Origin: a virus
Taxonomy: Duplodnaviria > Caudoviricetes
Direction: 5' to 3' (one strand)
Length of the DNA: 64,000 bases
IMG/VR virus record: IMGVR_UViG_3300006467_000454
Coordinates: 32,001 to 96,000 of that record
The translations under genes were made by a program, and so were the position numbers. Positions within the stretch are counted from its first letter, which is position 1; each line of letters opens with the position of its first letter. Positions 1 to 64,000 of this stretch are shown piece by piece. Below the pieces are notes generated by a model, which saw only the letters and a program-made list of their open reading frames with translations, did not search any database and was not told the origin of the DNA.

Positions 1-13
1 GATAATATTTAAT

Positions 14-679
14 ATGGCTATTTTAATTCCGGAAATAAGGCTTCAAGCTTTGATAGAAGAATTGTTAGAAAAAATTAGGGTAGATGATCGAACTGCCATT
101 GATGGTGGAAATGAAAGTGATTCTTTCCTTTTTAGAATTTTAGATGGCAATGAAATTGATGGGATTAGTTTATTGACCCAAGCTAGGGAGATTTTGAATA
201 AGGGTGATGAGAATAGGCAGAAATTAGAAACCCGTTTAATGTTTGACAGAGATAGGGCTCAATTGCCAACTATCCATATCACGTTACCGTCAGAAGGGAA
301 AGGGAAAGAAAATGCTATTGGTTTTGGTGCTGATGGTAGAAATTTAATCACAAATTCAGATGGTTCTATTTCCCACCAATATTCTAGATCATTCGGCACA
401 ACTTATGAATTGGCGATAACATCAAATGACCCTATCCAAGTTGTGATAATTTATAATATAATTAAATCTGGTTTTATTGCCATTGCGGATAGTTTAGAAT
501 TATCAGGCATGAAAATACCAGATTTCTCTGGGGGGGATGTCTCTATTAATCAGGATTTAGTTCCAAATGTGTATCTTCGGGCGATGAGGATAACTTTGGA
601 TTATAATTATGATGTCCCAACATTTAGGAAGATTCCTAATATTGATAAAATTAATTTTGATCAAGCAACTACATTATAA
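14..679 (+). CDS. Putative tail completion/neck protein
   Basis: 221 aa, immediately upstream of sheath; beta-rich pattern (LPTIHITLP...YELAITS...MRITLDY) like tail terminator folds; positional inference. Confidence 0.5.
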   Translation: MAILIPEIRLQALIEELLEKIRVDDRTAIDGGNESDSFLFRILDGNEIDGISLLTQAREILNKGDENRQKLETRLMFDRDRAQLPTIHITLPSEGKGKENAIGFGADGRNLITNSDGSISHQYSRSFGTTYELAITSNDPIQVVIIYNIIKSGFIAIADSLELSGMKIPDFSGGDVSINQDLVPNVYLRAMRITLDYNYDVPTFRKIPNIDKINFDQATTL

Positions 680-680
680 C

Positions 681-845
681 ATGGCAAGCAACAAGAAGAA
701 AGAAAAGGTTTTTAACACCAATGAAATCATTGTTAAGATGGGGTTTAACCTTTATTCCAAAGACTTTGTAAATAAGAAATACAAAGACAAATCCCATACA
801 TTGAAGGAATGGGAAAAAATATTCGTAAAAGAAAGGCTAATTTAG
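681..845 (+). CDS. Small basic hypothetical protein (54 aa)
   Basis: ATG at 681 directly after the previous stop; fills the gap before the sheath gene. Confidence 0.5.
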   Translation: MASNKKKEKVFNTNEIIVKMGFNLYSKDFVNKKYKDKSHTLKEWEKIFVKERLI

Positions 846-897
846 ATTTTAAATTAATATCTTTATAGCAATTCGGGTTAAAGAATAAAACAATGAA

Positions 898-2544
898 ATG
901 GCACAAGAAATTATTTTTAATGGTCGAAGGATTATTCTTCCTGGATCATACTCCACGATAAAATCAGGTGTTAACAACCCTCCCCAATCTTTAGATTATG
1001 GTAGGATCCTTGTTATCGACACAGGGGTCGGGGCTGGATTTGGAGGCGGTTCTGGTATAAATGGGGCTGTGAATTCAGGGGTTGATGCAGTTTATCAATT
1101 TGAAAATGTATTAGATTATCAAGCTTTCTTGAAAGGTGGTATCCTTTATCAATTGGCAAGACCTTTGTTTAAGCCTAATGGTCAAGACATAGGTGCTAGT
1201 ACTGTTTTCCATGTACGTGCTGCAACGACAACCGCTGCGACTGTTTCATTCGCACCTACTGGGGGTGGTACCAATGGTGGGAATTTCTCAATTAGGGTTA
1301 AAGTGGATGAAGGGGTTATCGCAAATGGTGTTGAAACCAATAGTAAATTAGTTAAGGGTTATGCCTATACTTTTGAAGCAGGTGTTGTAGATCCTACTGC
1401 ATTCAGGCTTAGATTCTGGAGAGGCACATGGACTGGGAACCATACCGATGGTTTGGCGTTTAATGAAGTCCCCCAAGCTGATACAGAACCTGAAGAATTA
1501 TTGATATCAGATGAGTTCACAAATGTAACTGAATTAAATGCATGGATGGATTCTGATCCTTTCTTCAATACTTATTTTGAAAAGGTAACATTTACTCTTA
1601 ATGGGACTGGGGCTATTGATTCTGCTGATTTAACTGCCATTAGTGGCAACCAATTATTTGCTGGTGGGACTGAAACCTATGGAGCAAATGACTTGACTAG
1701 TGTATTCGATGTGATTAGGGAATTAGATTTCTCTTTTATCTTGACAACTGATTCAGGTGCTAATGCCCAAAATTCAAGGAATTCGGCTATATTATCACAT
1801 ATCCAAGATCCTGATACAAAGTTTGAAAAATTCATGGTTGTAGCTGGGGGTGCGGATTCTACAGAATTTGCGGAAGGTGTTACAAATAGCTCGATTGAGA
1901 CAGCTAAATTTTTTAATTCCGATAAAGTTATCGTTGTACATGGGGCACCGTTGACAACTTCTGATAATTCCCCAAGTGGGTTTAGGAATTTTGGGACTAT
2001 CTATAAAGCAGCAGCTGTATTAGGTAGGATCGCAGGTTTGGCTCCTCAAGTTCCTGTAACTTATAAGGCAATTGACATCGGTGGGGAAGCCCATAACCTT
2101 ACTTTAACAGAAAGAAGACAAGCTATCAGGGCAGGTGTTTTAATAACGTATTTTGATAGAGATTTCAGGGAGTTTATCGTAGAACAGGGGATTAATTCTT
2201 TACAGAATAACAATAACCTTATCAATGCGAATGGGACTTCTTATTCTATCCAATTACGAAGAATCACGTCCCAGATAAATAAAGAATTGATACAGAATTC
2301 TAAACTCCAATTGCTTAACCAAGAAAATGGGGTTAATCGTAACACACTTTCAGCGAGAAACGTTGAAGATTGGGTTAAGGGTTATTTACAAAGGATAACT
2401 GCCACAGCTACTGTGGATAACTTGATCTTAAGTTTCCAAGATATAACCGTAACAACTGAAGGCGATGCATATCGTGTTCGCTATGGTATCATTGTCAACC
2501 GTGAGGTTAACAAGTTACTATTTACTGGATTCATCTTAGGATAA
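898..2544 (+). CDS. Contractile tail sheath protein
   Basis: 548 aa; N-terminal FNGRRIILPGSYS, C-terminal sheath-like AAAVLGRIAGLAPQVPVTYK...GINSLQ...YRVRYGIIVNREVNKL; followed by tube-sized gene. Confidence 0.9.
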   Translation: MAQEIIFNGRRIILPGSYSTIKSGVNNPPQSLDYGRILVIDTGVGAGFGGGSGINGAVNSGVDAVYQFENVLDYQAFLKGGILYQLARPLFKPNGQDIGASTVFHVRAATTTAATVSFAPTGGGTNGGNFSIRVKVDEGVIANGVETNSKLVKGYAYTFEAGVVDPTAFRLRFWRGTWTGNHTDGLAFNEVPQADTEPEELLISDEFTNVTELNAWMDSDPFFNTYFEKVTFTLNGTGAIDSADLTAISGNQLFAGGTETYGANDLTSVFDVIRELDFSFILTTDSGANAQNSRNSAILSHIQDPDTKFEKFMVVAGGADSTEFAEGVTNSSIETAKFFNSDKVIVVHGAPLTTSDNSPSGFRNFGTIYKAAAVLGRIAGLAPQVPVTYKAIDIGGEAHNLTLTERRQAIRAGVLITYFDRDFREFIVEQGINSLQNNNNLINANGTSYSIQLRRITSQINKELIQNSKLQLLNQENGVNRNTLSARNVEDWVKGYLQRITATATVDNLILSFQDITVTTEGDAYRVRYGIIVNREVNKLLFTGFILG

Positions 2545-2550
2545 TAGAAA

Positions 2551-3030
2551 ATGAATGAAAGTGTAATGACTGCCGTAAGGGCAATTATCAAAGTGAATGG
2601 GGTTGCAATAGGGATATTCAGATCTATTCGTACGACTGAAAATATACAGCGTGGCGATGTTAGGGGAGTCGGGAATTTTACTTCTCAAGAACTTCCAGCA
2701 TTAGGTGTTACTTGTACTTTCAATGCGGATATGTATATGATTGACCTTCGTAATTCTACAATCCCAGGACTTGATCCTAGAAATGTAAGTTCTATTGAGA
2801 CTTATGCTAATTCCCTTTTGTTTGGTGGGCGTCCTGTAGATTTATATATCTACAAGAAAGAAGCTGTTGTTCAACAGGGACAGGCAATTGTTGATGAAGT
2901 GACAGAAGGTGAATTTGCTGTCATTAGAGATTTACATTTGGAATCAAGTGGGTTTGACATCACAGAAGGACAAATAACAGGTAGAAATATGTCAGGGCGT
3001 TATTTAACTCCGATTATTTTACCAGCTTAA
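2551..3030 (+). CDS. Tail tube protein
   Basis: 159 aa right after sheath; beta-rich IIKVNGVAIG...VRGVG pattern. Confidence 0.75.
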   Translation: MNESVMTAVRAIIKVNGVAIGIFRSIRTTENIQRGDVRGVGNFTSQELPALGVTCTFNADMYMIDLRNSTIPGLDPRNVSSIETYANSLLFGGRPVDLYIYKKEAVVQQGQAIVDEVTEGEFAVIRDLHLESSGFDITEGQITGRNMSGRYLTPIILPA

Positions 3031-3043
3031 TAAAAATTGAAAA

Positions 3044-3388
3044 ATGGAAAATCTACAAGAGAAGATTGATTTAGTAATCAAGGGGAAGAAGTATGAAGTT
3101 ACTTTCCCTAATGTTGGACAGCTTAGAAAAATAGCTTCGAACAAAGCCCTTTTATCCAATGGTATGTATCGTTCAATCTATACAATGGCAACGGAGGAAG
3201 GCGACCAAGCTTTAAAAGTAATTGATGTTGAAGCTATTTTTTCAGTATTAATCCCTGACCTTATCACGGAATTAAAGCCAGGATCAATAGGTGATTTGGG
3301 GTTGAAAGATTTTAAAGAAATTGAAAAGGTGTATGATGAACAATTCACACCTTGGTTTGACGCATGGATGAAAGTTCTTAAATCTTAA
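3044..3388 (+). CDS. Putative tail assembly chaperone
   Basis: 114 aa between tube and tape measure; VIKGKKYEVTFPNV start typical of TACs. Confidence 0.6.
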   Translation: MENLQEKIDLVIKGKKYEVTFPNVGQLRKIASNKALLSNGMYRSIYTMATEEGDQALKVIDVEAIFSVLIPDLITELKPGSIGDLGLKDFKEIEKVYDEQFTPWFDAWMKVLKS

Positions 3389-3389
3389 T

Positions 3390-3797
3390 ATGCTTTTAAA
3401 TTCTTTGAAGAAGGTGATCTCCTCCATTTTTAAAAAAAGGGTTGCGGAGGTTGCCTTCTCCCATAAAGTGGAGGTATCTGTTGAAGATATCAAAACCGCA
3501 ATTGAGGAATGGAATTTAAATTTCCCAATTGATAGGTGGTGGAGGAGAAAACACAGTATCCCATTTGGGTCGAAATTACATAATGAGGCTTCTTTGATTG
3601 ATATGTGGTTTGAATTCCAAGAAGATCTCCTTTATATTGAAGTTGAAAGTTCAAAGGGATATACACCGAATAAGGGGGAATTTTTAAAAGAATCATCTAA
3701 ATCAAGGGAAATAACAGAAGAAGAAAAATATCAAAACTTCTTGAAAGAAGCTAAAGAAATCGATTTATCACAATTTGATGATATAAAAAATGGCTGA
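3390..3797 (+). CDS. Hypothetical protein (possible second tail chaperone)
   Basis: 135 aa between TAC and tape measure. Confidence 0.45.
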   Translation: MLLNSLKKVISSIFKKRVAEVAFSHKVEVSVEDIKTAIEEWNLNFPIDRWWRRKHSIPFGSKLHNEASLIDMWFEFQEDLLYIEVESSKGYTPNKGEFLKESSKSREITEEEKYQNFLKEAKEIDLSQFDDIKNG

Positions 3798-5598
3798 CGA
3801 AAAAAGGTTAAAATTTAGTGTTGAAGGTGGGAATGAAGTCGACAGTTTCATGTCTAGGCTTAAAGGTTCCGCAGATTCTTTAGCAAGAGATTTGATTGCA
3901 TCTTCTAGGAGGTATTCCACAAGTGGGAAAGAAGTCCTTAAAGATATAGAAGATCAAATAAAGGCTATTGAGAGGAGGAACAAATTAGACGCTGATTTTG
4001 AAAGGAAGCATGTAAGGGTTGGGGTAGCAGCTGGGCTTATAGATCCGGAGGAAGGCAAAAGGAGATTAGAAGGGATTTCTATTGGGGCGAGTGAGGATAA
4101 ATTGCAAACCCAACTTTTACGAGAGTTAATTGAAGTAACCAAGCAGACTGCCCGTGAAGAAATTAGGGAAGACAGGAAAGATGTTGAGAAACAAATATTA
4201 GCGGATAAAAGTTTAGATGATTTAGGTATTTCAGGGGATGAATTTGAAGCTTTAAAGAAAACCATCCAACGCCAAGAGATAGGTGATGTAACCGAAGAAG
4301 AAGCTGCCGAGAGAAGTAGGTTCGCAAGAGTAGGGCGTAGCGCACAGGGTGCCATTAATGCTGTTAGTGGGGCACAGAACGAATTTGCTGCCATTGCTGC
4401 TTTATTTGCTACAATTCCATTTATTGGGCAAGCCTTATCAGGAATTGCCTCTAAAGGATTAAATCTGGGGTCTAAATATGATACTGCTATTGGGACAAAT
4501 ATTGGATTAGTCGGGGGTGCATTTGGTGACTTCCGTGGATTTGGCTCAGATTTAGGTGGTTCAATAGGATATAATGTTGTAGATGTTGAGAATGCTAGGG
4601 CTGCAGCTATCAGGTCTAGATTAAGTGCAGCAGGATCAGGTGAAGCCACGAGGGATATTTTATCTTTACAACGGGGGTTATCTTTAGATCAAGGATTATT
4701 ATTACAAACAGAAAGGCTTCAGAGAAGTGAAACAGGGGGTGGCACAACAAAACAAATAGTACAAGGATTGATTGGTTCCCTACGTTCAACAGGGGTGAGC
4801 ACAGGGGATGATTTATCTGCTGTTTCTGAATACCTTCAAATCCTTACTGAATTGGGGCAGGAACAAGTCATGAGGCTTGGTAGGGTGGATTCTGGAATTA
4901 ATACTAAGATGATTGCTGCCATTGCAAATTTAGATGAAACCTTTCAGAATCCAGATGTATTAAAAGGTGTACTTTCATCAGTCCAAGCAGGTCTGATGCA
5001 AGCTAGGACACCACAGGTTGAAGCTTTACAATTTGCGGCTTTATCTAGATTACGACCAAATGCTAATTTATTTGATTTGGAATTAATTAGGGAAGCACCA
5101 TTTGCGGAGGGGAACACTGAATATTTGAGTGAATTCTTAAAAACACTTAGGGGCACTTCTGGGACGGATGAGAACTTCTTTAGGAATATTCGTTCAACTT
5201 TGAATTTACCTAGCTTAAATCTCGCCCAAACGTTTGGTAGAGCCTTTATTGAAGGAGGTGGGGCACTTACTGATGAGCAATTGGCTCAATTTAGGTCAGG
5301 GCAAGGAGTAGATATCCAAGGGAGGGCTGCTTCTGCGACTTCACAATTACAAAGATCTACAGCTAGGCTTGATAATATTTTTGCAGAATCAACAAGCAAA
5401 ATGGTTGAAGAAATGGCAAAATTAATTGATAAGGTTGATGAATGGATTACAGGCTCTGCGGAAAATACTGGAGCTTTACAAGATACAACAGTGGCTAATA
5501 ATAGAGTTGCGGATGCTTTGGAAAAACAAAATCCTTATTTATTCTCTGGACCGATTTCTGCGTTAAGAGGCGGTGTTGCTGGATTCCCTTCTAAATAA
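3790..5598 (+). CDS. Tail tape measure protein (short, 602 aa)
   Basis: Helical Ala/Gly/Ser-rich protein with hydrophobic segment (FAAIAALFATIPFIGQALSG), canonical position after tube/chaperones. Confidence 0.65.
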   Translation: MADEKRLKFSVEGGNEVDSFMSRLKGSADSLARDLIASSRRYSTSGKEVLKDIEDQIKAIERRNKLDADFERKHVRVGVAAGLIDPEEGKRRLEGISIGASEDKLQTQLLRELIEVTKQTAREEIREDRKDVEKQILADKSLDDLGISGDEFEALKKTIQRQEIGDVTEEEAAERSRFARVGRSAQGAINAVSGAQNEFAAIAALFATIPFIGQALSGIASKGLNLGSKYDTAIGTNIGLVGGAFGDFRGFGSDLGGSIGYNVVDVENARAAAIRSRLSAAGSGEATRDILSLQRGLSLDQGLLLQTERLQRSETGGGTTKQIVQGLIGSLRSTGVSTGDDLSAVSEYLQILTELGQEQVMRLGRVDSGINTKMIAAIANLDETFQNPDVLKGVLSSVQAGLMQARTPQVEALQFAALSRLRPNANLFDLELIREAPFAEGNTEYLSEFLKTLRGTSGTDENFFRNIRSTLNLPSLNLAQTFGRAFIEGGGALTDEQLAQFRSGQGVDIQGRAASATSQLQRSTARLDNIFAESTSKMVEEMAKLIDKVDEWITGSAENTGALQDTTVANNRVADALEKQNPYLFSGPISALRGGVAGFPSK

Positions 5599-5606
5599 AC
5601 TGAATT

Positions 5607-7823
5607 ATGGCTAAAAATTATATTGAATTCGTTTTTAATGATACTTTGATCACTTCATTACAGAATTGGATCAATCAACCAGATTCTTTGATAAAGGATT
5701 ATCAGAATTCTTCTGCTAGGGATTTCCTACAAGAAGTTGGGGAAAATGGGAAAACAAATTTACAGAGGATTTGGGAATCCTATACATTTGAAGAACAAGA
5801 AGCCCAGCAGACTAATTATAACGGTGGGCAAGGGCAATTGGATTTGATAAAGCCAGGAATTAAATTTGTTATTCCTAAGAGCAGGGTTAATAGTGAAACA
5901 ATATCTATTATAGGCAAAAATCAATTCCTTACCCAAGCTACGTTTGAAGCTTTTTGGTCTGCTAGATTAGAAGAACTGAGGAATGATATAAATTATTCCC
6001 CAATAGAGATTCCTGAAATTAATAGTGGTGTAAAATCCCAGACCACAAATTGCCGTGTATGGATTTGGATTAGGGCTTTAGACCGCATAATTGATGTGAG
6101 TTCTTTTGTGACTAGGTTGAGCACTTTTGTAGATGGGCAGAGTAATAATTTCAATCTCCAATTGCTACCATTCACAAGTTTTGGGGATATAGATTTCATA
6201 GGGCAAGAATCTTTTGTTAATTTTAATTTAAGGGGTCAGGATGGGAAAGAAAATATCCCATTTTTTGCTAAATTCTTACAACAAAATGATCTTGTGTTTA
6301 TCAGGTTTGAAACTTTGAAATTAGAACAAAGCAATGATATTGAAAATAGGAACCCTTTAGAAATAGGGGCGAGTGATGTTCCGAACAAAGTTTATGATAT
6401 GATTGGGCTTATAGATATCCCAAGGGAGACTACAACCCAGCAGAATAATTCTTCAATAGTTTCTGTTTCCGGAAGGGATTTCTTGAAGCTATTACAAGAA
6501 GATGGGAATTGGTTTTTCCCATTACGTTGGATGGAAAATTCTGAAACATTTTTTGCTGCAACACAAGATGAAGAAAATGGCTGGTTCCGTAGAAATATGG
6601 TGACTGGGGAATACAATTATTTGTTCTTTTACAATTATAGGAATATTCAAGATACATTAGGATTCATTTTAAACCAATTAGTCAATTTGGGTGTGATAGG
6701 GGACAGGAGAGGTCCGTTTTCTAATTACCCTGATGATAGAGTGACAAAAAGGTATGAGATAAGTCAGGATGATTCTAATTATCTAGAAGAAGTTGAAGCC
6801 AAAGGGGTTTGGAGGATTATAGAATTTGCAGTGGATAATTCTTCTTTAAATAGGGTTGTTTCTGATTCTTCATTTTCACAGCCTGATGGGACGATTTTAC
6901 AACAATTCAATAAAATATGTCAACCCCCATTTGTTGAATTTTTTGGGGATACTTATGGGGATAAATATGAGTTTATAGTTAGGCAGCCACCTTTCACGCA
7001 GAAAGATATTTTACAGTATTTAGAAAGTGAAAACGGGGTAATCACAATAGATGATTATTTTGATAAAGATCTTAATTATGATGAAAGATTCTTTTCTTGG
7101 TACCAATTAGAAGCCCAGCAATCAATAATCGGGACAACGGGGCAGGTTGCTTTGGCTTACCTTCCCATTGTGTATTTCCCTCAATATGCGGAAGTATTCG
7201 GGAATCATAGATTGAGCGTCGTGAGTAATTATATCCCAAGAAGTTCTATATTAGGGGATAAACAGACTATAAATCAAGATTTGTTTAGGGAAGCAATAGT
7301 AGAAGATTTTAGTTATTTAATTGAATCTAATTGTTACCTCCCATTTACAAGAACAGGGACTATCACTCTGTATGGGGATAGGCGAATTAAAAAGGGGACT
7401 TTCATAAGGTTTTCCCCAACTGGAGAAATATTTTATGTATCTTCTGTCAGGAATGATTTAGTCGCTGGTAGAGGCTCCGTAAGTAGGACTACAACAATTG
7501 AAGTATCTAGGGGGATGGTGGAAAAATTTATTCGTATTGCTTCTGTAAGTGATCAGCCTTCTGATGTGTCAATTAGTAATTTAGGGGGGACAACAATGAC
7601 AGGTGGGACGTTCAATATAAATGTGAATGCCACAACGCCAAAATTTAGTTATTTTAATATCATTGATACTAATTTAATTAGGTCGACGTTAATTAATAGA
7701 TTTGAATCTTCTAATGCGAATAGTAATCAACAAACTGTTAGAGAAAGGAGAGCCACAAAAACAAATTTCGGGGTTAACGAAGAAGTTTTCAATTTCTTTT
7801 TACAAAGGAGGCAATTTGTATGA
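5607..7823 (+). CDS. Putative baseplate hub protein
   Basis: 738 aa after TMP; hub-like motifs VSVSGRDFLKLL and GTITLYGDRRIKKG...FYVSSV...TTTIEVSRG. Confidence 0.6.
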   Translation: MAKNYIEFVFNDTLITSLQNWINQPDSLIKDYQNSSARDFLQEVGENGKTNLQRIWESYTFEEQEAQQTNYNGGQGQLDLIKPGIKFVIPKSRVNSETISIIGKNQFLTQATFEAFWSARLEELRNDINYSPIEIPEINSGVKSQTTNCRVWIWIRALDRIIDVSSFVTRLSTFVDGQSNNFNLQLLPFTSFGDIDFIGQESFVNFNLRGQDGKENIPFFAKFLQQNDLVFIRFETLKLEQSNDIENRNPLEIGASDVPNKVYDMIGLIDIPRETTTQQNNSSIVSVSGRDFLKLLQEDGNWFFPLRWMENSETFFAATQDEENGWFRRNMVTGEYNYLFFYNYRNIQDTLGFILNQLVNLGVIGDRRGPFSNYPDDRVTKRYEISQDDSNYLEEVEAKGVWRIIEFAVDNSSLNRVVSDSSFSQPDGTILQQFNKICQPPFVEFFGDTYGDKYEFIVRQPPFTQKDILQYLESENGVITIDDYFDKDLNYDERFFSWYQLEAQQSIIGTTGQVALAYLPIVYFPQYAEVFGNHRLSVVSNYIPRSSILGDKQTINQDLFREAIVEDFSYLIESNCYLPFTRTGTITLYGDRRIKKGTFIRFSPTGEIFYVSSVRNDLVAGRGSVSRTTTIEVSRGMVEKFIRIASVSDQPSDVSISNLGGTTMTGGTFNINVNATTPKFSYFNIIDTNLIRSTLINRFESSNANSNQQTVRERRATKTNFGVNEEVFNFFLQRRQFV

Positions 7824-8746
7824 ATAAAGGTTACGATATGAGTGGGGTGAGCCGCATGGGTGTTCACGGGCATGATTACCTTGTTGGTCGTGGTTATGTG
7901 ATTATCCCCCCGAATGTAGATAGGGGGCAGTATATCGCTTCGGCTTTACGGAGTGAGAAATTAGCTATTTCTCTAGAAAATGGTGGGAGTATTGCTTTGA
8001 ATACTTATATCACTAGAGAAGCCATTCAGGATATTGTTTTCCCAGAAACATCAGAAGAATTGGGGAGTTGCGTTTCTTACATTACAGTCCCCCCGTATAA
8101 TGTTAGGATTATAGTTGGTATTGTTGGGGACGAAGATGACTCCCAATTGTTACAGGAAGACGAATTTAGGAGAGAAAAGAAAACAAGTAGTGGTATTATA
8201 AGCATTTCTGGATTAGGGAGGCGAGGTGAGCTCCATTTAGATTTAGATGGTTTGAAAACTGAAAATGGTGGATTATTCATCAAGATAAAAAATGGGAGTC
8301 GGTCTGCCAAAATGAGGGTGGAAGTTTTGGGGGAATCTGAAATTTACACCGAAGGGAAATCTACAATATCTTCAGCGGATGAGATTGAGTTGAAAATAGT
8401 CGGCACAGAAAACCCTATCTCCATAAGGTACAAAAAGGGGGAAGGGCTTACATATACGGATGAATTTGAAAATTCAATAACAGTAAATGAAGATGTCGTA
8501 CAAATCCAACCAAATAGTGAATTCAAACTTTTTGAAGGTGAAGAAGCCATGATAAAAGGTGATGCCCTTGTAACCGAGTTAGAAAAGGCAAAAAATAGGA
8601 TTGATTCTATAATTAGTGCCTTACAAAATTCTGCAGTTGCATCTGGAGATGGAGGGGCGACTTATAAAACAAATATAACAACTGCTTTGGCTTCTTTAGA
8701 AGAAGAGGATTATTCTGAAGTAAAATCTACCAATTCATTTTTATAA
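7820..8746 (+). CDS. Putative baseplate central spike (gpV/gp138-like)
   Basis: 308 aa; OB-like N-terminus then short beta-strand repeats and a C-terminal coiled segment; follows hub. Confidence 0.5.
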   Translation: MNKGYDMSGVSRMGVHGHDYLVGRGYVIIPPNVDRGQYIASALRSEKLAISLENGGSIALNTYITREAIQDIVFPETSEELGSCVSYITVPPYNVRIIVGIVGDEDDSQLLQEDEFRREKKTSSGIISISGLGRRGELHLDLDGLKTENGGLFIKIKNGSRSAKMRVEVLGESEIYTEGKSTISSADEIELKIVGTENPISIRYKKGEGLTYTDEFENSITVNEDVVQIQPNSEFKLFEGEEAMIKGDALVTELEKAKNRIDSIISALQNSAVASGDGGATYKTNITTALASLEEEDYSEVKSTNSFL

Positions 8747-8784
8747 GATGTATTTAATTTTTACCTTTATTAAAAAATAAGCAA

Positions 8785-9561
8785 ATGGGAATTTTATCAG
8801 CCAGTGAACAAATATTTAGGCGATATGATGATTTATTTCAATCAATAGGGAGGGCAGGACTTAATGCTTTGTTCCCTAATGAATTTGAAGTTTACATGGT
8901 TGCCCTAGAACTCGTAACATTTGACGGGCAGCTTATAGATTATTTATCTTTCCCGATCCTGCCTAAGACAATGTCCCAAAGGGAAATGAAGAGGGTTGAT
9001 GTTAAACAATCTCTACAGGGGATAGTGACAACAACATCTAATACTTTTACTCCCAAAGAATTAACAATGCAGGGTAATTTCGGGAGGGCTTTTAAAATAT
9101 TCTTAACACCTGAGATCCCCGCAACTGGGGCAGGATTTAGATTTAGTACTAGGAATGGGGTTTACACAGGACACCAAACAAATAATAACATCCCAAGAAT
9201 TTCCGTAGCTTCTTTTGATTCTACGGTTAAGACAGGTTATGGGTTGATCAAAATACTTCAGAGTATAATTGATAAGTCAACATCAATAGATGGTCGTGGG
9301 AGACCATTCAAATTATATTTCCATAACCCTACGATGGGGGAAAGTTGGTTGGCTATACCGACCCCAAACCCCTTAGTTATTAATCAAAGTGTTGATAATA
9401 ACATGATTCATTCATATGTTGTTAATTTAACTTTGTTAGCTCCGTTGGAAGCTTTAAGGGCAGAAGGGAGTTCTTCAAAATCACTAACAACGTTGGCTTC
9501 AACTAGCTTGATACAACAAGGGGTGAACACATTATCGAGAGATTTATCAAGATTATTATAA
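8785..9561 (+). CDS. Putative baseplate/tube-initiator protein
   Basis: 258 aa in baseplate block; FPILP...ELTMQGNFG pattern. Confidence 0.45.
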   Translation: MGILSASEQIFRRYDDLFQSIGRAGLNALFPNEFEVYMVALELVTFDGQLIDYLSFPILPKTMSQREMKRVDVKQSLQGIVTTTSNTFTPKELTMQGNFGRAFKIFLTPEIPATGAGFRFSTRNGVYTGHQTNNNIPRISVASFDSTVKTGYGLIKILQSIIDKSTSIDGRGRPFKLYFHNPTMGESWLAIPTPNPLVINQSVDNNMIHSYVVNLTLLAPLEALRAEGSSSKSLTTLASTSLIQQGVNTLSRDLSRLL

Positions 9562-10487
9562 TGGATGATTTGTTAAATGAATTTTTGAGAATAACGAAAT
9601 ACGATCTTCGGGTCTTCTTTGAAGGCTACGTTGATTTTGTGGGGAATAATTACCAAAATTTTATAGAATATTATTCTGGAGAGGCAGAAATTGACAGGGA
9701 GTCAATAGACAAATTAGCTTCATTACGGGCGGAAGCAATTAGAATTGATGAATTATTCAATATTCATTCAAGAAATCTCACTGCCACCACTGAGTTTTGG
9801 GATTTATTGGAAAGGTTTGAAGATGTAAGTATTAAACTTGATACGATTTTCAACACTCCTAAATGGTTAAGGAGTAATCTTACTGCTGGAGTTTATGAAC
9901 CTAATGTCAATTTTACTAGGGTTTTAAAACAGAATGAAACTTTTGAAGATGTAGCGGATTCTTTAGGGTTTGAAGATCCGGATAATGATTGGGTATCTTT
10001 AGCATTAAAGAATGATATCAACGAAGAAAAATATACTGCTTCCGGAGGAAGAATTCTCAGTGTTTCTTTGCAGAATAATTCCACAGTGAATGTGAGGTCG
10101 GTTGTAGATAGTATCGTTGGGAAAAGAATTTATGGGGCGGATATCCAGAAGAAGATAGAATTTACCCGAGGAGATGATGGGGATTTAGTTTTTTTGAATA
10201 ATGATGAAACGATTAACCAAGCTTTTTCAATTTTACTTGGTATAAACAGGGGTGGTGTGCCTGAGTTCCCACAAGATGGGATTGATAAAAGGGCTTTTGT
10301 AGGTGTGAATTTCAATTCTATTTCATTCCCTTCAATTTTCAGGCAATTGGTTCAACTATTCAATAAGGATGATACATTTAATTCTTTAAATATCGTAAAC
10401 GTAACACAGCAGTTAGATTCTACTATCATAGAGGTTAGTGCTGAGACAAAATTGGGGGAAACTATCACAGGAGAATTAATAGTATGA
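9561..10487 (+). CDS. Baseplate protein with LysM-like and gp25/W-like domains
   Basis: VLKQNETFEDVA..LG....WVSLALKND (LysM-like) and DLVFL...INQAFSILLGINRGGVPEFPQDG (gp25-like). Confidence 0.6.
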   Translation: MDDLLNEFLRITKYDLRVFFEGYVDFVGNNYQNFIEYYSGEAEIDRESIDKLASLRAEAIRIDELFNIHSRNLTATTEFWDLLERFEDVSIKLDTIFNTPKWLRSNLTAGVYEPNVNFTRVLKQNETFEDVADSLGFEDPDNDWVSLALKNDINEEKYTASGGRILSVSLQNNSTVNVRSVVDSIVGKRIYGADIQKKIEFTRGDDGDLVFLNNDETINQAFSILLGINRGGVPEFPQDGIDKRAFVGVNFNSISFPSIFRQLVQLFNKDDTFNSLNIVNVTQQLDSTIIEVSAETKLGETITGELIV

Positions 10488-11641
10488 TCACAAGACCGTC
10501 AACGACTACTGAATTAAAAGAACTATTGATTGAAATATTCGTTAATAGGCAGAATAAGGTCACGAAAGTTTCGGATGAGAGCGTATTGAATGCGATCTTT
10601 TATGGTATCGCAAAAGTCGCCCAAAAGGCTGAGAAGGATATTGCAATAACTGAATCAAGGTTGTTCCCAGATAATGCAAGTGGGGAGATATTAGATCAGG
10701 TTGCTTCTACTTTTGGGATATCCCCAAGGTTTGGTGCTTCCGGATCATCGACATATGTACGTGTTTTTGCAGATCCTGGGACACAATATACAATTGCGGG
10801 ACATACCTTTTCCAGTACCAGTGGGATACAATTCCAAGTTGAAGAAGACACAACAGTCGATACAACAGGTTTTGCATATATTAAAGTCCGTAGTGTAGAT
10901 ACTGGGGCGAAAACTAATGTCAACGCAATTTCTATCAACACAGTTAGCCCAGAACCAACAGGACATCGATCAGTAACAAATGAGTATGCTGCTTTTGGTG
11001 GCAGGGATGCTGAACAGGATGATGTTTTTAGGCAAAGGATTAAGGATAATCCAAATGTTGTAGCCCAAAGAACAGTTGCTAATTTAGTAGAAGTTTTTAG
11101 GGGAATAAATAATGATGTTTTGGACGTTATCCGTGAAGGGATCAGCACTGATGGAAAATTAATTTTATCGGTTGTTAGCCAAAATGGTGTTGATTTTACT
11201 TCAACCGAATTGGATGGGCTCTTAGAAGGGGTGGTAAATTTCTTATCACTCACAGAATTAAGGCAAACTGGGGATAATTTTAGTGTCCAAATAAAAAATG
11301 TTGAATGGTTCCCTATCGATGTTGATTTTAGGTTAGATATTTTTAATAACTTTAACCCAGATGATGTCCGTAAGGATATCCAAACTCAGTTCAGTAAACA
11401 ATTGGATTTTAGATTTTGGAAATCTACCGATAGGGTAGAATGGGATGATTTATTGGGTATCGTGAAAAATGTGAATGGTGTGAGATTTGTCCCAGATCAA
11501 TTTTTCAGCCCAAGAGTAGATATCTCAGTACCAAATACAATGTTACCTAGATTTAGATCTTTTATCATGAGGGATTTACAAGGGAATATAATTTCGGATT
11601 CACAAGGGATTTTAAGCCCTGTTTTTTACCCAGTACAATAA
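10484..11641 (+). CDS. Baseplate J-like wedge protein
   Basis: FPDNASGEILDQVASTFGISPR and GGRDAEQDDVFRQRIK motifs of the Baseplate_J family. Confidence 0.88.
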   Translation: MITRPSTTTELKELLIEIFVNRQNKVTKVSDESVLNAIFYGIAKVAQKAEKDIAITESRLFPDNASGEILDQVASTFGISPRFGASGSSTYVRVFADPGTQYTIAGHTFSSTSGIQFQVEEDTTVDTTGFAYIKVRSVDTGAKTNVNAISINTVSPEPTGHRSVTNEYAAFGGRDAEQDDVFRQRIKDNPNVVAQRTVANLVEVFRGINNDVLDVIREGISTDGKLILSVVSQNGVDFTSTELDGLLEGVVNFLSLTELRQTGDNFSVQIKNVEWFPIDVDFRLDIFNNFNPDDVRKDIQTQFSKQLDFRFWKSTDRVEWDDLLGIVKNVNGVRFVPDQFFSPRVDISVPNTMLPRFRSFIMRDLQGNIISDSQGILSPVFYPVQ

Positions 11642-11642
11642 A

Positions 11643-11942
11643 ATGGCAGCGGAAACAAGAGTATTACCTACAATTACACAGATTAATGTCTCTGGTAATC
11701 AAATAAGTATTTTGACTTATTATAGCCAGAGCCAAGAGGTTATCACTGCTTTTATTTCTGAATTGCAGCAATCTATTGGGGGTGTCAATTTCATTGAAGG
11801 GGAAGGTGGTATCACAGTACAAGGTGTGGAACTGAATTTCTTTGTTAACAGTGATGATGATGGGGACTTAATTGTAATCGGCGAAAATGCAGGCCAGTTT
11901 TCTTTAGATGAAGATACTGGCCAATTAGTACAAAATACTTAA
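11643..11942 (+). CDS. Small acidic virion-associated protein
   Basis: 99 aa, translationally coupled to fibre gene. Confidence 0.45.
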   Translation: MAAETRVLPTITQINVSGNQISILTYYSQSQEVITAFISELQQSIGGVNFIEGEGGITVQGVELNFFVNSDDDGDLIVIGENAGQFSLDEDTGQLVQNT

Positions 11943-14900
11943 TGGCAACGATAAATTTAGGATGGATAAAATCTATTAAAAGAGGATCTACACCACCGAC
12001 CAACTTAGAGATGCTCTGGTATGATACTAACTTGACAGGGAGTGGTATCAAAATAAAATATTACGATGAAGTTTTGGGGCTTTGGTTGTTAACAGCTATT
12101 GATATTGATAACGAATCATTGCAGTTTGACTCTAGCAGTAAGGTTGAGGTTAATAGATCTGATGATGTTAATTCTAATAGTTCTAACATTTTAGCATCTA
12201 CTGCTTTGACTAATCAATTACAGCAGCTGATCACACCGAATACAACTTATCGAAATATTGGGCATATTCCGTTATCCCAAAAAGGGGCAACAGATGGTGT
12301 AGCAACATTGGGTTCAGACACAAGAATTCCAGCAGCCCAAATGCCTTTGACCCCTACTTTTGACCAAATTACTTTAAATAACGCTGCCACTATGCCAAGT
12401 GGTGCTGTAAGGTTGGATCAATTGAATAGTGCAATCTTAGGGCAGCATTGGCAAACACCAGCGGATGATATTTTATCAACTCCACCAACTTCACCCGTTT
12501 TGGATTCAAGGTATATTATTAATCCAACTGGGACTGGTGCTTGGGCTGGGCATGATAATGAAATCGCCCAATGGAATGGGGCAGATTGGGATTTTACAAC
12601 ACCACAAGAAGGTTGGACTCTTTGGGTTAGGGATGTTGATACTAACTACAATTACAATGGTACAGCTTGGGTTGAGTTTGGGACGACTGTAACTCACAAT
12701 AATTTAACGGGGCTACAAGGGGGTCAAGCAGGTGAATATTATCACTTGACAGCAGCTCAGCACGCAGCAGCTATCACTACCCCTACCCTTCAAACTGTTA
12801 CAGTTGCAGGGGCTACATCAGATCAAGATTTAATACTTACAGGGGGGATATCTTCAACAGCAAGTGGAAGTAATTCTGAGAGATTTGGAGATGGAGCTTT
12901 GGCTAATGTTGTTGCTTTAGATGGTAATGGGTTTTACAATACTGCTTTTGGTAAAAATGCTCTGAATTCCCTTAACAATGGATTCAGGAATACAGCATTT
13001 GGGGAAGCAGCGTTGCAAAGTGCTACGACAGCTTCGAGTTGTTCTGCTTTTGGTAGATTTGCGCTTGGTGGGGGTGTCCTCACAGGTTCGAATAATTCAG
13101 CATTCGGAATTTCTGCTTTAGCGAGTGCAACATCAGGTGCAAATAATGACGCATTTGGGAATTCTGCTTTAGGTGCTACTACAACAGGAGAAAGTAATTG
13201 TGCTTTTGGTGGGACAACGATGAGTTCTAATACAACTGGATCTTTTAATTCTGCCTTTGGTAGATCAGCCCTCAGCCAAAATAGAGAGGGAACAAATAAC
13301 ACTGCAATTGGATTTGAAGCGTTAAGGAATTCAAGACCTACAAGTGGCACTATGGATAATTCTACAGCAGTAGGGTATCAAGCAGGGATAAATCAGCAAG
13401 GTGATAATAACTTATTCTTAGGTTATAGGGCAGGATATCACGCTTCAAATATCACAAGTTTCACTAATTCAGTTGCAATTGGTGCTAATTCAAATATAGA
13501 TGCGAGTAACCAAATTGTATTTGGGGATGCAAATGTTACTGAGATAAAAACTGCAGCCTCATTCAATAGTTCAAATGCTTCCCCAATAGGGTCGGCTCCT
13601 GGGGGAACAAATGTCCCTTCTGGATCTGTATTAAGGGCTGATGGGTCCGGAGGGTCTTCTTGGCAACAATCTTCTGGGTATGAAACTTTTGTAGTAGGCA
13701 CTTATAACGAACTTACTTCTGCTCTTACTTCTGCACAGACAGCAGGGGCAGGGTTGATATTATTTTCTGCAGATATTGCGGTCCCTGCAACCACAGTTAT
13801 GAATTACGATTATTCAGGTGTTACAATTGACCTTGGTGGGTTTGCATTAGATTTAGGTTCGAATGCTAGAATTTCTCACCAATCAAGTAATGATAGGAGT
13901 ATGGTTCTATTCACTAATGGTGCCATACGGGGGGATGTAACATCAACAAGCAAGTTATTCTTCGAAACTGTAACAACTGGGTATTGTAGGGTTGTATTTG
14001 ATGATATAAGTTTCGATAACATTGTTCAAAATGATGATGCATCTAGAACCAATAACCATATCCAATTAAGTTCTACAACAGGAAGGAGTACAAGAATTGA
14101 ATTCTTAAGAAATATAATTTTCACTAATAATGAAGATATTTCCGCAGGGCAACTTGAAATTAGGAATGTTGCATCATTTGAGCTTCACGTTGTTACATTA
14201 TTCAACAAATATGTAACTGATACAGAAAGAACGAATAGGATTGCAATTGTAGGTTCTTCACCTGCACAATTAGCTGATTCTGACATATTAAATGATGGTA
14301 GTTGGGATGTAGTTTCTATAACTGGGAGTTTGGCGATTTCAGAATTTAATCTCTATGATTTCACGTCAGGAACACCAACCTTACAGCAGGTTACAACTGC
14401 TGGTGCTTCTACAACAGATGGGATAACAATTGGGGATACATTGAATTTAGGGGCTGGAACTAATACTGTGAATAAAACTATATTCGCAAATAATGGGGAT
14501 GCCAGTAAACCTGCGATTAGATATAATGAAACTACCAATGCTTGGCAGTTTTCTGACGATGGATCAATATTCACAAATTTTGGTGGGGGTGCCGTTGCAT
14601 CATTATCTCCTGAAGTTACTGATACTTATAGGGATTATACAGATCATTTGACTGTAACAGGAATAATCGGATCAGATGTGATGCAAGGCTTAACCTATTT
14701 CAATGGATTTTGGTATTGGGGTCAAAACTTAGGTGCTGGGGTTAATGGTAGGATTTATAAGATTAACGCAACAACTGGGGCTGTTGATTCTAACTTTGCA
14801 GGACCCCCTCACGCTGCTACAGGTGATGTCAGGGAAGACCATAATACTATGATCTGGGGATCTGGTGGTGATGATGTACCTGCTGCTTGGGAAATAGATG

Positions 14901-15808
14901 GGAATGGGACTCTTATCAGGCAATGGACATTTACTGGGACTACTTACAACAGGGGTGGTGCGGTTGTTTATGTTAGTGAAAATAAAATTTTATTATATTC
15001 TTCATCGAATTGGAATTTTGATTTACGAGAAGTTACAATTAATGATGATGGCACTTGGGTTTACGGATCAGTTGTCGCAACTGGAACTCGTAGTATGGGT
15101 AGACCTCAAGGATTTGATTATAAAGATGGATTCCTTTACTACCTTTGTGATGAGTATAATATAGCTGCCGATTCCGCAGATGAAACTGTAAAAGTCATTT
15201 ACAAGTTAAGGATGCCAGATGCAAGTGGTCCTGTTGAAGTTGTGAATGCTTGGAAATATCAGACTGGTACAACATTTGATGAAGCGGAAGGATTAACTTT
15301 CGTTGGGGATGAACTATATTTTGGGGCACATGATTCTAAGAAAATTAGGCAAGCCCATTTCCCTACAACAAGCCGAAGTGTAACAACTAATTATTTACAC
15401 ATTGGGGAAGAGAGGTTAGCAGGGATTAGTTTAGCTGCATTGATTGAAGGTGATGTTACATCCACTGGGGTATTCAGGGGAGATAACATTTGGCCAGTAA
15501 ATTACCGAACTTTGTCAGGGACTTCAGTAAGTATGAATGCAAGCACTTCACTCAATGCGATAATTACCCTATCCGCTGCCACAACCACAATAAATATGAG
15601 TGGTTTAGTTAGTGGGATGAGTGGTAATATAATCGTGAATCAGGATGCTACTGGGGGGAGATTATTAGCTATAACCCCGACCCCTAAAGTAATCAATGGT
15701 GGAGGTGGAAATATTCCATTAACAAGCGCAGCTAATGCTAGGGATATTGTATCTTGGACTTATGATGGCACTAATTTGAATGTGAATGTAGGACCTAATT
15801 ATACTTAA
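11942..15808 (+). CDS. Tail fibre / receptor-binding protein (DUF2793-like domain, YadA-like repeats, putative beta-propeller)
   Basis: 1288 aa, Gly/Thr/Ser-rich; PPTSPVLDSRYII..TGAWAGHDNEIAQW..WDFTTPQEGW (DUF2793-like); NxAFG repeats; QGLTY/PQGFDY/AEGLTF blades; C-terminal NQDATGGR motif. Confidence 0.85.
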   Translation: MATINLGWIKSIKRGSTPPTNLEMLWYDTNLTGSGIKIKYYDEVLGLWLLTAIDIDNESLQFDSSSKVEVNRSDDVNSNSSNILASTALTNQLQQLITPNTTYRNIGHIPLSQKGATDGVATLGSDTRIPAAQMPLTPTFDQITLNNAATMPSGAVRLDQLNSAILGQHWQTPADDILSTPPTSPVLDSRYIINPTGTGAWAGHDNEIAQWNGADWDFTTPQEGWTLWVRDVDTNYNYNGTAWVEFGTTVTHNNLTGLQGGQAGEYYHLTAAQHAAAITTPTLQTVTVAGATSDQDLILTGGISSTASGSNSERFGDGALANVVALDGNGFYNTAFGKNALNSLNNGFRNTAFGEAALQSATTASSCSAFGRFALGGGVLTGSNNSAFGISALASATSGANNDAFGNSALGATTTGESNCAFGGTTMSSNTTGSFNSAFGRSALSQNREGTNNTAIGFEALRNSRPTSGTMDNSTAVGYQAGINQQGDNNLFLGYRAGYHASNITSFTNSVAIGANSNIDASNQIVFGDANVTEIKTAASFNSSNASPIGSAPGGTNVPSGSVLRADGSGGSSWQQSSGYETFVVGTYNELTSALTSAQTAGAGLILFSADIAVPATTVMNYDYSGVTIDLGGFALDLGSNARISHQSSNDRSMVLFTNGAIRGDVTSTSKLFFETVTTGYCRVVFDDISFDNIVQNDDASRTNNHIQLSSTTGRSTRIEFLRNIIFTNNEDISAGQLEIRNVASFELHVVTLFNKYVTDTERTNRIAIVGSSPAQLADSDILNDGSWDVVSITGSLAISEFNLYDFTSGTPTLQQVTTAGASTTDGITIGDTLNLGAGTNTVNKTIFANNGDASKPAIRYNETTNAWQFSDDGSIFTNFGGGAVASLSPEVTDTYRDYTDHLTVTGIIGSDVMQGLTYFNGFWYWGQNLGAGVNGRIYKINATTGAVDSNFAGPPHAATGDVREDHNTMIWGSGGDDVPAAWEIDGNGTLIRQWTFTGTTYNRGGAVVYVSENKILLYSSSNWNFDLREVTINDDGTWVYGSVVATGTRSMGRPQGFDYKDGFLYYLCDEYNIAADSADETVKVIYKLRMPDASGPVEVVNAWKYQTGTTFDEAEGLTFVGDELYFGAHDSKKIRQAHFPTTSRSVTTNYLHIGEERLAGISLAALIEGDVTSTGVFRGDNIWPVNYRTLSGTSVSMNASTSLNAIITLSAATTTINMSGLVSGMSGNIIVNQDATGGRLLAITPTPKVINGGGGNIPLTSAANARDIVSWTYDGTNLNVNVGPNYT
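12938..13500 (+). repeat. About 10 tandem ~17-aa N-x-A-F/I-G-x-x-A-L repeats in the fibre
   Basis: NTAFGKNAL, NTAFGEAAL, CSAFGRFAL, NSAFGISAL, NDAFGNSAL, NCAFGG, NSAFGRSAL, NTAIGFEAL, STAVGYQAG. Confidence 0.85.
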
Positions 15809-15809
15809 A

Positions 15810-16946
15810 ATGGGGAATAATGTAATGTTTTTCGGGCACAACAGGGTGTTCGGTACAGGACCTGCCGAGAACCAAGCGAGGGTAACTATTCGTGCTGCTA
15901 GGAGAATTACTTCTACTAGCGTACGATTTAGTGTCCTCCTTACGATAGATCAACCATTATCTGTTGTTTCGGATATTAGGGTTAGCCTATCAAGACCAGG
16001 AGGGGGTATATTCACCCTGTTTTATAATATCCCAATTGGGGCGTATTCTGATACAGTAGATATATTGATGACGGATGCACCTACGGATAACACTTTTGTT
16101 GCAACTGCGGAAATAACAACAATTAACACCGCTGGTGTTACAGGTTTAGGGAACACTGATACTATTTCTCCATCTGATATCCCTGATATTGCTTCCCCTA
16201 CATTTGTTGTAGCAAGTAGTTCAGTTGGGGATTCATCCCCAAGGGGCATGGCTTTCAGTTTAGATGGGTCTAAGATGTTCGTGATGGGGGGAACAGCAGA
16301 TAGCGTAAGGGAATTTAACTTGCCTACTCCATATTCTGTTTCAACGATATCGTTTACTAATGTCACCGTAAATGTTAATCCTCAAGACCAATTCCCAAGG
16401 GGCGTCAGATTTAACAATGACGGTAGAAGAATGTATATTACAGGTAGTGACCTTGATACCGTGGCGCAATATAATTTATCAACCCCTTGGGTTTTGAATA
16501 CTGCGGTTTTTAATAATCAAATAGCTGTAACTGCCCAAGATGGAACTCCAAGATCTTTATTTTTCCGGAATGATGGGGAGAAAATGTGGGTTGTAGGCAC
16601 TGATAATGATACTATTTTCGAATATGATTTATCAACCGCTTGGGAAATATCAACAGCAACTTATAACAATGTATCAATGGCTCTTAACACTGCTAACACA
16701 AATCCGGAAGGTGTGTCTATTGATCCTTCGGGGTTAAGAATTTGGGCTACTGATGATACTAATGACAGGATATATCAATATGACCTAACTACGGCATTCG
16801 ATATAACAACAATGGTTTATAATAATGTTTCATTTTCCACAGCATCCCAAGCCAGCCAGCCAAGAGATGTTGTCTTCAGCTTAGATGGGTCTAAGATGTT
16901 TATAATGGATGGAAATTTAGACAGGGTAAACGAGTATAATGTATAA
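15810..16946 (+). CDS. Beta-propeller repeat protein (fibre-associated)
   Basis: Five ~52-aa repeats: P-x-G/S-x-x-F-x-x-D-G-x-K/R-M...Y-D/N-L-S-T-A/P-W. Confidence 0.75.
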   Translation: MGNNVMFFGHNRVFGTGPAENQARVTIRAARRITSTSVRFSVLLTIDQPLSVVSDIRVSLSRPGGGIFTLFYNIPIGAYSDTVDILMTDAPTDNTFVATAEITTINTAGVTGLGNTDTISPSDIPDIASPTFVVASSSVGDSSPRGMAFSLDGSKMFVMGGTADSVREFNLPTPYSVSTISFTNVTVNVNPQDQFPRGVRFNNDGRRMYITGSDLDTVAQYNLSTPWVLNTAVFNNQIAVTAQDGTPRSLFFRNDGEKMWVVGTDNDTIFEYDLSTAWEISTATYNNVSMALNTANTNPEGVSIDPSGLRIWATDDTNDRIYQYDLTTAFDITTMVYNNVSFSTASQASQPRDVVFSLDGSKMFIMDGNLDRVNEYNV

Positions 16947-16984
16947 TTATTAGTATATTTAAATAAATTTTAAATAATTGTAAA

Positions 16985-17455
16985 ATGAAGAATAAAGAAT
17001 TGTATGAATTAGTTACCGTAATTGGTAGGCTGAATAATTTTGAAAACCTTGACCTTGGGTGGAAATTTGCAGAAATGAATATGCAAATTGAAGAGAAGAT
17101 TGAAAAGATTGATTTCTTGAAAAAATCCTTCAAGTACAATGACGAAGAAAATGAACTTGTACAGAAAATCCAAAAATTGGAAGGTAAGAAAGCTATGAGT
17201 ACATCTAATATGGAACTCTATAAGAAGCTTGATGAAGAGCTTGAGGCTTTATTGGAATCGGAAAAAGATCTTTTAGATTCAATGAAAAATAAAAGAGAAA
17301 AGGTTGCCGAGATTGATGAGTTAAGTGTTGACGAAGGTGAGGAATCAGGATTCAAACTTGTCCCTATCAAACTTTCCCAAGTGAAGAAAGAAGAAAAATT
17401 GATCAAGGCATTATCTACTTCGGATAAAAAATGGTTGCTAAAGGTCTGTAAATAA
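16985..17455 (+). CDS. Hypothetical coiled-coil protein (possible fibre chaperone)
   Basis: 156 aa, K/E-rich, after fibre genes. Confidence 0.45.
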   Translation: MKNKELYELVTVIGRLNNFENLDLGWKFAEMNMQIEEKIEKIDFLKKSFKYNDEENELVQKIQKLEGKKAMSTSNMELYKKLDEELEALLESEKDLLDSMKNKREKVAEIDELSVDEGEESGFKLVPIKLSQVKKEEKLIKALSTSDKKWLLKVCK

Positions 17456-17958
17456 TGGGTGATTATAAAGAAGAAAAAGGTACAACTAGAGTTGGGGATT
17501 TCTTAAGGAGTCTTGGTAACGTCGGGAAACCTATTTTAAAGGCAGCTGCTGGCTTAACAGGGCAAGAGTGGTTGAGTAACGTCGTTGATGGTATTAAAAC
17601 CTCTAAGGAACTCTCTGAGGAGCAAAAAAATTACGCCCTTGAACTCCATACATTGGATGCTAAAGATAGGGCAAGTGCTCGTGAAATGAACATTGAAATT
17701 CAAAAGTCCGAACATTCTTCTTGGTTAGCAAAAAATACTGGTTATATTTTAGATATGGCCAGTATCTTGATAGTTGCTGGAATACTGGTTGCGATTTTCA
17801 CCACAACCGTTCCGGAAGCGAACTCCGAGATTGCTTATTTGATTTTGGGGTATGTTATCAATGAATGTTTAAGCACTTGGAAATACCATAGGGGAAGCTC
17901 TGAAGGGAGTAAGTCTAAAACTTTGGAAATGTTCAGGTCTTTAAGGGGGAAGAGGTAA
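17455..17958 (+). CDS. Putative holin
   Basis: DRASAREM motif, two hydrophobic helices, C-terminal YHRGSSEGSKSK resembling the YYFGSSxGSxxK motif of phage holin-like proteins. Confidence 0.6.
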   Translation: MGDYKEEKGTTRVGDFLRSLGNVGKPILKAAAGLTGQEWLSNVVDGIKTSKELSEEQKNYALELHTLDAKDRASAREMNIEIQKSEHSSWLAKNTGYILDMASILIVAGILVAIFTTTVPEANSEIAYLILGYVINECLSTWKYHRGSSEGSKSKTLEMFRSLRGKR

Positions 17959-19518
17959 ATGGCGATTATAGAGAATAGATCTACTACAGAAGGGGATGTG
18001 TTAATTATACGGACTGAAGAGCCGATAGTTGGGCTTGTCTCCCTTCTTGGGTTTACTGACCAAACGGTTGGTGAAACCCCACAGGATTATTTTCGTAAAG
18101 AATTTAGATATTCTGTTAATGGGGGGCTAACTTATACCCCATGGGTAGAATTGACTTCCGCTAATATTATGTCAGCTAATGTTAGCAAAAAAGATAATTT
18201 CATCATTGAATATAGGTATATCCGAGTTGGTAATGTTGGAGAACTTGCATTTGAAAATATTTTATTGAATGGGCAATTTGAAGAATTAAATTACCCTATT
18301 TATGATAGGTTGCCATTTAGTGATTTCTTCCCAATAAAAGACCCAAATGTATTTGGGTGGGCTTTAAATGTTTTGGAGAAGCTTTACCAAAAAGGAATTC
18401 TTCCGGATTATGTTGAAAGGTTAGAAACAGGGGCTGTTGACGAAGATGAAGATTTTATCGCTTTCTGGAATTCAATTACAGAATTCTTTGCAATCCTTGT
18501 CTATTTTTCGAGACAATTCCAAAATTTGCATACTAATACAACCTTGTTAAGATTATTTGTAGAAACAAGAGGGTTGTTTACTTGTGATACTCAAGATTTA
18601 GAACAATTGAATTTCTTAGCTTCTAACCTTTACGATGAATATCGTAAGCGTGGGACTAGACAAATAAATTTACCAAAGTCTGGGGATGTTCCTGTTGATG
18701 GTGAATTATTGAGATTACTTTGTTGGGAAGCTAAAGATGAATTTATTTTTGCCCTTACTAAAAGGGGCGAGATGGGCTGGTGCCTTGGTAATTCATCCCC
18801 AATGTACACAGGGGCGGATGAGATTGTCAATATTAACAAATCTTATGAATTTACCCGTGAAGTTTTAGATCTCACCAAATATCCCCTAATAAACAGCAAT
18901 GATATCACATTAGAACAGAAGAACGGAATTTCTATGATGAAATTAACTACTTCCGGAGCTGATGCTGGTATTGGGAATTCTACAGAAACGGATAAGTTAA
19001 TCCCAATTGATAGTGGATTAGATTATATGTTGATGTTTAGGGTTATCGCTGAAGATTTAACGGCTGATTTAGATTTTGGTGTAGTAGTTTTCAATAAGGA
19101 TAGGCAGATTATTGGCATACAATCAATTGTGGATGGTTCCATTTCCAATATGTTCTTTGAAAATCAAGGGGTGAACCAAGCTGATGTAGAATATTGGGTT
19201 CGGGGTATTATTTTTAATTCGGGGAAAGCATTGAATTCTTCGGATTCCTTACCAATTGGATTTGGTAACAATCTAAGGTTCGTTGAAGGTGCAGAGTATA
19301 TCCTACCCGTAATCAAATGTAGTAATTCTACAAAATTTATCAATAGTATTGATGTGAGACCTTTAGCATTACCAATTTCTAGGGGGGTGCTCACCCCAAA
19401 GAATTTTACCTTTGGATATTTTGAAAATAATGGCAGCTTGAATGACGATGATGCTAAACTCGAGATAAATTCCAAACTGATTTCTTATAATCAGTTTATA
19501 AAAATAAAATGGTTGTAA
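17959..19518 (+). CDS. Putative baseplate wedge/tail structural protein
   Basis: 519 aa; LPDY..EDFIAF and YRKRGT segments reminiscent of P2 gpI-like wedge proteins. Confidence 0.45.
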   Translation: MAIIENRSTTEGDVLIIRTEEPIVGLVSLLGFTDQTVGETPQDYFRKEFRYSVNGGLTYTPWVELTSANIMSANVSKKDNFIIEYRYIRVGNVGELAFENILLNGQFEELNYPIYDRLPFSDFFPIKDPNVFGWALNVLEKLYQKGILPDYVERLETGAVDEDEDFIAFWNSITEFFAILVYFSRQFQNLHTNTTLLRLFVETRGLFTCDTQDLEQLNFLASNLYDEYRKRGTRQINLPKSGDVPVDGELLRLLCWEAKDEFIFALTKRGEMGWCLGNSSPMYTGADEIVNINKSYEFTREVLDLTKYPLINSNDITLEQKNGISMMKLTTSGADAGIGNSTETDKLIPIDSGLDYMLMFRVIAEDLTADLDFGVVVFNKDRQIIGIQSIVDGSISNMFFENQGVNQADVEYWVRGIIFNSGKALNSSDSLPIGFGNNLRFVEGAEYILPVIKCSNSTKFINSIDVRPLALPISRGVLTPKNFTFGYFENNGSLNDDDAKLEINSKLISYNQFIKIKWL

Positions 19519-21011
19519 TGGATAAAAGTGGAAATTTAAATATATATAGAAATCTGTTTTTAGATGTAGAAGAATTGAATAGATTTTTTGATTTCAATGA
19601 AAACTCTGTTTCAAACCTACTATTCACGATAAATGCTCAGAATTTTGGTGTGATAAATACAGCTCCGAATTTATCTGCGAATCAAAGTTTTTTGCTTTCA
19701 TCTGGTAGTGTTCCTGGGACTATTAGGTTGACGGATACTTCTTACGGTTTGGATAGTGGGGGACAATTCATTTTCCAAGAGCCTTTTGATAATTTACCTA
19801 TTCAGGACACTAATGGCAATGCTATACAGGATCAATGGGCTTGGGTTGTTATCCAACATAAGGAGGTGAAATATGAAGAGGGGATTGTTTCAATAGACGT
19901 TGATGGTAATCTCCGTGGAGTAAACACAGAATTCACAAGAGTTTTGAGGGGGCAAGGTAGTGGATTTTCTACATTTGTGAGGCTTTACACCCAAGGTGAT
20001 GACCGTGAAATTACACTTTCTACGTTGAATAGCCAATTATATGAGGTTACAGATTTGGTAGATGATACCTCTGTTATTTTAAGTGGGGATTTCCAAGCTG
20101 AGAGTAATCTAAGGTATGTTGTTTTTGGGACATTTGCTTTGGGGCAAGATTCTTCAGCGATAGCAGCAGGTGGTATCTACAATTACAATGGGACTAGAAT
20201 TACATTTATTCCGGAAGTCTTAACTGATTTCCCTCCTGTTGATTCAATAACCGCTGGGGAACAATTTTTTGTGGCAAGAGTATTTTGGAATACAACTACA
20301 AACATTGTTGAGGTTCAGGATAAAAGGAGTTTTACAGCGGTGAACCCTTTGACTTCAGAATCTACCACATTCAATAATTATTACCAATTGAATTTTGGGG
20401 ATATTATTGTGAACAATAAAGCTAATATTGATGCTTCAAATATCCCTACAGAATTTGCGGATGAATGGAGGGCAGCACTTTCTTTATTCTCTCAAGATGA
20501 AATAAATAATGCTTTAGGTAATAAAGCCAATCGTGGGGGGGATAATCTCCAAAACGTAGCAACATGGAGGCAGAATTTGGAAGTCCCTTCTAATACTGAA
20601 TTTGCGAATAAAGCGAATAAGGATGCCACGGGAATGAATACAGCCCAAATTAATGCTTGGAAGGCATTATTGGAGGTTCAAGCAGCACCAAGTGATACAG
20701 GCTGGATAGCTTGTGAGAATCCAAGTGGGCTTTCAAGTTTCAGTATTAGGGCAAGGCAAATAGGAAAACATATTATCATTGCAGGGAGTGTTTCATTTAC
20801 TGGTGGGAGTGATACAACCGTGTTTAGATTGCCAAGTGCAATACCAAACCCACCGTATGCAATGGGGTATTGTGCCCATACAGGAACTGGCGGAGAAAAT
20901 AACAGGGCAGTCAACATAAGGATGCTAGCAAATGCGAACACTTGTGTTGCATACGATGCTGATGAAGACCTTGCTATCTACATCAATTTTTCTTACTTTA
21001 CAAGTAATTAA
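19509..21011 (+). CDS. Putative tail fibre/baseplate structural protein
   Basis: 500 aa; repeated NKAN coiled segments and C-terminal SDTGWI...ARQIG...FRLP fibre-tip-like domain. Confidence 0.6.
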   Translation: MVVMDKSGNLNIYRNLFLDVEELNRFFDFNENSVSNLLFTINAQNFGVINTAPNLSANQSFLLSSGSVPGTIRLTDTSYGLDSGGQFIFQEPFDNLPIQDTNGNAIQDQWAWVVIQHKEVKYEEGIVSIDVDGNLRGVNTEFTRVLRGQGSGFSTFVRLYTQGDDREITLSTLNSQLYEVTDLVDDTSVILSGDFQAESNLRYVVFGTFALGQDSSAIAAGGIYNYNGTRITFIPEVLTDFPPVDSITAGEQFFVARVFWNTTTNIVEVQDKRSFTAVNPLTSESTTFNNYYQLNFGDIIVNNKANIDASNIPTEFADEWRAALSLFSQDEINNALGNKANRGGDNLQNVATWRQNLEVPSNTEFANKANKDATGMNTAQINAWKALLEVQAAPSDTGWIACENPSGLSSFSIRARQIGKHIIIAGSVSFTGGSDTTVFRLPSAIPNPPYAMGYCAHTGTGGENNRAVNIRMLANANTCVAYDADEDLAIYINFSYFTSN

Positions 21012-21013
21012 TT

Positions 21014-21568
21014 ATGAGATTATTCTATACAATAACAAGTGGGGTTGATCAAATTCAACCAAAGCCGAGTAATTCACTGGGGGGGTTCAGGTCTTCTTCA
21101 CCTGTCCCAAATGGCACATTTAGTAATCTATTTGGGGAAATCAGTAAGTTAACTGTACAGCGTGGGGATAGACCTCAGTACATTGGGTTGATTTTAAGGA
21201 ATGAAACAGGGGCAGCCGTAACAAATGTTGAGATTTGGTTTGATTATCCTGAGGGGGCTTATTCTACATTTAGAATCGCTGCTGTTGCTTTGACAGCAAA
21301 TGGGCAAATGGAAGATGTTCCGAATTCATATTCTAAACCCCTTAACGCAACATTCTTTGAAGCTAACGGATCAGCTAATCTAGTTGGGGTTGGTGATATT
21401 GCACAAGATGGGCAATTGGGGATATGGATTGAACGTACTTTGGACATTGATTTAATCAGGCAAACTCAAGCTAATATTTATGAGCCAACCGCCGAAGACC
21501 CTAGGAGATTCCAACCTATTGAATTAGATAAAGTGGAAGATATAAAAATTAATATTAAATGGGATTAA
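21014..21568 (+). CDS. Putative virion structural protein
   Basis: 184 aa ending the tail block; SLGGFRSS...NLFGEIS...GIWIER. Confidence 0.5.
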   Translation: MRLFYTITSGVDQIQPKPSNSLGGFRSSSPVPNGTFSNLFGEISKLTVQRGDRPQYIGLILRNETGAAVTNVEIWFDYPEGAYSTFRIAAVALTANGQMEDVPNSYSKPLNATFFEANGSANLVGVGDIAQDGQLGIWIERTLDIDLIRQTQANIYEPTAEDPRRFQPIELDKVEDIKINIKWD

Positions 21569-21601
21569 TTCCCGTTTAATATTTTTATTAACTTTACTTT
21601 T

Positions 21602-22123
21602 ATGAAGCAAAAAATCGTAACATTGTACCAGATATTTGTTCGGTACACATCCGGAAACTTTCTCTATTATTTCTCCCCATCCAAAAGGGAAGAAACGATG
21701 ATATTGAATTTCGTCACAACCTTTGCAAAGGATTATGACGATGATTCATTATTTGATTATTTCACATTCCAATTTTTTAGGTATAATGATATTGAAACTA
21801 AGTTCGACAGGGTAATGTTGAATTGGGTTATTGGGAAGGCAGCAATTGAAAAATGGAATAAGAAAAGTGATAGCCATTTATTTAAGGCGAAAGAATTTGC
21901 TTATAAAAATGGGATTCAAAACCCATTTAGGGATACTAAGATAAAAAAGAGTAAATCTGAGGGATTTACCTTAGGAGATACCCCCTTTTATAATCGTGAA
22001 CGGAAAAGGTTCTACGGGAAGAAAAGGGGTTTGATACATTGTATAGAAATGGGGCTTTTTAATTCAGAATTGGATATTTGTAAAAAGTGCCCTAATTTTA
22101 AAGTTTGCGATGGTCAAGTATGA
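21602..22123 (+). CDS. Hypothetical protein with C-terminal Cys cluster
   Basis: 173 aa; C...CxxC...C at C-terminus. Confidence 0.5.
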   Translation: MKQKIVTLYQIFVRYTSGNFLYYFSPSKREETMILNFVTTFAKDYDDDSLFDYFTFQFFRYNDIETKFDRVMLNWVIGKAAIEKWNKKSDSHLFKAKEFAYKNGIQNPFRDTKIKKSKSEGFTLGDTPFYNRERKRFYGKKRGLIHCIEMGLFNSELDICKKCPNFKVCDGQV

Positions 22124-22604
22124 AGAAGAACCGTGTGCCTGTGGAAACCATTATATCCAAAACAGGACAAAGTGGCTTTGCTCAGATTGTGTTTATAAAA
22201 GGAACCATGGGGGGAAGGCCAGAAGAGAGGTAGCTCTAGAAAAGGAAAAAGAAAAACAGATTAATTTTAAAAATAAAAAGCGAAAGAAAAATAAGAAGAA
22301 ATCATCAAAGAAAAAGAAGGAGCCTACGGGGGAATATGATTTGTTTTTGGTGATTTGGGGAGAGCGAGAGCATATTTGCCATAATTGTAAGATGAACCTA
22401 GATAGGTTTGTTGATACGGAGACTGGTAATCCCTCTGCTATGTTATTCATGCATATGGTTAGTAAAGGGGCAAATGGGAGATTGAGGTTGAAAAAGAAAA
22501 ATATAAAATTGGGTTGCCCAGAATGCCATTATGCTCATGATCACCAAGGGAAGAAGGCATTTAAGAAACGCAAAAATCTGTATAAAAATGAACAAATATT
22601 TTAG
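22110..22604 (+). CDS. Zn-binding HNH-like endonuclease
   Basis: CHNC...FMH..SKG....LRL...NI.L.CPECH..HD; Lys-rich insert. Confidence 0.65.
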   Translation: MVKYEEEPCACGNHYIQNRTKWLCSDCVYKRNHGGKARREVALEKEKEKQINFKNKKRKKNKKKSSKKKKEPTGEYDLFLVIWGEREHICHNCKMNLDRFVDTETGNPSAMLFMHMVSKGANGRLRLKKKNIKLGCPECHYAHDHQGKKAFKKRKNLYKNEQIF

Positions 22605-23133
22605 GAGCGCAGTAGATAGGTTTAATAAAAAGTTTAAGAAAGAATCTTTCATTAGCCCTATTTCTGAGAAGGATGTCAAAATTATTGAGTATATTAAAGT
22701 TGCATTGGAAGAATCTCCTGCATACGGGGGGTTGATTGCCATTTTAGATGAATGGAAAGGGATTGCAGATGAAGAAATACTTGGGAATGTTGAGAATTGG
22801 CTTGTAGAAACTTCTGGGGATGATGAAGAAGAGGGAGAGGAAAAGGAAGAAAGTAAACTTGAAAAGATGCTCAAACGACCCCCAATTGTTGTTTTAAATG
22901 GGGAGCGTATCCAACTACAACTTATCTACAGTTATGCTAAGTATGAACTTTATGATGATAATGGGGATTTTGATAGCTATTGTATAAAGCTAAATGAAAC
23001 CCCAGAGGAAGTGAAAAGAATTCCTCTCTTTGCCAACTATCTAGTTAAATTCTACGATGAAGATTTAAGGGATGAAACAATTGAAAAATTAGATAAATGG
23101 TTCAAAGAGTTTAATACTAATATTTTAAAATAA
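22588..23133 (+). CDS. Hypothetical acidic protein
   Basis: ATG at 22588; 181 aa; acidic linker DDEEEGEEKEE. Confidence 0.5.
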   Translation: MNKYFRSAVDRFNKKFKKESFISPISEKDVKIIEYIKVALEESPAYGGLIAILDEWKGIADEEILGNVENWLVETSGDDEEEGEEKEESKLEKMLKRPPIVVLNGERIQLQLIYSYAKYELYDDNGDFDSYCIKLNETPEEVKRIPLFANYLVKFYDEDLRDETIEKLDKWFKEFNTNILK

Positions 23134-23137
23134 TTTT

Positions 23138-23797
23138 ATGTATTCACCGTATCAAAATTTTGCTGTGGTCGATGTCGAAACGGGAGGGCTCCTGACTAAG
23201 GAGAAGAAAGCCGTGTATGATATCGCTCTCACAGAGATCGCAATAGTTATTGTTGATAGCAATTTGGAAATAGTCCATAAGGATAGTTGGTTGATAAAGC
23301 CTTATAATGATGCTGAGTATCAGCCAGGAGCGGAAAAGGTGTCCGGAATATCTAAAAAGATGTGTGAGGAAGATGGTGTCGATATTGAATTTGCTTGTAA
23401 AGAATTCATAAAGGTAGCCAAGAAATATAAGGTTCATTCCAAGCCACCTACTTTAGTTGGGCATAATTATATCAAGTTTGATAAGTTTTTTGTTGAGAAT
23501 TTCTTAGCTTATTGTGGGGAAGATATCAACAAGTATTTCAATAAAGAACCTGAGGATACCATTAAATTTGCTAGGATGAAAAAGCCTGAGGCAAGTGGGT
23601 ATAGCTTAGGGGAAAGTTGTGTTGGTGCAGAAATTAATTTGGTACAAGCCCACAGGGCATTGCCAGATACGATAGCAACAGCAGAGCTTTGGATTTCCTA
23701 CCTAAAGGGATTAAGGGGGCTGAATTCTCCTAAAAAGTCCAAAAAAGGTAAAAAGGAAAAACCAGAAAAACGGTTTAGACAAAAATTTGAAATTTAA
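23138..23797 (+). CDS. DEDDh 3'-5' exonuclease (DnaQ/epsilon-like)
   Basis: VVDVETGG (ExoI), VGHN..KFD (ExoII), AHRALPD (ExoIII). Confidence 0.9.
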   Translation: MYSPYQNFAVVDVETGGLLTKEKKAVYDIALTEIAIVIVDSNLEIVHKDSWLIKPYNDAEYQPGAEKVSGISKKMCEEDGVDIEFACKEFIKVAKKYKVHSKPPTLVGHNYIKFDKFFVENFLAYCGEDINKYFNKEPEDTIKFARMKKPEASGYSLGESCVGAEINLVQAHRALPDTIATAELWISYLKGLRGLNSPKKSKKGKKEKPEKRFRQKFEI

Positions 23798-25464
23798 TGC
23801 TAATTCCCCCAACACTGTCTACAGTTCAGTTACATAATTCTTTCAATTATGCGGAAGATATTGTAAAGAATTTGTCCGACAAAGCAATTACAGAATTGCT
23901 AGAGGGGTACGGCAATGACATAGATAAACTATTAGATTCTATATTGGTTGAAACAAATAATATTATTAATTTTAACCACGAAAAAATAGAATCAAGCAAT
24001 CTTCACTACCTATCACATTTAGAGCAATCTATGCATAGTGAGTTGAAGAGGGTTTGCTACAATTATTTTAAAACAACTTGCCTCCCAGAATTTGATCAAA
24101 ACTGGAGAAATTTAGAATGGGGGAATATGGCTCAGCTTTATTCCCATTTAGGTTTATTGGCAAGCCGTTCTTCCGGAAAAAGTTATGAATTTAGTTTAGC
24201 TTATCCGATATGGAAAATGTATAGGTATCGTCGCCCAAATATGGGTCGTGATACTTATGACAATAAAATGTCAAAGGAAGGGGTAATTGTAACAAATGCT
24301 TTGAATTTAGGTAGAAAGCTCTTATCTAAGATTAATGAGGAAATCATGGTAAATGATATTCTTCGTGAAGAATTAGTTGGGGTAAAAAGGTCAGAATCAC
24401 AATTAGGTGCTGATAAAATTATCACAAAGAAAGGCTCAATGGTTGAACTTAGGTCTTTCGGGAACTCTATTCGTGGTTTGCACCCAGGATGGATAGTCGT
24501 AGATGATTTCCTTGATAAATCAGCTATCTATTCCCAGGAGCAAAGGGAAAAATTTAAAGAGGTTTTCACAGCGGAAATTATGCCCGCATTGGAACCTAAA
24601 GGGAATATAATCGTAGTAGGTACACCATTTCACCCAGAGGACTTGTATGGTCTTGTATTAAGGAAAGATGGTCGCTTCATGCTGTTTGAATATCCTTCAA
24701 TTTTCCCTGATGGAAGATTATTAGCACCTGACCGTTATGACTACGATAAGTTGATGCAAGAAAAGAATACTCTTGGGTCAATGGTTTTTGCTCGTGAGTA
24801 TTTGATTACACCGATTTCAGATACTTCTTCTATTTTCCCTTGGGAATTTCTTAAGAAGTCATTTATCGGGATGGAGAATATCAACTTTGCTGATAATATT
24901 TCATCATATCCAATAAAGCTGAAACGTGTTATCACGGCGTGTGACCTTGCAATTACTGGTAATGTAGGTGGTGACTATTGTGCTTTTATTACTTTAGGGG
25001 TTGATAATGATAATAATATCTATATCATTAACGTTTGGCATAAACACGGTGCTTCTTACGATGAGCAAATTAATCAAATTGCAAGCATCAATCAAAGGTT
25101 TAAGCCTAATAAAATTGTAATAGAAAATAATGGCTTCCAAAGAGTAATCGCTGATTTAGCAAGGAATATGGGGTTAAAGAATATCTCAGAATTCCATCAA
25201 GGTACTTTGAAGAAAGATTTAAGAGAAGGATTTCCAGCATTGAGTGCAACGTTTGAGAGGGGTGCTATAAAAATCCCATATAAGGATGGGGCAACTCGCA
25301 ACATGGCAAGTGTACTATGTAGGGAATTAAATTCGATAACTTTCCATGAGGATAGTGGTAAGCTAGAAGCAGCGTCAGGGCATGATGATTTAGCCCATGC
25401 ACTTTATATTGGATTCCATGAATTAATTTTCAATAAACGGAATATTAATTTCCATTTAATTTAA
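23797..25464 (+). CDS. terL: Terminase large subunit
   Basis: Walker A ASRSSGKS, IRGLHPGWIVVDD Walker B, VGTP coupling motif, nuclease ACDLA...GGDY...HDDLAHA. Confidence 0.9.
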   Translation: MLIPPTLSTVQLHNSFNYAEDIVKNLSDKAITELLEGYGNDIDKLLDSILVETNNIINFNHEKIESSNLHYLSHLEQSMHSELKRVCYNYFKTTCLPEFDQNWRNLEWGNMAQLYSHLGLLASRSSGKSYEFSLAYPIWKMYRYRRPNMGRDTYDNKMSKEGVIVTNALNLGRKLLSKINEEIMVNDILREELVGVKRSESQLGADKIITKKGSMVELRSFGNSIRGLHPGWIVVDDFLDKSAIYSQEQREKFKEVFTAEIMPALEPKGNIIVVGTPFHPEDLYGLVLRKDGRFMLFEYPSIFPDGRLLAPDRYDYDKLMQEKNTLGSMVFAREYLITPISDTSSIFPWEFLKKSFIGMENINFADNISSYPIKLKRVITACDLAITGNVGGDYCAFITLGVDNDNNIYIINVWHKHGASYDEQINQIASINQRFKPNKIVIENNGFQRVIADLARNMGLKNISEFHQGTLKKDLREGFPALSATFERGAIKIPYKDGATRNMASVLCRELNSITFHEDSGKLEAASGHDDLAHALYIGFHELIFNKRNINFHLI

Positions 25465-25473
25465 AATCGTAAT

Positions 25474-26853
25474 ATGAATTTAACGGATTCGTTTTTGGAT
25501 GAGATTTTCAAATTGTGCTTTATAAAGAAGCCTATTATGGAAATTGTAAATTCTCAACTAGAATATGAGTACATCCCAGTAGAGCTAAAGGAATATAAAT
25601 TCATTCTTAAATCCATTAAGAATTTTTATAGCCTGAATAATGCCCTACCTTCAATTGGGGTGGTTAGCCAACAATTCAGCACTAAGCCTGAAATCCAGAA
25701 TGCCTTGAAAAAGATTCAAGATGCCAAGGTTGCTGATGATTTTGCAATCCTTACACAATTGCAAAAATTTATCCAAGATAGCAAATTACAGTTATTGATA
25801 GAAGATGTTGTTGAAACATATAATAATGATCAAACAGATTTAGCTTTTAGGAAATTATCGGATGGTGTTGAAAGTGTAAACAAAGTTGCAATAGGTGTCA
25901 TGAAAGATCAGTTCATGAAAGTGTTTGCTGATTTTGACCATGATATGAAAGAAAATAGGGAGGAATCCGAAGAAGGTAATTATTATGAAGATAAAGTGCC
26001 TTTTGGGATTACTCCCTTAGATATGCTTACAGATGGAGGGTTAGATAAAGAAGATATCGCCCTTTGGATTATGCGTTCTGGGGTTGGTAAATCAACGGCT
26101 TTAAAACATTCTGGAATGTACGCTTGTAGATTAGGATATAATGTTTTACATATACAAGCAGAGGGCACTAAAAAAGAATGCAAAGTGAAATATAACCAAG
26201 TATGGTCTGGGCTTACATTTAGGCAAATTCAAACTGGTGATATTCCTGTTAAAAAATATAAGAAAATTCAGAAGGCTCTACAAAAATTAAAGGCTAAGAA
26301 AAGGGAATTATCCGTTTATGCCTTTGAGCAATTTGGGGAGCCGTCAATGCTTGATATCCGAGAAATTGTGTTTGATTATTTTAAGGTGAACGGCTTCTTT
26401 CCGGATTTATTAATTATCGATTCCCTTGACCTTATCCATCCTGGAGATGGGTTGAAGTATGGTGTAGATACTCAGTCAATAAAAATGAAGCTTCAAAATA
26501 CGGCTAAGAAAATGAAGAACTTGGCTGTTGAGGTTGGGACTAGGGTGTTAACAGCCACACAAACAAGTGATATCGCTGAGCAAGTATGGAATGATAAGAA
26601 TAAAGTGATTACCCGTTCAAATACAATGGGGGACCGAAATCTTGTAAATCCATTTAGTTATGTATTCACAGGCAATCAGACTAGGGAAGAGAGGAAGAAG
26701 AAACAGATGAGGATCTACGTTGATAAGTTAAGGAATTATGATACTAAAGGTGCTATCTATCCTATTGTGACTAATTATGGCCAAGGTAGGTTCTTTAACG
26801 TCAAGAAATCTTTTGAATTATTCCAAGAAGAGTATGAAGAAATTGCGGCTTGA
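25474..26853 (+). CDS. Replicative DnaB-like (SF4) helicase
   Basis: Walker A RSGVGKS, LHIQAEG, LIIDSLD Walker B, TATQ, KLRN. Confidence 0.85.
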   Translation: MNLTDSFLDEIFKLCFIKKPIMEIVNSQLEYEYIPVELKEYKFILKSIKNFYSLNNALPSIGVVSQQFSTKPEIQNALKKIQDAKVADDFAILTQLQKFIQDSKLQLLIEDVVETYNNDQTDLAFRKLSDGVESVNKVAIGVMKDQFMKVFADFDHDMKENREESEEGNYYEDKVPFGITPLDMLTDGGLDKEDIALWIMRSGVGKSTALKHSGMYACRLGYNVLHIQAEGTKKECKVKYNQVWSGLTFRQIQTGDIPVKKYKKIQKALQKLKAKKRELSVYAFEQFGEPSMLDIREIVFDYFKVNGFFPDLLIIDSLDLIHPGDGLKYGVDTQSIKMKLQNTAKKMKNLAVEVGTRVLTATQTSDIAEQVWNDKNKVITRSNTMGDRNLVNPFSYVFTGNQTREERKKKQMRIYVDKLRNYDTKGAIYPIVTNYGQGRFFNVKKSFELFQEEYEEIAA

Positions 26854-27838
26854 GAAAATTAGGGAATTTTATGGCTTGAGGCTATTCGGCCAGAAGGGGT
26901 GGTTATATAATCCACACTTCAATTGTGTTAGCTGCGGTAAGCATGGTAAATTTGGATTCAAGATCAGTAAAAAGGGCGGTGTTGTGCATTGCTTTAAATG
27001 TGAATTCAAAACTTCTATATTCAAGTTCTTAAAAGAACAGGGGAAAGAAGATTTTATCATTTATGATAGGGAAAGGTCATTAAAAGAAAAGCTACCTAAC
27101 ATAAATACGGAAACTCAGGTTGAAAGAAAAGAATTAAAAGAGGTTGATTTACCATTAGGGTTTAAACGGTTGAAACAAGATGATTACCTTGATAGTCGTG
27201 GATTTCAACCTTGGCAATATAAGCAATTCAAAGTTGGGGAAACAGACTCTATTCTAGAAGAAAAATTGAATGATGGGTTGATATTCCAAATATTTCAAAA
27301 GGGGAAAAGGGTTGCTTGGCTATTCCGGAGTAGGAAAGATAAAGATTGGCATGAAGAAAATATTCAACGGGCTAAACTCGGGAATGAAAAATTGGTCCTA
27401 AGATATCGGAATAGTGATGATACTGATTTTGATGGTATTTTAGGTGGTGTGGATGAAATCAAAAAGAAAACAAAAAGATTAATATTAGTTGAAGGGCTAT
27501 TTGATAAAGCAAATGTGGATAAACTCTTGAAGTTGAATGAGCGGAAAGATATGAAATGTTGTTTTACATTTGGGAACAAAGTATCAGATGAACAGATAAG
27601 ATTAATAGAAGAAACCAACGTTGAGGAGATAATTTTGATGTATGATCCTGGGACAATAAAACAGATTAAAACTTATTCCTCAAGGCTTTCAAAAAAATTT
27701 AAGGTGTGGGTGGCTGAGATTAAGGGAGATGACATAGATCCTGGAAATATTAGTTTAAAATACTTAGAAGAAATTATGAACAATCTAGTTGATTTTTTAT
27801 ATTTTTATAAAAATCGGATAGACTTAAAATTTAAGTGA
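26834..27838 (+). CDS. DNA primase (Zn finger + TOPRIM)
   Basis: CVSC...HCFKC, LVEGLFD, MYDPG, DIDPG; start at ATG 26834 preferred. Confidence 0.85.
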   Translation: MKKLRLEKIREFYGLRLFGQKGWLYNPHFNCVSCGKHGKFGFKISKKGGVVHCFKCEFKTSIFKFLKEQGKEDFIIYDRERSLKEKLPNINTETQVERKELKEVDLPLGFKRLKQDDYLDSRGFQPWQYKQFKVGETDSILEEKLNDGLIFQIFQKGKRVAWLFRSRKDKDWHEENIQRAKLGNEKLVLRYRNSDDTDFDGILGGVDEIKKKTKRLILVEGLFDKANVDKLLKLNERKDMKCCFTFGNKVSDEQIRLIEETNVEEIILMYDPGTIKQIKTYSSRLSKKFKVWVAEIKGDDIDPGNISLKYLEEIMNNLVDFLYFYKNRIDLKFK

Positions 27839-27840
27839 AT

Positions 27841-28335
27841 ATGGCAAACAAAAGTAGGCACATTCCTATTTCGGAATATTATTCTATTTTGCAATTAGAA
27901 TATATATCGTTTAGGCTTCGTGAAGCTATTTATCAAAAGAAGTACTCAGAGAAGTACAAACCTTATTGTGAAGGTAAAAAAGAAAAGATTGAAAGTATTG
28001 CATTGCAAAATTGTTTACCTTCAATTTTTAATTCGGAAACCTCAAGAGAAAAATATTTGGGGAAGTTTTTCAATGAATTTGGATTGCCCAATTTTACCTA
28101 TAAGAATGAAGATTCTAAGGAGAAAATGGGTAAGTGGGATAAGTATTATTATTTTTCTCCTGGGACTTCCGTTAAATTTAAGGTAGAAGATAGCAAGGAT
28201 ATCCAAATCGGGACTATCGTTTCTAATTTGATTGAGGAAGAATCAGTTGTTGTAAAAACAATTGAAAAAGAAGAATTCACGTTGGCATATAGCAAAGTTG
28301 CCCGTATGCTCGTGGAAAGTTTGTTTAATTTTTAA
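27841..28335 (+). CDS. Hypothetical protein (SH3-like C-terminus)
   Basis: 164 aa between primase and dUTPase. Confidence 0.5.
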   Translation: MANKSRHIPISEYYSILQLEYISFRLREAIYQKKYSEKYKPYCEGKKEKIESIALQNCLPSIFNSETSREKYLGKFFNEFGLPNFTYKNEDSKEKMGKWDKYYYFSPGTSVKFKVEDSKDIQIGTIVSNLIEEESVVVKTIEKEEFTLAYSKVARMLVESLFNF

Positions 28336-28345
28336 TTTTTGGAAA

Positions 28346-28861
28346 ATGTTAAATGTAAAAATCAAGCCTGAAAGAATCAATTTTCAGAAACCAGTAAAAG
28401 GAAGTAAAGATGCAGCGTGTTGGGATGTTTATGCTTCCAAAATTGAAGAAAAGCCAGATGGGTTGGTGATTGTTTATTTAGGGTTCAGTACTGAAATCCC
28501 TGTTGGCTATAAGGGTGTTATCGTAGCCCGTTCCAATATCACTAAATATGGCTGGTGTATTCCTAATGCTCCTGGACAAATTGATCCAGATTTCCGCAAT
28601 GAGTGGCAAGTTAGATTCCGCAGATTGCCTATGTTCCGTGAAAAAGAATTAGTGGGGAATCCACGTTGTAAAAACGGGGAAGGGGAATTGTATTCCAAAA
28701 CTCAAGATTTCTTAGAGATGCATTCGTTCCCTTATAAGCAAGGTGAAAGGGTTGCCCAAATCTACTTTGAAAAAGAAGAAGAAGTTGTTTGGCAAGAAGT
28801 TAAAGAAACCAATGATACCGAGCGTGGCTTGGGTGGCTTTGAAAGCACTGGGAGATCATAA
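28346..28861 (+). CDS. dut: Trimeric dUTPase with internal insertion
   Basis: Motifs AACWDV, ARSN, GQIDPDFRNE, ERVAQ, RGLGGFESTG. Confidence 0.9.
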   Translation: MLNVKIKPERINFQKPVKGSKDAACWDVYASKIEEKPDGLVIVYLGFSTEIPVGYKGVIVARSNITKYGWCIPNAPGQIDPDFRNEWQVRFRRLPMFREKELVGNPRCKNGEGELYSKTQDFLEMHSFPYKQGERVAQIYFEKEEEVVWQEVKETNDTERGLGGFESTGRS

Positions 28862-28863
28862 TC

Positions 28864-28886
28864 TTATTTAAATTCATTATAAATAG
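28864..28886. promoter_or_regulatory. Palindromic operator, Fur-box-like (copy 1)
   Basis: TT-ATTTAAATTCATTATAAAT-AG; same motif recurs at 40134, 47977, 51526. Confidence 0.6.
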
Positions 28887-28895
28887 GTGTTCTAG

Positions 28896-28920
28896 AGGGG
28901 GAAATCTCCCCTTTTATTTT
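28896..28920 (+). terminator. Rho-independent terminator after dut
   Basis: AGGGGG-AAATC-TCCCCT stem followed by a T-rich tract. Confidence 0.75.
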
Positions 28921-28948
28921 GTAGATAAAAATCTAAAGATTAATTTTG
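28918..28948 (+). promoter_or_regulatory. Bacteroidota housekeeping-sigma promoter (-33/-7)
   Basis: TTTG (28918-21) + 19 nt + TAATTTTG (28941-48). Confidence 0.8.
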
Positions 28949-28989
28949 AATCATCAAGAAGTCAAATTTTAATCTAAAAAATAGAAAAA

Positions 28990-29964
28990 ATGGGCGTAAG
29001 CGTAAAAGATGTATTGAAAAGAAAATACAAGAAACTGAAAGATGATGAGATCATCGATATGTTATCAACTGAGTTGAAAGAAGAAGAACGTGAAGTTCTT
29101 TTGGAACTTGCTAAGAAAAGGAAAATCATTAATGATATTCCGGAATCTACTGAGGAAGTTGAAGAAATTCCTTATGAAAAACCTGACGCTAAATTGGTGA
29201 AAAAGGCTGTGAAAATTTTTGATGATTTTGCCGAAAATCAGGAAACTGATCTTTACGGTAAGGCAGCGGAGATCATTAAAGATCGTGAAATTTCTGAACT
29301 TTCTAAGCATGAAGTTGAAGCGATTATTGCTTTGAAACCTGCTACAAAACGTAAAAAGGCTCCAGCAAAGGCAAAAACTGAAAAACCTGAAAAAGCGGAG
29401 AAAAGTGAAAAGGCTGCTAAATCCGGAAAGGGAAAAGGCAAGGAGAAAGAAAAGGTTGAAGAGCCTAAAGCTGAAGAAAAAGTAGAAAAGCCTGAAAAAA
29501 CGGAAAAGAAAGAAAAAGCTGTTTCGTTTAAAGCCTTTAAGGATCTTGCCATGAAAGCGGAAAACGTGAACGATTTTTATGAAGCCGTTAAGGAAATGAA
29601 AGATGTTCCTAAGAAAACTGTCGATAAGTTTTATAAGAAGTACGGTCAGGATGGTAAATTGGCGGAGTTTGAAGCCCTTAAAGTTTTCTATGATGAAACT
29701 ATGGAAAAGAAAGAAAAGGCTAAAACAAGCAGCAAGCGTAAGCCATTTGTGGAGCTTGATGAATCTGCTGAGGTTAAAGGTTTGAAACTTGGTTCAAAAG
29801 TTTCTTTCAAAGCTCACCACCTTTCTAAAAAAGCAGGTGAACAAATTAAGGGTAAAGTTACCCGTATCATCATTGCTAATCGTGATAGCAAGGAGTACAT
29901 CAAAATTGAAACCAAAAATGATGGTGAATTCCACAAGAGAGCGAATTCTGTAGAAATATTATAA
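28990..29964 (+). CDS. Lys/Glu-rich protein, possible nucleoid/DNA-binding protein
   Basis: 324 aa, histone-H1-like KPATKRKKAPAKAKTEKPEKAEK linker, SH3/KOW-like C-terminus, own promoter. Confidence 0.55.
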   Translation: MGVSVKDVLKRKYKKLKDDEIIDMLSTELKEEEREVLLELAKKRKIINDIPESTEEVEEIPYEKPDAKLVKKAVKIFDDFAENQETDLYGKAAEIIKDREISELSKHEVEAIIALKPATKRKKAPAKAKTEKPEKAEKSEKAAKSGKGKGKEKEKVEEPKAEEKVEKPEKTEKKEKAVSFKAFKDLAMKAENVNDFYEAVKEMKDVPKKTVDKFYKKYGQDGKLAEFEALKVFYDETMEKKEKAKTSSKRKPFVELDESAEVKGLKLGSKVSFKAHHLSKKAGEQIKGKVTRIIIANRDSKEYIKIETKNDGEFHKRANSVEIL

Positions 29965-29973
29965 AAAGTTTCT

Positions 29974-31035
29974 ATGTATAATAATCGTATTGTCATTGAT
30001 TTAGATGACACAATATCCGTTACATTTGATAGGGACTGGGAAAATTCAACCCCAGTCCTTCCTGTCATTGGAAAAATTAATCAACTGTATGATTTAGGTT
30101 GGGAGATTTGCATTGTTACTGCAAGGGGTCAATTAAGTTGTAAAGGAGATTCAAAAAAAGCCGATGATAAATACCGTACTCAAATTGAAACTTGGCTCAA
30201 GAAACACGGAGTCAAATACACTTCTTTATCATTTGAGAAAGTATTAGCCACATATTATGTTGATGATAAATCATTGTCACCTGAGGATTTCACAAAATTG
30301 AATGTTGTGGGATTACAGGGGGGATTGTCTGGCGCCAAAATTGAAAAGGTGGGGGATAAGGTTTACAAGACACATAAAAACTCTCTTCAGGCTGTTAAAT
30401 GGTATTCCATAATTGAAAACTATGATATTCGTATTCCTAAAATACATAGTATTATTGGGGATACTATTTGCATGGAATATATAGAGGATTGCCCAATAAA
30501 GCAACCCCATTTCCCTAGCCTTACAAAAGCCATTGATATTTTTTCTGGGATTAAGGTGAAAGGGGTTCCGTTTGATAATTATATTGAGCGTATCCATAAG
30601 CATGCGGAATATCATGGTGAGTTTTCTGAGATAGTTGACGAATTGGTTTTACATTCAAAATTTTATGAGGAGTTTTCTTCATTTTGTCATGGGGATTTTT
30701 CTATTGATAACATTTTAATCGATAGGAAAGGTTCCCATTATTTGATTGACCCAATTTATGAAGAAGATTCATGGAGTTCATGGCTTTTGGATGTTTCTAA
30801 ATTGGCTCATTCTTATAGAAGGTATGATAAAGTTGATACCCTTTGGAATATTTATGAGCATTATAGGCATAAGGTAGACTGGAATCATCTTAAACTATTA
30901 GAAATAACTCAATGGATCAGGGTGCTAAAATACCTTAAAGACCAGAGGGAGATAAACAGATTTAGAAACACAATAGACGTTATGATGTATGAATATTTTG
31001 GTAGAAATAGAAAACCTAAAACTAAATGGTTCTAA
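29974..31035 (+). CDS. HAD phosphatase (EcbF/BcbF-like) fused to APH/choline-kinase-like phosphotransferase
   Basis: IVIDLDDTI, VTARG, YYVDDK (HAD); GGLSGA, MEYIE, HGDFSIDNIL, LIDP (kinase). Confidence 0.85.
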   Translation: MYNNRIVIDLDDTISVTFDRDWENSTPVLPVIGKINQLYDLGWEICIVTARGQLSCKGDSKKADDKYRTQIETWLKKHGVKYTSLSFEKVLATYYVDDKSLSPEDFTKLNVVGLQGGLSGAKIEKVGDKVYKTHKNSLQAVKWYSIIENYDIRIPKIHSIIGDTICMEYIEDCPIKQPHFPSLTKAIDIFSGIKVKGVPFDNYIERIHKHAEYHGEFSEIVDELVLHSKFYEEFSSFCHGDFSIDNILIDRKGSHYLIDPIYEEDSWSSWLLDVSKLAHSYRRYDKVDTLWNIYEHYRHKVDWNHLKLLEITQWIRVLKYLKDQREINRFRNTIDVMMYEYFGRNRKPKTKWF

Positions 31036-31426
31036 AATAGGCTTCACTGCAAGCTCTTTTGATTTGATGCATCCTGGACATATCGCAATGTTATCAGAAG
31101 CAAAATCAAAATGTGATTACTTGATAGTGGGGTTGTTGACAGACCCAACAATTTCTAGGTACGGTTCAAAAAATAAGCCTGTCCAAACTACTTTTGAAAG
31201 GTTCATTCAGGCTCAAGCTTTAGGCTGTGTTGATTTCATAATCCCATTTGATACCGAAGAAGATTTGGAGCAAATGTTGAAATTGATAATGCCTGACATT
31301 CGGTTCGTTGGTGAGGAGTATAAAGATAAAGATCACACGGGTAAAAATATCGATGGGATTGAAATCTTTTACAATAAGCGAAAGCATAATTATAGTTCTT
31401 CAGAATTAAGGGGGAGGTTAAAATGA
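30989..31426 (+). CDS. HxGH cytidylyltransferase (TagD/glycerol-3-phosphate cytidylyltransferase-like)
   Basis: FTASSFDLMHPGH, DYLIVGL, KPV...ER, RKHNYSSSELR. Confidence 0.88.
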   Translation: MNILVEIENLKLNGSKIGFTASSFDLMHPGHIAMLSEAKSKCDYLIVGLLTDPTISRYGSKNKPVQTTFERFIQAQALGCVDFIIPFDTEEDLEQMLKLIMPDIRFVGEEYKDKDHTGKNIDGIEIFYNKRKHNYSSSELRGRLK

Positions 31427-33936
31427 AAAGATATAAAATAGCATATATGGTGCATCGTGGGGATACCAATGGAGGATTCCCACAGCACACGGAAACTATT
31501 ATCCATGCCTTAAAGGAATTAGGGCATCAGGTTAAATTCTTCTATCTGGATTATTGCGTTGGGGATAAAGCTTCTTTTATGGCTAAGAAAGTAGAACTTT
31601 TCCAGAATGGAGAGCTGATGCGTCAGGGTCATGAATTGCAAATCACCAAAGGGATAGGGACAGGGGAGTTTTACGATTCTGAAAAGGGTTGGTTTTGTCC
31701 AGTAACTCCATATAAAAATATGGATGATAAAAAGAAGCTGAAAGCAGAGTTGGAAGAATACGACGCTGTATTTTGGCATACTCCATTTTGGTTCAAACAA
31801 AAGCCTACATTAATGGATACGGATTGGCCAATGTTATTGGATTTGGAAAACCCAGTAAATATTGGAATGGTTCACGATGCTAATTTAAGGGCAAATGGGG
31901 CGTGGCAGTATTTTATAAGCAAATACTTTGACAAAATAATTACAGTCCATTTTGCTTCCTACAATTCAGCCTCAGTGCTACCTGTAAAACGTACCTTGAT
32001 ATTCAATCCTCAGGATTTATCAAAAGTGGATGAATCCCATACTAATTTCAAGAATATCAAGAAAACGGGGAAGATATTCTCACTCCAGAATTGGAAGGGT
32101 AGCAAGCATGTTGATGATTTGATTCGTGCAGTACCTTACTTTTCAAAGAAGGTGAAAACAGTCGTTGCAGGGGATGGGATTGAAGCCCGTTATATGTTTG
32201 GCTCCAAGGAAAAGATGAAACCTCAGTATTATTGTACTAAGGCTAAGGATCCGGATTTGCCTGAAAAATTAGAGGGTAAATTGACAATTGCTGAAAGGGC
32301 TCAGGAAACTGGACGATTTGAAAAATTGTTTTGGCTTGATTCAGATAATCGTGATAAACAAATGTCTGAAGCTGCTTTCTTTATTGATACAGCTTGGTAT
32401 AGTGTGAATAAAGAATTGGGAAGCCACTTTTCTAGAACGTTAATTGAAGCCATGATGGCAGGTTGTGTACCTATCGCCAGAAACTTTGGATTAAGTGATA
32501 ATGCGGAAGGGTTGGGTGAGTTATTTAAATCCAATATAAATTACATAATGATCCCCCATGATGCAACCCCTGCTGAATTCGCTGAAATTGTTAACAATGC
32601 GTTCAAAATGGACAAGAAAGAGTACAAGCGTATTGTAAAAAACAATTATAAACTCTTGGAAAATTTTTGTATGCTTAATGTAGCAAAGCAATATATCAAG
32701 TTAATAGAAGATAAAAAGACTGGATTCTTTGATAAATATGAAGTTGGTGAACCGACTGAGGAGTTTATCAAAAAGGCTGAATTGCAATGGTTCGGTACTG
32801 GAGATAAAAGGACTTTTAACTTCAAAAAAGAAGAAAGCATGGTTGAAGAAACCCCAGAGGATAAAAAGCCTAAAAAAGAAAAGGCTGAAAAACCTAAAAA
32901 TGAAGAGGGCAAAAAGGAAAAGAAGTCAAAGTCCCCAAAACCAAAAGGGAAATGTGAGTTCACCCCTAATGAGAATTTCAAATATTATTTCTATTGGATT
33001 AGTGAGCGAATGAAAATATTCTGGGAACGGAATAAGGGTGAGGAAGCTCCTTGGACTGAGGATAAGATTTTGAATGATCATAAATTTACCAACGTTTATC
33101 GCTGCTTGGATCGTACAAGCCAATATTTGATAAAGCATATTATCAACGATACGAAGAAACGTTCCAAAGAAGAATTGTTTTGGAGAATATTATTATTCAA
33201 ACATTTCAATTCTCCTGATACTTGGATAGCCTTAGAAAAGAAATTCGGGGATATTACCTTAGAAACTAAGGTGAAGAAAATTATTAAGTTCCTTGAAAAG
33301 TACAAGAATGAAGGGAATACCATTTACAGTAATGCTTATATGATGACAGCTTCCTTTATGAAGAAGCCAGAATTCATGAAAAAGTATAAAATGGGGGATT
33401 CAAGGAGTAAGCATGAAGCCTATCTTAAAATGCTTTGGAATGTCTTTATTGAGGAAGGGCTTGCAAAGAAAATTATTAAAAGTAAATCTTTGGAAGAGGT
33501 ACAAGGTAAATTTAAGGAGGTTATTACTATTGGTGATTTCTTAGCGATGCAATATACCATTGATATCAATTACAGTAAGTTGATTGATTTTAGTGAAAAC
33601 GATTTTATCGTTGCAGGTCCTGGGGCTATACGTGGAATTGACCGTACATTCGATATTGAGAGTGCTCCAGATTATCAAAAGATCATCAAGTGGGTTCACA
33701 AGAACTTTGATAAGCTGGCTAACGAATACGGGTATAAATTTAAGCCCCTCCCAAAACGTGCCTTGACTTTAATTGATTTGCAGAATTGCTTCTGTGAAAC
33801 GGATAAATATTTGAGAGGGCGTGGTATCGATAATCCTAAAAAGGAAGTCGGTGGAAAACGCATCAAACAAGTATTCACTCAAAACACAGATAAAATTGAA
33901 TATGTACTTCCCGAGAAGTGGGAAATAAAATTGTAA
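31423..33936 (+). CDS. GT-B glycosyltransferase fused to 5hmdU-DNA-kinase helical domain (aGPT-Pplase1/HMUDK_hel-like)
   Basis: aa1-465: NGG..H...LKELGH, K.SKHVD, AGDG, FSRTLIEAMMAGCVPI; aa~510-837: YWISER..I....APWTEDKIL..HKFTNVYR..DR.SQ, LLFKHFN, YSNAY, IGDFLA.QY..D, AGPGA.RG, DLQNCFCETDKY.R. Confidence 0.85.
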   Translation: MKRYKIAYMVHRGDTNGGFPQHTETIIHALKELGHQVKFFYLDYCVGDKASFMAKKVELFQNGELMRQGHELQITKGIGTGEFYDSEKGWFCPVTPYKNMDDKKKLKAELEEYDAVFWHTPFWFKQKPTLMDTDWPMLLDLENPVNIGMVHDANLRANGAWQYFISKYFDKIITVHFASYNSASVLPVKRTLIFNPQDLSKVDESHTNFKNIKKTGKIFSLQNWKGSKHVDDLIRAVPYFSKKVKTVVAGDGIEARYMFGSKEKMKPQYYCTKAKDPDLPEKLEGKLTIAERAQETGRFEKLFWLDSDNRDKQMSEAAFFIDTAWYSVNKELGSHFSRTLIEAMMAGCVPIARNFGLSDNAEGLGELFKSNINYIMIPHDATPAEFAEIVNNAFKMDKKEYKRIVKNNYKLLENFCMLNVAKQYIKLIEDKKTGFFDKYEVGEPTEEFIKKAELQWFGTGDKRTFNFKKEESMVEETPEDKKPKKEKAEKPKNEEGKKEKKSKSPKPKGKCEFTPNENFKYYFYWISERMKIFWERNKGEEAPWTEDKILNDHKFTNVYRCLDRTSQYLIKHIINDTKKRSKEELFWRILLFKHFNSPDTWIALEKKFGDITLETKVKKIIKFLEKYKNEGNTIYSNAYMMTASFMKKPEFMKKYKMGDSRSKHEAYLKMLWNVFIEEGLAKKIIKSKSLEEVQGKFKEVITIGDFLAMQYTIDINYSKLIDFSENDFIVAGPGAIRGIDRTFDIESAPDYQKIIKWVHKNFDKLANEYGYKFKPLPKRALTLIDLQNCFCETDKYLRGRGIDNPKKEVGGKRIKQVFTQNTDKIEYVLPEKWEIKL

Positions 33937-33940
33937 TTAT

Positions 33941-34966
33941 ATGTATATTTTTGAAAACTTGAATTCGGCTTTAGTTGGGATGTGTTCTAACTTACTGGAG
34001 TATGGGGAAACAAGGGAAACAAGGGGGCATCATTGCGTTGAGATACCTTATCCCGTTTTAATCTGTATTAACAACCCGACTGACAGGTATGTGACTATCC
34101 CTGAAAGAAAATGGAATAAGGTCTTGCCGTTTGCGGAAAGCCTTTGGTTGGCGTTGGGGTTAAATGATTTGGATGAATTGCCAGGAAATTATGTGAAGAA
34201 TTTGTATAATTTTTCAGATAATGGTAGAACGTGGCGTGCAGGTTATGGTCCGAGAATGAGATACTTTAGTGGGCATGGTTCTGATTATGATATTAGTAAA
34301 CGTGATGAGGCTAAAGTTTACTCTGGGGATATTAACCATACTGACCAGTTGAAGTTTGTTATTGATACTTTAAATAGGGATATCAATAGCCGACAAGCTA
34401 TCATTACAATCCATGACCCTGCAAAGGATGACTTTGATCGTGATGGTGGGCTAAAGGTTACAAAAGACCAACCTTGCACACGTAGCATCCATTTCCAAGT
34501 AAATACCAAGGGGGAATTGGATTGCATCGTTGACATCCGTTCTAACGATGTTTTGTGGGGATTCTCAGCGGTTAACGTCATTAACTTTGCTATCATGCAA
34601 GAATACGTTGCTAATATTATGGGGCTGCCTATTGGTAAATATTATCATTTTGCCCATAATTTCCATTATTATGAAGATTTTGAAAGTAGAGTAGTTGAGC
34701 TGAGAGATGTTGGGTTTTCTGACCCTAATTACCATAAAGAAAGTGTTAAGTTCCAATATAAGGATCCGATTGGGGACCTTGAGAACTTTGATTTCCTATT
34801 GGATTTATTGTTTGATTATGAGAAATCACTTCGTGAGGGATATTCGTTGCCTTGTGATTTAGGTAATGATATGTTCAATGACTGGGCTAAAGTGTTCTAT
34901 AACTATTGGACTAAGCAGCCAGTGTATTTTGAAAATCCACATTTAAATAAATTGTTTAATATTTAA
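33941..34966 (+). CDS. Thymidylate synthase homologue, probable dUMP hydroxymethylase
   Basis: AGYGPR, SRQA, KDQPCT (catalytic Cys), RSNDVLWGFSAVN (Asn = uracil-type), HNFHYY; lacks a canonical ThyA C-terminal end. Confidence 0.8.
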   Translation: MYIFENLNSALVGMCSNLLEYGETRETRGHHCVEIPYPVLICINNPTDRYVTIPERKWNKVLPFAESLWLALGLNDLDELPGNYVKNLYNFSDNGRTWRAGYGPRMRYFSGHGSDYDISKRDEAKVYSGDINHTDQLKFVIDTLNRDINSRQAIITIHDPAKDDFDRDGGLKVTKDQPCTRSIHFQVNTKGELDCIVDIRSNDVLWGFSAVNVINFAIMQEYVANIMGLPIGKYYHFAHNFHYYEDFESRVVELRDVGFSDPNYHKESVKFQYKDPIGDLENFDFLLDLLFDYEKSLREGYSLPCDLGNDMFNDWAKVFYNYWTKQPVYFENPHLNKLFNI

Positions 34967-34973
34967 TTCGTAA

Positions 34974-35645
34974 ATGGCATTAAATGACTATCGATATAAG
35001 TATATTTATGCAACATTTAATTTAGTGAATGGTAAATTTTATGTCGGTAGCCATATGTCCAATAAAGATCCTAATTCTGATAAATACCTTGGCTCTGGTG
35101 TTAGGATTAAATACGCCATAAGGAAATATGGTAGGGTTAATTTCAAAAGGGAAATTATTGAATTTTACCACGGAGAAGATATTGAAGAATTTAGGGATTT
35201 AGAAACTTATTGGATAAATTCTTTAGAAGCCGTAACATTAGGGTATAATCTAAAAGAATCAGCTAATTCCCCTTATACTGAAGGTAAAAGTGTTGGGGAT
35301 AAAATAGCAAAAACATTGAGGGGTGTCCCAAAATCAGAATCCCATAAACGGAACCTTAGTAAAAGTAAACAAGGTTCAAAGCCATGGAATTTAGGGGTCC
35401 CATGTAGGGAAGAAGTGAAAAAGAAGATACAAGCCACTTCTAAGAAAAGGGTCATCCCTAGGGAACATATTGAGAAAATGCATAAAGCTGTTACAGGTGT
35501 TCCGAAGAGTAAAAGGTTCAAGAAAATTATATCTGATTCTTGGAAGAATAGGGAGGAAATAAAATGCCCTCATTGTGGGTTAAAAAGTAAAAGTTTAGGT
35601 AACATGAATCGTTACCATTTTAATAATTGTAAATCAAAATCGTAA
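34974..35645 (+). CDS. Free-standing GIY-YIG homing endonuclease (Seg-like, NUMOD3-type repeats)
   Basis: YIY.T.N..NGKFYVGSH...YLGSG...KYG..NF.REI...E; GYN; repeated GVPKS..HK..S; terminal CPHC. Confidence 0.88.
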   Translation: MALNDYRYKYIYATFNLVNGKFYVGSHMSNKDPNSDKYLGSGVRIKYAIRKYGRVNFKREIIEFYHGEDIEEFRDLETYWINSLEAVTLGYNLKESANSPYTEGKSVGDKIAKTLRGVPKSESHKRNLSKSKQGSKPWNLGVPCREEVKKKIQATSKKRVIPREHIEKMHKAVTGVPKSKRFKKIISDSWKNREEIKCPHCGLKSKSLGNMNRYHFNNCKSKS

Positions 35646-35649
35646 AATT

Positions 35650-36165
35650 ATGCTAAGCATTGGTTATTATCGTAAAATGAAAAGGGTTAAAAGGCTCGGG
35701 CTATCATTCATCCATAGGGAGTATTCGCTATTGGAGCACCAATATATGGTAGGTATGTTGTTTAAGTATTTTGCATCAAAGGAAAATGTCCCTTATGATA
35801 TTCACGTTTGGGATTTAGTTCTTCACCACGATGCATTGGAAGTCGAAACAACAGATTTAATTTCAACCGTGAAAAAACTTTCCAAGAAAACTCAAGAAGC
35901 TTGGGAAGTCATTGAGGAGGAAGTTATCAACAAACATTTCCAGTTAGAAAAATACAGTGATAAAAGATTTAAGGAAGGCATGACACCCCTCCAGCATAAG
36001 CTGTTTAAAGCTTGTGATTATCTTGACTTGTGGATTTTTATCAAGGAAGAAGTAGCCATCGGAAACAAATCAAAAGATATTTTGGAAATCCTAGGGCGGT
36101 GTGACGAAATGATAGGCACGGATTTCCTACATATCCGTAAATTCATGGAGGGATTTAAATGCTAA
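35650..36165 (+). CDS. HD-domain 5'-deoxynucleotidase (YfbR-like)
   Basis: MKRVKR...YSLLEH...LHHDALE...TDL..VK...KACD. Confidence 0.8.
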   Translation: MLSIGYYRKMKRVKRLGLSFIHREYSLLEHQYMVGMLFKYFASKENVPYDIHVWDLVLHHDALEVETTDLISTVKKLSKKTQEAWEVIEEEVINKHFQLEKYSDKRFKEGMTPLQHKLFKACDYLDLWIFIKEEVAIGNKSKDILEILGRCDEMIGTDFLHIRKFMEGFKC

Positions 36166-36788
36166 ATGTATGGGTATATTTAGGAGTAAATGGGTCTGGA
36201 AAAGACTTTCAGGCTAAATTGAAATCTGAGGAGTTAAAGGTTTTACCTTTTGATTTTAGTGATGGAGTTCGGGAATACACGTTTGCTTTCCTGGGTTGGA
36301 CTCCCCCCAATAAAGATGATTATGAGGCTTGGAAATCAGGTCAATCAACTATGTTTATGCCAGAGGGGCTGAGTGCCTATTCCATAAAAATGCGCAAGGG
36401 GCGTGAGTTCTTAGATAATGTTGGCAAAAAGATGAGGGATTTTGACCCTGATTTTTGGGCAAAACATACCGTAAGTAAAGCCACTGAATATTATCAACAG
36501 GGGGTGGAGAATATTATCTTTTCTTCTTGTAGGTATATAAATGAAGCAAAAGCAATTTTAGATTTCGTTTATAGTGCAGGTGGGGATGATGCAAATGTTA
36601 ATTTCATATTCTGTGATTACCAATCAACGAAATATGATGACACTTACAGGGAATATCAAGAATTAGCCTTAATCCTTAGAGATATGGGGGCTGGTGACCT
36701 TGAGAAAGTTAACGAAAAAATTTATTATTTAATTGCCAATTATGAAAAAGTTGCTCAAGTTTTTAGAAGCGAATCGGATAGAGCATAA
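36159..36788 (+). CDS. Deoxynucleoside monophosphate kinase
   Basis: P-loop GVNGSGKD, FSDGVR, GREFL..VG..R..DPDFW, CRYINE (T4 gp1-like). Confidence 0.8.
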   Translation: MLNVWVYLGVNGSGKDFQAKLKSEELKVLPFDFSDGVREYTFAFLGWTPPNKDDYEAWKSGQSTMFMPEGLSAYSIKMRKGREFLDNVGKKMRDFDPDFWAKHTVSKATEYYQQGVENIIFSSCRYINEAKAILDFVYSAGGDDANVNFIFCDYQSTKYDDTYREYQELALILRDMGAGDLEKVNEKIYYLIANYEKVAQVFRSESDRA

Positions 36789-39700
36789 ACAGCATAACAA
36801 GAAGATGGTGATTATCGGTGGGGAGAAATTTGAACTGATAAAACCAGACGATGATGGGAAGATTTTCACCCCTTCTTTTACACTGATGGCTGATTCAACT
36901 AAGGCTGAAAATTATGTGTTTTCATTTGGTGGCAATTACTACTTTACACCCGAAGGCACGGAAGATGACCCCAAGCTTAACAACCTACGCTATTACGGGA
37001 AATGTTCTGAAAAACAAAAGAATAAATCCTTCTTAGGTGTTAGGGGTGGATTTGAGATCCTTAACGGCTCAGGGCAATATAAAGATTGGGTTAAGAAAGC
37101 TAAATTTTTAGGTCTTGAAACTTTAGGTATTTGTGAGAAAAATACTTTGGCAGGTGCCTTGAAGTTCCAGAGTGCCTGTAAAAGTGGTGGAATTGAATCT
37201 ATTATTGGTGAAACTGTTACTGTATTCCGGAAATCAGAAGATTTAAGGTATGATTTGAAATTATACGTTAAAAATGAAAAGGGGTATCGGAATCTCTTAC
37301 TTATAAATAAAAAAATCAATGTTGATGAATTGTCATTTATAAAGGAAGAGGATCTATTCAAAATGTTGGATGGGTTATACATTGTCCTTGACCCAAAATC
37401 ATTGCCATATGAAAAGGTATTCCCAATTGATCTTGATAATGATGTGTTTTACCAAATTGACCCTGTAATATGGGAAGACAATGAAGTTGATAAAACTTAT
37501 TTGGAAAACCTAAAGCAATATGTGCTTGAAAAAAGATTTAAGCCAATTGCAATTTGGGATGCTTTCTATTTAGAAAAGGATCATAATCACATCAAACAAA
37601 TCCTAAACGGGATAGCGAAGAAATTCGAATATATTTCAAAGGATCAATGGTTCAAGACTTGGGGGGAATATGAAAGCGGTTGCTCAGATATTTTCTCTGA
37701 AGAGCGTATTGGGATACTGAAGAAAGCCAAGAAGAATTTGGAATTAGTTGCGAGCGTTTGCAAGAATTTTAATATACCTACTGGGGAACGTCATTTGCCT
37801 AAATACAAAATGACCAAAAAAGAGGCTAAAAAGTATAAAACAAATAAGGATCTTTTCTGGGGATTGGTTGAAGATGGGTTGAAGCGTAAAACCCCAAAAG
37901 GTAAAAAGAAAGAATACCTAAAGCGTGTTGAAATAGAATGGGATGTTATTGAATATGGGGATGTAATGGATTATTTCTTAATTCTATATGATATCATCAA
38001 GTGGTGCCGCAAAAAGAATATACTCGTGGGTATTGGTCGTGGTTCTGCTGGAGGTTCTTTAGTATCTTATCTATTGGATATTACTCAGCTTGACCCAATT
38101 GAATACGGGTTACTTTTTGAGAGATTTTTGAATAAAGGTCGTATTGAAAAGTCACTACCCGATATTGATGTGGATTTCCCTGCTAAGAAACGTGGGCTGA
38201 TTAAAGCCTATATTGAGAAACGATACGGGCATGATCAGGTTTGTTCAGTAGGCACTTACACCGCATTACAGTTGAGGGCTGCCTTAAAGGATATTGCGAG
38301 GCAGTATTCAATCCCGTTTGATGAAACAAATAGGGTTACTGCTTATCTTGAAGGTTGCAAATCACTGGAAGATATTTTCCGGAAATCAGCTTCGGATAAA
38401 TTTGTTTACACTTTTGTTAGCAAATATCCGTATGTGATAAACGATATCCCATTAGTTTTAGGGCAACCAAAAGCTAAATCAATCCACGCTTGTGCCATGA
38501 TGGTATTCCCGAAAGAGAAAACCATGTACGAGTGGGCTCCTGTTAGGGAACAGGACGGACAAATAGTAAGTGAGTGGGAAGGTAATGAGTTGGATGAAGC
38601 AGGATTCCTTAAAGAGGATATTTTGGGGGTTAAACAGTTAGATAAATATGAGGATATTTTGGAATCCATCAAAAAGGTGGAAGGCAAAGAAATTGACTTG
38701 TATTCATTAAAGCTTAATCACGATAAATGCTATAAGTATTTCCAGAAGGGGTGGAATGGTGATGTATTCCACTTTGGTAGTCGGGGATTGACAGGGTACT
38801 GTAAGGAATTACTCCCTGAAGATATTAATGATTTGATTGCTGGAATCTCCCTTTATCGTCCTGGAGCGATGGAGAATAACTTCCATAACGAATATGTCCT
38901 ACGTAAAAATGGGGATCGTGAGGTAGAATATTTTGTCGGTTCTGAGGAAATCCTTAAAGATACTTATGGGGTATTTGTTTATCAGGAGCAGATTATGAAG
39001 CTTTGTCAGGTTTTAGGTGGATTATCCCTTGTAGAAGCGGATGATGTACGTAAAGCGATGGTAAAGAAAAAGTATGAAGCACTCCAGCAGTATAAAGTTA
39101 GATTTATCCCACATTATGTGAAAGAATTTGGGGTATCTAAACAATATGCCGAAGGAGTTTGGGAGGCTATTGATAAAGCTGCAACTTATCTGTTCAATAA
39201 ATCCCATGCATCTGCTTATTCCATTACAGGATACTGGGGGCAATACCTCAAAGTATTTTACCCTGTACACTATTGGAAAACAGCTATTAATTATGCTGAT
39301 GAAGATCAATTCCCTCATTACATTAATGAAGTCCATAAAACAGGTGATATAGAAATCAAGCCACCTGATATAAATGAATCCGGAGAAGGGGTAACTGCTG
39401 ATTTCAAAGCAAATAAAATTTACTGGTCAATAGGTGGTATCAAAAATGTTGGGGGAACAGCCCTTCATCAAATAATTGAAGACCGAAAAAAGAGCGGTGA
39501 ATACTTTGATTTGAAGGAATTCTATTCACGCCATAAGTTTACTGGGACTAAGGTAAACAAGCGTACAATCGAATGCTTAATTTTATCTGGTGCTTTTGAT
39601 CAGGTTTGTGATATTGATTTACCTAAAAGGAGATTTAAATTAATTGAAGAATTTAGGGAGATTGGTAAGATCAAAATTGATGATGAGAAAGATCTTTTCT

Positions 39701-40131
39701 CTGCCAATAAATCTATGTTAAAAGATAACCAATGGTGGGTATTCCAACAGAAGTTGTTATCCGGAATTGCTTATTTTGATTATAAGGATCTTTGTGGTAG
39801 GTTAGAAGTGGAAGGGTATAAATTCATGAACCCAGAAAAGTTCATGAGGGAAAACTCAGCTGGCAAAGATGCCAGAATTGGGGGGTACATTTCCGAAATT
39901 AAGCTACGTAAGAATCAGAAAGGGCAATGGGCTTCCATAGTTCTGGAAAGTAATTACGAATTCATTAGGGTTCAGATTTGGCCAGAGCAATTCTCTAGGT
40001 TAGAGGGTAGGATTCACTCTAAATCTAAGGCTGTTATTGTTTTAAATGGCAAAATTAAGTTTGATGAAAAGTATTCTAAGGAAAATAATCTACAAACCAC
40101 CGAAGATACTGAATTCTTAGTTTTAGAATAG
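36742..40131 (+). CDS. dnaE: DNA polymerase III alpha subunit (family C)
   Basis: GRGSAGGSLVSYLL, LLFERFLN, PDIDVDF, KEDILG, YRPG, VYQEQIM, FNKSHA, C-terminal OB; degenerate PHP. Confidence 0.95.
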   Translation: MKKLLKFLEANRIEHKQHNKKMVIIGGEKFELIKPDDDGKIFTPSFTLMADSTKAENYVFSFGGNYYFTPEGTEDDPKLNNLRYYGKCSEKQKNKSFLGVRGGFEILNGSGQYKDWVKKAKFLGLETLGICEKNTLAGALKFQSACKSGGIESIIGETVTVFRKSEDLRYDLKLYVKNEKGYRNLLLINKKINVDELSFIKEEDLFKMLDGLYIVLDPKSLPYEKVFPIDLDNDVFYQIDPVIWEDNEVDKTYLENLKQYVLEKRFKPIAIWDAFYLEKDHNHIKQILNGIAKKFEYISKDQWFKTWGEYESGCSDIFSEERIGILKKAKKNLELVASVCKNFNIPTGERHLPKYKMTKKEAKKYKTNKDLFWGLVEDGLKRKTPKGKKKEYLKRVEIEWDVIEYGDVMDYFLILYDIIKWCRKKNILVGIGRGSAGGSLVSYLLDITQLDPIEYGLLFERFLNKGRIEKSLPDIDVDFPAKKRGLIKAYIEKRYGHDQVCSVGTYTALQLRAALKDIARQYSIPFDETNRVTAYLEGCKSLEDIFRKSASDKFVYTFVSKYPYVINDIPLVLGQPKAKSIHACAMMVFPKEKTMYEWAPVREQDGQIVSEWEGNELDEAGFLKEDILGVKQLDKYEDILESIKKVEGKEIDLYSLKLNHDKCYKYFQKGWNGDVFHFGSRGLTGYCKELLPEDINDLIAGISLYRPGAMENNFHNEYVLRKNGDREVEYFVGSEEILKDTYGVFVYQEQIMKLCQVLGGLSLVEADDVRKAMVKKKYEALQQYKVRFIPHYVKEFGVSKQYAEGVWEAIDKAATYLFNKSHASAYSITGYWGQYLKVFYPVHYWKTAINYADEDQFPHYINEVHKTGDIEIKPPDINESGEGVTADFKANKIYWSIGGIKNVGGTALHQIIEDRKKSGEYFDLKEFYSRHKFTGTKVNKRTIECLILSGAFDQVCDIDLPKRRFKLIEEFREIGKIKIDDEKDLFSANKSMLKDNQWWVFQQKLLSGIAYFDYKDLCGRLEVEGYKFMNPEKFMRENSAGKDARIGGYISEIKLRKNQKGQWASIVLESNYEFIRVQIWPEQFSRLEGRIHSKSKAVIVLNGKIKFDEKYSKENNLQTTEDTEFLVLE

Positions 40132-40133
40132 TC

Positions 40134-40156
40134 TTATTTAAAATTGTTATAAATAA
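40134..40156. promoter_or_regulatory. Palindromic operator, Fur-box-like (copy 2)
   Basis: TT-ATTTAAAATTGTTATAAAT-AA. Confidence 0.6.
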
Positions 40157-40199
40157 GGGTTAAAATGCCTTTTACGTTTAATTTTTAAGTAATTTTAAA

Positions 40200-40802
40200 A
40201 TGGCGAAAGATAAAGATAAGAAGAAGAATAAGAAGAATCGTGATGTAGATAATGACTCGAAGAATATTACAGTATTCATAAACGATAAACCAATTGTTTT
40301 AAGGTATAAAGAATTTCAAGACGAAATTGATGTTGATGAGATTACCAAAATTCAATATGAGAATATCTATGGTGAAAGTGTTACGGTTGCAGTGTTGATG
40401 AATCAGGTTGGGGCTTTGAAAGCAGAAGCAGAACATGAGTATGGTTTGAAAAAGTTAGAATTTGAAATTTTCGAAGCCGACCTGAAAAAAAGATTCCGCA
40501 GGGAAGCAAGCCAAAACGCTGGTAAAATAAAGATGGAAGGGGAACTTGTAAAGTTAACTGAATCAGCTTTGATTGACGCTGTAACCCTTGATGAAGGGTG
40601 GCAGGTTAAAAAGAAGAATAAATACAGGGCTAAAAGGAACCTTGATGTTGTTGAATCTCTAATGTGGGCTGTAAATAGTAAGGATAAGAAATTGAATAAC
40701 TTAGTAAAAGCAGTAACTCCGGAAGAATTCTATGATCAAATTGTTGAAGGTAGGGTGAACGGTATATTGATAAAGAAAAGAAAAAGTTTAACTGGAAAAT
40801 AA
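40200..40802 (+). CDS. UvsY-like recombination mediator
   Basis: Long helical protein with KLTESALIDAVTLD...VESLMWAVNSKDKKLNNL pattern; next to SSB and RecA. Confidence 0.55.
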   Translation: MAKDKDKKKNKKNRDVDNDSKNITVFINDKPIVLRYKEFQDEIDVDEITKIQYENIYGESVTVAVLMNQVGALKAEAEHEYGLKKLEFEIFEADLKKRFRREASQNAGKIKMEGELVKLTESALIDAVTLDEGWQVKKKNKYRAKRNLDVVESLMWAVNSKDKKLNNLVKAVTPEEFYDQIVEGRVNGILIKKRKSLTGK

Positions 40803-40812
40803 TTTTAAAATT

Positions 40813-41937
40813 ATGGGAAAAGGTAAAGACAAAAAGGAAAAGAAAAAATTCCAAGGGGCTAAACGCTCTGCACAAAAAGCAGTTGTTGCTGATGCCGAAA
40901 GTAAGAATATCCACATTGGTGGAGGGGGAGGCTATGTTTCCTTCCATAGTGTTGATGAGGGTAAGAACATTTTTAGAATGGCACCGCCCCATAATCCTGA
41001 CCACCCTAGTTATGAAGCTTGCCGAACCACTATGCTGGATTGTGAAGTTGAAGTTCGTGACAAGGAAGGTAATCCAACGGGGGAAAAGGAAATTAAGCGT
41101 AAAAAGATTTACGTTGCTACTCAGCACTTAGATGGAGCCGAAATCGACCCAACTGAACTTTACATTAAGTATGTGAGCGAATATGCTAATGAAGCATACG
41201 ATGATAAAGAAGAAAGGAAGAAATACTTGAAGCACATTACTGGGTATAAAGGTCCGGATAAGAAATGGGTTTGGGGTATTATCCCAGGAACTTCTTATGT
41301 TGGTTATGCTTGGAAAAAGGGGGTTCTTGGTAGAATTGACCTTTGGAAGAAATGGACTGACGAAATGGAGAAGGAAGCAGCCAATTTAGATAGTGATGAT
41401 ACTATCATTGTAGATCCATTCTCTGATCCAGAAGAAGGGTATCCATTAAGCATTGAAAAGGCTAAAAATGATAAGGGTAAATTTGAATACACTGTCAAGG
41501 CTGTAATTCCTGGAAAGAAAGAATCTTGGGAGGATTTCTTTGAAAGTAATGCACTTACTGATAAAATGTCAGAAGAATTGGCAGCGGTGGATTCATTGCA
41601 TGATATGTACACCAATAATTACACCATGCGTGATTTCGATTTAGCTTTGGATGGGTTGAAACGTTTTGATAAAAAGCATGGCTATGATGTCTTTAAAAAT
41701 GAAGATTTCCTTGAAGAGCTTGCTGAATTCAAAAAGACCGTACCTGTGAAGGATGATTCTGAAAAGTCTGATTCTGAAAAGTCTGGTAAAAAAGACAAAA
41801 AAGAAAAGAAGGACAAAAAAGATAAATCTGAAAAAGAGGGGAAATCTGAGGAGTCTGAAAAGTCTGAAAAGAAAGACAAAAAGGGCAAAAAGGATAAAAA
41901 AGAAAAGAAAGACAAGAAGAATAAGAAAGATAAATAA
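40813..41937 (+). CDS. gp32-like single-stranded DNA-binding protein
   Basis: GKNIFRMAPP, DPFSDPEEGYPLSIEK; position between UvsY-like and SbcD; disordered tail. Confidence 0.65.
   Translation: MGKGKDKKEKKKFQGAKRSAQKAVVADAESKNIHIGGGGGYVSFHSVDEGKNIFRMAPPHNPDHPSYEACRTTMLDCEVEVRDKEGNPTGEKEIKRKKIYVATQHLDGAEIDPTELYIKYVSEYANEAYDDKEERKKYLKHITGYKGPDKKWVWGIIPGTSYVGYAWKKGVLGRIDLWKKWTDEMEKEAANLDSDDTIIVDPFSDPEEGYPLSIEKAKNDKGKFEYTVKAVIPGKKESWEDFFESNALTDKMSEELAAVDSLHDMYTNNYTMRDFDLALDGLKRFDKKHGYDVFKNEDFLEELAEFKKTVPVKDDSEKSDSEKSGKKDKKEKKDKKDKSEKEGKSEESEKSEKKDKKGKKDKKEKKDKKNKKDK
41755..41934 (+). repeat. Low-complexity SEK/KKDK coding repeat
   Basis: Repeated TCTGAAAA units encoding SEKSDSEKSGKKDKKEKKDKK... 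Confidence 0.8.
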
Positions 41938-41970
41938 TTCCTCTAGTTTTAATTTTGTTCCAATTCGTGA

Positions 41971-41997
41971 GGGGGGAGGGTGACCTCCCTCTATTTT
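41971..41997 (+). terminator. Rho-independent terminator after SSB
   Basis: GGGGGGAGG-GTGA-CCTCCCTCT then ATTTT. Confidence 0.75.
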
Positions 41998-42009
41998 AAA
42001 TTGTAAAAT

Positions 42010-43047
42010 ATGTCAGCATTAACGATAATATCAACAGATTGGCATTTAAAACCCGAAAATCTAGAAGAGATTATAGATTTAGTCCGCCAAAAATGCAAGC
42101 TAGCAAAAAAGCTAGGGATTAAAGATATATTCTGTCTCGGTGATGTTTTTGATAGCCGTATTGCCCAAAGGCAATCTGTGTTGAAAGCATTTGAGCGTAT
42201 CCTCGGGATAATTGAGGAATACGGGTTGGTATTCCATTTGATCCCAGGAAATCACGACAAAACGGTTTACCCTTCCATGGACTCATTTCTAGATGCGTTC
42301 AAAACATACCCTTGCCTAAGATTATATCGCAAACACTCAATAGTGAAATTAGGTAAATTCAATTTCCATTTAATCCCATTCTTTGAAGAAAAAGTTTGGT
42401 TAGAAATATTCCACGGAATTGAAAAGGGTGGTAAAAATGATATCCTATTATCACACATGGCTGTAGAAGGCTCAAGGAACAATGATGGTTCTTTAGTTTC
42501 CTCAGGATTAACTCCTAAAATGTTTGAAAATTGGCTCATGGTGCTGTTAGGGCATTATCATGATGAACAACAAATTGGAAAGAATATTTTCCATATCCCT
42601 TCCATAAAGCAAAATAATTATGGGGAGGACGAAAACAAGGGATTTACTGTCCTAAATAGTGATGGGAGCTATGAAGTATTCAAAAGTAATTACAAAGCCT
42701 TTAAACGTCTTAAAATTAACATTGACGAAACTCCACAAAAGGAGCTTGAAAAATTAGTAAAAACTTATTCTAAAAATGAGGATAGAATTAGATTTGAATT
42801 TACAGGGGATTCCACTAAGCTGAAAGCCTTAGATAAATCTAAATTCAATAAACATGGTATTGAAATCAAGACAAAAGTAAAAGAAATTGAAGAATCCATT
42901 GTAGAATGTGAGAAGCAGGATGTCAAAATCCATAACCAGTCTACAATTATGAGTGAATTCAAAAAGTATCATGAAATCAAATCTGATTTTAACTTAAAAC
43001 TCGGGACTAAATATTTAAAAGAGCATTTCAATGGCGAAGAAAAATAA
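42010..43047 (+). CDS. sbcD: SbcD/Mre11-like metallophosphoesterase nuclease (gp47-like)
   Basis: TDWH, LGDVFD, PGNHD, SH, LGHYH. Confidence 0.88.
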
Positions 43048-44053
43048 GAAAAAAGATAAAGGTGGACAAAGTTATACCGAAGATTTAAAACGAGCCATCA
43101 GTGAGATCGATAAAAGATTCGGGGAAGGTTCTATTATGAATCTCCAAGAAGGGGCAGCAAATGTAGCCCGTGTGTCCAGTGGGTCAATTGCTTTGGATAT
43201 AGCACTTGGTGGGGGATTCCCTAAAGGTAGAATTATTGAAATATACGGTCCGGAATCATCAGGGAAAACAACCCTAGCATTACACCTGACTAAAGAGGTG
43301 CAGAAAGCAGGGGGAGTAGCAGCATTGATTGATGTTGAAAATGCTTTTGACCCTGAATATGCTGAAGACGGAATTGGGGTGGATATTTCTCCAGATAAAT
43401 TCTTGATATCTCAACCAGAATGTGGTGAAGATGCTTTGGAAATTACTAATACTTTAATTGAATCAGGAGGGATTGATCTTGCCATTATTGACTCGGTAGC
43501 TGCATTGACCCCTAGGGCAGAATTAGATGGGGACTTTGGTGAATCCAAAATGGGGTTGCAAGCCCGTATGATGTCTCAGGCTATGCGTAAATTGGTAAGT
43601 AAAATTAAACAGTCAGAATGTACGGTTATTTTCATCAACCAATTACGTGATAAAATTGGGGTAATGTTTGGTAATCCGGAAACAACTACTGGTGGGAATG
43701 CTTTGAAATTCTATGCTTCTGTACGTTTAGATATTCGTAGGGTAGGGCAAATCAAAGATGGTGAAGAAGTTATTGGGAACCGTACCCGTGTAAAAGTTGT
43801 TAAAAATAAAGTTGCACCACCTTTCCGGAAAGCTGAATTTGATATTCGATACGGGGAAGGGATTGATTATATTAAAGAGATAATGGATTTTGCGGTGGAA
43901 TTTGATATAATCAAAAAGTCAGGCTCTTGGTTTTCATACGATGAAACTAAACTGGGGCAAGGTGAAGCAAACGTTCGTAATTTACTGGAAGATAATTTTG
44001 AGCTTCTAGAAGAGATTGAAAAGAAAGTTATCAAAAAATTGAATAAATCGTAA
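43031..44053 (+). CDS. recA: RecA recombinase (bacterial-type)
   Basis: [60 protein letters not shown]. Confidence 0.97.
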
Positions 44054-44054
44054 G

Positions 44055-46049
44055 ATGTTTATAGAATCGTTAATAGCAAGCAATTTTTTATCATTAGGGG
44101 GAGTTGATTATACTTTTAAGGATATCGCAACCCTGATACAAGGGGAGAACCTTGAGGATGATGATCAAGAAAGTAATGGGTCAGGCAAAAGTGCTTTCTT
44201 AGTCTTGTTAAAATATGCCATTTACGGGATAACTCCTAAAGATAAACTTTTAAAAGAATTGATTAAATTCGGGGAGGAGTTAACTGAAACGAAAGTGATA
44301 ATTAATTGCCCGATACGAAAGCAGAAATTGGTTATTTCAAGGGAAATAAGGTTAAAGGGTTCTGCCAAATTAACGATAGACTCAATAGGGGGTAAAAGTC
44401 CAGAATTCTCTACAGTTCCAGATGGGAACAAAGAAATCATAAAATGGATAGGGATATCCAAGGAGGATTTTGAGAATTTCTATGTTATCGATGGGGAATC
44501 CTATACTTCATTCATAACAGCTCCAAATGCGGAAAAGATTGATTTTATTAGCCGTTTCAGTAATAGCAAAATAATCCATGGGGTTTGGGATTTACCTAAA
44601 AAAGAAGCTTTGGAGCTTGAGGGGACTCTCAATACTGTAAACGAAGATAAAATTAAATCTGAATCTAGGCTTGAGGTTTATAAAGATCAATTAAGGGAAG
44701 AAAAATCTAGGGATATTGATAAGGAGAAAGAAGAAGAAATCTCCAAGAAAAAAGTGGAGATTGCTGGACATAAGGCTGCAATAAAAATCCTTGAAGATGA
44801 AAAAGAAAGCTGGGGCGGTGATGTTGAAAAATTAACTGATAAAGTCACCTCAGCAAAAGAAATATTCGATGAACTTTCCTTAAAACTTGATAATTTTAAA
44901 TCCAGTGACCTTGGGGATAAAAAGAAGAAACTATTTGATAAGCAGCAAAAGGCTAATTCTAAAAAATCTAAAGCCTTTAGGAAGGAAATGGAATTAGGCA
45001 ACGAAAAAAGTGCTTTATCAAATGAACTTGAGGAGATAAACAATATTCTTGCTGGATTAATTACCTGCCCTAAATGTAGCCATCAGTTTAAAATTGATGA
45101 GGATGTTGATGTTAAGGAGCTCAAGTCCAAGAAAAAGAAATTAAAGAAAAGTGTAGAGGGGAAGGAAAAGGAGATTGCAGATGCCATTGCTGATGTCGAT
45201 ACCTTAAAAGGTAAAGTTGAATCCATAACTAGCAAAATTGATAAGATTGAAACTAAACAGGATAAGGATCGCAAAAAGAAAGATTCTATTCGTAGTAAAA
45301 TGGAAAAGGCTAGTAGTAAGTTATCAGATTTAAAGCAGGAATTGGTAGAAGCTGAGGGGGAAATCACGGATTGTGATAACAAAATAAAATCCTCTAAAAA
45401 GGTGATTGGAAATTTAGAGGATACTATCAAGTCGATTAAAGCTTCTAAACGTAGCAATCAAAAAGAAATTGATGCTATCGAAGCTAAAATTGAAAAGGAG
45501 AAAAAAGAATTCAAAAGGCTTAAAAAGGAAGCTAATAAAATTGAAAATAGTATATTTGAAGTAAAGGCTGTCGAGAATGAATTAAAGAAGTTTTATTCAC
45601 ATCTTGCAAATCAGTTCATTAAGGTGATTCAGGGTTATGTGAATAAAAATCTTAAGGATATGGGGAGTGATCTCCAAATATCATGGGAGGGCTACAAAGT
45701 AAACGGTGATGGCAACCTAAGTGAAAAAATTACCCCGTATATCACTCGTGGTGGAAGGGTAAGGTCTTGGGGCTCCTTTAGTAAGGGGGAACGTCAACGT
45801 ATGCAGTATGCTAACATTCTCGCCAACCAAGAAATATTAAACTCTACTAATGAGTGGGGAGGGCTTAATTTCCTTTTCACTGATGAAGTAACCGAAGGGA
45901 CTGATGCCAAGGGGATAGGCAAATTGATGAAATCATTAGCTCGCAAAAACTTCCCTATTTTTGTTACAACCCATGTAACGGATAGGAACGTCCATTCGAA
46001 TATAATGGTGATCCAAAAGGATCAATTTGGAACAAGTAAAATTTTATAA
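44055..46049 (+). CDS. sbcC: SbcC/Rad50-like SMC ATPase (gp46-like)
   Basis: NGSGKS, coiled coils with CPKC zinc hook, FSKGE signature, FLFTDE, TH. Confidence 0.9.
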   Translation: MFIESLIASNFLSLGGVDYTFKDIATLIQGENLEDDDQESNGSGKSAFLVLLKYAIYGITPKDKLLKELIKFGEELTETKVIINCPIRKQKLVISREIRLKGSAKLTIDSIGGKSPEFSTVPDGNKEIIKWIGISKEDFENFYVIDGESYTSFITAPNAEKIDFISRFSNSKIIHGVWDLPKKEALELEGTLNTVNEDKIKSESRLEVYKDQLREEKSRDIDKEKEEEISKKKVEIAGHKAAIKILEDEKESWGGDVEKLTDKVTSAKEIFDELSLKLDNFKSSDLGDKKKKLFDKQQKANSKKSKAFRKEMELGNEKSALSNELEEINNILAGLITCPKCSHQFKIDEDVDVKELKSKKKKLKKSVEGKEKEIADAIADVDTLKGKVESITSKIDKIETKQDKDRKKKDSIRSKMEKASSKLSDLKQELVEAEGEITDCDNKIKSSKKVIGNLEDTIKSIKASKRSNQKEIDAIEAKIEKEKKEFKRLKKEANKIENSIFEVKAVENELKKFYSHLANQFIKVIQGYVNKNLKDMGSDLQISWEGYKVNGDGNLSEKITPYITRGGRVRSWGSFSKGERQRMQYANILANQEILNSTNEWGGLNFLFTDEVTEGTDAKGIGKLMKSLARKNFPIFVTTHVTDRNVHSNIMVIQKDQFGTSKIL

Positions 46050-46050
46050 C

Positions 46051-46281
46051 ATGGCTAAACCAAAACCAATAATTGCGATTACCATCCCCCACTATATGGC
46101 TCAGGAGGGTGTTGATAAGATCTCAAAAAGTGTTAAAGAAACAGTGAAGGAAGAATATCATGTATTTATCATTACGAATAACAGTGATGAAATAAACTTC
46201 CAAGTCTTTTATGAAAAAGACTTCAACGAGGTAAAGTACAAAGAGTTGAAAACAATAATTAAGGAATTATGCAAAAGGTAA
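46051..46281 (+). CDS. Hypothetical protein
   Basis: ATG 46051 right after sbcC stop; 76 aa. Confidence 0.55.
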   Translation: MAKPKPIIAITIPHYMAQEGVDKISKSVKETVKEEYHVFIITNNSDEINFQVFYEKDFNEVKYKELKTIIKELCKR

Positions 46282-46769
46282 AATTAGAAATTGAACAGCT
46301 TGATGATGCTGTTTATAAGGGCATATGCTTCCAATATGGGATGAATGTTACTATGGCTTCCCCTGAATTGCTTGTAGAACAATTGCAAAAGCATATTGAA
46401 TACAAGGATAAAGATTACTCTGATATGGGGATTTCAGATCTTGGGTCCGGAATTGATTTTTCAGGTGATTGGGTAGAAATTTCTTTATTTGAAAGGAGAT
46501 TTGGTTTTGTTAAAATTGCCATTACTGGATTTAATAAAGCTTGTGTGGATTTAAGGAAGGTGTTATTTACTGAGGTGACCCCAATATTCATTAAAGAGGA
46601 ATTAAACAACTTCATGAGACCTGATCATGTAGTTTTAGGGCACTCCGAAAAATTCCGTATCGTAAAAACAGGGGAAAAGATTCCTTTTTATGAAGCAACC
46701 GTTCATTCAAAAGAAGATGGCACTCATACAATCGATTTTAAGGAAGTTCAAAGTTTAAATGGCAAGTAA
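46269..46769 (+). CDS. Hypothetical protein
   Basis: 166 aa, overlapping neighbours. Confidence 0.55.
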   Translation: MQKVKLEIEQLDDAVYKGICFQYGMNVTMASPELLVEQLQKHIEYKDKDYSDMGISDLGSGIDFSGDWVEISLFERRFGFVKIAITGFNKACVDLRKVLFTEVTPIFIKEELNNFMRPDHVVLGHSEKFRIVKTGEKIPFYEATVHSKEDGTHTIDFKEVQSLNGK

Positions 46770-47307
46770 ATTAGTATATGGTGGAATTGATCCTGGGAAA
46801 GCAGGGGTTATTTGTTTGATGTATGAATCAGGTAAGGTGGAACACCACCAAATCCCATTATTGAACAAAGATTACGATCAAGTGGCATTGGCTAACTTCT
46901 TCCGGAATTTAAAGGGGGTCTACAGCCGTAAGCGTATTCACTTTGTTCTTGAAGATGTAAATTGTGATCCTAACTGGGGAGCCAAGCAGAATTGGAGTAT
47001 GGGTGGCTGTATCCATTTATTCAAACAAATATTCGCTTGTTATAGGATTCCTTTCACCTTAGTACACGCTAAGACTTGGCAAAAAGAGATGCATCAGGGA
47101 GTGAAACCGATTTTTAAACCACTGACAGCCGTTCAAAAGAAAGCAAATAGGGTTAACGGTGCTAAGGATGTAAAAGCAATGTCAATTGCCGCAGCAATGC
47201 GTTTGTTCCCTGATATAGATTTTCGTAAAAGCACTAGATGCAAAAATCTCGATGACAATAAAGTAGATGCCACACTTTTGGCACTCTATGGTAAAAGGCA
47301 TTTTTAA
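46759..47307 (+). CDS. RuvC-like Holliday junction resolvase
   Basis: GGIDPGKAG, FVLED, KTWQK, DNKVDA. Confidence 0.8.
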   Translation: MASKLVYGGIDPGKAGVICLMYESGKVEHHQIPLLNKDYDQVALANFFRNLKGVYSRKRIHFVLEDVNCDPNWGAKQNWSMGGCIHLFKQIFACYRIPFTLVHAKTWQKEMHQGVKPIFKPLTAVQKKANRVNGAKDVKAMSIAAAMRLFPDIDFRKSTRCKNLDDNKVDATLLALYGKRHF

Positions 47308-47636
47308 TGAATTTTTATTGTAAAAATGAAGAATGTAAGGAATTTAATAAACCTGTATTTGTAGAACCATCATTATTCGCCTATAACGTTGGGGAAGAAA
47401 GGGAGAAACTCATAACCTGTAAGGGATGCGGTGGCAAAATTGTAGCAGAAATTCCTGAAGATAATGGGGAGATAAATGCAAACTATGCTAAGTTTAAATC
47501 CCTATCTGATGCGGATAAAAAGAAAGTGATTGGCAAAAGGGCTGAAAAGCACTATCAAAAATTCGCCAAGGATGAAGTTGAATCCAAGAGAAAAGATACT
47601 GTTAACGAAATAAAGAAAACATTTTTAAGGGGGTGA
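47307..47636 (+). CDS. Zinc-ribbon hypothetical protein
   Basis: CKNEEC...CKGCG. Confidence 0.6.
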   Translation: MNFYCKNEECKEFNKPVFVEPSLFAYNVGEEREKLITCKGCGGKIVAEIPEDNGEINANYAKFKSLSDADKKKVIGKRAEKHYQKFAKDEVESKRKDTVNEIKKTFLRG

Positions 47637-47639
47637 TAT

Positions 47640-47984
47640 ATGTTAAGTAAAAAAGCAACACAAGTAAGGGATATTGCCTTTGATAAGGCAAAAGAATATG
47701 CAGCGTTTATTCACCCTAGAAAGATAATTTGTATAACTGGGCTCCCTAACCAAGTAGAGGATGAATACCTATTTGCGGCTGTGGAGAGTTATACAAGTGC
47801 CAAACCAAATCAATACTTATACGATAGTGAATTCACTATCAGAATTATTGATAACCTGTTAAATGATTCAAGGGTATTAACAAAAGAAGGCTTTGAAACC
47901 TCTTTAGGGAAGATTGACCCTATCATGTTGACTATCCCTTTTGAATCAAAAATTAACTTCTTTATGATCAATTCTGTTATTTAA
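47640..47984 (+). CDS. Hypothetical protein
   Basis: 114 aa ORF in gene string. Confidence 0.5.
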   Translation: MLSKKATQVRDIAFDKAKEYAAFIHPRKIICITGLPNQVEDEYLFAAVESYTSAKPNQYLYDSEFTIRIIDNLLNDSRVLTKEGFETSLGKIDPIMLTIPFESKINFFMINSVI

Positions 47985-47999
47985 AATCATTATAAATAA
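47977..47999. promoter_or_regulatory. Palindromic operator, Fur-box-like (copy 3)
   Basis: TT-ATTTAAAATCATTATAAAT-AA. Confidence 0.6.
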
Positions 48000-48009
48000 T
48001 GGGTTTTCT

Positions 48010-48040
48010 ATTGTTTTGTAATCTAAATGGGTTAATTTTG
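48010..48040 (+). promoter_or_regulatory. Bacteroidota-type promoter (imperfect -33)
   Basis: ATTG + 19 nt + TAATTTTG (48033-40). Confidence 0.6.
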
Positions 48041-48073
48041 TACAAAAATAAATTCATTTTAAAACAAATTTCT

Positions 48074-48289
48074 ATGGGAGCAGATTTTAAAATTTTGCTT
48101 ATAGTTGTGTTATCTGTTGTTTTAATAGATTCTATAATTAGGGCAAGTCAAAAACGTAGGAAAGTCAAATTTCAGACTTTAGTGAACCCATATCATTATT
48201 CCTTACCTAAAGAAAAGGGAGTATTGGTATTTCATTATGTAGTGATAGCTATTTTAGCAGTATCAATAATAGTAACATTGTTAATATAA
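48074..48289 (+). CDS. Small two-helix membrane protein
   Basis: ATG 48074 downstream of promoter; two hydrophobic stretches. Confidence 0.6.
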   Translation: MGADFKILLIVVLSVVLIDSIIRASQKRRKVKFQTLVNPYHYSLPKEKGVLVFHYVVIAILAVSIIVTLLI

Positions 48290-48298
48290 AATCGTAAA

Positions 48299-48940
48299 AT
48301 GGAGCATTTTTCAACGCTTAAAGAGATAGTCTTGAAAAAGATTACCTTTCGGAATCAATTCAGGTTTAACGAAGTATTAAGGTTAAACACTGATATTCGG
48401 ATAATAGAGGGTCAATTTGGACATTTAGCAGATAGGCAATTATGCCAAATTGATATGCACATTTATGGGCAAGAGGATAAACAAGTTTATTCTACAACTT
48501 ATACAGTCCCTGATGGGTGGTTCCAATGCTTTAAGGAAGAAGTATTGAAAGGTAAACGGGGGAGGCTGTTTAAATGGTTCCTCAAAAAGTACCCTATTCA
48601 GTATCGAGATCAAAAAAGGGAATTTGAATTCAGCCACAGAGCCTTATTTGATGAATTGATTACCAGTAATCCTACTCACCGCATTGTGATGCAATCTGAG
48701 CCAAACGTTACGGCTCATAATTTAGTTTGCAAAACCCCAGCCAAATCAACAAATGAAGTGAAAAGGGATAGGAGATTCCTTAAACATAAATTTGCTACAG
48801 AACATGGGATCCATGATGCCCCATTTGTTTGGTGGGAAAGTATGGATCTAAAAGCCCAAGAAGAATTACTTCTTGAAAATGGGTTTGCTCCGGATACCAC
48901 AGTGGATAGTGATATTATCAAGAAATTATTTAATGATTAA
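48299..48940 (+). CDS. Hypothetical protein
   Basis: 213 aa. Confidence 0.55.
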   Translation: MEHFSTLKEIVLKKITFRNQFRFNEVLRLNTDIRIIEGQFGHLADRQLCQIDMHIYGQEDKQVYSTTYTVPDGWFQCFKEEVLKGKRGRLFKWFLKKYPIQYRDQKREFEFSHRALFDELITSNPTHRIVMQSEPNVTAHNLVCKTPAKSTNEVKRDRRFLKHKFATEHGIHDAPFVWWESMDLKAQEELLLENGFAPDTTVDSDIIKKLFND

Positions 48941-48951
48941 AAATCGGGATA

Positions 48952-49461
48952 ATGGAAAATTATTTAATAGCAAATGGGAAAAGAATTGATTTAACTTCTG
49001 AAGAGGTTAGGCAATTAAAAGAGAAGTTGGGGCTCCCTCTCAGTTATGAGGATATCTGTATGGAAATGGATCCTGATAGGATTGCAGATTGGTTTGCGAT
49101 AAATGAATTTGGGGATGTAGTCCCAATTGAAGAAATGACATTGCCAACTTCAAATATTGCTATGTCGGAAGCCCAATTAGAACAAATTTTAGCGTTGAAT
49201 AAATTATTCACTATTGCTAAATGTTTGAACAAAAATTGGGAGCCTAGATTAGATTCTCAACAATACAAGTACAAATTGACTTTCCAACCTAATAAAAAAC
49301 AAAGGTCAGGGGAGAAATGGTACGGGGGATTACATGCCTCAAAGATTCTTACTCAATTTGAATCTACCCCTTATTTCCGGACTAAGCAATTAGCCTATCA
49401 GGCAGTTGATATATTAGGCATTGAAGAGACTCTGAAAGCAATGGGGGTTAATAATGGTTGA
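48952..49461 (+). CDS. Hypothetical phage protein
   Basis: 169 aa; LNKNWEP...KY...YFRT..LA motif common in phage hypotheticals. Confidence 0.55.
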   Translation: MENYLIANGKRIDLTSEEVRQLKEKLGLPLSYEDICMEMDPDRIADWFAINEFGDVVPIEEMTLPTSNIAMSEAQLEQILALNKLFTIAKCLNKNWEPRLDSQQYKYKLTFQPNKKQRSGEKWYGGLHASKILTQFESTPYFRTKQLAYQAVDILGIEETLKAMGVNNG

Positions 49462-51517
49462 TTTCAAAAAGCATATGAAGAAGAAACAGGAAGAGCTTCG
49501 GAATAAAATTCTGAAGGCGAATAAGAAATATCGGAAAGGTAAGCCGATAATGAGTGATTCTGAATTTGATGAACTTCTTGAGGGGTATATCAAGAAATAT
49601 CCTAATGATAAAAAACTGAAGAAAGTTCTCGGGTATAAAATATCCAGAAAAGAAGAATTATTCGAACAGATGATGTCATTAGATAAACTCAAAAGTTATG
49701 AGGCAGCGGTTAGTTGGCTTGAATCTAAAGGGGTTAAACTTTCTGATGCTATCGTAATTTCAGGAAAATTAGATGGAATTTCTTTATTGGTTAAAGAGTA
49801 CCAGAGGGAAGCATGGACAAGGGGTGATGGATTAGTGGGGCAAAGGTCTCATGAACATTTCAGAGCTATGAATCATAAGGAATCAACGATAAATGATTTA
49901 AAGACTTATGGGGAAGCGATAATCTCCCATAGCAATTGGAATAAGCATTTTAAAGGTAAAATTGACCCGATATCTAAAAAGCCTTATAAGGTTCCTCGTA
50001 ATACGGTGGCAGGATTGTTCAACCGTAATGAACCAGGAGATATGCTCCAATACGTTGACTATGTTAGGTATGGGATAGTTGGCTCCAAAAATGGCAAGGC
50101 AATGATTCATTCAGAGCTTGAAGAATTAGGCTTGGATTTTGCACCAATTGAAATGATGCCATTTAGTGCGTTTAAATCATTTGAAGACCCCGTTGCAGAA
50201 TTAGATGCAATCTATGAAAGGCTTGGGAGTAAATACCAAATAGATGGGCTTGTAATTGATATAAACTCTGTGGATACTAGGGAGAAACTAGGTAGAGAAG
50301 AAAACGGAAATCCTGCTTATGCTAGGGCAATAAAATTACCCCATTGGTCGGAACAAGAAGATTCTGATACGGTAATCCGGAAACTACATTTAAAAGTTAG
50401 TAAGCAGGGTAAAATTAAGGGGAAAGTAGAATTTGATCCGCTTATTATAGATGGATCAGAAGTAAAACAGGCATCATTCTACAATGCTAAATTCCTAACC
50501 CAATTCGTGCTGAATAAAGGTAGGAAAATCAAGGTTAAGAAATCTGGTGATATTATCCCTAAGATAATCGAAGTTGAAGGGGTGAGGGTTCCTATGAAGG
50601 AAGACTACACGAAAGGTAAGGATTTCGAAAAGGCTTTAGAAGGAGCTCAAGAAAAAGTCCAAAAAATAGTTGGAATTGAAGAATTTGCTGAATTATCTGA
50701 TAGCCTTACTGCTTGCCCTTGCTGTGGAACAGTTACCAAATGGGATTCAACCTTAACAGAATTACTTTGTACCAATAAAAAATGCCCTTCAATAAGGCTA
50801 ATGAAAATAGTCAATTTCTTTGCTAAAATGGAGATTGAAGATTTTGGTGAGCAGGAAATATCTAAACTATATGAAAGGGGTTATGTAAGAATAGAAGATA
50901 TTCTTAGGATGTCTCTTGAAGATTTCGTAGGTATTGAAGGTTGGGGCAAAAAATCTGCTAAGAAATTACTCAAGCAGTTTGCTGCAATGAGTAATTGCAC
51001 TGTGCCGTTGGCTAGAATTCTGGATGCTTTAGATTTATTTAAAGGTAAGCTTGGGGAGAAAACTATTCAGTTAATATTGGATAATACCACTATTGAAGAG
51101 GAATATTCTATTGAAGATCTTTGTAAAATAAAAGGTGTATCCGATATAACAGCCAAATTGTTTATAAAGGGGATGGGCAAATACAATAAATTGTCAAAGA
51201 AATTCCTTAAAAAATGGGAATGCTGTGAATTTTATTTGGATATTGTTCCTGCTTATATAGATACCCCTGCGAAAAAGGCAGCTTCTGATAATCTTGCTGG
51301 GGTGTGTGCTTGCTTTAGTGGGGTCAGGGATAAATCCCTTGAGGAAAAAATTAAAGACAATGGTGGCACCATAAGCACAGGAGTAAGCAAGAAAACTACT
51401 CATTTAATAGTAAAAGATTTGAGTGAAAAAGTTTTAGCTTCCGCAAAATGTATGAAGGCTAAAGAATTGAATATCCCGATAATCCCAATTGATGGGGCTT
51501 GGGATAAGCTTGAATAA
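49454..51517 (+). CDS. ligA: NAD-dependent DNA ligase
   Basis: YRKG.P.MSD.EFD, M.SLDK, KLDG, TRGDG, IDGLVI, SGDIIP, Zn finger, HhH repeats, BRCT. Confidence 0.93.
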   Translation: MVDFKKHMKKKQEELRNKILKANKKYRKGKPIMSDSEFDELLEGYIKKYPNDKKLKKVLGYKISRKEELFEQMMSLDKLKSYEAAVSWLESKGVKLSDAIVISGKLDGISLLVKEYQREAWTRGDGLVGQRSHEHFRAMNHKESTINDLKTYGEAIISHSNWNKHFKGKIDPISKKPYKVPRNTVAGLFNRNEPGDMLQYVDYVRYGIVGSKNGKAMIHSELEELGLDFAPIEMMPFSAFKSFEDPVAELDAIYERLGSKYQIDGLVIDINSVDTREKLGREENGNPAYARAIKLPHWSEQEDSDTVIRKLHLKVSKQGKIKGKVEFDPLIIDGSEVKQASFYNAKFLTQFVLNKGRKIKVKKSGDIIPKIIEVEGVRVPMKEDYTKGKDFEKALEGAQEKVQKIVGIEEFAELSDSLTACPCCGTVTKWDSTLTELLCTNKKCPSIRLMKIVNFFAKMEIEDFGEQEISKLYERGYVRIEDILRMSLEDFVGIEGWGKKSAKKLLKQFAAMSNCTVPLARILDALDLFKGKLGEKTIQLILDNTTIEEEYSIEDLCKIKGVSDITAKLFIKGMGKYNKLSKKFLKKWECCEFYLDIVPAYIDTPAKKAASDNLAGVCACFSGVRDKSLEEKIKDNGGTISTGVSKKTTHLIVKDLSEKVLASAKCMKAKELNIPIIPIDGAWDKLE

Positions 51518-51525
51518 TATTGATA

Positions 51526-51548
51526 TTATCTATAATCAATTTAAATAA
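51526..51548. promoter_or_regulatory. Palindromic operator, Fur-box-like (copy 4, inverted)
   Basis: TT-ATCTATAATCAATTTAAAT-AA. Confidence 0.55.
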
Positions 51549-51580
51549 GGAGGTCTAAATAAAATTAGATCTCCTTTTAT
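51547..51580 (+). terminator. Rho-independent terminator after ligA
   Basis: AAGGAGGTCTAA-ATAAAA-TTAGATCTCCTT followed by a T-rich tract. Confidence 0.8.
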
Positions 51581-51611
51581 TTTGTAGATAATTTTATCCG
51601 CATTATATTTG
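51581..51611 (+). promoter_or_regulatory. Bacteroidota housekeeping-sigma promoter
   Basis: TTTG (51581-84) + 19 nt + TATATTTG (51604-11). Confidence 0.8.
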
Positions 51612-51647
51612 AAGTATAAATTAATAATCATTCAAAAAACAAAAATC

Positions 51648-51923
51648 ATGGAATTTAATCCTTACGTTATCGAATTAAAAACTCTAAATAGATTAGAAAA
51701 CCTTATCAAAAAAGCTGCAAATTTTGTTTTTGAAAGAAACGGAATGAGGGCGGTAAGAACTAAAGATGGAACTCTAGATACTAGGACCCATAATATTGAC
51801 CTTAATTTAGAAGAAATGACTGTCTCTTACGAGGGCGGTGCTAGTAAATGGTATTACCATAAATTTGAAACCCCTGAGGCTGCCCAAAAATGGTGGAATA
51901 CTCATATTATTAACGCTAAATAA
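51648..51923 (+). CDS. Hypothetical (probable early) protein
   Basis: ATG 51648 with A-rich leader after promoter; 91 aa. Confidence 0.6.
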   Translation: MEFNPYVIELKTLNRLENLIKKAANFVFERNGMRAVRTKDGTLDTRTHNIDLNLEEMTVSYEGGASKWYYHKFETPEAAQKWWNTHIINAK

Positions 51924-51931
51924 TCGGAACA

Positions 51932-53911
51932 ATGGCTAATATAGAATTTAAACCGAATCATAATACGCCTGAACATATGGCGAAGGTATTGGAAGTCATC
52001 CAAGAAGGTACACCCGAAGCGGTCGGGATAAGGATCGGTCAGGTATATGTGGATAAAAGTTCCAGTGCATACAGCGGATTCATTGATTTAGTTAAGGACA
52101 TAACTATTGAAACTCGCAACAAGTTTCGTTCTGAAGAAACATACGAACACGTTTTGGTACATATTTATTCGTATGACCATATTGAAGATGCAGGGAAAAC
52201 TCCAGAAAATTCTAAGCATTATGCTAAAGAAAGTAAATCAAGCATCCATGATTTCTATTACTACCATATGAGGAATCATTTTAAATTTGAATCAGTAAAA
52301 GAAATGAAAGATTATTTTCAGGTAATTGATTCAGATTCATTTGATATCACTCAATATGAAGTGCATACGGTTCAGGAAAATGCCCTAGTACACATTGGGT
52401 CGGCAGACCATTTAAAAGCCATGAAAGAGGGCATGGATACCAAAAAAGATGCACTAGATAAATTCATCGGGGCAATACAGGTTAAGGCAACACAACAAAG
52501 GCTTGTACTGGAAAAATTCAAAAGCCAATTAGAAGCCCGTATGGCTAAATTCCAAGATGAAATCAGGAGAGTTGAATCAGTCCTTTGGACAATTGAGCTT
52601 TACTTAGGTATTGAGGAAACGGTTGTACAAATACAAGAGGGAACCCCTGCGTCGGCTGAGGAGCCATTACACTTATTCCAAACACCATCGTTTATGGATG
52701 AAGAAGTTGGTGATCCGTGGGATGGGGGATTAGATTTTAAAAACGTGAGGGATTTTGATGATTGGCTGGTACGCAAGAATCATAAGGGGGTGCGTAATTA
52801 TGAAGAGATTCTTTACCCTCGTTCAGTAATGTTATTCCGAGTACGTAGGCATGAAAAAGATTACGGTGATATAAATCCTTATTTAAAATTAGAATTGGAT
52901 ACCAAAAATCAAAAGACTTATATTTTGATTCGTAATGGTGATCAAATTTACCGTATTTGGGCAGATATCAATATTCGTAAGTTCTTCCCTGATCAAGATG
53001 AATTCCAAAAAATGAAGGAAGATCGTTGGTACAATAATGATCCTGAAAAAATGGAGAATAGGCTTAAAGATGCTTTCTTAAAGTACCAACGCCATATGAT
53101 CCTCCTGCAAGGTTTAATTGACCGTACTGAAGTATTTAGCCCTATGCCTAAAATAAGGCTACAAGATCTCCCAGAACAAGTAAAATACCTATACACAGGT
53201 CGCATGATGCTGCCTACTGAACGTCCAATGTTTAAAGATTGGGTAAAATCTATCAATGAAAAATTAACTGACGGATGTAGAATCGTTTGGCCAAACTGGA
53301 GTGACATGGGTTATAGATCAAACGGAAGGCATTCTGATTTAAAAGAACAGGATAGATTCAGTGAACAATATTACACTTGGAGAGGTGAAAATTATAATCT
53401 CCCAGACCCACCACTTCCTGGATTATATCAAGTTGAAGGGCTTGATAGCAGTAAATGGGATTACCCTTTTATCAAAATCAGGAACAAGAAAAGTTGGGAA
53501 CGTGAAGAAGATTGTAAGGGACGTCGTAAAATCCAATATCGTATTCATTTTGAAGAAGATTGCTTGATAAATTATGATCTTTGTACATTGGACGACGTGG
53601 AGTATTACCTAAATTCACGTGCAGACCGACCTCAATATCTGTACATGATGCCATTGCTATTTGAAATTAGGAAGTACTTATTAAAAGATAAGGAACGTGA
53701 GGAGAAGTTTGGTGAAATGGTGAAGGGGGTATTCCTTAAGGAAGGTGTCACTGTTGAAGATTGGGTTATAATCAAAAATATTGATTGGTGGAAAACCAAA
53801 AACAAGTGGAAGCGTTCATTAGAAATTGATGATTCCAAGGCTTTCCGTATGATCGTAAAGAAAATTTGTAGTGAACTTAAAATTAATTCTAAATCTATTT
53901 TAAAATTCTAG
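51932..53911 (+). CDS. Large hypothetical protein with central coiled coil
   Basis: 659 aa; no motif recognised with confidence. Confidence 0.6.
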   Translation: MANIEFKPNHNTPEHMAKVLEVIQEGTPEAVGIRIGQVYVDKSSSAYSGFIDLVKDITIETRNKFRSEETYEHVLVHIYSYDHIEDAGKTPENSKHYAKESKSSIHDFYYYHMRNHFKFESVKEMKDYFQVIDSDSFDITQYEVHTVQENALVHIGSADHLKAMKEGMDTKKDALDKFIGAIQVKATQQRLVLEKFKSQLEARMAKFQDEIRRVESVLWTIELYLGIEETVVQIQEGTPASAEEPLHLFQTPSFMDEEVGDPWDGGLDFKNVRDFDDWLVRKNHKGVRNYEEILYPRSVMLFRVRRHEKDYGDINPYLKLELDTKNQKTYILIRNGDQIYRIWADINIRKFFPDQDEFQKMKEDRWYNNDPEKMENRLKDAFLKYQRHMILLQGLIDRTEVFSPMPKIRLQDLPEQVKYLYTGRMMLPTERPMFKDWVKSINEKLTDGCRIVWPNWSDMGYRSNGRHSDLKEQDRFSEQYYTWRGENYNLPDPPLPGLYQVEGLDSSKWDYPFIKIRNKKSWEREEDCKGRRKIQYRIHFEEDCLINYDLCTLDDVEYYLNSRADRPQYLYMMPLLFEIRKYLLKDKEREEKFGEMVKGVFLKEGVTVEDWVIIKNIDWWKTKNKWKRSLEIDDSKAFRMIVKKICSELKINSKSILKF

Positions 53912-53913
53912 TT

Positions 53914-54180
53914 ATGGCAGCAGATTGTGAACAATGTGGGGCATTAGTCCACGCCAAAAATGGTAAAATGGTAATGCTCAAAGATGAGCTTTGGCTTTCA
54001 ATAGCTAAGAAAGAAGAATTTATTTGTGATTGCTGTATTGAAAAACGTCTTGGGAGACCAATAACCGTTGAAGATTTCAAAGAACCCTCTGAGAAATACA
54101 AAAAGCATTATGGAATCAATTTCATCCTAGTCAATTACCTATTCGCTATGGAGAAAGGGTTAAAATTCAATCCACTATGA
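53914..54180 (+). CDS. Small zinc-finger protein
   Basis: CEQCG...M.KDELW...ICDCCIEKRLGR.I...DF. Confidence 0.6.
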   Translation: MAADCEQCGALVHAKNGKMVMLKDELWLSIAKKEEFICDCCIEKRLGRPITVEDFKEPSEKYKKHYGINFILVNYLFAMEKGLKFNPL

Positions 54181-54509
54181 GCAAAGAATCCGAAGTAAAA
54201 GTGATGGGGCTTAACAGTATGCACAAGAATACTACCCTCAAATTCAATGCAAACGGCATGGAAATAGCGGTGAGCCTAAATATTGAACCAAGTATGAAGC
54301 CATATTTATCACCAAATAACGTTTTCAAGGGGGATAAGCACTTAGTTTATTCCCTCCGGAAACATATTCCATCAAGATATATTTGTGCTAATACCATCAA
54401 TATGTGGCAGGAAACGCTGTTAAATAGGTGTATGATCCTATGCCGTGAAGCTAAAATAAAAGTAAAACAATCTGAAATCAAAAAACTAAAAAGCAATGAA
54501 CAAAATTAG
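54177..54509 (+). CDS. Hypothetical protein
   Basis: 110 aa. Confidence 0.5.
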   Translation: MSKESEVKVMGLNSMHKNTTLKFNANGMEIAVSLNIEPSMKPYLSPNNVFKGDKHLVYSLRKHIPSRYICANTINMWQETLLNRCMILCREAKIKVKQSEIKKLKSNEQN

Positions 54510-54864
54510 AAGGTTTTTAATCGGTTGGCTATTTAAGCCTGAAATGGAACAAATTGAAAACACCCTCAAAAAAATTGATGAGACTGCAGCTAAAATAGTT
54601 GAGTTGAAACATGAACATGAGGAATCCCTTAAATTATCCAAGAATCTATTTGAAAATATAGGGGTTGGGGTTGATGTTCACCAATATTCTCCAAGTTGGG
54701 CAGTGGTATGTATTCAAGGTAAGGGAACAGATTTTGTGAAATTTTGCCACCTTAGTCAACGGGATGCACATTCTATCAGGCAATTCATTTCACAATTTGA
54801 CAGAACCCGAACCAATGTTGACTTACCTATGGGTACAAGAAAGAGTCAATTTTTATCATTTTAA
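54496..54864 (+). CDS. Hypothetical protein
   Basis: 122 aa; VDVH..SPSWAVVCIQG. Confidence 0.55.
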   Translation: MNKIRRFLIGWLFKPEMEQIENTLKKIDETAAKIVELKHEHEESLKLSKNLFENIGVGVDVHQYSPSWAVVCIQGKGTDFVKFCHLSQRDAHSIRQFISQFDRTRTNVDLPMGTRKSQFLSF

Positions 54865-54882
54865 AAATAAATCTAATTTTAT

Positions 54883-54913
54883 TTTGTTTTTAAAATAATT
54901 TGACATACATTTG
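54883..54913 (+). promoter_or_regulatory. Bacteroidota housekeeping-sigma promoter
   Basis: TTTG (54883-86) + 19 nt + TACATTTG (54906-13). Confidence 0.8.
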
Positions 54914-54961
54914 AATTATCAAATTAAAATTAAATCTATTTTTAAATAAAAAATCGAAATC

Positions 54962-55789
54962 ATGTTACAAGAACTTACATTTGAAGCAATTGAAGCCCCT
55001 ATCTTTTATGACGTAAACGGGCAGAAAATTCAATCTCCAGAACATAAGGCGATTGTAAGAAGTGACGATAACTCGGCTTTATCTATTATGAAGAAAAGTT
55101 ATCACCCTATGTTCAACAAGGATTTTATGAAATCTGTTGAACAAATGATGGCTATCAGTAATTTTGATTTCACTGGTTATAGTGAAATTAACGGTGGAAG
55201 AATAGTTATCGCTCACCTTAAAAATAACAAGGAGAATTTAGCTATTAACGGTCATGAAATCAAGGATTACTTGGTTATGGGTAATAGTTTTGATGGGAGT
55301 TCACCTTTCTTTATTGGTACAACTACTGAATTATTGCGTTGCAAAAATCAATTCAGCCGTATCAATAGAATGGAAAGAGTTCGCCATACTAAATCATCTC
55401 CAAAGCGTAGAGATGAATTGTTCCGTGCCCTTGAAGTTTACTTCAAACAACGTGACCAAATGTATCAGAATTTCAATCAGCTTACTAAGGTTCAAGTTGA
55501 TGAGGCTACTCGTAAATTGGCAGCGGATTATATTATGGGTATCAAGGAAGAAGATCGCCTTGCTGGATTAAGTACTCGTAAAGAAAATCAAGTGATTTTA
55601 CTTGACAATCGCATGATTCAAGAAATGAACGATGTTGGGCAAACTGCTTGGGGATTACTTCAAGGTTCAACTTACTATACTACTCACGATATGAGTGAGA
55701 AATCAAGGGAAAGATCTGGTTTTGGTAGCCTATTTGGCAAACCTGCTGAAATCAACCAAAAAGCCCTTTCATTCTGCAATAATCTATAA
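54962..55789 (+). CDS. DUF932/DUF945-family phage/plasmid protein
   Basis: KAIVRSD...YHP..N, NSFDGS, RC.NQ, RHT, TAWGLLQG.T.Y.TH. Confidence 0.8.
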   Translation: MLQELTFEAIEAPIFYDVNGQKIQSPEHKAIVRSDDNSALSIMKKSYHPMFNKDFMKSVEQMMAISNFDFTGYSEINGGRIVIAHLKNNKENLAINGHEIKDYLVMGNSFDGSSPFFIGTTTELLRCKNQFSRINRMERVRHTKSSPKRRDELFRALEVYFKQRDQMYQNFNQLTKVQVDEATRKLAADYIMGIKEEDRLAGLSTRKENQVILLDNRMIQEMNDVGQTAWGLLQGSTYYTTHDMSEKSRERSGFGSLFGKPAEINQKALSFCNNL

Positions 55790-55791
55790 TT

Positions 55792-55995
55792 ATGGGAGAG
55801 GCTTTTCCTAAGTTAAACAGCAAAAGGGTTGAAGCTAATAAGCAAGTAAATGAAATTAAGGCAGAAATTTACAAAGCCGTTGACAGTAAATTCAAAGATC
55901 TGGATTACCATAATTTCAACAAAGCCCTTATAGAAATTTTATCTGAAAATCAAACGAGAGTTTTAGACCACTATCACGGCAAATTAATCGATTGA
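55792..55995 (+). CDS. Hypothetical protein
   Basis: 67 aa. Confidence 0.5.
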   Translation: MGEAFPKLNSKRVEANKQVNEIKAEIYKAVDSKFKDLDYHNFNKALIEILSENQTRVLDHYHGKLID

Positions 55996-56004
55996 TATAC
56001 AATA

Positions 56005-56038
56005 CCCCCACTTTAAGCGTAAACGTTTCAGGTGGGGG
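56005..56038. other. Intergenic GC-rich hairpin without U-tract
   Basis: CCCCCACTT-T-AAGCG-TAAA-CGTTT-C-AGGTGGGGG. Confidence 0.65.
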
Positions 56039-56054
56039 ATTAAATGTCTAAAAT

Positions 56055-56360
56055 ATGGGAAATAGGAATTTTAAACAACATAAAAAGAATGGGTACACCG
56101 TTGTGGATAACTCCATAATGATGAACAAGAATATTTCTTTGAGGGCTAAAGGGTTGCTTATCGTAATGTTGAGCCTCCCACCTGATTGGAATTTTACTGA
56201 AACAGGATTAGTTTCAATAGGGATTGAAGGTCGGGATGCAATCAGGAGCACATTACAGGAGCTTGAAAAACACAAATACTTGAAGCGTACAAGGGAACGT
56301 GGTGATAATGGTAGGTTGAAAAAGATCTTCTATGATATCTATGAAGAGCCGTATGAATAA
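56055..56360 (+). CDS. Winged-helix replication-initiator-like N-terminal domain (truncated Rep)
   Basis: YTVVDN.I..N..ISL.AKGLL..MLSLP.DW.F....L......GRDAIRS.L.ELE..YL.R. Confidence 0.75.
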   Translation: MGNRNFKQHKKNGYTVVDNSIMMNKNISLRAKGLLIVMLSLPPDWNFTETGLVSIGIEGRDAIRSTLQELEKHKYLKRTRERGDNGRLKKIFYDIYEEPYE

Positions 56361-56460
56361 TTCACCTAACGACGGGTTGCCCAACTTAGGTGAAAGCTAT
56401 ATAGGCAAAACCCCTACAATAAAGTACTATATGTATAAAGTACTAATATTATAAAGTACT
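56361..56460. repeat. Origin-like array: 9-bp inverted repeat plus 3 x ATAAAGTACT with 16-bp period
   Basis: TTCACCTAA (56361-69)/TTAGGTGAA (56386-94); ATAAAGTACT at 56419, 56435, 56451. Confidence 0.7.
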
Positions 56461-56574
56461 CTCCTTTTATTCATGATATTCATAAAAGGAGGAAAAAATC
56501 AGTTGATAATTTCGTGAATCTGACGATTCCCTCAAGATGTGAAGCTGCGCTTCCCCCTCTTTTATTTTTAAGTT

Positions 56575-58209
56575 ATGAAGAGAACCTTTTACATAGATCA
56601 AAATTTCATTCACTTTAAATTTGAATACAACCCTGATATTAAGGAGTTGATCAAAAAGATTGAAGGTGCACATTGGAATCCTGAATTAAAGGAGTGGTAT
56701 CTTGAGAGAACCCTACATAACAGGCCTGATATTTCTAAAATCGTAAAGAAATACGAATTTCAGAATATCTCAGCGAAGAGGAAAAAGAAAAACGGCAAAA
56801 ACGCTAAATTGCCCGTTCAGAAAATTAAAGTCCCCAAATCCTTTAAAAAGTCCCTTAAAAAGCTACCATTAAAATTGACCCCTCGTAAATACCAAGTCAA
56901 GGGGATTTATTACATGGTAGAGAATGAAAAGGTTATTAATGGGGACGATGTAGGTTTAGGGAAAACAGGGCAGAGTATTTGCTCAATAGAATTTAATAAA
57001 TCATTCCCTTGTTTAGTCGTTCCACCTGCTTCCCTAAAATTCCAATGGGAAGATGAGTGGAATAAATGGATTGATGGAAGGGATATCTCTGTTATTGACG
57101 GAAGGGATAAGAATTTTGATGCCGAAGTAATCATCATTAATTTCGATTTATTAAATAAATTTAAGAAAGAACTCCTTAGCCTAGATTTAAAGGGTTTAAT
57201 TGTGGATGAGAGCCACTTTTGTAAAAACCCTAAAAGTTTACGCTCAAAAGTTCTGAAAGAAGTTGGGAAGGGCATTAGGTTTAAGTTCCTACTTACGGGA
57301 ACTCTGATTAAAAATAGACCTTTGGAAATTGTGTCACAAATTGGAATTCTTGGAATATTCGAGGAATTGTTTGGGAATTTTAATAAATTTGTATATCGAT
57401 TTTGTAATGCAAGGAGAACAAAGTATGGGCTTGATACTAAGGGTGCTAGCAAAACTTTAGAGTTGAACCAAATACTCAGAGAATATTGTTACATACGTAG
57501 GGAGAAGGGGGAAGTTAAAAAAGAATTGCCTCCTCATCAAGAAATTCCATTAAAAGTTAAGATTACAAATAAAACAATTTATAAGAAAGCCGAATCAGAT
57601 TTGATTGGGTATATTCGTGAAAATATTGGGGAGATTGAAGCAGAGAATGCTCAGCGTGCTGAGGCTATTGTGAAAATCAATCTATTAAGGCAGTTAACAA
57701 GTAAGGGTAAAATCAAGACCGTTTTTGAAATGGTCGATAACTGGATAGAAGAAACTGATTATAAAATCTGTATCTTCGGTACGTATGTTGACACTTTAGA
57801 GGAAATTTCAGATTATTATAAATCCCCTTTAATTTACGGGGGTACAAGCCCAAAGAAAAAGAGGCAAATTGTTAAGGATTTCCAAGATAGTGAAGACAGG
57901 GTAATAGTAGGGAATATTGAGAGTATGGGGACTGGAACCGATGGTTTGCAGTATTGCTCATCTATCCTGCTGATAATTGATTTACCTGATTGCCCTACTG
58001 ATATTGATCAGGTGATAGGTAGATTAGTGAGGGAAGGGCAGCTTGATTTTGTTAAAGCCTATATGTTGATAAGTCCAAAGACTATCGATGCTAGGATTTG
58101 GAAGGTGTTACAAGAAAAGAAAAAGATTACTGATGCAGTAAATAAGGGGATTGAGATTAATTCATTTGATAAGTCATTTTATGGCGAATTAATAAAAAGC
58201 TATACATGA
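56575..58209 (+). CDS. SNF2-family (HARP/SMARCAL1-like) helicase
   Basis: N-terminal HARP-like domain; GDDVGLGKT, DESH, LTGT, GTGTDGLQ, QVIGRLVREGQ. Confidence 0.88.
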   Translation: MKRTFYIDQNFIHFKFEYNPDIKELIKKIEGAHWNPELKEWYLERTLHNRPDISKIVKKYEFQNISAKRKKKNGKNAKLPVQKIKVPKSFKKSLKKLPLKLTPRKYQVKGIYYMVENEKVINGDDVGLGKTGQSICSIEFNKSFPCLVVPPASLKFQWEDEWNKWIDGRDISVIDGRDKNFDAEVIIINFDLLNKFKKELLSLDLKGLIVDESHFCKNPKSLRSKVLKEVGKGIRFKFLLTGTLIKNRPLEIVSQIGILGIFEELFGNFNKFVYRFCNARRTKYGLDTKGASKTLELNQILREYCYIRREKGEVKKELPPHQEIPLKVKITNKTIYKKAESDLIGYIRENIGEIEAENAQRAEAIVKINLLRQLTSKGKIKTVFEMVDNWIEETDYKICIFGTYVDTLEEISDYYKSPLIYGGTSPKKKRQIVKDFQDSEDRVIVGNIESMGTGTDGLQYCSSILLIIDLPDCPTDIDQVIGRLVREGQLDFVKAYMLISPKTIDARIWKVLQEKKKITDAVNKGIEINSFDKSFYGELIKSYT

Positions 58210-58688
58210 AAAAATATGTGATTTTTACAGATGGGAGTTGTAACGCTAAAACTAAACAGGGTGGGAGTGGGGTTTTCATAGCGAAGCCAAAAGAAAAAAG
58301 AATTGGTATTGGGTATTGCCCGACAAGGACAGGGAGGACAGAAGTCAACGCCCTTTTGTTAGCTTTGAAGGAAATCCCCAAGGATAAGAAAACCAATGTC
58401 CTCATCTATTCTGATAGCCAATACGTGGTGAAATCAATCATGGAGAATTGGGTTTACAATTGGGAAAAGATGGGGTGGATTGACCGTAAAAATGTAGACC
58501 TTTGGAAGAAGATTCTTAAGAGAATCAGAAATCGACCAAAAATGAAATTAAAATTAATCCATATCAAAGGGCACCAAAAGGATCTTTCAAATGAATTGAT
58601 TGCTGGAAATAATGAGGCTGACAAGTTAGCTTCATACAAAAATTTTAAAGAATTCGTAAAAACTGACCCAAGTACTTGGGATAAATAA
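58206..58688 (+). CDS. rnhA: Ribonuclease HI
   Basis: FTDGSC, RTE, YSDSQY, KNVDLW, IKGH, GNNEADKLA. Confidence 0.9.
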   Translation: MKKYVIFTDGSCNAKTKQGGSGVFIAKPKEKRIGIGYCPTRTGRTEVNALLLALKEIPKDKKTNVLIYSDSQYVVKSIMENWVYNWEKMGWIDRKNVDLWKKILKRIRNRPKMKLKLIHIKGHQKDLSNELIAGNNEADKLASYKNFKEFVKTDPSTWDK

Positions 58689-58694
58689 ATCGAA

Positions 58695-64000: not shown

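Follow-up and report, generated by a model that had tools for sequence, protein, structure and literature searches.

An uncultured phage with a genome of 108 kb carries a gene module that would, at a rough probability of 0.6, direct a two-stage hypermodification of thymine, in which 5hmdU is made before replication and a phage-made NDP-sugar is then put on 5hmdU in DNA. The window, i.e., the whole 64,000-nucleotide stretch of this phage that was analysed, holds the module between positions 28262 and 40131 on the + strand, as do all features described below. It encodes dUTPase, a HAD/APH fusion, a HxGH nucleotidyltransferase, a fusion of a GT-B glycosyltransferase (GT) with HMUDK_hel, a thymidylate synthase (TS) homologue, a HD 5'-deoxynucleotidase, a dNMP kinase and DnaE. 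The gene run described in a first-pass annotation, including the flanking dUTPase and DnaE genes, is present in full on this strand with its positions unchanged, save that a homing endonuclease gene had been overlooked. The profile searches proposed there gave matches to Glycos_transf_1, HMUDK_hel, CTP_transf_like and Thymidylat_synt, and a weak one to APH.

The transfer of a nucleotide-activated donor by the GT to 5hmdU in DNA, suggested in the same annotation, is still the most likely reading in view of the gene linkage, the TS signature and the homology of the HAD and kinase domains. The product would be an O-glycosyl-5-hydroxymethyluracil, similar to base J but with a phage-specified sugar, and would shield the DNA from restriction; if true, it would be the bacterial-virus counterpart of trypanosome base J. 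The components of the pathway are known separately, but their combination is not. The novel elements are the coupling of a donor/GT pathway to pre-replicative 5hmdU, a GT family tied to HMUDK_hel (aGPT-Pplase clade 1) and fused to it in the window phage alone, and the near-invariant Cys-Glu site of HMUDK_hel in a modelled fold resembling that of the 5-PmdU amino-acid transferase.

Proposed supply of 5hmdU before replication

The dUTPase (28262–28861, 199 aa; phrog_135 1.5e-28, TIGR00576 9e-19, Pfam dUTPase 1.4e-11) is predicted to provide dUMP and hold dUTP low, and by analogy with phage 15599 it may act on dTTP too (PMC13458397). The dUMP would be converted to 5hmdUMP by the TS homologue (33941–34966, 341 aa; Thymidylat_synt 2e-20). 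This protein contains the motifs KDQPC, with Asp at the position of E. coli L143, RSND, in which D169 is kept, and WGFSAVN, with a one-residue insertion common to PaMx11 gp51, SPO1-like gp29 and ViI orf66; the functional meaning of these residues has been described (PMC13326640). The Asn of the last motif, singled out in the first-pass annotation as uracil-type, aligns to E. coli N177. In the phylogeny suggested there, the protein falls into a clade with the proven dUMP hydroxymethylases of SPO1-like phages, ViI and PaMx11 (support 91/93), and its best PDB match is the MilA hydroxymethylase (2e-17, versus 2e-8 for TS). Its sequence thus supports a dUMP-hydroxymethylase type.

The T4 gp1-like dNMP kinase (36159–36788, 209 aa; phrog_139 4e-13), with the P-loop GVNGSGKD (GxxGSGKD), would begin the path to the triphosphate by turning 5hmdUMP into 5hmdUDP; no similarity was detected between it and PaMx11 5-HMUDK or the P-loop domains of HMUDK_hel fusions. 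The YfbR-like HD-domain 5'-deoxynucleotidase (35650–36165; PF12917 3e-15, NF003009 5e-8), whose gene is paired with that of TS also in PaMx11 and in all relatives, would be a dTMP/dNMP phosphatase that removes competing dTMP and excludes thymine from DNA. With 5hmdU supplied and dTMP removed, the DnaE-type replicative polymerase of the flank (36733–40131; PHP, DNA_pol3_alpha 3.5e-64, finger, HHH_6) would therefore build DNA with 5hmdU instead of T. The earlier proposal that the HD protein and dUTPase shape the nucleotide pool holds, as both fit, together with the dNMP kinase, a set for thymine exclusion and 5hmdU supply.

Two further genes lie in the same stretch. The GIY-YIG/NUMOD3 homing endonuclease (34974–35645; NUMOD3 1.5e-5, GIY-YIG 8e-4, phrog_314 2e-30), found between the TS and HD genes and missing there from the relatives L002 and L005, is a mobile element and not a pathway enzyme. 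A 324-aa ORF (28990–29964) between dUTPase and the donor genes gave no match in Pfam, PHROG or NCBIfam, nothing above 0.77 in the ESM Atlas and no homologue within related modules.

The glycosyltransferase and its HMUDK_hel partner

The fusion protein of 837 aa (31423–33936) begins with a domain predicted from its sequence to be a GT4-like GT-B (residues 1 to ~490, 31423–32892). Glycos_transf_1 (PF00534) matches residues 211–410 at 3e-7 with a modest 30.5 bits, above the gathering score, and the motifs GGxxxH (N-terminal) and HFSRTLIEAM (C-terminal) are invariant in the alignment with homologues. The 19 homologues (45–64% identity) are stand-alone proteins of 462–488 aa, most with a precomputed PF00534 match. 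Profile matches in PDB, to the glycosyltransferases 6n1x/6d9t and BshA 5d00, are weak; in the ESM Atlas, clusters of viral GT1 and of phage DNA alpha-glucosyltransferase come nearest. No record of the phage collection contained a homologue, and no cultured phage with this GT was found. The stand-alone relatives stop at the motif GTGDKRTFNFK, and the window protein alone extends beyond it, through a Lys/Glu-rich linker (32893–32973) absent from all of them, into HMUDK_hel (residues ~518–837, 32974–33936; PF18723 1e-86 over residues 518–798).

The linkage of the GT family to HMUDK_hel is obligate, although the two are fused only in the window phage. Among the related loci with enough flank, the kinase/HAD, nucleotidyltransferase, GT and HMUDK_hel genes lie within ~8 kb in 15/15, and since this linkage persists across about eight gene arrangements, with GT identity down to 33%, it is not due to chance. 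The Asn-177 dUMP signature is present in all 12 TS found at these loci. Where the kinase and nucleotidyltransferase occur as a pair without HMUDK_hel, their partners are AGT-like GTs or TS homologues with Asp-177 (dCMP-type); HMUDK_hel therefore tracks the uracil pathway.

HMUDK_hel, formerly aGPT-Pplase clade 1, is a paralogue of the amino acid:DNA transferase (AADT). Its AF2 model (pLDDT 93.6) has the base-flipping helix-hairpin-helix (HhH) fold, glycosylase-like, for which the best solved match is the PaMx11 gp46 5-PmdU glycinyltransferase (8z2n, Z 11.2), followed by QNG1 (Z 10.3) and HhH DNA glycosylases; the 5-PmdU transferase crystal contains a flipped 5hmdU. Elsewhere HMUDK_hel is fused to thymidylate-kinase-like P-loop domains and, in several proteins, to MazG pyrophosphatases. 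For SP10 gp186, a kinase fused to HMUDK_hel, the listed function is that of a 5hmdU DNA kinase (PMC5889632, PMC8989533). The GT sits where the fused kinase sits in such proteins, so both partners would modify the same hydroxyl. In the proposed pathway, HMUDK_hel would after replication bind DNA, recognise 5hmdU and flip it within reach of the GT, which would move the sugar onto the 5-CH2OH; HMUDK_hel possibly has a catalytic role of its own.

Eight residues (R529, R560, D563, Q710, D714, C791, E792, K795) are 99–100% conserved among 155 family members, and a pure adaptor role leaves the Cys-Glu-x-x-Lys site among them unexplained. It is conceivable, though unlikely, that HMUDK_hel, as an AADT paralogue, is itself a transferase or performs a second catalytic step, in which the Cys attacks C6 of the flipped base and an exocyclic methylene forms. 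In that case the adduct would differ from the plain O-glycoside that the GT would form by itself; for example, a linker might be attached first and glycosylated afterwards, or some 5hmdU might become another base. Beside the conservation of C791, E792 and K795 and the closest solved fold, this is favoured by the alignment of the Cys on the catalytic Cys of Pplase2 (a weak profile alignment), by the radical SAM-SPASM enzyme placed between GT and HMUDK_hel in some related modules, and by SP10, which has a clade 1 domain and produces alpha-glutamylthymidine although it lacks a clade 2 protein (PMC5889632, Table 3). However, clade 1 proteins were dispensable in the reconstituted M6 and ViI reactions (PMC8989533), the positions of the metal-binding Glu and Thr of Pplase2 are Gln and Asn in the window (a low-confidence alignment), and the genome searches revealed no DNA kinase able to create a phosphate leaving group. 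The lack of a P-loop 5hmdU DNA kinase and an AADT, reported earlier for the window, extends to the whole 108-kb genome, where neither the PaMx11 gp49 query nor PF18724 gave a match in searches run without a positive control in a known genome. As regards AADT, the claim is weakened by the Cys-Glu dyad, which arguably makes HMUDK_hel an AADT-like catalytic domain.

The MazG fusions and the likeness to QNG1, a mononucleotide enzyme, leave room for a nucleotide-level role of HMUDK_hel. The GT might thus glycosylate 5hmdUMP or 5hmdUTP, with HMUDK_hel as a nucleotide-binding module, or might act on envelope glycans, the usual targets of GT4 enzymes, or on virion proteins, the DNA carrying only 5hmdU. 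In many phages, HMUDK_hel has TS and HD genes as neighbours, which fits this as well, but we regard it as distinctly improbable. DNA is the substrate of the known clade 2 relatives and fused kinases (PMC8989533, PMC13458397) and was also that of the characterised trio that comes closest, and the strict linkage of the GT is to the dUMP hydroxymethylase and HMUDK_hel instead of to structural or lysis genes.

The genome composition also speaks against a target other than DNA. GC-only 4-bp palindromes are rare (CGCG 0 versus 41 expected; GGCC 24 versus 204 expected), and those that remain have a flanking T on both strands: TCCGGN is the context of all 81 CCGG sites and TCCGGA that of 80 (P ~2e-77), while 18/24 GGCC sites read TGGCCA (P ~5e-13). 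A/T-containing palindromes have little or no such bias. This restriction footprint points to a bulky T adduct in DNA; it is absent in the relative L002. Other causes of such a footprint are possible.

Predicted synthesis of the sugar donor

The 353-aa protein encoded at 29974–31035 combines a HAD phosphatase (residues about 1–125; TIGR01689 4e-16, PDB 1xpj 3e-12, phrog_1238 1e-19) with an APH-like sugar kinase (~126–353; Pfam APH 0.002). Its AlphaFold (AF2) model (pLDDT 91) is nearest to APH(2'') and LicA choline kinase, and the HAD motifs D9/D11/T13 and D97/D98 as well as K132, H239-G-D241...N246 and I258-D-P of the kinase are invariant in 52 homologues. Comparison with Serratia phage LC53 gave hhalign probabilities of 99.2% for the HAD domain against the AfhF-type phosphatase and of 88.6% for the kinase domain against that of the NTP-transferase/kinase. 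By these profile alignments, the two domains are homologous to enzymes of the arabinosyl-5hoC pathway, AfhF and the C-terminal domain of AfhE, which make sugar-1-phosphate via a bisphosphate (PMC13326640). The predicted route is sugar-phosphate to sugar-1,n-bisphosphate to sugar-1-phosphate: the kinase would act on a host sugar phosphate, phosphorylating its anomeric position, and the fused phosphatase would take off the distal phosphate.

The gene for the nucleotidyltransferase of 145 aa (30989–31426; CTP_transf_like 5e-12, HPGH motif) shares 47 nt with the kinase gene and 4 nt with that of the GT. The model that gives the protein its best score is rfaE_dom_II, for heptose-1-phosphate adenylyltransferase (9e-24), ahead of HldE (2e-20) and TagD (1e-11). 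Its top PDB match is ethanolamine-phosphate cytidylyltransferase (ECT, 3e-16); another is the 'putative cytidylyltransferase' 5x9q (5e-12), which we take to be HldC. This HldC-like enzyme is predicted to convert sugar-1-phosphate and NTP into the NDP-sugar, and the sugar is probably heptose. The genome encodes no SIS isomerase, so the heptose precursor would need host supply.

Of the CDP-polyol, sugar or aminoalcohol donor proposed earlier, the nucleotide activation stands, whereas the best-scoring model and the homology to AfhF/AfhE make an NDP-sugar more likely than a polyol or aminoalcohol. Transfer of a phospho-alcohol from CDP-glycerol, -ribitol, -ethanolamine or -choline to give a teichoic-acid-like thymine adduct is very improbable: the ECT and TagD matches and the kinase fold, which resembles choline/ethanolamine kinases no less than APH, fit it, but the curated adenylyltransferase model outscores TagD by far, the conserved fused phosphatase suits the bisphosphate sugar route of Afh and ADP-heptose synthesis and would be out of place in an aminoalcohol route, a trio of the same domain types yielded heptose adducts (Pyle et al., bioRxiv 10.1101/2023.12.21.572611), and the transferase matches GT4, with no TagF-type phosphotransferase match reported in the Pfam search.

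Relation to known modification pathways

The first-pass annotation did not recognise this combination from characterised phages, which holds for the whole but not for the trio, already known to act on 5hmC. The HAD-APH, CTP_transf-like and GT4 GT-B proteins of a phage contig were all needed for 5-HepmC and 5-di-HepmC formation in E. coli (bioRxiv 10.1101/2023.12.21.572611), and the annotation table of that study uses TIGR01689 and TIGR02199, models that also match the window proteins. That contig (contig 53, subclass III; Pyle, Lund, O'Toole, Saleh 2024), likened here by annotation models, shares the three-enzyme logic and domain types, including a GT4 GT-B of the retaining kind whose substrate is a 5-hydroxymethylpyrimidine of DNA. 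However, its base is 5hmC, made post-replicatively by a methyltransferase and a TET-like dioxygenase, whereas the window pathway starts from pre-replicative 5hmdU made by a dUMP hydroxymethylase, and the window GT belongs to a family always linked with HMUDK_hel.

In the arabinosyl-5-hydroxycytosine pathway of RB69, DLP3 and HY126 (PMC13326640), a TS-family enzyme likewise makes a modified mononucleotide, the donor comes from an APH-like anomeric kinase, a 1xpj-like HAD phosphatase and a nucleotidyltransferase, and GT-Bs act on DNA. There, a MurU/LicC-like nucleotidyltransferase is fused to the kinase and HAD is separate; in the window, HAD is fused to the kinase and the HldC/TagD-like nucleotidyltransferase is separate. 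Moreover, the window lacks an arabinose-5-phosphate isomerase, and its base is uracil-derived, the TS retaining D169 and N177.

The hypermodification systems of ViI, M6, PaMx11, PhiW-14, SP10 and SH-Ab 15599 (5-HMUDK plus amino acid/diamine:DNA transferase) also obtain 5hmdU through dUMP hydroxymethylase, HD nucleotidase and dUTPase, and the clade 1 gene adjoins TS as in PaMx11 gp50–gp52. The window has neither their P-loop kinase and clade 2 transferase nor their PLP, radical SAM and FAD tailoring enzymes; they activate the base as a phosphate, the window system the donor as an NDP-sugar.

T4 glucosyl-hmC synthesis (gp42, gp1, alpha-/beta-glucosyltransferases) shares the TS-family hydroxymethylase, dNMP kinase, pool-shaping enzymes and post-replicative GT-B glycosylation of the hydroxymethyl on a flipped base, but T4 modifies cytosine instead of uracil, uses host UDP-glucose without donor-synthesis genes, and its GTs flip the base without a HhH partner domain. 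The DNA of SP-15, YerA41 and Carin-5 (PMC12686479) likewise contains sugar-bearing thymine derivatives, and in these phages GT and sugar-nucleotide genes lie close to that of the polymerase; their adducts have a phosphate and a linker of pentyl type, and unlike the window phage they use a UDG-fused PolA. Base J of kinetoplastids (JBP1/2 and JGT) belongs to the same predicted product class, a sugar O-linked to 5-hydroxymethyluracil in DNA. There, T is oxidised in DNA and glucosylated with UDP-glucose by JGT, unrelated in sequence to the window GT, whereas in the window pathway 5hmdU would enter as a nucleotide and a GT-B of GT4 type would use a phage-made donor.

A gene run with a proposed role in making and decorating 5-hydroxymethyluracil

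The system described here is best read as a variation on phage DNA-glycosylation pathways that are already known, in which 5hmdU would be the base and an uncharacterised clade 1 aGPT-Pplase is added. The virus record that carries it is complete (108,320 bp, direct terminal repeats; the window comprises its bases 32001-96000), and nearly all called ORFs lie on the + strand, as do all the genes of the run described next. Apart from the run in question, the window holds an ordinary virulent-phage replication and recombination module, with genes for terminase, DnaB, an Mre11-like protein, RecA, NAD ligase, SNF2, RNase H, UvrD and RNR.

The run begins with a dUTPase (28262-28861) and an unassigned ORF of 324 aa (28990-29964), which immediately precedes the donor genes; none of the libraries searched holds a detectable relative of it, and its Atlas model is of low confidence. 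The donor genes encode a 353-aa fusion of a HAD phosphatase and an APH-like kinase (29974-31035) and a nucleotidyltransferase of 145 aa (30989-31426), and they are followed by the gene of an 837-aa fusion of a glycosyltransferase (GT) to an HMUDK_hel domain (31423-33936). The kinase and nucleotidyltransferase genes overlap by 47 nt and the nucleotidyltransferase and GT genes by 4 nt, which is consistent with a single operon. A thymidylate synthase (TS) homologue (33941-34966), a YfbR-like HD nucleotidase (35650-36165), a T4 gp1-like dNMP kinase of 209 aa with a P-loop (36159-36788) and DnaE (36733-40131) complete the run. The GT/HMUDK_hel protein was assigned by Pfam and the other named products by profile matches. 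All the genes of this run listed in the first-pass annotation are thus present and tightly packed, and the profile families named there for the fusion and the nucleotidyltransferase were recovered; its observation is confirmed, and its interpretation, a 5hmdU DNA decorated from a phage-made activated donor, is partly supported.

One gene had been overlooked, a GIY-YIG/NUMOD3 homing endonuclease (34974-35645) between the TS and HD genes, which is missing from that position in the related loci L002 and L005. The DnaE gene is also variable among relatives: in L002 (13828-17401) and L004 it is split into ORFs of 533 aa and about 650 aa, which in L002 are separated by a 252-aa ORF, and in L003 it is single and intact (1156 aa). 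The pattern resembles that of a mobile insertion which is polymorphic among these polymerase genes.

Among solved proteins the TS homologue is closest to the hydroxymethylase MilA (2e-17); no true thymidylate synthase does better than 2e-8. In the phage collection its top matches come from 5hmdU phages, namely SPO1-like Goe10 and SP8, M6/YuA/PaMx11 and ViI (1e-25 to 1e-33), compared with 7e-6 for a T4-type td. The catalytic Cys, within KDQPC, aligns with the PCH of canonical TS (C146 in E. coli). An Asp occupies the position of L143 of E. coli ThyA, at -3 from the Cys; D169 is retained in an RSND motif; and the Asn of WGFSAVN aligns with the PFN of TS (N177), in line with the first-pass annotation, which had described it as the uracil-type residue. 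WGFSAVN carries a one-residue insertion common to the window protein, PaMx11 gp51, Goe10 gp29 and ViI orf66, all of which have Asn-177, and Asp takes this place in the dCMP-type homologues of phage LC53, locus L010 and phage AB434P2. Within the TS superfamily, L143D/E marks a hydroxymethylase, the acidic residue admitting water so that a hydroxymethyl rather than a methyl product results, N177 indicates dUMP and not dCMP, and D169N denotes a 5-hydroxylase (PMC13326640). By this rule, the Asp at L143 together with the preserved D169 and N177 makes the window protein read as a predicted dUMP hydroxymethylase. In a small maximum-likelihood tree it shares a clade (support 91/93) with the three dUMP hydroxymethylases that are already known, and both canonical TS and the Asp-177 homologues fall elsewhere.

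A predicted sugar-donor module linked to HMUDK_hel

For the kinase-HAD fusion, 321 relatives were detected, almost all of them unnamed proteins of equal length. In an alignment of 52 homologues the HAD motifs (D9, D11, T13, T49, K89, D97, D98) and the kinase motifs (K132, H239-G-D241...N246 and I258-D-P, with D259) are invariant. Its AlphaFold model, with a pLDDT of 91.2, is of the fold of aminoglycoside and choline kinases, the Foldseek probability being 1.0 for both APH(2'') and LicA. The HAD half resembles the AfhF-type phosphatase of Serratia phage LC53 (hhalign 99.2%, 39% identity), and the kinase half the C-terminal kinase domain of the LC53 AfhE-type NTP-transferase/kinase (88.6%, catalytic motifs aligned). 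In the arabinosyl-5hoC phages, whose UDP-arabinose route has been studied experimentally, a kinase makes a sugar-1,5-bisphosphate, a phosphatase removes the distal phosphate and a nucleotidyltransferase forms the NDP-sugar (PMC13326640). The HAD and kinase halves in the window are homologous to their counterparts in that route, whereas the nucleotidyltransferase is of a different, HxGH cytidylyltransferase-like fold, with HPGH at residues 28-31 and a PF01467 score of 46.5 bits against a cut-off of 21.

The best models for the nucleotidyltransferase are rfaE_dom_II (heptose-1-phosphate adenylyltransferase, 9e-24) and HldE (2e-20), with TagD at 1e-11. The first-pass annotation had proposed a phage-made nucleotide-activated donor, probably a CDP-polyol, -sugar or -aminoalcohol; the activated donor is supported, and the polyol or aminoalcohol form is disfavoured by the order of these scores. 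Although rfaE_dom_II scores best, the protein falls below the equivalog cut-off of this model (84 vs 181.5 bits) and is not an HldC/RfaE domain II member at that level, so that neither its substrate nor its nucleotide follows from the family assignment. A search with valid positive controls found no SIS-type sugar-phosphate isomerase in the genome, and the starting sugar phosphate must therefore be host-supplied.

Pyle et al. expressed a phage cluster, contig 53, in E. coli (bioRxiv 10.1101/2023.12.21.572611; cited as Cell Rep 43:114631) and found that three enzymes (a HAD-APH bifunctional enzyme, one of cytidylyltransferase type and a glycosyltransferase) were all needed for 5-heptosyl-hmC (449 u) and its di-heptosyl form (641 u). 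The glycosyltransferase of that cluster, GT53, is a retaining GT4 enzyme with BshA as its top PDB match, and TIGR01689 and TIGR02199 are among the models that define the APH and NTP-transferase categories of that study (same source). Both models also match the window proteins, a likeness at the level of models. On the strength of the contig 53 results and these shared models, the donor part is a module of an already known kind, and heptose would be the best guess for the sugar; sugar and nucleotide alike are guessed at from the families that the proteins resemble and from a single published experiment in E. coli. The first-pass annotation did not recognise the combination from characterised phages. 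This does not hold for the donor module, and it does for the use of such a module on 5hmdU with a clade 1 aGPT-Pplase.

In the GT domain, residues 211-410 of the 837-aa protein match Glycos_transf_1 (PF00534; 30.5 bits against a gathering score of 26.4). The invariant residues are G17, G18 and H22, in an N-terminal GG...H loop, and H335, R338 and E342, in a C-terminal donor-binding motif. Weak profile matches to the PDB glycosyltransferases 6n1x/6d9t and BshA (5d00; E 0.03-0.4), as well as ESM Atlas feature matches, point to a predicted GT-B enzyme of GT4 type. Each of the 19 homologues detected (45-64% identity) stands alone, measures 462-488 aa and ends at GTGDKRTFNFK; the window protein is the one that runs on, by way of a Lys/Glu-rich linker, to HMUDK_hel. 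Neither megablast with the region nor tblastn with the GT domain found a match among 50,697 phage records, and these records include no cultured phage with this GT family.

Related loci were retrieved by an alignment query, a single-protein query having returned none, and every viral or metagenomic locus found with this GT family was scanned with profiles of five proteins. Kinase/HAD, nucleotidyltransferase, GT and HMUDK_hel occur together in all 15 loci with enough flank (15/15), the sole exception being a 5.6-kb fragment. The genes stand in about eight orders, with kinase and HAD separate in L018, and the linkage holds in two lineages at only 33% GT identity (L028/L030). The TS homologues at the linked loci carry the KDxxC and Asn-177 signature in 12 cases out of 12. 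Where the kinase-nucleotidyltransferase pair accompanies an Asp-177 TS homologue or a GT resembling the T4 alpha-glucosyltransferase family (AGT-like), no HMUDK_hel is found among the called genes; a whole-record search of AB434P2 revealed none, nor does SPO1-like Goe10, of a group reported with plain 5hmdU, carry one. The 15/15 and 12/12 counts, taken with these absences, indicate that HMUDK_hel tracks hypermodification of the uracil-derived base and that this GT family is tied to HMUDK_hel. That HMUDK_hel simply accompanies 5hmdU as such is rejected on the evidence of Goe10. The fusion is, in addition, a Rosetta-stone indication that GT and HMUDK_hel may act together.

The HMUDK_hel domain and a proposed mechanism

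The HMUDK_hel domain matches PF18723 with 288 bits (E 1e-86) over profile positions 3-273 of 281. This family, to which PaMx11 gp50 belongs, formerly went by the name aGPT-Pplase clade 1, and one tblastn match to the region still bears that annotation. Clade 2 (PF18724, 'ADDT') is a proven amino acid:DNA transferase (PMC8989533, PMC13458397). Clade 1 occurs with all known thymidine-hypermodifying phages and was dispensable in every reconstitution, and no function is assigned to it in the literature found (PMC5889632, PMC8989533). At E<=0.001 the family counts 3,601 representative sequences. Of the 150 that score best, only the window protein is fused to a GT; other members are fused to thymidylate-kinase-like P-loop domains, to the MazG + MazG_C nucleotide pyrophosphatase or to the MT-A70 adenine methyltransferase. 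Proteins with such fusions are P0185, P0240, P0209, P0170, P0288, P0160 and P0164.

Full-length alignments set HMUDK_hel homologues onto the GT region, and HMUDK_hel was modelled as a separate domain. The AF2 model (pLDDT 93.6) finds its nearest solved fold in 8z2n, the PaMx11 5-PmdU glycinyltransferase, at Z 11.2 with an rmsd of 3.9 Å for 224 residues, followed by QNG1 and by the helix-hairpin-helix glycosylases AGOG, AlkA, OGG1, EndoIII and MutY at Z 5-9. For helical proteins, values of this order are not decisive alone. In this model the domain has a helix-hairpin-helix glycosylase-like fold. Eight residues (R529, R560, D563, Q710, D714, C791, E792 and K795 in the 837-aa numbering) are 99-100% conserved across 155 members. 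When the HMUDK_hel profile is aligned with PaMx11 gp46 (hhalign probability 8%), the Cys falls on the catalytic Cys of clade 2, which there follows Glu and Thr metal ligands (PMC13458397); in this weak alignment HMUDK_hel has Gln and Asn in place of that Glu and Thr. The link to clade 2 comes from the fold and the weak hhalign alignment, as the HMUDK_hel profile found no match among PDB sequences and phmmer of the whole protein returned none.

In the proposed scheme, 5hmdU would replace T before replication through dUTPase, the hydroxymethylase, the dNMP kinase, the HD nucleotidase and DnaE, and kinase, phosphatase and nucleotidyltransferase would then make an NDP-sugar. After replication, the GT domain would attach this sugar to 5hmdU at its hydroxymethyl oxygen, and HMUDK_hel would bind the DNA and flip out the base. 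SP10 gp186 joins a 5hmdU DNA kinase to HMUDK_hel (PMC5889632 Table 3; PMC8989533 Table 1). This parallel, with a kinase there and a GT in its place here, supports a shared role in which HMUDK_hel may present the 5-CH2OH group to a group-transfer enzyme.

The main rival is that HMUDK_hel has a catalytic function of its own. It is retained because binding and flipping leave the invariant Cys-Glu site unaccounted for. The form of it that we consider, which appears unlikely, has HMUDK_hel use its Cys to activate 5hmdU in DNA with no phosphorylation beforehand, the fusion to the GT coupling activation to sugar transfer within a single polypeptide. If true, this would open a kinase-independent route to a sugar-thymine adduct with a linkage other than a plain O-glycoside, and would give a function to a family of >3,000 representative sequences with none assigned so far. 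A further candidate, that the APH-like kinase phosphorylates the DNA base, is rejected as the main reading, since its homologues act on sugars and the same kinase-nucleotidyltransferase pair is found, with HMUDK_hel absent, beside AGT-like GTs and in the company of dCMP-type TS homologues. The 209-aa P-loop protein, the one small P-loop kinase in the vicinity, is T4 gp1-like and unrelated to known 5-HMUDKs, and is rejected as a missing 5hmdU DNA kinase. In agreement with the first-pass annotation, which saw neither an amino acid:DNA transferase nor a P-loop 5hmdU DNA kinase in the window, genome-wide searches run without a positive control gave no match to PF18724 or to the 5-HMUDK PaMx11 gp49.

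Under the preferred scheme of direct glycosylation of 5hmdU, the predicted product has a known parallel, as sugar adducts of 5-hydroxymethyluracil occur in trypanosome base J; a phage counterpart made in this way is predicted and not described in the literature found. The locus offers a compact, testable set (three or four genes, with 5hmdU DNA as the substrate), and the GT-HMUDK_hel fusion with its strict family linkage provides the first functional handle on clade 1 aGPT-Pplases. Confirmation of the adduct would extend enzymatic DNA glycosylation tools to thymine positions and help to explain the resistance of some metagenomic phage DNA to restriction or sequencing.

Palindrome footprint and related modules

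Palindromes were counted over the whole genome. Among GC-only 4-mers, depletion is confined to the palindromic ones: CGCG is absent (41 expected), GGCC occurs 24 times (204 expected) and GCGC 20 times (65 expected), with observed/expected ratios of 0.65-1.17 for the non-palindromic 4-mers. CCGG reads TCCGGA in 80 of 81 cases, the remaining one being TCCGGG, against an expected T..A fraction of 0.10 (P about 2e-77); GGCC reads TGGCCA in 18 of 24 (P about 5e-13); and all 60 CCWGG sites (60/60) read TCCTGG or CCAGGA. Surviving GC-only sites carry a 5' T and a 3' A, so that a T adjoins the site on both strands. In A/T-containing palindromes the bias is weak at best (T..A fraction 0.05-0.19 vs 0.06-0.14 expected). 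Such a pattern is expected if a bulky T adduct shields neighbouring base pairs from restriction and T-less sites are purged, and we take it as a hint. Another cause is possible, since TCCGGA, which lacks any extended context and is found in each of the three reading frames, is about six-fold over-represented, and the relative L002 is without the T-flank pattern. With the T-flank rule at those CCGG and GGCC sites that survive, T hypermodification might be inferred by sequence alone.

The kinase-nucleotidyltransferase pair is widespread in T4-like metagenomic contigs, where its neighbours include AGT-like glycosyltransferases, TS homologues and UDP-galactopyranose mutase. Two jumbo T4-like contigs with a Gp23-type capsid gene (L008, 387 kb, and L009, 316 kb) carry it near AGT-like, Glyco_transf_25 and sulfotransferase genes; the AGT-like GTs of L008 reach 36% in hhalign against the window GT and are rejected as members of its family. 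Radical SAM-SPASM homologues (26% identity) lie inside sugar modules, between GT and HMUDK_hel in L019 (9396-10364) and between the nucleotidyltransferase and an AGT-like GT in L009 (11005-12084), which suggests further sugar or base tailoring in some lineages. A conserved module protein of ~297 aa (40% identity, no family match) is encoded in L005 (10952-11842) and L018 (9401-10300) and is missing from the window. The cultured gut phage AB434P2 of Agathobaculum (OP172633.1, 1-9204) has a HAD-kinase fusion and a cytidylyltransferase-like nucleotidyltransferase adjoining a TS homologue annotated 'deoxyuridylate hydroxymethyltransferase', with Asp at N177 (dCMP type). Unassigned proteins of 328 and 361 aa stand alongside, the former with faint GT-B-like motifs, and the DNA of this phage may carry glycosylated 5hmC.

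Follow-up and report, generated by a model that had tools for sequence, protein, structure and literature searches.

A phage gene joining a GT-B glycosyltransferase to the HMUDK_hel helical domain, a predicted glycosylation enzyme for 5-hydroxymethyl-dU DNA

A 108-kb phage genome, assembled as a complete contig with terminal repeats, carried a single uninterrupted ORF of 837 aa (nt 31423–33936) made up of three parts: a GT-B glycosyltransferase (GT) domain, a linker and an aGPT-Pplase1/HMUDK_hel domain, referred to below as the helical domain. Coordinates are those of the window, i.e. the whole 64,000-nt stretch of this genome that was analysed, and the features assigned below all lay on the plus strand. 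The gene was situated in a tight operon for 5-hydroxymethyl-dU (hmU) DNA, its first 4 nt shared with the end of the nucleotidyltransferase gene upstream and its stop being separated by 4 nt from a thymidylate synthase (TS)-like gene. The fused ORF itself is confirmed. We consider it somewhat likelier than not that it is a lineage-specific joining of two adjacent genes from a conserved phage module which puts a sugar on hmU in replicated phage DNA. On this reading, the fused protein would use its two domains together to glycosylate hmU in DNA, the helical one serving to flip out the base or to activate it. In thymidine hypermodification, hmU is acted on by a kinase and then by an amino-acid transferase; the fusion, together with the exchange of kinase and GT described below, would define a kinase-free branch of that pathway.

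Architecture of the fused protein

The GT-B domain (nt 31423–32832, aa 1–470) was GT4-like and of the retaining type. It matched Pfam Glycos_transf_1 at aa 211–410 with 30.5 bits (cut-off 26.4) and was collinear throughout with stand-alone GTs of 460–490 aa from related phages. Residues G17, G18, E24, H151, D152, K225, K228 and R338 were invariant in the GT alignment (A1), and E342 was kept in at least 90% of it. The AF2 model (pLDDT 94) had the two-Rossmann GT-B fold, which with the profile match places the domain among the GT4-like GT-B enzymes. Foldseek matched it to glycogen synthase, HepE, BshA, PimA and MshA (E 1e-14 to 1e-12), to GT4/GT5 enzymes at E 7e-15 to 1e-12 with TM up to 0.58/0.73, and to T4 alpha-glucosyltransferase (1y6f) at E 3e-11. 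On genomic context and the precedent of the contig-53 gene trio (see below), the domain is predicted to be a DNA glycosyltransferase acting on a hydroxymethylpyrimidine.

The C-terminal part (nt 32959–33933, aa 513–837) was an aGPT-Pplase clade 1/HMUDK_hel domain with an all-alpha helix-hairpin-helix (HhH) glycosylase-like fold. Pfam HMUDK_hel (PF18723) matched aa 518–798 with 288 bits (cut-off 25, E 1e-85), covering profile positions 3–273 of 281 and so the whole domain; the assigned PHROG was 2396, and identity to the stand-alone helical protein of one relative (L001) was 46% over 336 aa. Both Pfam families were above cut-off in one ORF, and the architecture given in a preliminary description of this DNA, an 837-aa ORF with GT-B, a Lys/Glu/Pro-rich linker and an HMUDK_hel/aGPT-Pplase1 C-terminal domain, was borne out by Pfam and by the alignments. 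The same description had called the helical domain glycosylase-like, in agreement with fold comparison of its AF2 model (pLDDT 95). The best VIA-align match was PaMx11 gp46 (8z2n_B; Z 11.3, rmsd 4.1, 232 aligned), with Qng1 at Z 10.6 and HhH glycosylases at Z 6–8.6, and the top 42 rows were all gp46/PUGT, Qng1 or HhH glycosylases (Z 5–11.3). PDB sequence and profile searches with the protein and with its alignment (A2) gave no match, the link to gp46 coming from fold comparison only.

Codons at nt 33793–33810 specified Cys791-Glu792-Thr-Asp-Lys795-Tyr796, a candidate nucleophile site. The Cys was present in 90 of the 91 viral homologues and the Glu, Lys and Tyr in all of them, the Cys-Glu-x-x-Lys-Tyr motif being kept in at least 90% of alignment A2; the family-invariant polar residues (R560, D563, Q710, D714, C791, E792, K795 and Y796) were all found. 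When clade 2 was aligned by hhalign, a weak match with a probability of 6.8%, Cys791 fell on the catalytic Cys247 of gp46 and a Gln-Asn pair on Glu243-Thr244. The clade-2 amino-acid:DNA transferase family ADDT (PF18724) had no Pfam match at E ≤ 1 in the fused protein and none in the genome. To our knowledge, no activity has been assigned to the clade-1 helical protein in those parts of the literature on these pathways that were accessible. The motif is retained in 90 to 91 of 91 homologues and its Cys aligns, albeit weakly, with Cys247, which is hard to reconcile with a role confined to passive recognition; the near-invariant Cys-Glu pair points to chemistry carried out by the domain itself rather than mere presentation. 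Of the earlier proposal that the domain is an hmU-recognition and base-flipping unit or that the protein does two chemistries, the general outline is plausible and the passive form of recognition is the part that fares badly.

The linker (nt 32833–32958, aa 471–512, 42 aa) was delimited from stand-alone proteins, since these GTs end at aa 470, exactly where the GT part ends (..FNFKKE; alignment with 21 homologues), and residue 3 of the L001 helical protein aligns at aa 513. It had no counterpart in either stand-alone protein type. Its Lys/Glu/Pro-rich composition and position agreed with the preliminary placement at about nt 32830–32950. An in-frame ATG at nt 32839 (Met473), a candidate internal start, lay inside it; by eye, no TAnnTTTG promoter box of the Bacteroidota type was seen in the 140 nt 5' of this ATG.

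Operon neighbours and the exchange of kinase and GT

Two genes upstream of the fusion encoded candidate enzymes of a donor pathway. The first (nt 29974–31035) encoded a bifunctional 353-aa protein with a HAD-phosphatase domain (aa 4–112) and an APH-like kinase domain (aa about 210–305), matching TIGR01689 (E 4e-16), APH/RIO families and PHROG 1238, with 1xpj and the capsule biosynthesis protein 9iqw as PDB matches. Its gene adjoined the GT gene in all relatives, and it is predicted to be the sugar-phosphate kinase/phosphatase of the donor pathway. The second (nt 30989–31426) encoded a small nucleotidyltransferase of 145 aa (Pfam CTP_transf_like; PHROG 7878, E 2e-34) that was nearest to heptose-1-phosphate adenylyltransferase (HldE domain II), scoring E 9e-24 for TIGR02199 versus E 1e-11 for glycerol-3-phosphate cytidylyltransferase, with all family scores below the curated cut-offs. 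Its PDB matches were mixed, the best solved relative being ethanolamine-phosphate cytidylyltransferase. A 324-aa ORF at nt 28990–29964 was considered as a further part of the module and rejected, as it was without a family, a PADLOC match or an informative Atlas neighbour and was absent from relatives.

Genes for synthesis of the base flanked this group. The TS homologue downstream (nt 33941–34966), a predicted dUMP hydroxymethylase yielding 5-hm-dUMP as judged by Pfam and by residues, had among its best phage matches SPO1-group proteins annotated as deoxyuridylate hydroxymethyltransferase. In HMMER pairwise alignments to Staphylococcus aureus TS and MilA, made at low identity, Cys146, Asp169 and Asn177 were kept and Leu143 was replaced by Asp. 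Cys146 is catalytic, Asn177 denotes uracil, an acidic residue in place of Leu143 denotes hydroxymethylation, and Asp169 speaks against a 5-hydroxy synthase (PMC13326640); the residues agree with all these rules, and dUMP is the predicted substrate with a hydroxymethylated product. A dUTPase/dCTP-deaminase family protein (nt 28262–28861) would supply dUMP and remove dUTP, an HD-domain YfbR-like 5'-deoxynucleotidase (nt 35650–36165) is predicted to remove dTMP/dNMP from the pool, and a dNMP kinase-like protein (nt 36159–36788, PHROG 139) is predicted to convert hm-dUMP to hm-dUDP. This last protein, of 209 aa, was weighed as a split-off hmU DNA kinase and dismissed, since it had no similarity to 5-HMUDK and belonged to a dNMP-kinase PHROG.

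The module (GT, HAD-APH protein, nucleotidyltransferase, stand-alone helical protein and TS-like protein) was kept in all sufficiently long related loci, with GT identities of 33% to 64% and varied gene order. Among the best 150 of 3602 representative matches and 80 of 540 viral loci, the fusion was seen solely in this phage, and in every relative found the GT and the helical protein were encoded by separate genes of the same module. Megablast found no isolated phage matching the region, and tblastn found no isolate with a GT-helical fusion.

Kinase and GT replaced each other at this locus. The 26 loci closest in the helical domain included 21 with HMUD2 (PF18747), which abutted or overlapped the helical gene in about two thirds of them, and four with the GT module, none having both. 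Kinase and GT loci shared the frame TerL-DnaB-primase-dUTPase-[X]-HEL-TS-HD-dNMPk-PolIIIa. All six GT-module genomes (five at least 99% complete) had one HMUDK_hel each, and PF02223, PF18747 and PF18724 were absent from all six. The complete genome studied here had no 5-hmdU DNA kinase of either the PF02223 or the PF18747 type, and the fused protein is not a 5-HMUDK; the earlier statement that the GT stands in place of a kinase is well supported. At eight further loci the helical protein was paired with an unrelated GT-A family (TAGT), and kinases and ADDT were absent there.

Predicted mechanism and rival explanations

Judged from the genes present, hmU would take the place of T at replication through the dUTPase-family protein, the TS-like hydroxymethylase of dUMP, the dNMP kinase, the HD nucleotidase and the PolIII-alpha of the phage. 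By analogy with the tested homologous trio, the HAD-APH protein and the HldE-II-like nucleotidyltransferase would prepare a sugar activated by a nucleotide, with NDP-heptose the most likely form, and the retaining GT-B domain would move that sugar onto the oxygen of the hydroxymethyl group on hmU in DNA. The helical domain may bind DNA via its HhH elements, flip hmU into a pocket whose lining includes invariant Arg, Asp and Gln together with the Cys-Glu-x-x-Lys-Tyr residues, and present or activate the base, the job that it would also have beside hmU DNA kinases. The fusion and the kinase-or-GT exchange in sister phages provide Rosetta-stone evidence that the helical protein acts on the same base as the enzyme derivatising its hydroxyl. 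The sugar could differ from heptose, given the cytidylyltransferase noted above as best solved relative and the family scores below cut-off, and the helical domain may be unnecessary for the GT, as the contig-53 trio glycosylates 5hmC without a helical partner. Two published results further argue against an obligatory presenting role: in phages M6 and ViI the kinase and transferase steps proceeded in vitro when clade-1 proteins were left out, and the kinase of SP10 is active in the absence of the helical domain at its C terminus (PMC8989533).

Instead of one glycosylation with a presented base, the polypeptide might perform two chemistries, which we consider possible although rather unlikely. 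The helical domain would then itself be an enzyme whose Cys791 attacks C6 of the flipped pyrimidine, in the manner of clade-2 amino-acid:DNA transferases, and changes the C5 substituent, be it by exchanging or removing a group installed by the GT or kinase, by converting unglycosylated hmU to thymine, or by installing the GT acceptor. The C-E-x-x-K-Y motif, Arg560, Asp563, Gln710 and Asp714 show little or no variation across kinase-linked and GT-linked homologues alike; gp46 is the closest fold, with Cys791 on its Cys247 and Gln-Asn on its metal ligands; SP10 has a clade-1 domain and no detected clade-2 enzyme (PMC5889632); hypermodifying phages also convert leftover hmU to T by an enzyme that has not been named (PMC8989533); and L027-type phages have kinase and helical protein only, without a PF18724 match in the ten ORFs scanned around the helical gene. 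Yet the hhalign match is weak, a nucleophile or reductant partner is not evident in the operon, the published reconstitutions did not need clade-1 proteins, and a glycoside is a poorer leaving group than phosphate, whereas the pocket motif is identical in the GT-linked and kinase-linked forms.

Two other explanations bear on the GT and on the fusion itself. It is very improbable that the GT module decorates a target other than hmU-DNA (a glycan of host or phage, a protein or hydroxymethyl-cytosine, for example), with the helical domain as unrelated cargo: most GT4 enzymes belong to the cell envelope, and "glycosyltransferase involved in cell wall biosynthesis" is the name that several databases give to the homologues, but in every case the module is surrounded by genes of nucleotide metabolism and replication and lies beside a TS-like gene with the dUMP-type Asn177 and an hmU-linked helical protein, the homologous trio acts on DNA, and the GT is fused to a domain handling DNA bases. 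Least probable of all is an assembly or sequencing artefact joining neighbouring genes. The two parts are separate genes in all relatives and overlap in one (L008), where a single indel could fuse them, and the copies of the fused ORF may all stem from one sample; however, instead of a shifted overlap the junction holds a 42-aa in-frame linker of typical composition with complete protein ends on both sides. The ORF was recorded in an ENA contig and in L005, a Logan contig from run SRR5579849 that was 100% identical along 3152 nt, so that the IMG/VR, Logan and ENA assemblies agree, and completeness of the contig, with its terminal repeats, likewise speaks against an artefact.

With hmU glycosylation by the fused protein as the preferred reading, a new sugar-bearing thymine substitute is predicted. 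A bolder and more tentative proposal, which we place short of even, is that this undescribed base is a heptosyl ether of hmU, or an ether with another phage-made sugar, and that in addition the clade-1 protein is a catalytic subunit for handling hmU in general, with a C6-attacking Cys, kinase and GT being interchangeable heads on one base-flipping engine. Bases of this kind matter when phages evade restriction and when their DNA is sequenced or cloned; the enzymes could serve as hmU-labelling tools, and the single polypeptide offers a direct way to measure what the helical domain contributes.

Comparison with known systems

The domain order was shared with gp186 of Bacillus phage SP10 and the many other PF02223+PF18723 proteins (540–600 aa), which also have a catalytic head followed by a C-terminal helical domain (40% to 45% identity) in an hmU-DNA context. 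Their head is a P-loop kinase, and the GT-B head of the present phage would give O-glycosylation rather than O-phosphorylation. The nearest helical relatives (48% to 52% identity) were in phages with HMUD2 and a stand-alone helical protein (L027–L052), which have the same frame from terminase to PolIII-alpha. There, the kinase, plus a 240-aa protein of unknown function, is encoded upstream of a separate helical gene, whereas here the HAD-APH and nucleotidyltransferase genes precede a GT fused to the helical domain.

PaMx11 gp46 (PUGT; PDB 8Z2M/8Z2N), one of the clade-2 amino-acid:DNA transferases, has a Cys at the equivalent helix position and works on a 5-substituted uracil that is flipped out of the DNA, the target thymidine being flipped into its own pocket (PMC11472151). 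Unlike gp46, the helical domain has no Pfam ADDT match, has marginal sequence similarity, and has Gln-Asn in place of the Glu-Thr metal ligands, and this phage cannot make the phosphorylated substrate.

T4 alpha-glucosyltransferase (GT72) and the trypanosome base J glucosyltransferase glycosylate a 5-hydroxymethylpyrimidine in DNA, as is predicted for the present GT, base J being glucosyl-hmU, but these belong to other GT families, use UDP-glucose of the host pool and have no accessory HhH domain. HTVC023P-type pelagiphages (PMC9599517) and Brevibacterium phage LuckyBarnes combine a TS-like gene, a clade-1 protein and occasionally a GT without a kinase; as far as the consulted portions of their descriptions go, these GTs are small, GT-A/TAGT-type, separately encoded and assigned no function, with no donor-synthesis genes described alongside.

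The contig-53 cluster has the same adjacent three-part kit as judged by family signatures, not sequences: a HAD-APH protein (TIGR01689), a CTP_transf_like protein (TIGR02199) and a GT4 BshA-like GT-B enzyme, which were required and sufficient for mono- and di-heptosyl-5hmC in E. coli (bioRxiv 10.1101/2023.12.21.572611, preprint). Its GT resembles BshA and T4 GTs, as does the GT domain here. In contig 53, 5hmC is made post-replicatively by a C5-methyltransferase and TET, and the GT has no helical partner, whereas in the present phage the base is predicted to be made pre-replicatively by a TS homologue of the dUMP-hydroxymethylase type and HMUDK_hel is joined to the GT.

The fused gene and its borders

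The source genome is complete (108,320 bp, G+C 36%) with direct terminal repeats, and the orf at 31423-33936 (+) comprised 837 open codons. Pfam detected Glycos_transf_1 at aa 211-410, barely over the cut-off, and HMUDK_hel (PF18723) at aa 518-798 with 288 bits; in PHROGs, the C-terminal part fell in a family lacking annotation. Alignment of the glycosyltransferase (GT) part with 21 stand-alone homologues (460-490 aa, 34-64% identity) spanned these homologues end to end and stopped at aa 470; for the helical part, residue 3 of the stand-alone protein from a related phage (46% identity) paired with aa 513. The linker, 42 residues rich in Lys, Glu and Pro, had no equivalent in the stand-alone protein of either kind. 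The architecture given in the preliminary description, one orf with a GT-B domain, a Lys/Glu/Pro linker and HMUDK_hel, was thus right throughout according to the orf, Pfam and the alignments, and the in-frame ATG it placed at 32839 encodes Met473.

That assembly or sequencing joined two separate genes is very improbable: the GT and helical proteins were both complete, the linker was in frame with a composition natural for a linker, and the junction was unlike the product of a single indel between overlapping genes. A Logan contig of 3152 nt from run SRR5579849 matched the window at 100% identity, and the fused orf is on record from an ENA contig too, all copies possibly deriving from one sample.

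Operon, probable hmU synthesis and candidate sugar donor

The fusion lay within a closely packed run of genes, all on the same strand, consisting of a dUTPase-family gene, a 324-aa orphan (28990-29964, +), a bifunctional HAD-phosphatase/APH-like kinase, a 145-aa nucleotidyltransferase nearest to heptose-1-phosphate adenylyltransferase, the fusion, a thymidylate-synthase (TS) homologue, a GIY-YIG/NUMOD3 homing endonuclease (34974-35645, +), an HD 5'-deoxynucleotidase, a dNMP-kinase-like protein and PolIII-alpha. Pfam, PHROGs, NCBIfam and PADLOC assigned the orphan to no family, the related loci contained no homologue of it, and its Atlas model was poor (pTM 0.24). The homing endonuclease gene splits a TS-like/HD nucleotidase pair that is directly adjacent in five related loci (L001, L009-L011 and the sister phage L027), and therefore looks like a recent mobile insertion. 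Window PolIII-alpha was a single orf of 1132 aa; in several relatives the gene was in two or three pieces (L001 13828-17401, L009 15374-21317, L010 15375-19923), of 533 aa and 943 aa separated by a 252-aa orf or more. An intein, a split gene or the insertion of a homing endonuclease could account for this. The large terminase of L027 (3212-5311) carried a Hom_end-associated Hint (intein-like) domain, which the window terminase (23797-25464) lacked.

Aligned to TS with HMMER, the homologue retained the catalytic Cys as well as Asp169 and Asn177, the last of which specifies uracil, and had Asp in the position of Leu143; under the residue rules for substrate and product of TS-family enzymes summarised in PMC13326640, it is predicted to be a dUMP hydroxymethylase. 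Among its best matches in phages were SPO1-group deoxyuridylate hydroxymethyltransferases. From these residues and matches, the phage very probably replicates with 5-hydroxymethyluracil (hmU) instead of T.

A preprint (10.1101/2023.12.21.572611) reports that the formation of mono- and di-heptosyl-5hmC in E. coli depended on each of three enzymes encoded by the metaviromic cluster contig 53: a bifunctional HAD-APH, a cytidylyltransferase-like enzyme and a GT-B DNA glycosyltransferase of GT4 type. Its tables and the sugar kit of the window share the family labels TIGR01689, TIGR02199 and BshA-like, and the fusion of a kinase to a phosphatase would suit a pathway through a bisphosphate, such as ADP-heptose synthesis. 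By this analogy the donor sugar is most plausibly heptose, although this is no more than a guess, since scores were below curated cut-offs and the best solved relative of the nucleotidyltransferase differs, being ethanolamine-phosphate cytidylyltransferase.

Kinase or glycosyltransferase beside the helical protein

In a collection of 5.8 billion proteins, the sole full-length match to the fusion was the window's own protein, and GT homologues were stand-alone without exception. All related loci with enough flank encoded the GT, HAD-APH, nucleotidyltransferase, one stand-alone helical protein and a TS-like gene in varying order; in one (L008) the GT gene overlapped the helical gene, an arrangement that is an obvious precursor of the fusion. 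Each of six GT-module genomes had exactly one HMUDK_hel, and none had a Thymidylate_kin-type or HMUD2-type hmU DNA kinase or the clade-2 amino-acid:DNA transferase ADDT.

Searched exhaustively and without a profile, a set of 1.84 billion representatives yielded 3602 homologues of the helical domain. Among the best 150 of these, the majority were stand-alone (310-370 aa), about 25 were kinase fusions, further fusions involved MazG+MazG_C, MT-A70 and radical-SAM domains, and the GT fusion was found once only, in the window. The MT-A70 methyltransferase (P0215), radical-SAM (P0023) and Poly_export/SLBB (P0059, perhaps a mis-call) architectures are not discussed in the hypermodification literature cited here.

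Neighbours were typed in the best 80 of 540 viral loci with the helical domain. The 26 closest (40-52% identity) had a gene frame in common with the window; HMUD2 (5-hmdU DNA kinase 2) was present in 21, abutting or overlapping the helical gene in about two-thirds of them (4-nt overlap in 8), a GT module took the place of the kinase in 4, and none had both. In the tree, the fused helical domain was in a well-supported clade (SH-aLRT 99) with stand-alone proteins, some of GT-module type, and other GT-module helical proteins clustered with their counterparts from PaMx11 and ViI-like phages. Neighbours in the more distant loci were a TS-like gene (32 of 54), the GT-A family TAGT (8), P-loop nucleotide kinase 3 (8), ADDT (7) and type-1 kinase (3); the TAGT loci had neither the kinases nor ADDT within 5 kb. 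These counts indicate that hmU synthase and helical protein form a constant core with kinase or glycosyltransferase as exchangeable companion, which is the strongest support for the earlier wording that the GT stands in place of a kinase.

In 13 kinase-type sister loci, a conserved protein of 240 aa that belongs to no known family is encoded upstream of HMUD2 (directly upstream in L027, 8526-9248) and is a candidate further member of their hypermodification pathway. Locus L024 17218-18674 corresponds to PaMx11 gp49-gp50; gp49, experimentally shown to be a 5-hmdU DNA kinase, is labelled terminase small subunit in RefSeq, and its neighbour gp50, annotated as hypothetical, belongs to the clade-1 helical proteins (hhalign probability 99.7%).

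Folds, role and comparison with known systems

The GT model (pLDDT 94) matched retaining GT-B enzymes of GT4/GT5 type (E 1e-14) and T4 alpha-glucosyltransferase (E 3e-11). The helical model (pLDDT 95), built from 93 aligned stand-alone homologues, gave no more than weak matches in Foldseek; VIA-align ranked first the clade-2 aGPT-Pplase PaMx11 gp46/PUGT, a glycine:DNA transferase (Z 11.3, rmsd 4.1 Å, 232 residues), followed by the queuine-salvage enzyme Qng1 (Z 10.6) and about 40 helix-hairpin-helix DNA glycosylases (Z 5-8.6), a ranking that upholds the label glycosylase-like. This closest solved relative, gp46, flips a 5-substituted uracil from DNA (PMC11472151).

Clade 1 has no assigned activity in the hypermodification literature cited. 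An indispensable presenting role is disfavoured, because kinase plus clade-2 transferase suffice in vitro for M6 and ViI, and the SP10 kinase is active without its helical C-terminus (PMC8989533). A Cys-Glu-x-x-Lys-Tyr motif and several Arg, Asp and Gln residues were kept in 89-91 of 91 viral homologues regardless of partner; this pattern of conservation speaks for a catalytic role, in which a thiol probably attacks C6 of the flipped-out base. In a weak alignment (hhalign probability 6.8%), Cys791 was paired with Cys247, a catalytic residue of gp46, and Gln-Asn with the metal ligands of that enzyme. The reading to which we lean slightly is that the protein acts on hmU in DNA, where the GT head would glycosylate the hydroxymethyl group and the helical domain would bind, flip and possibly covalently activate the same base. 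Its main rival, that the helical domain carries out a distinct second reaction, seems rather unlikely. The pocket is identical in kinase-linked and GT-linked forms, suggesting that the helical step is independent of the nature of the O-substituent.

The fusion predicts a new DNA base and offers a clear experimental handle on a widespread, uncharacterised domain. Brevibacterium phage LuckyBarnes has the gene order TS, two GTs and helical protein, and TS and aG/PT-PPlase1 partner genes, at times with a GT, were remarked on earlier for pelagiphages (PMC9599517). The domains, the hmU pathway, the sugar kit and the co-occurrence of TS, Pplase1 and GT are already on record singly; new are the presence of neither hmU DNA kinase nor clade-2 enzyme, the documented kinase-or-GT cassette exchange, the combination of an NDP-sugar kit with hmU and a helical protein, and the GT-helical fusion itself.
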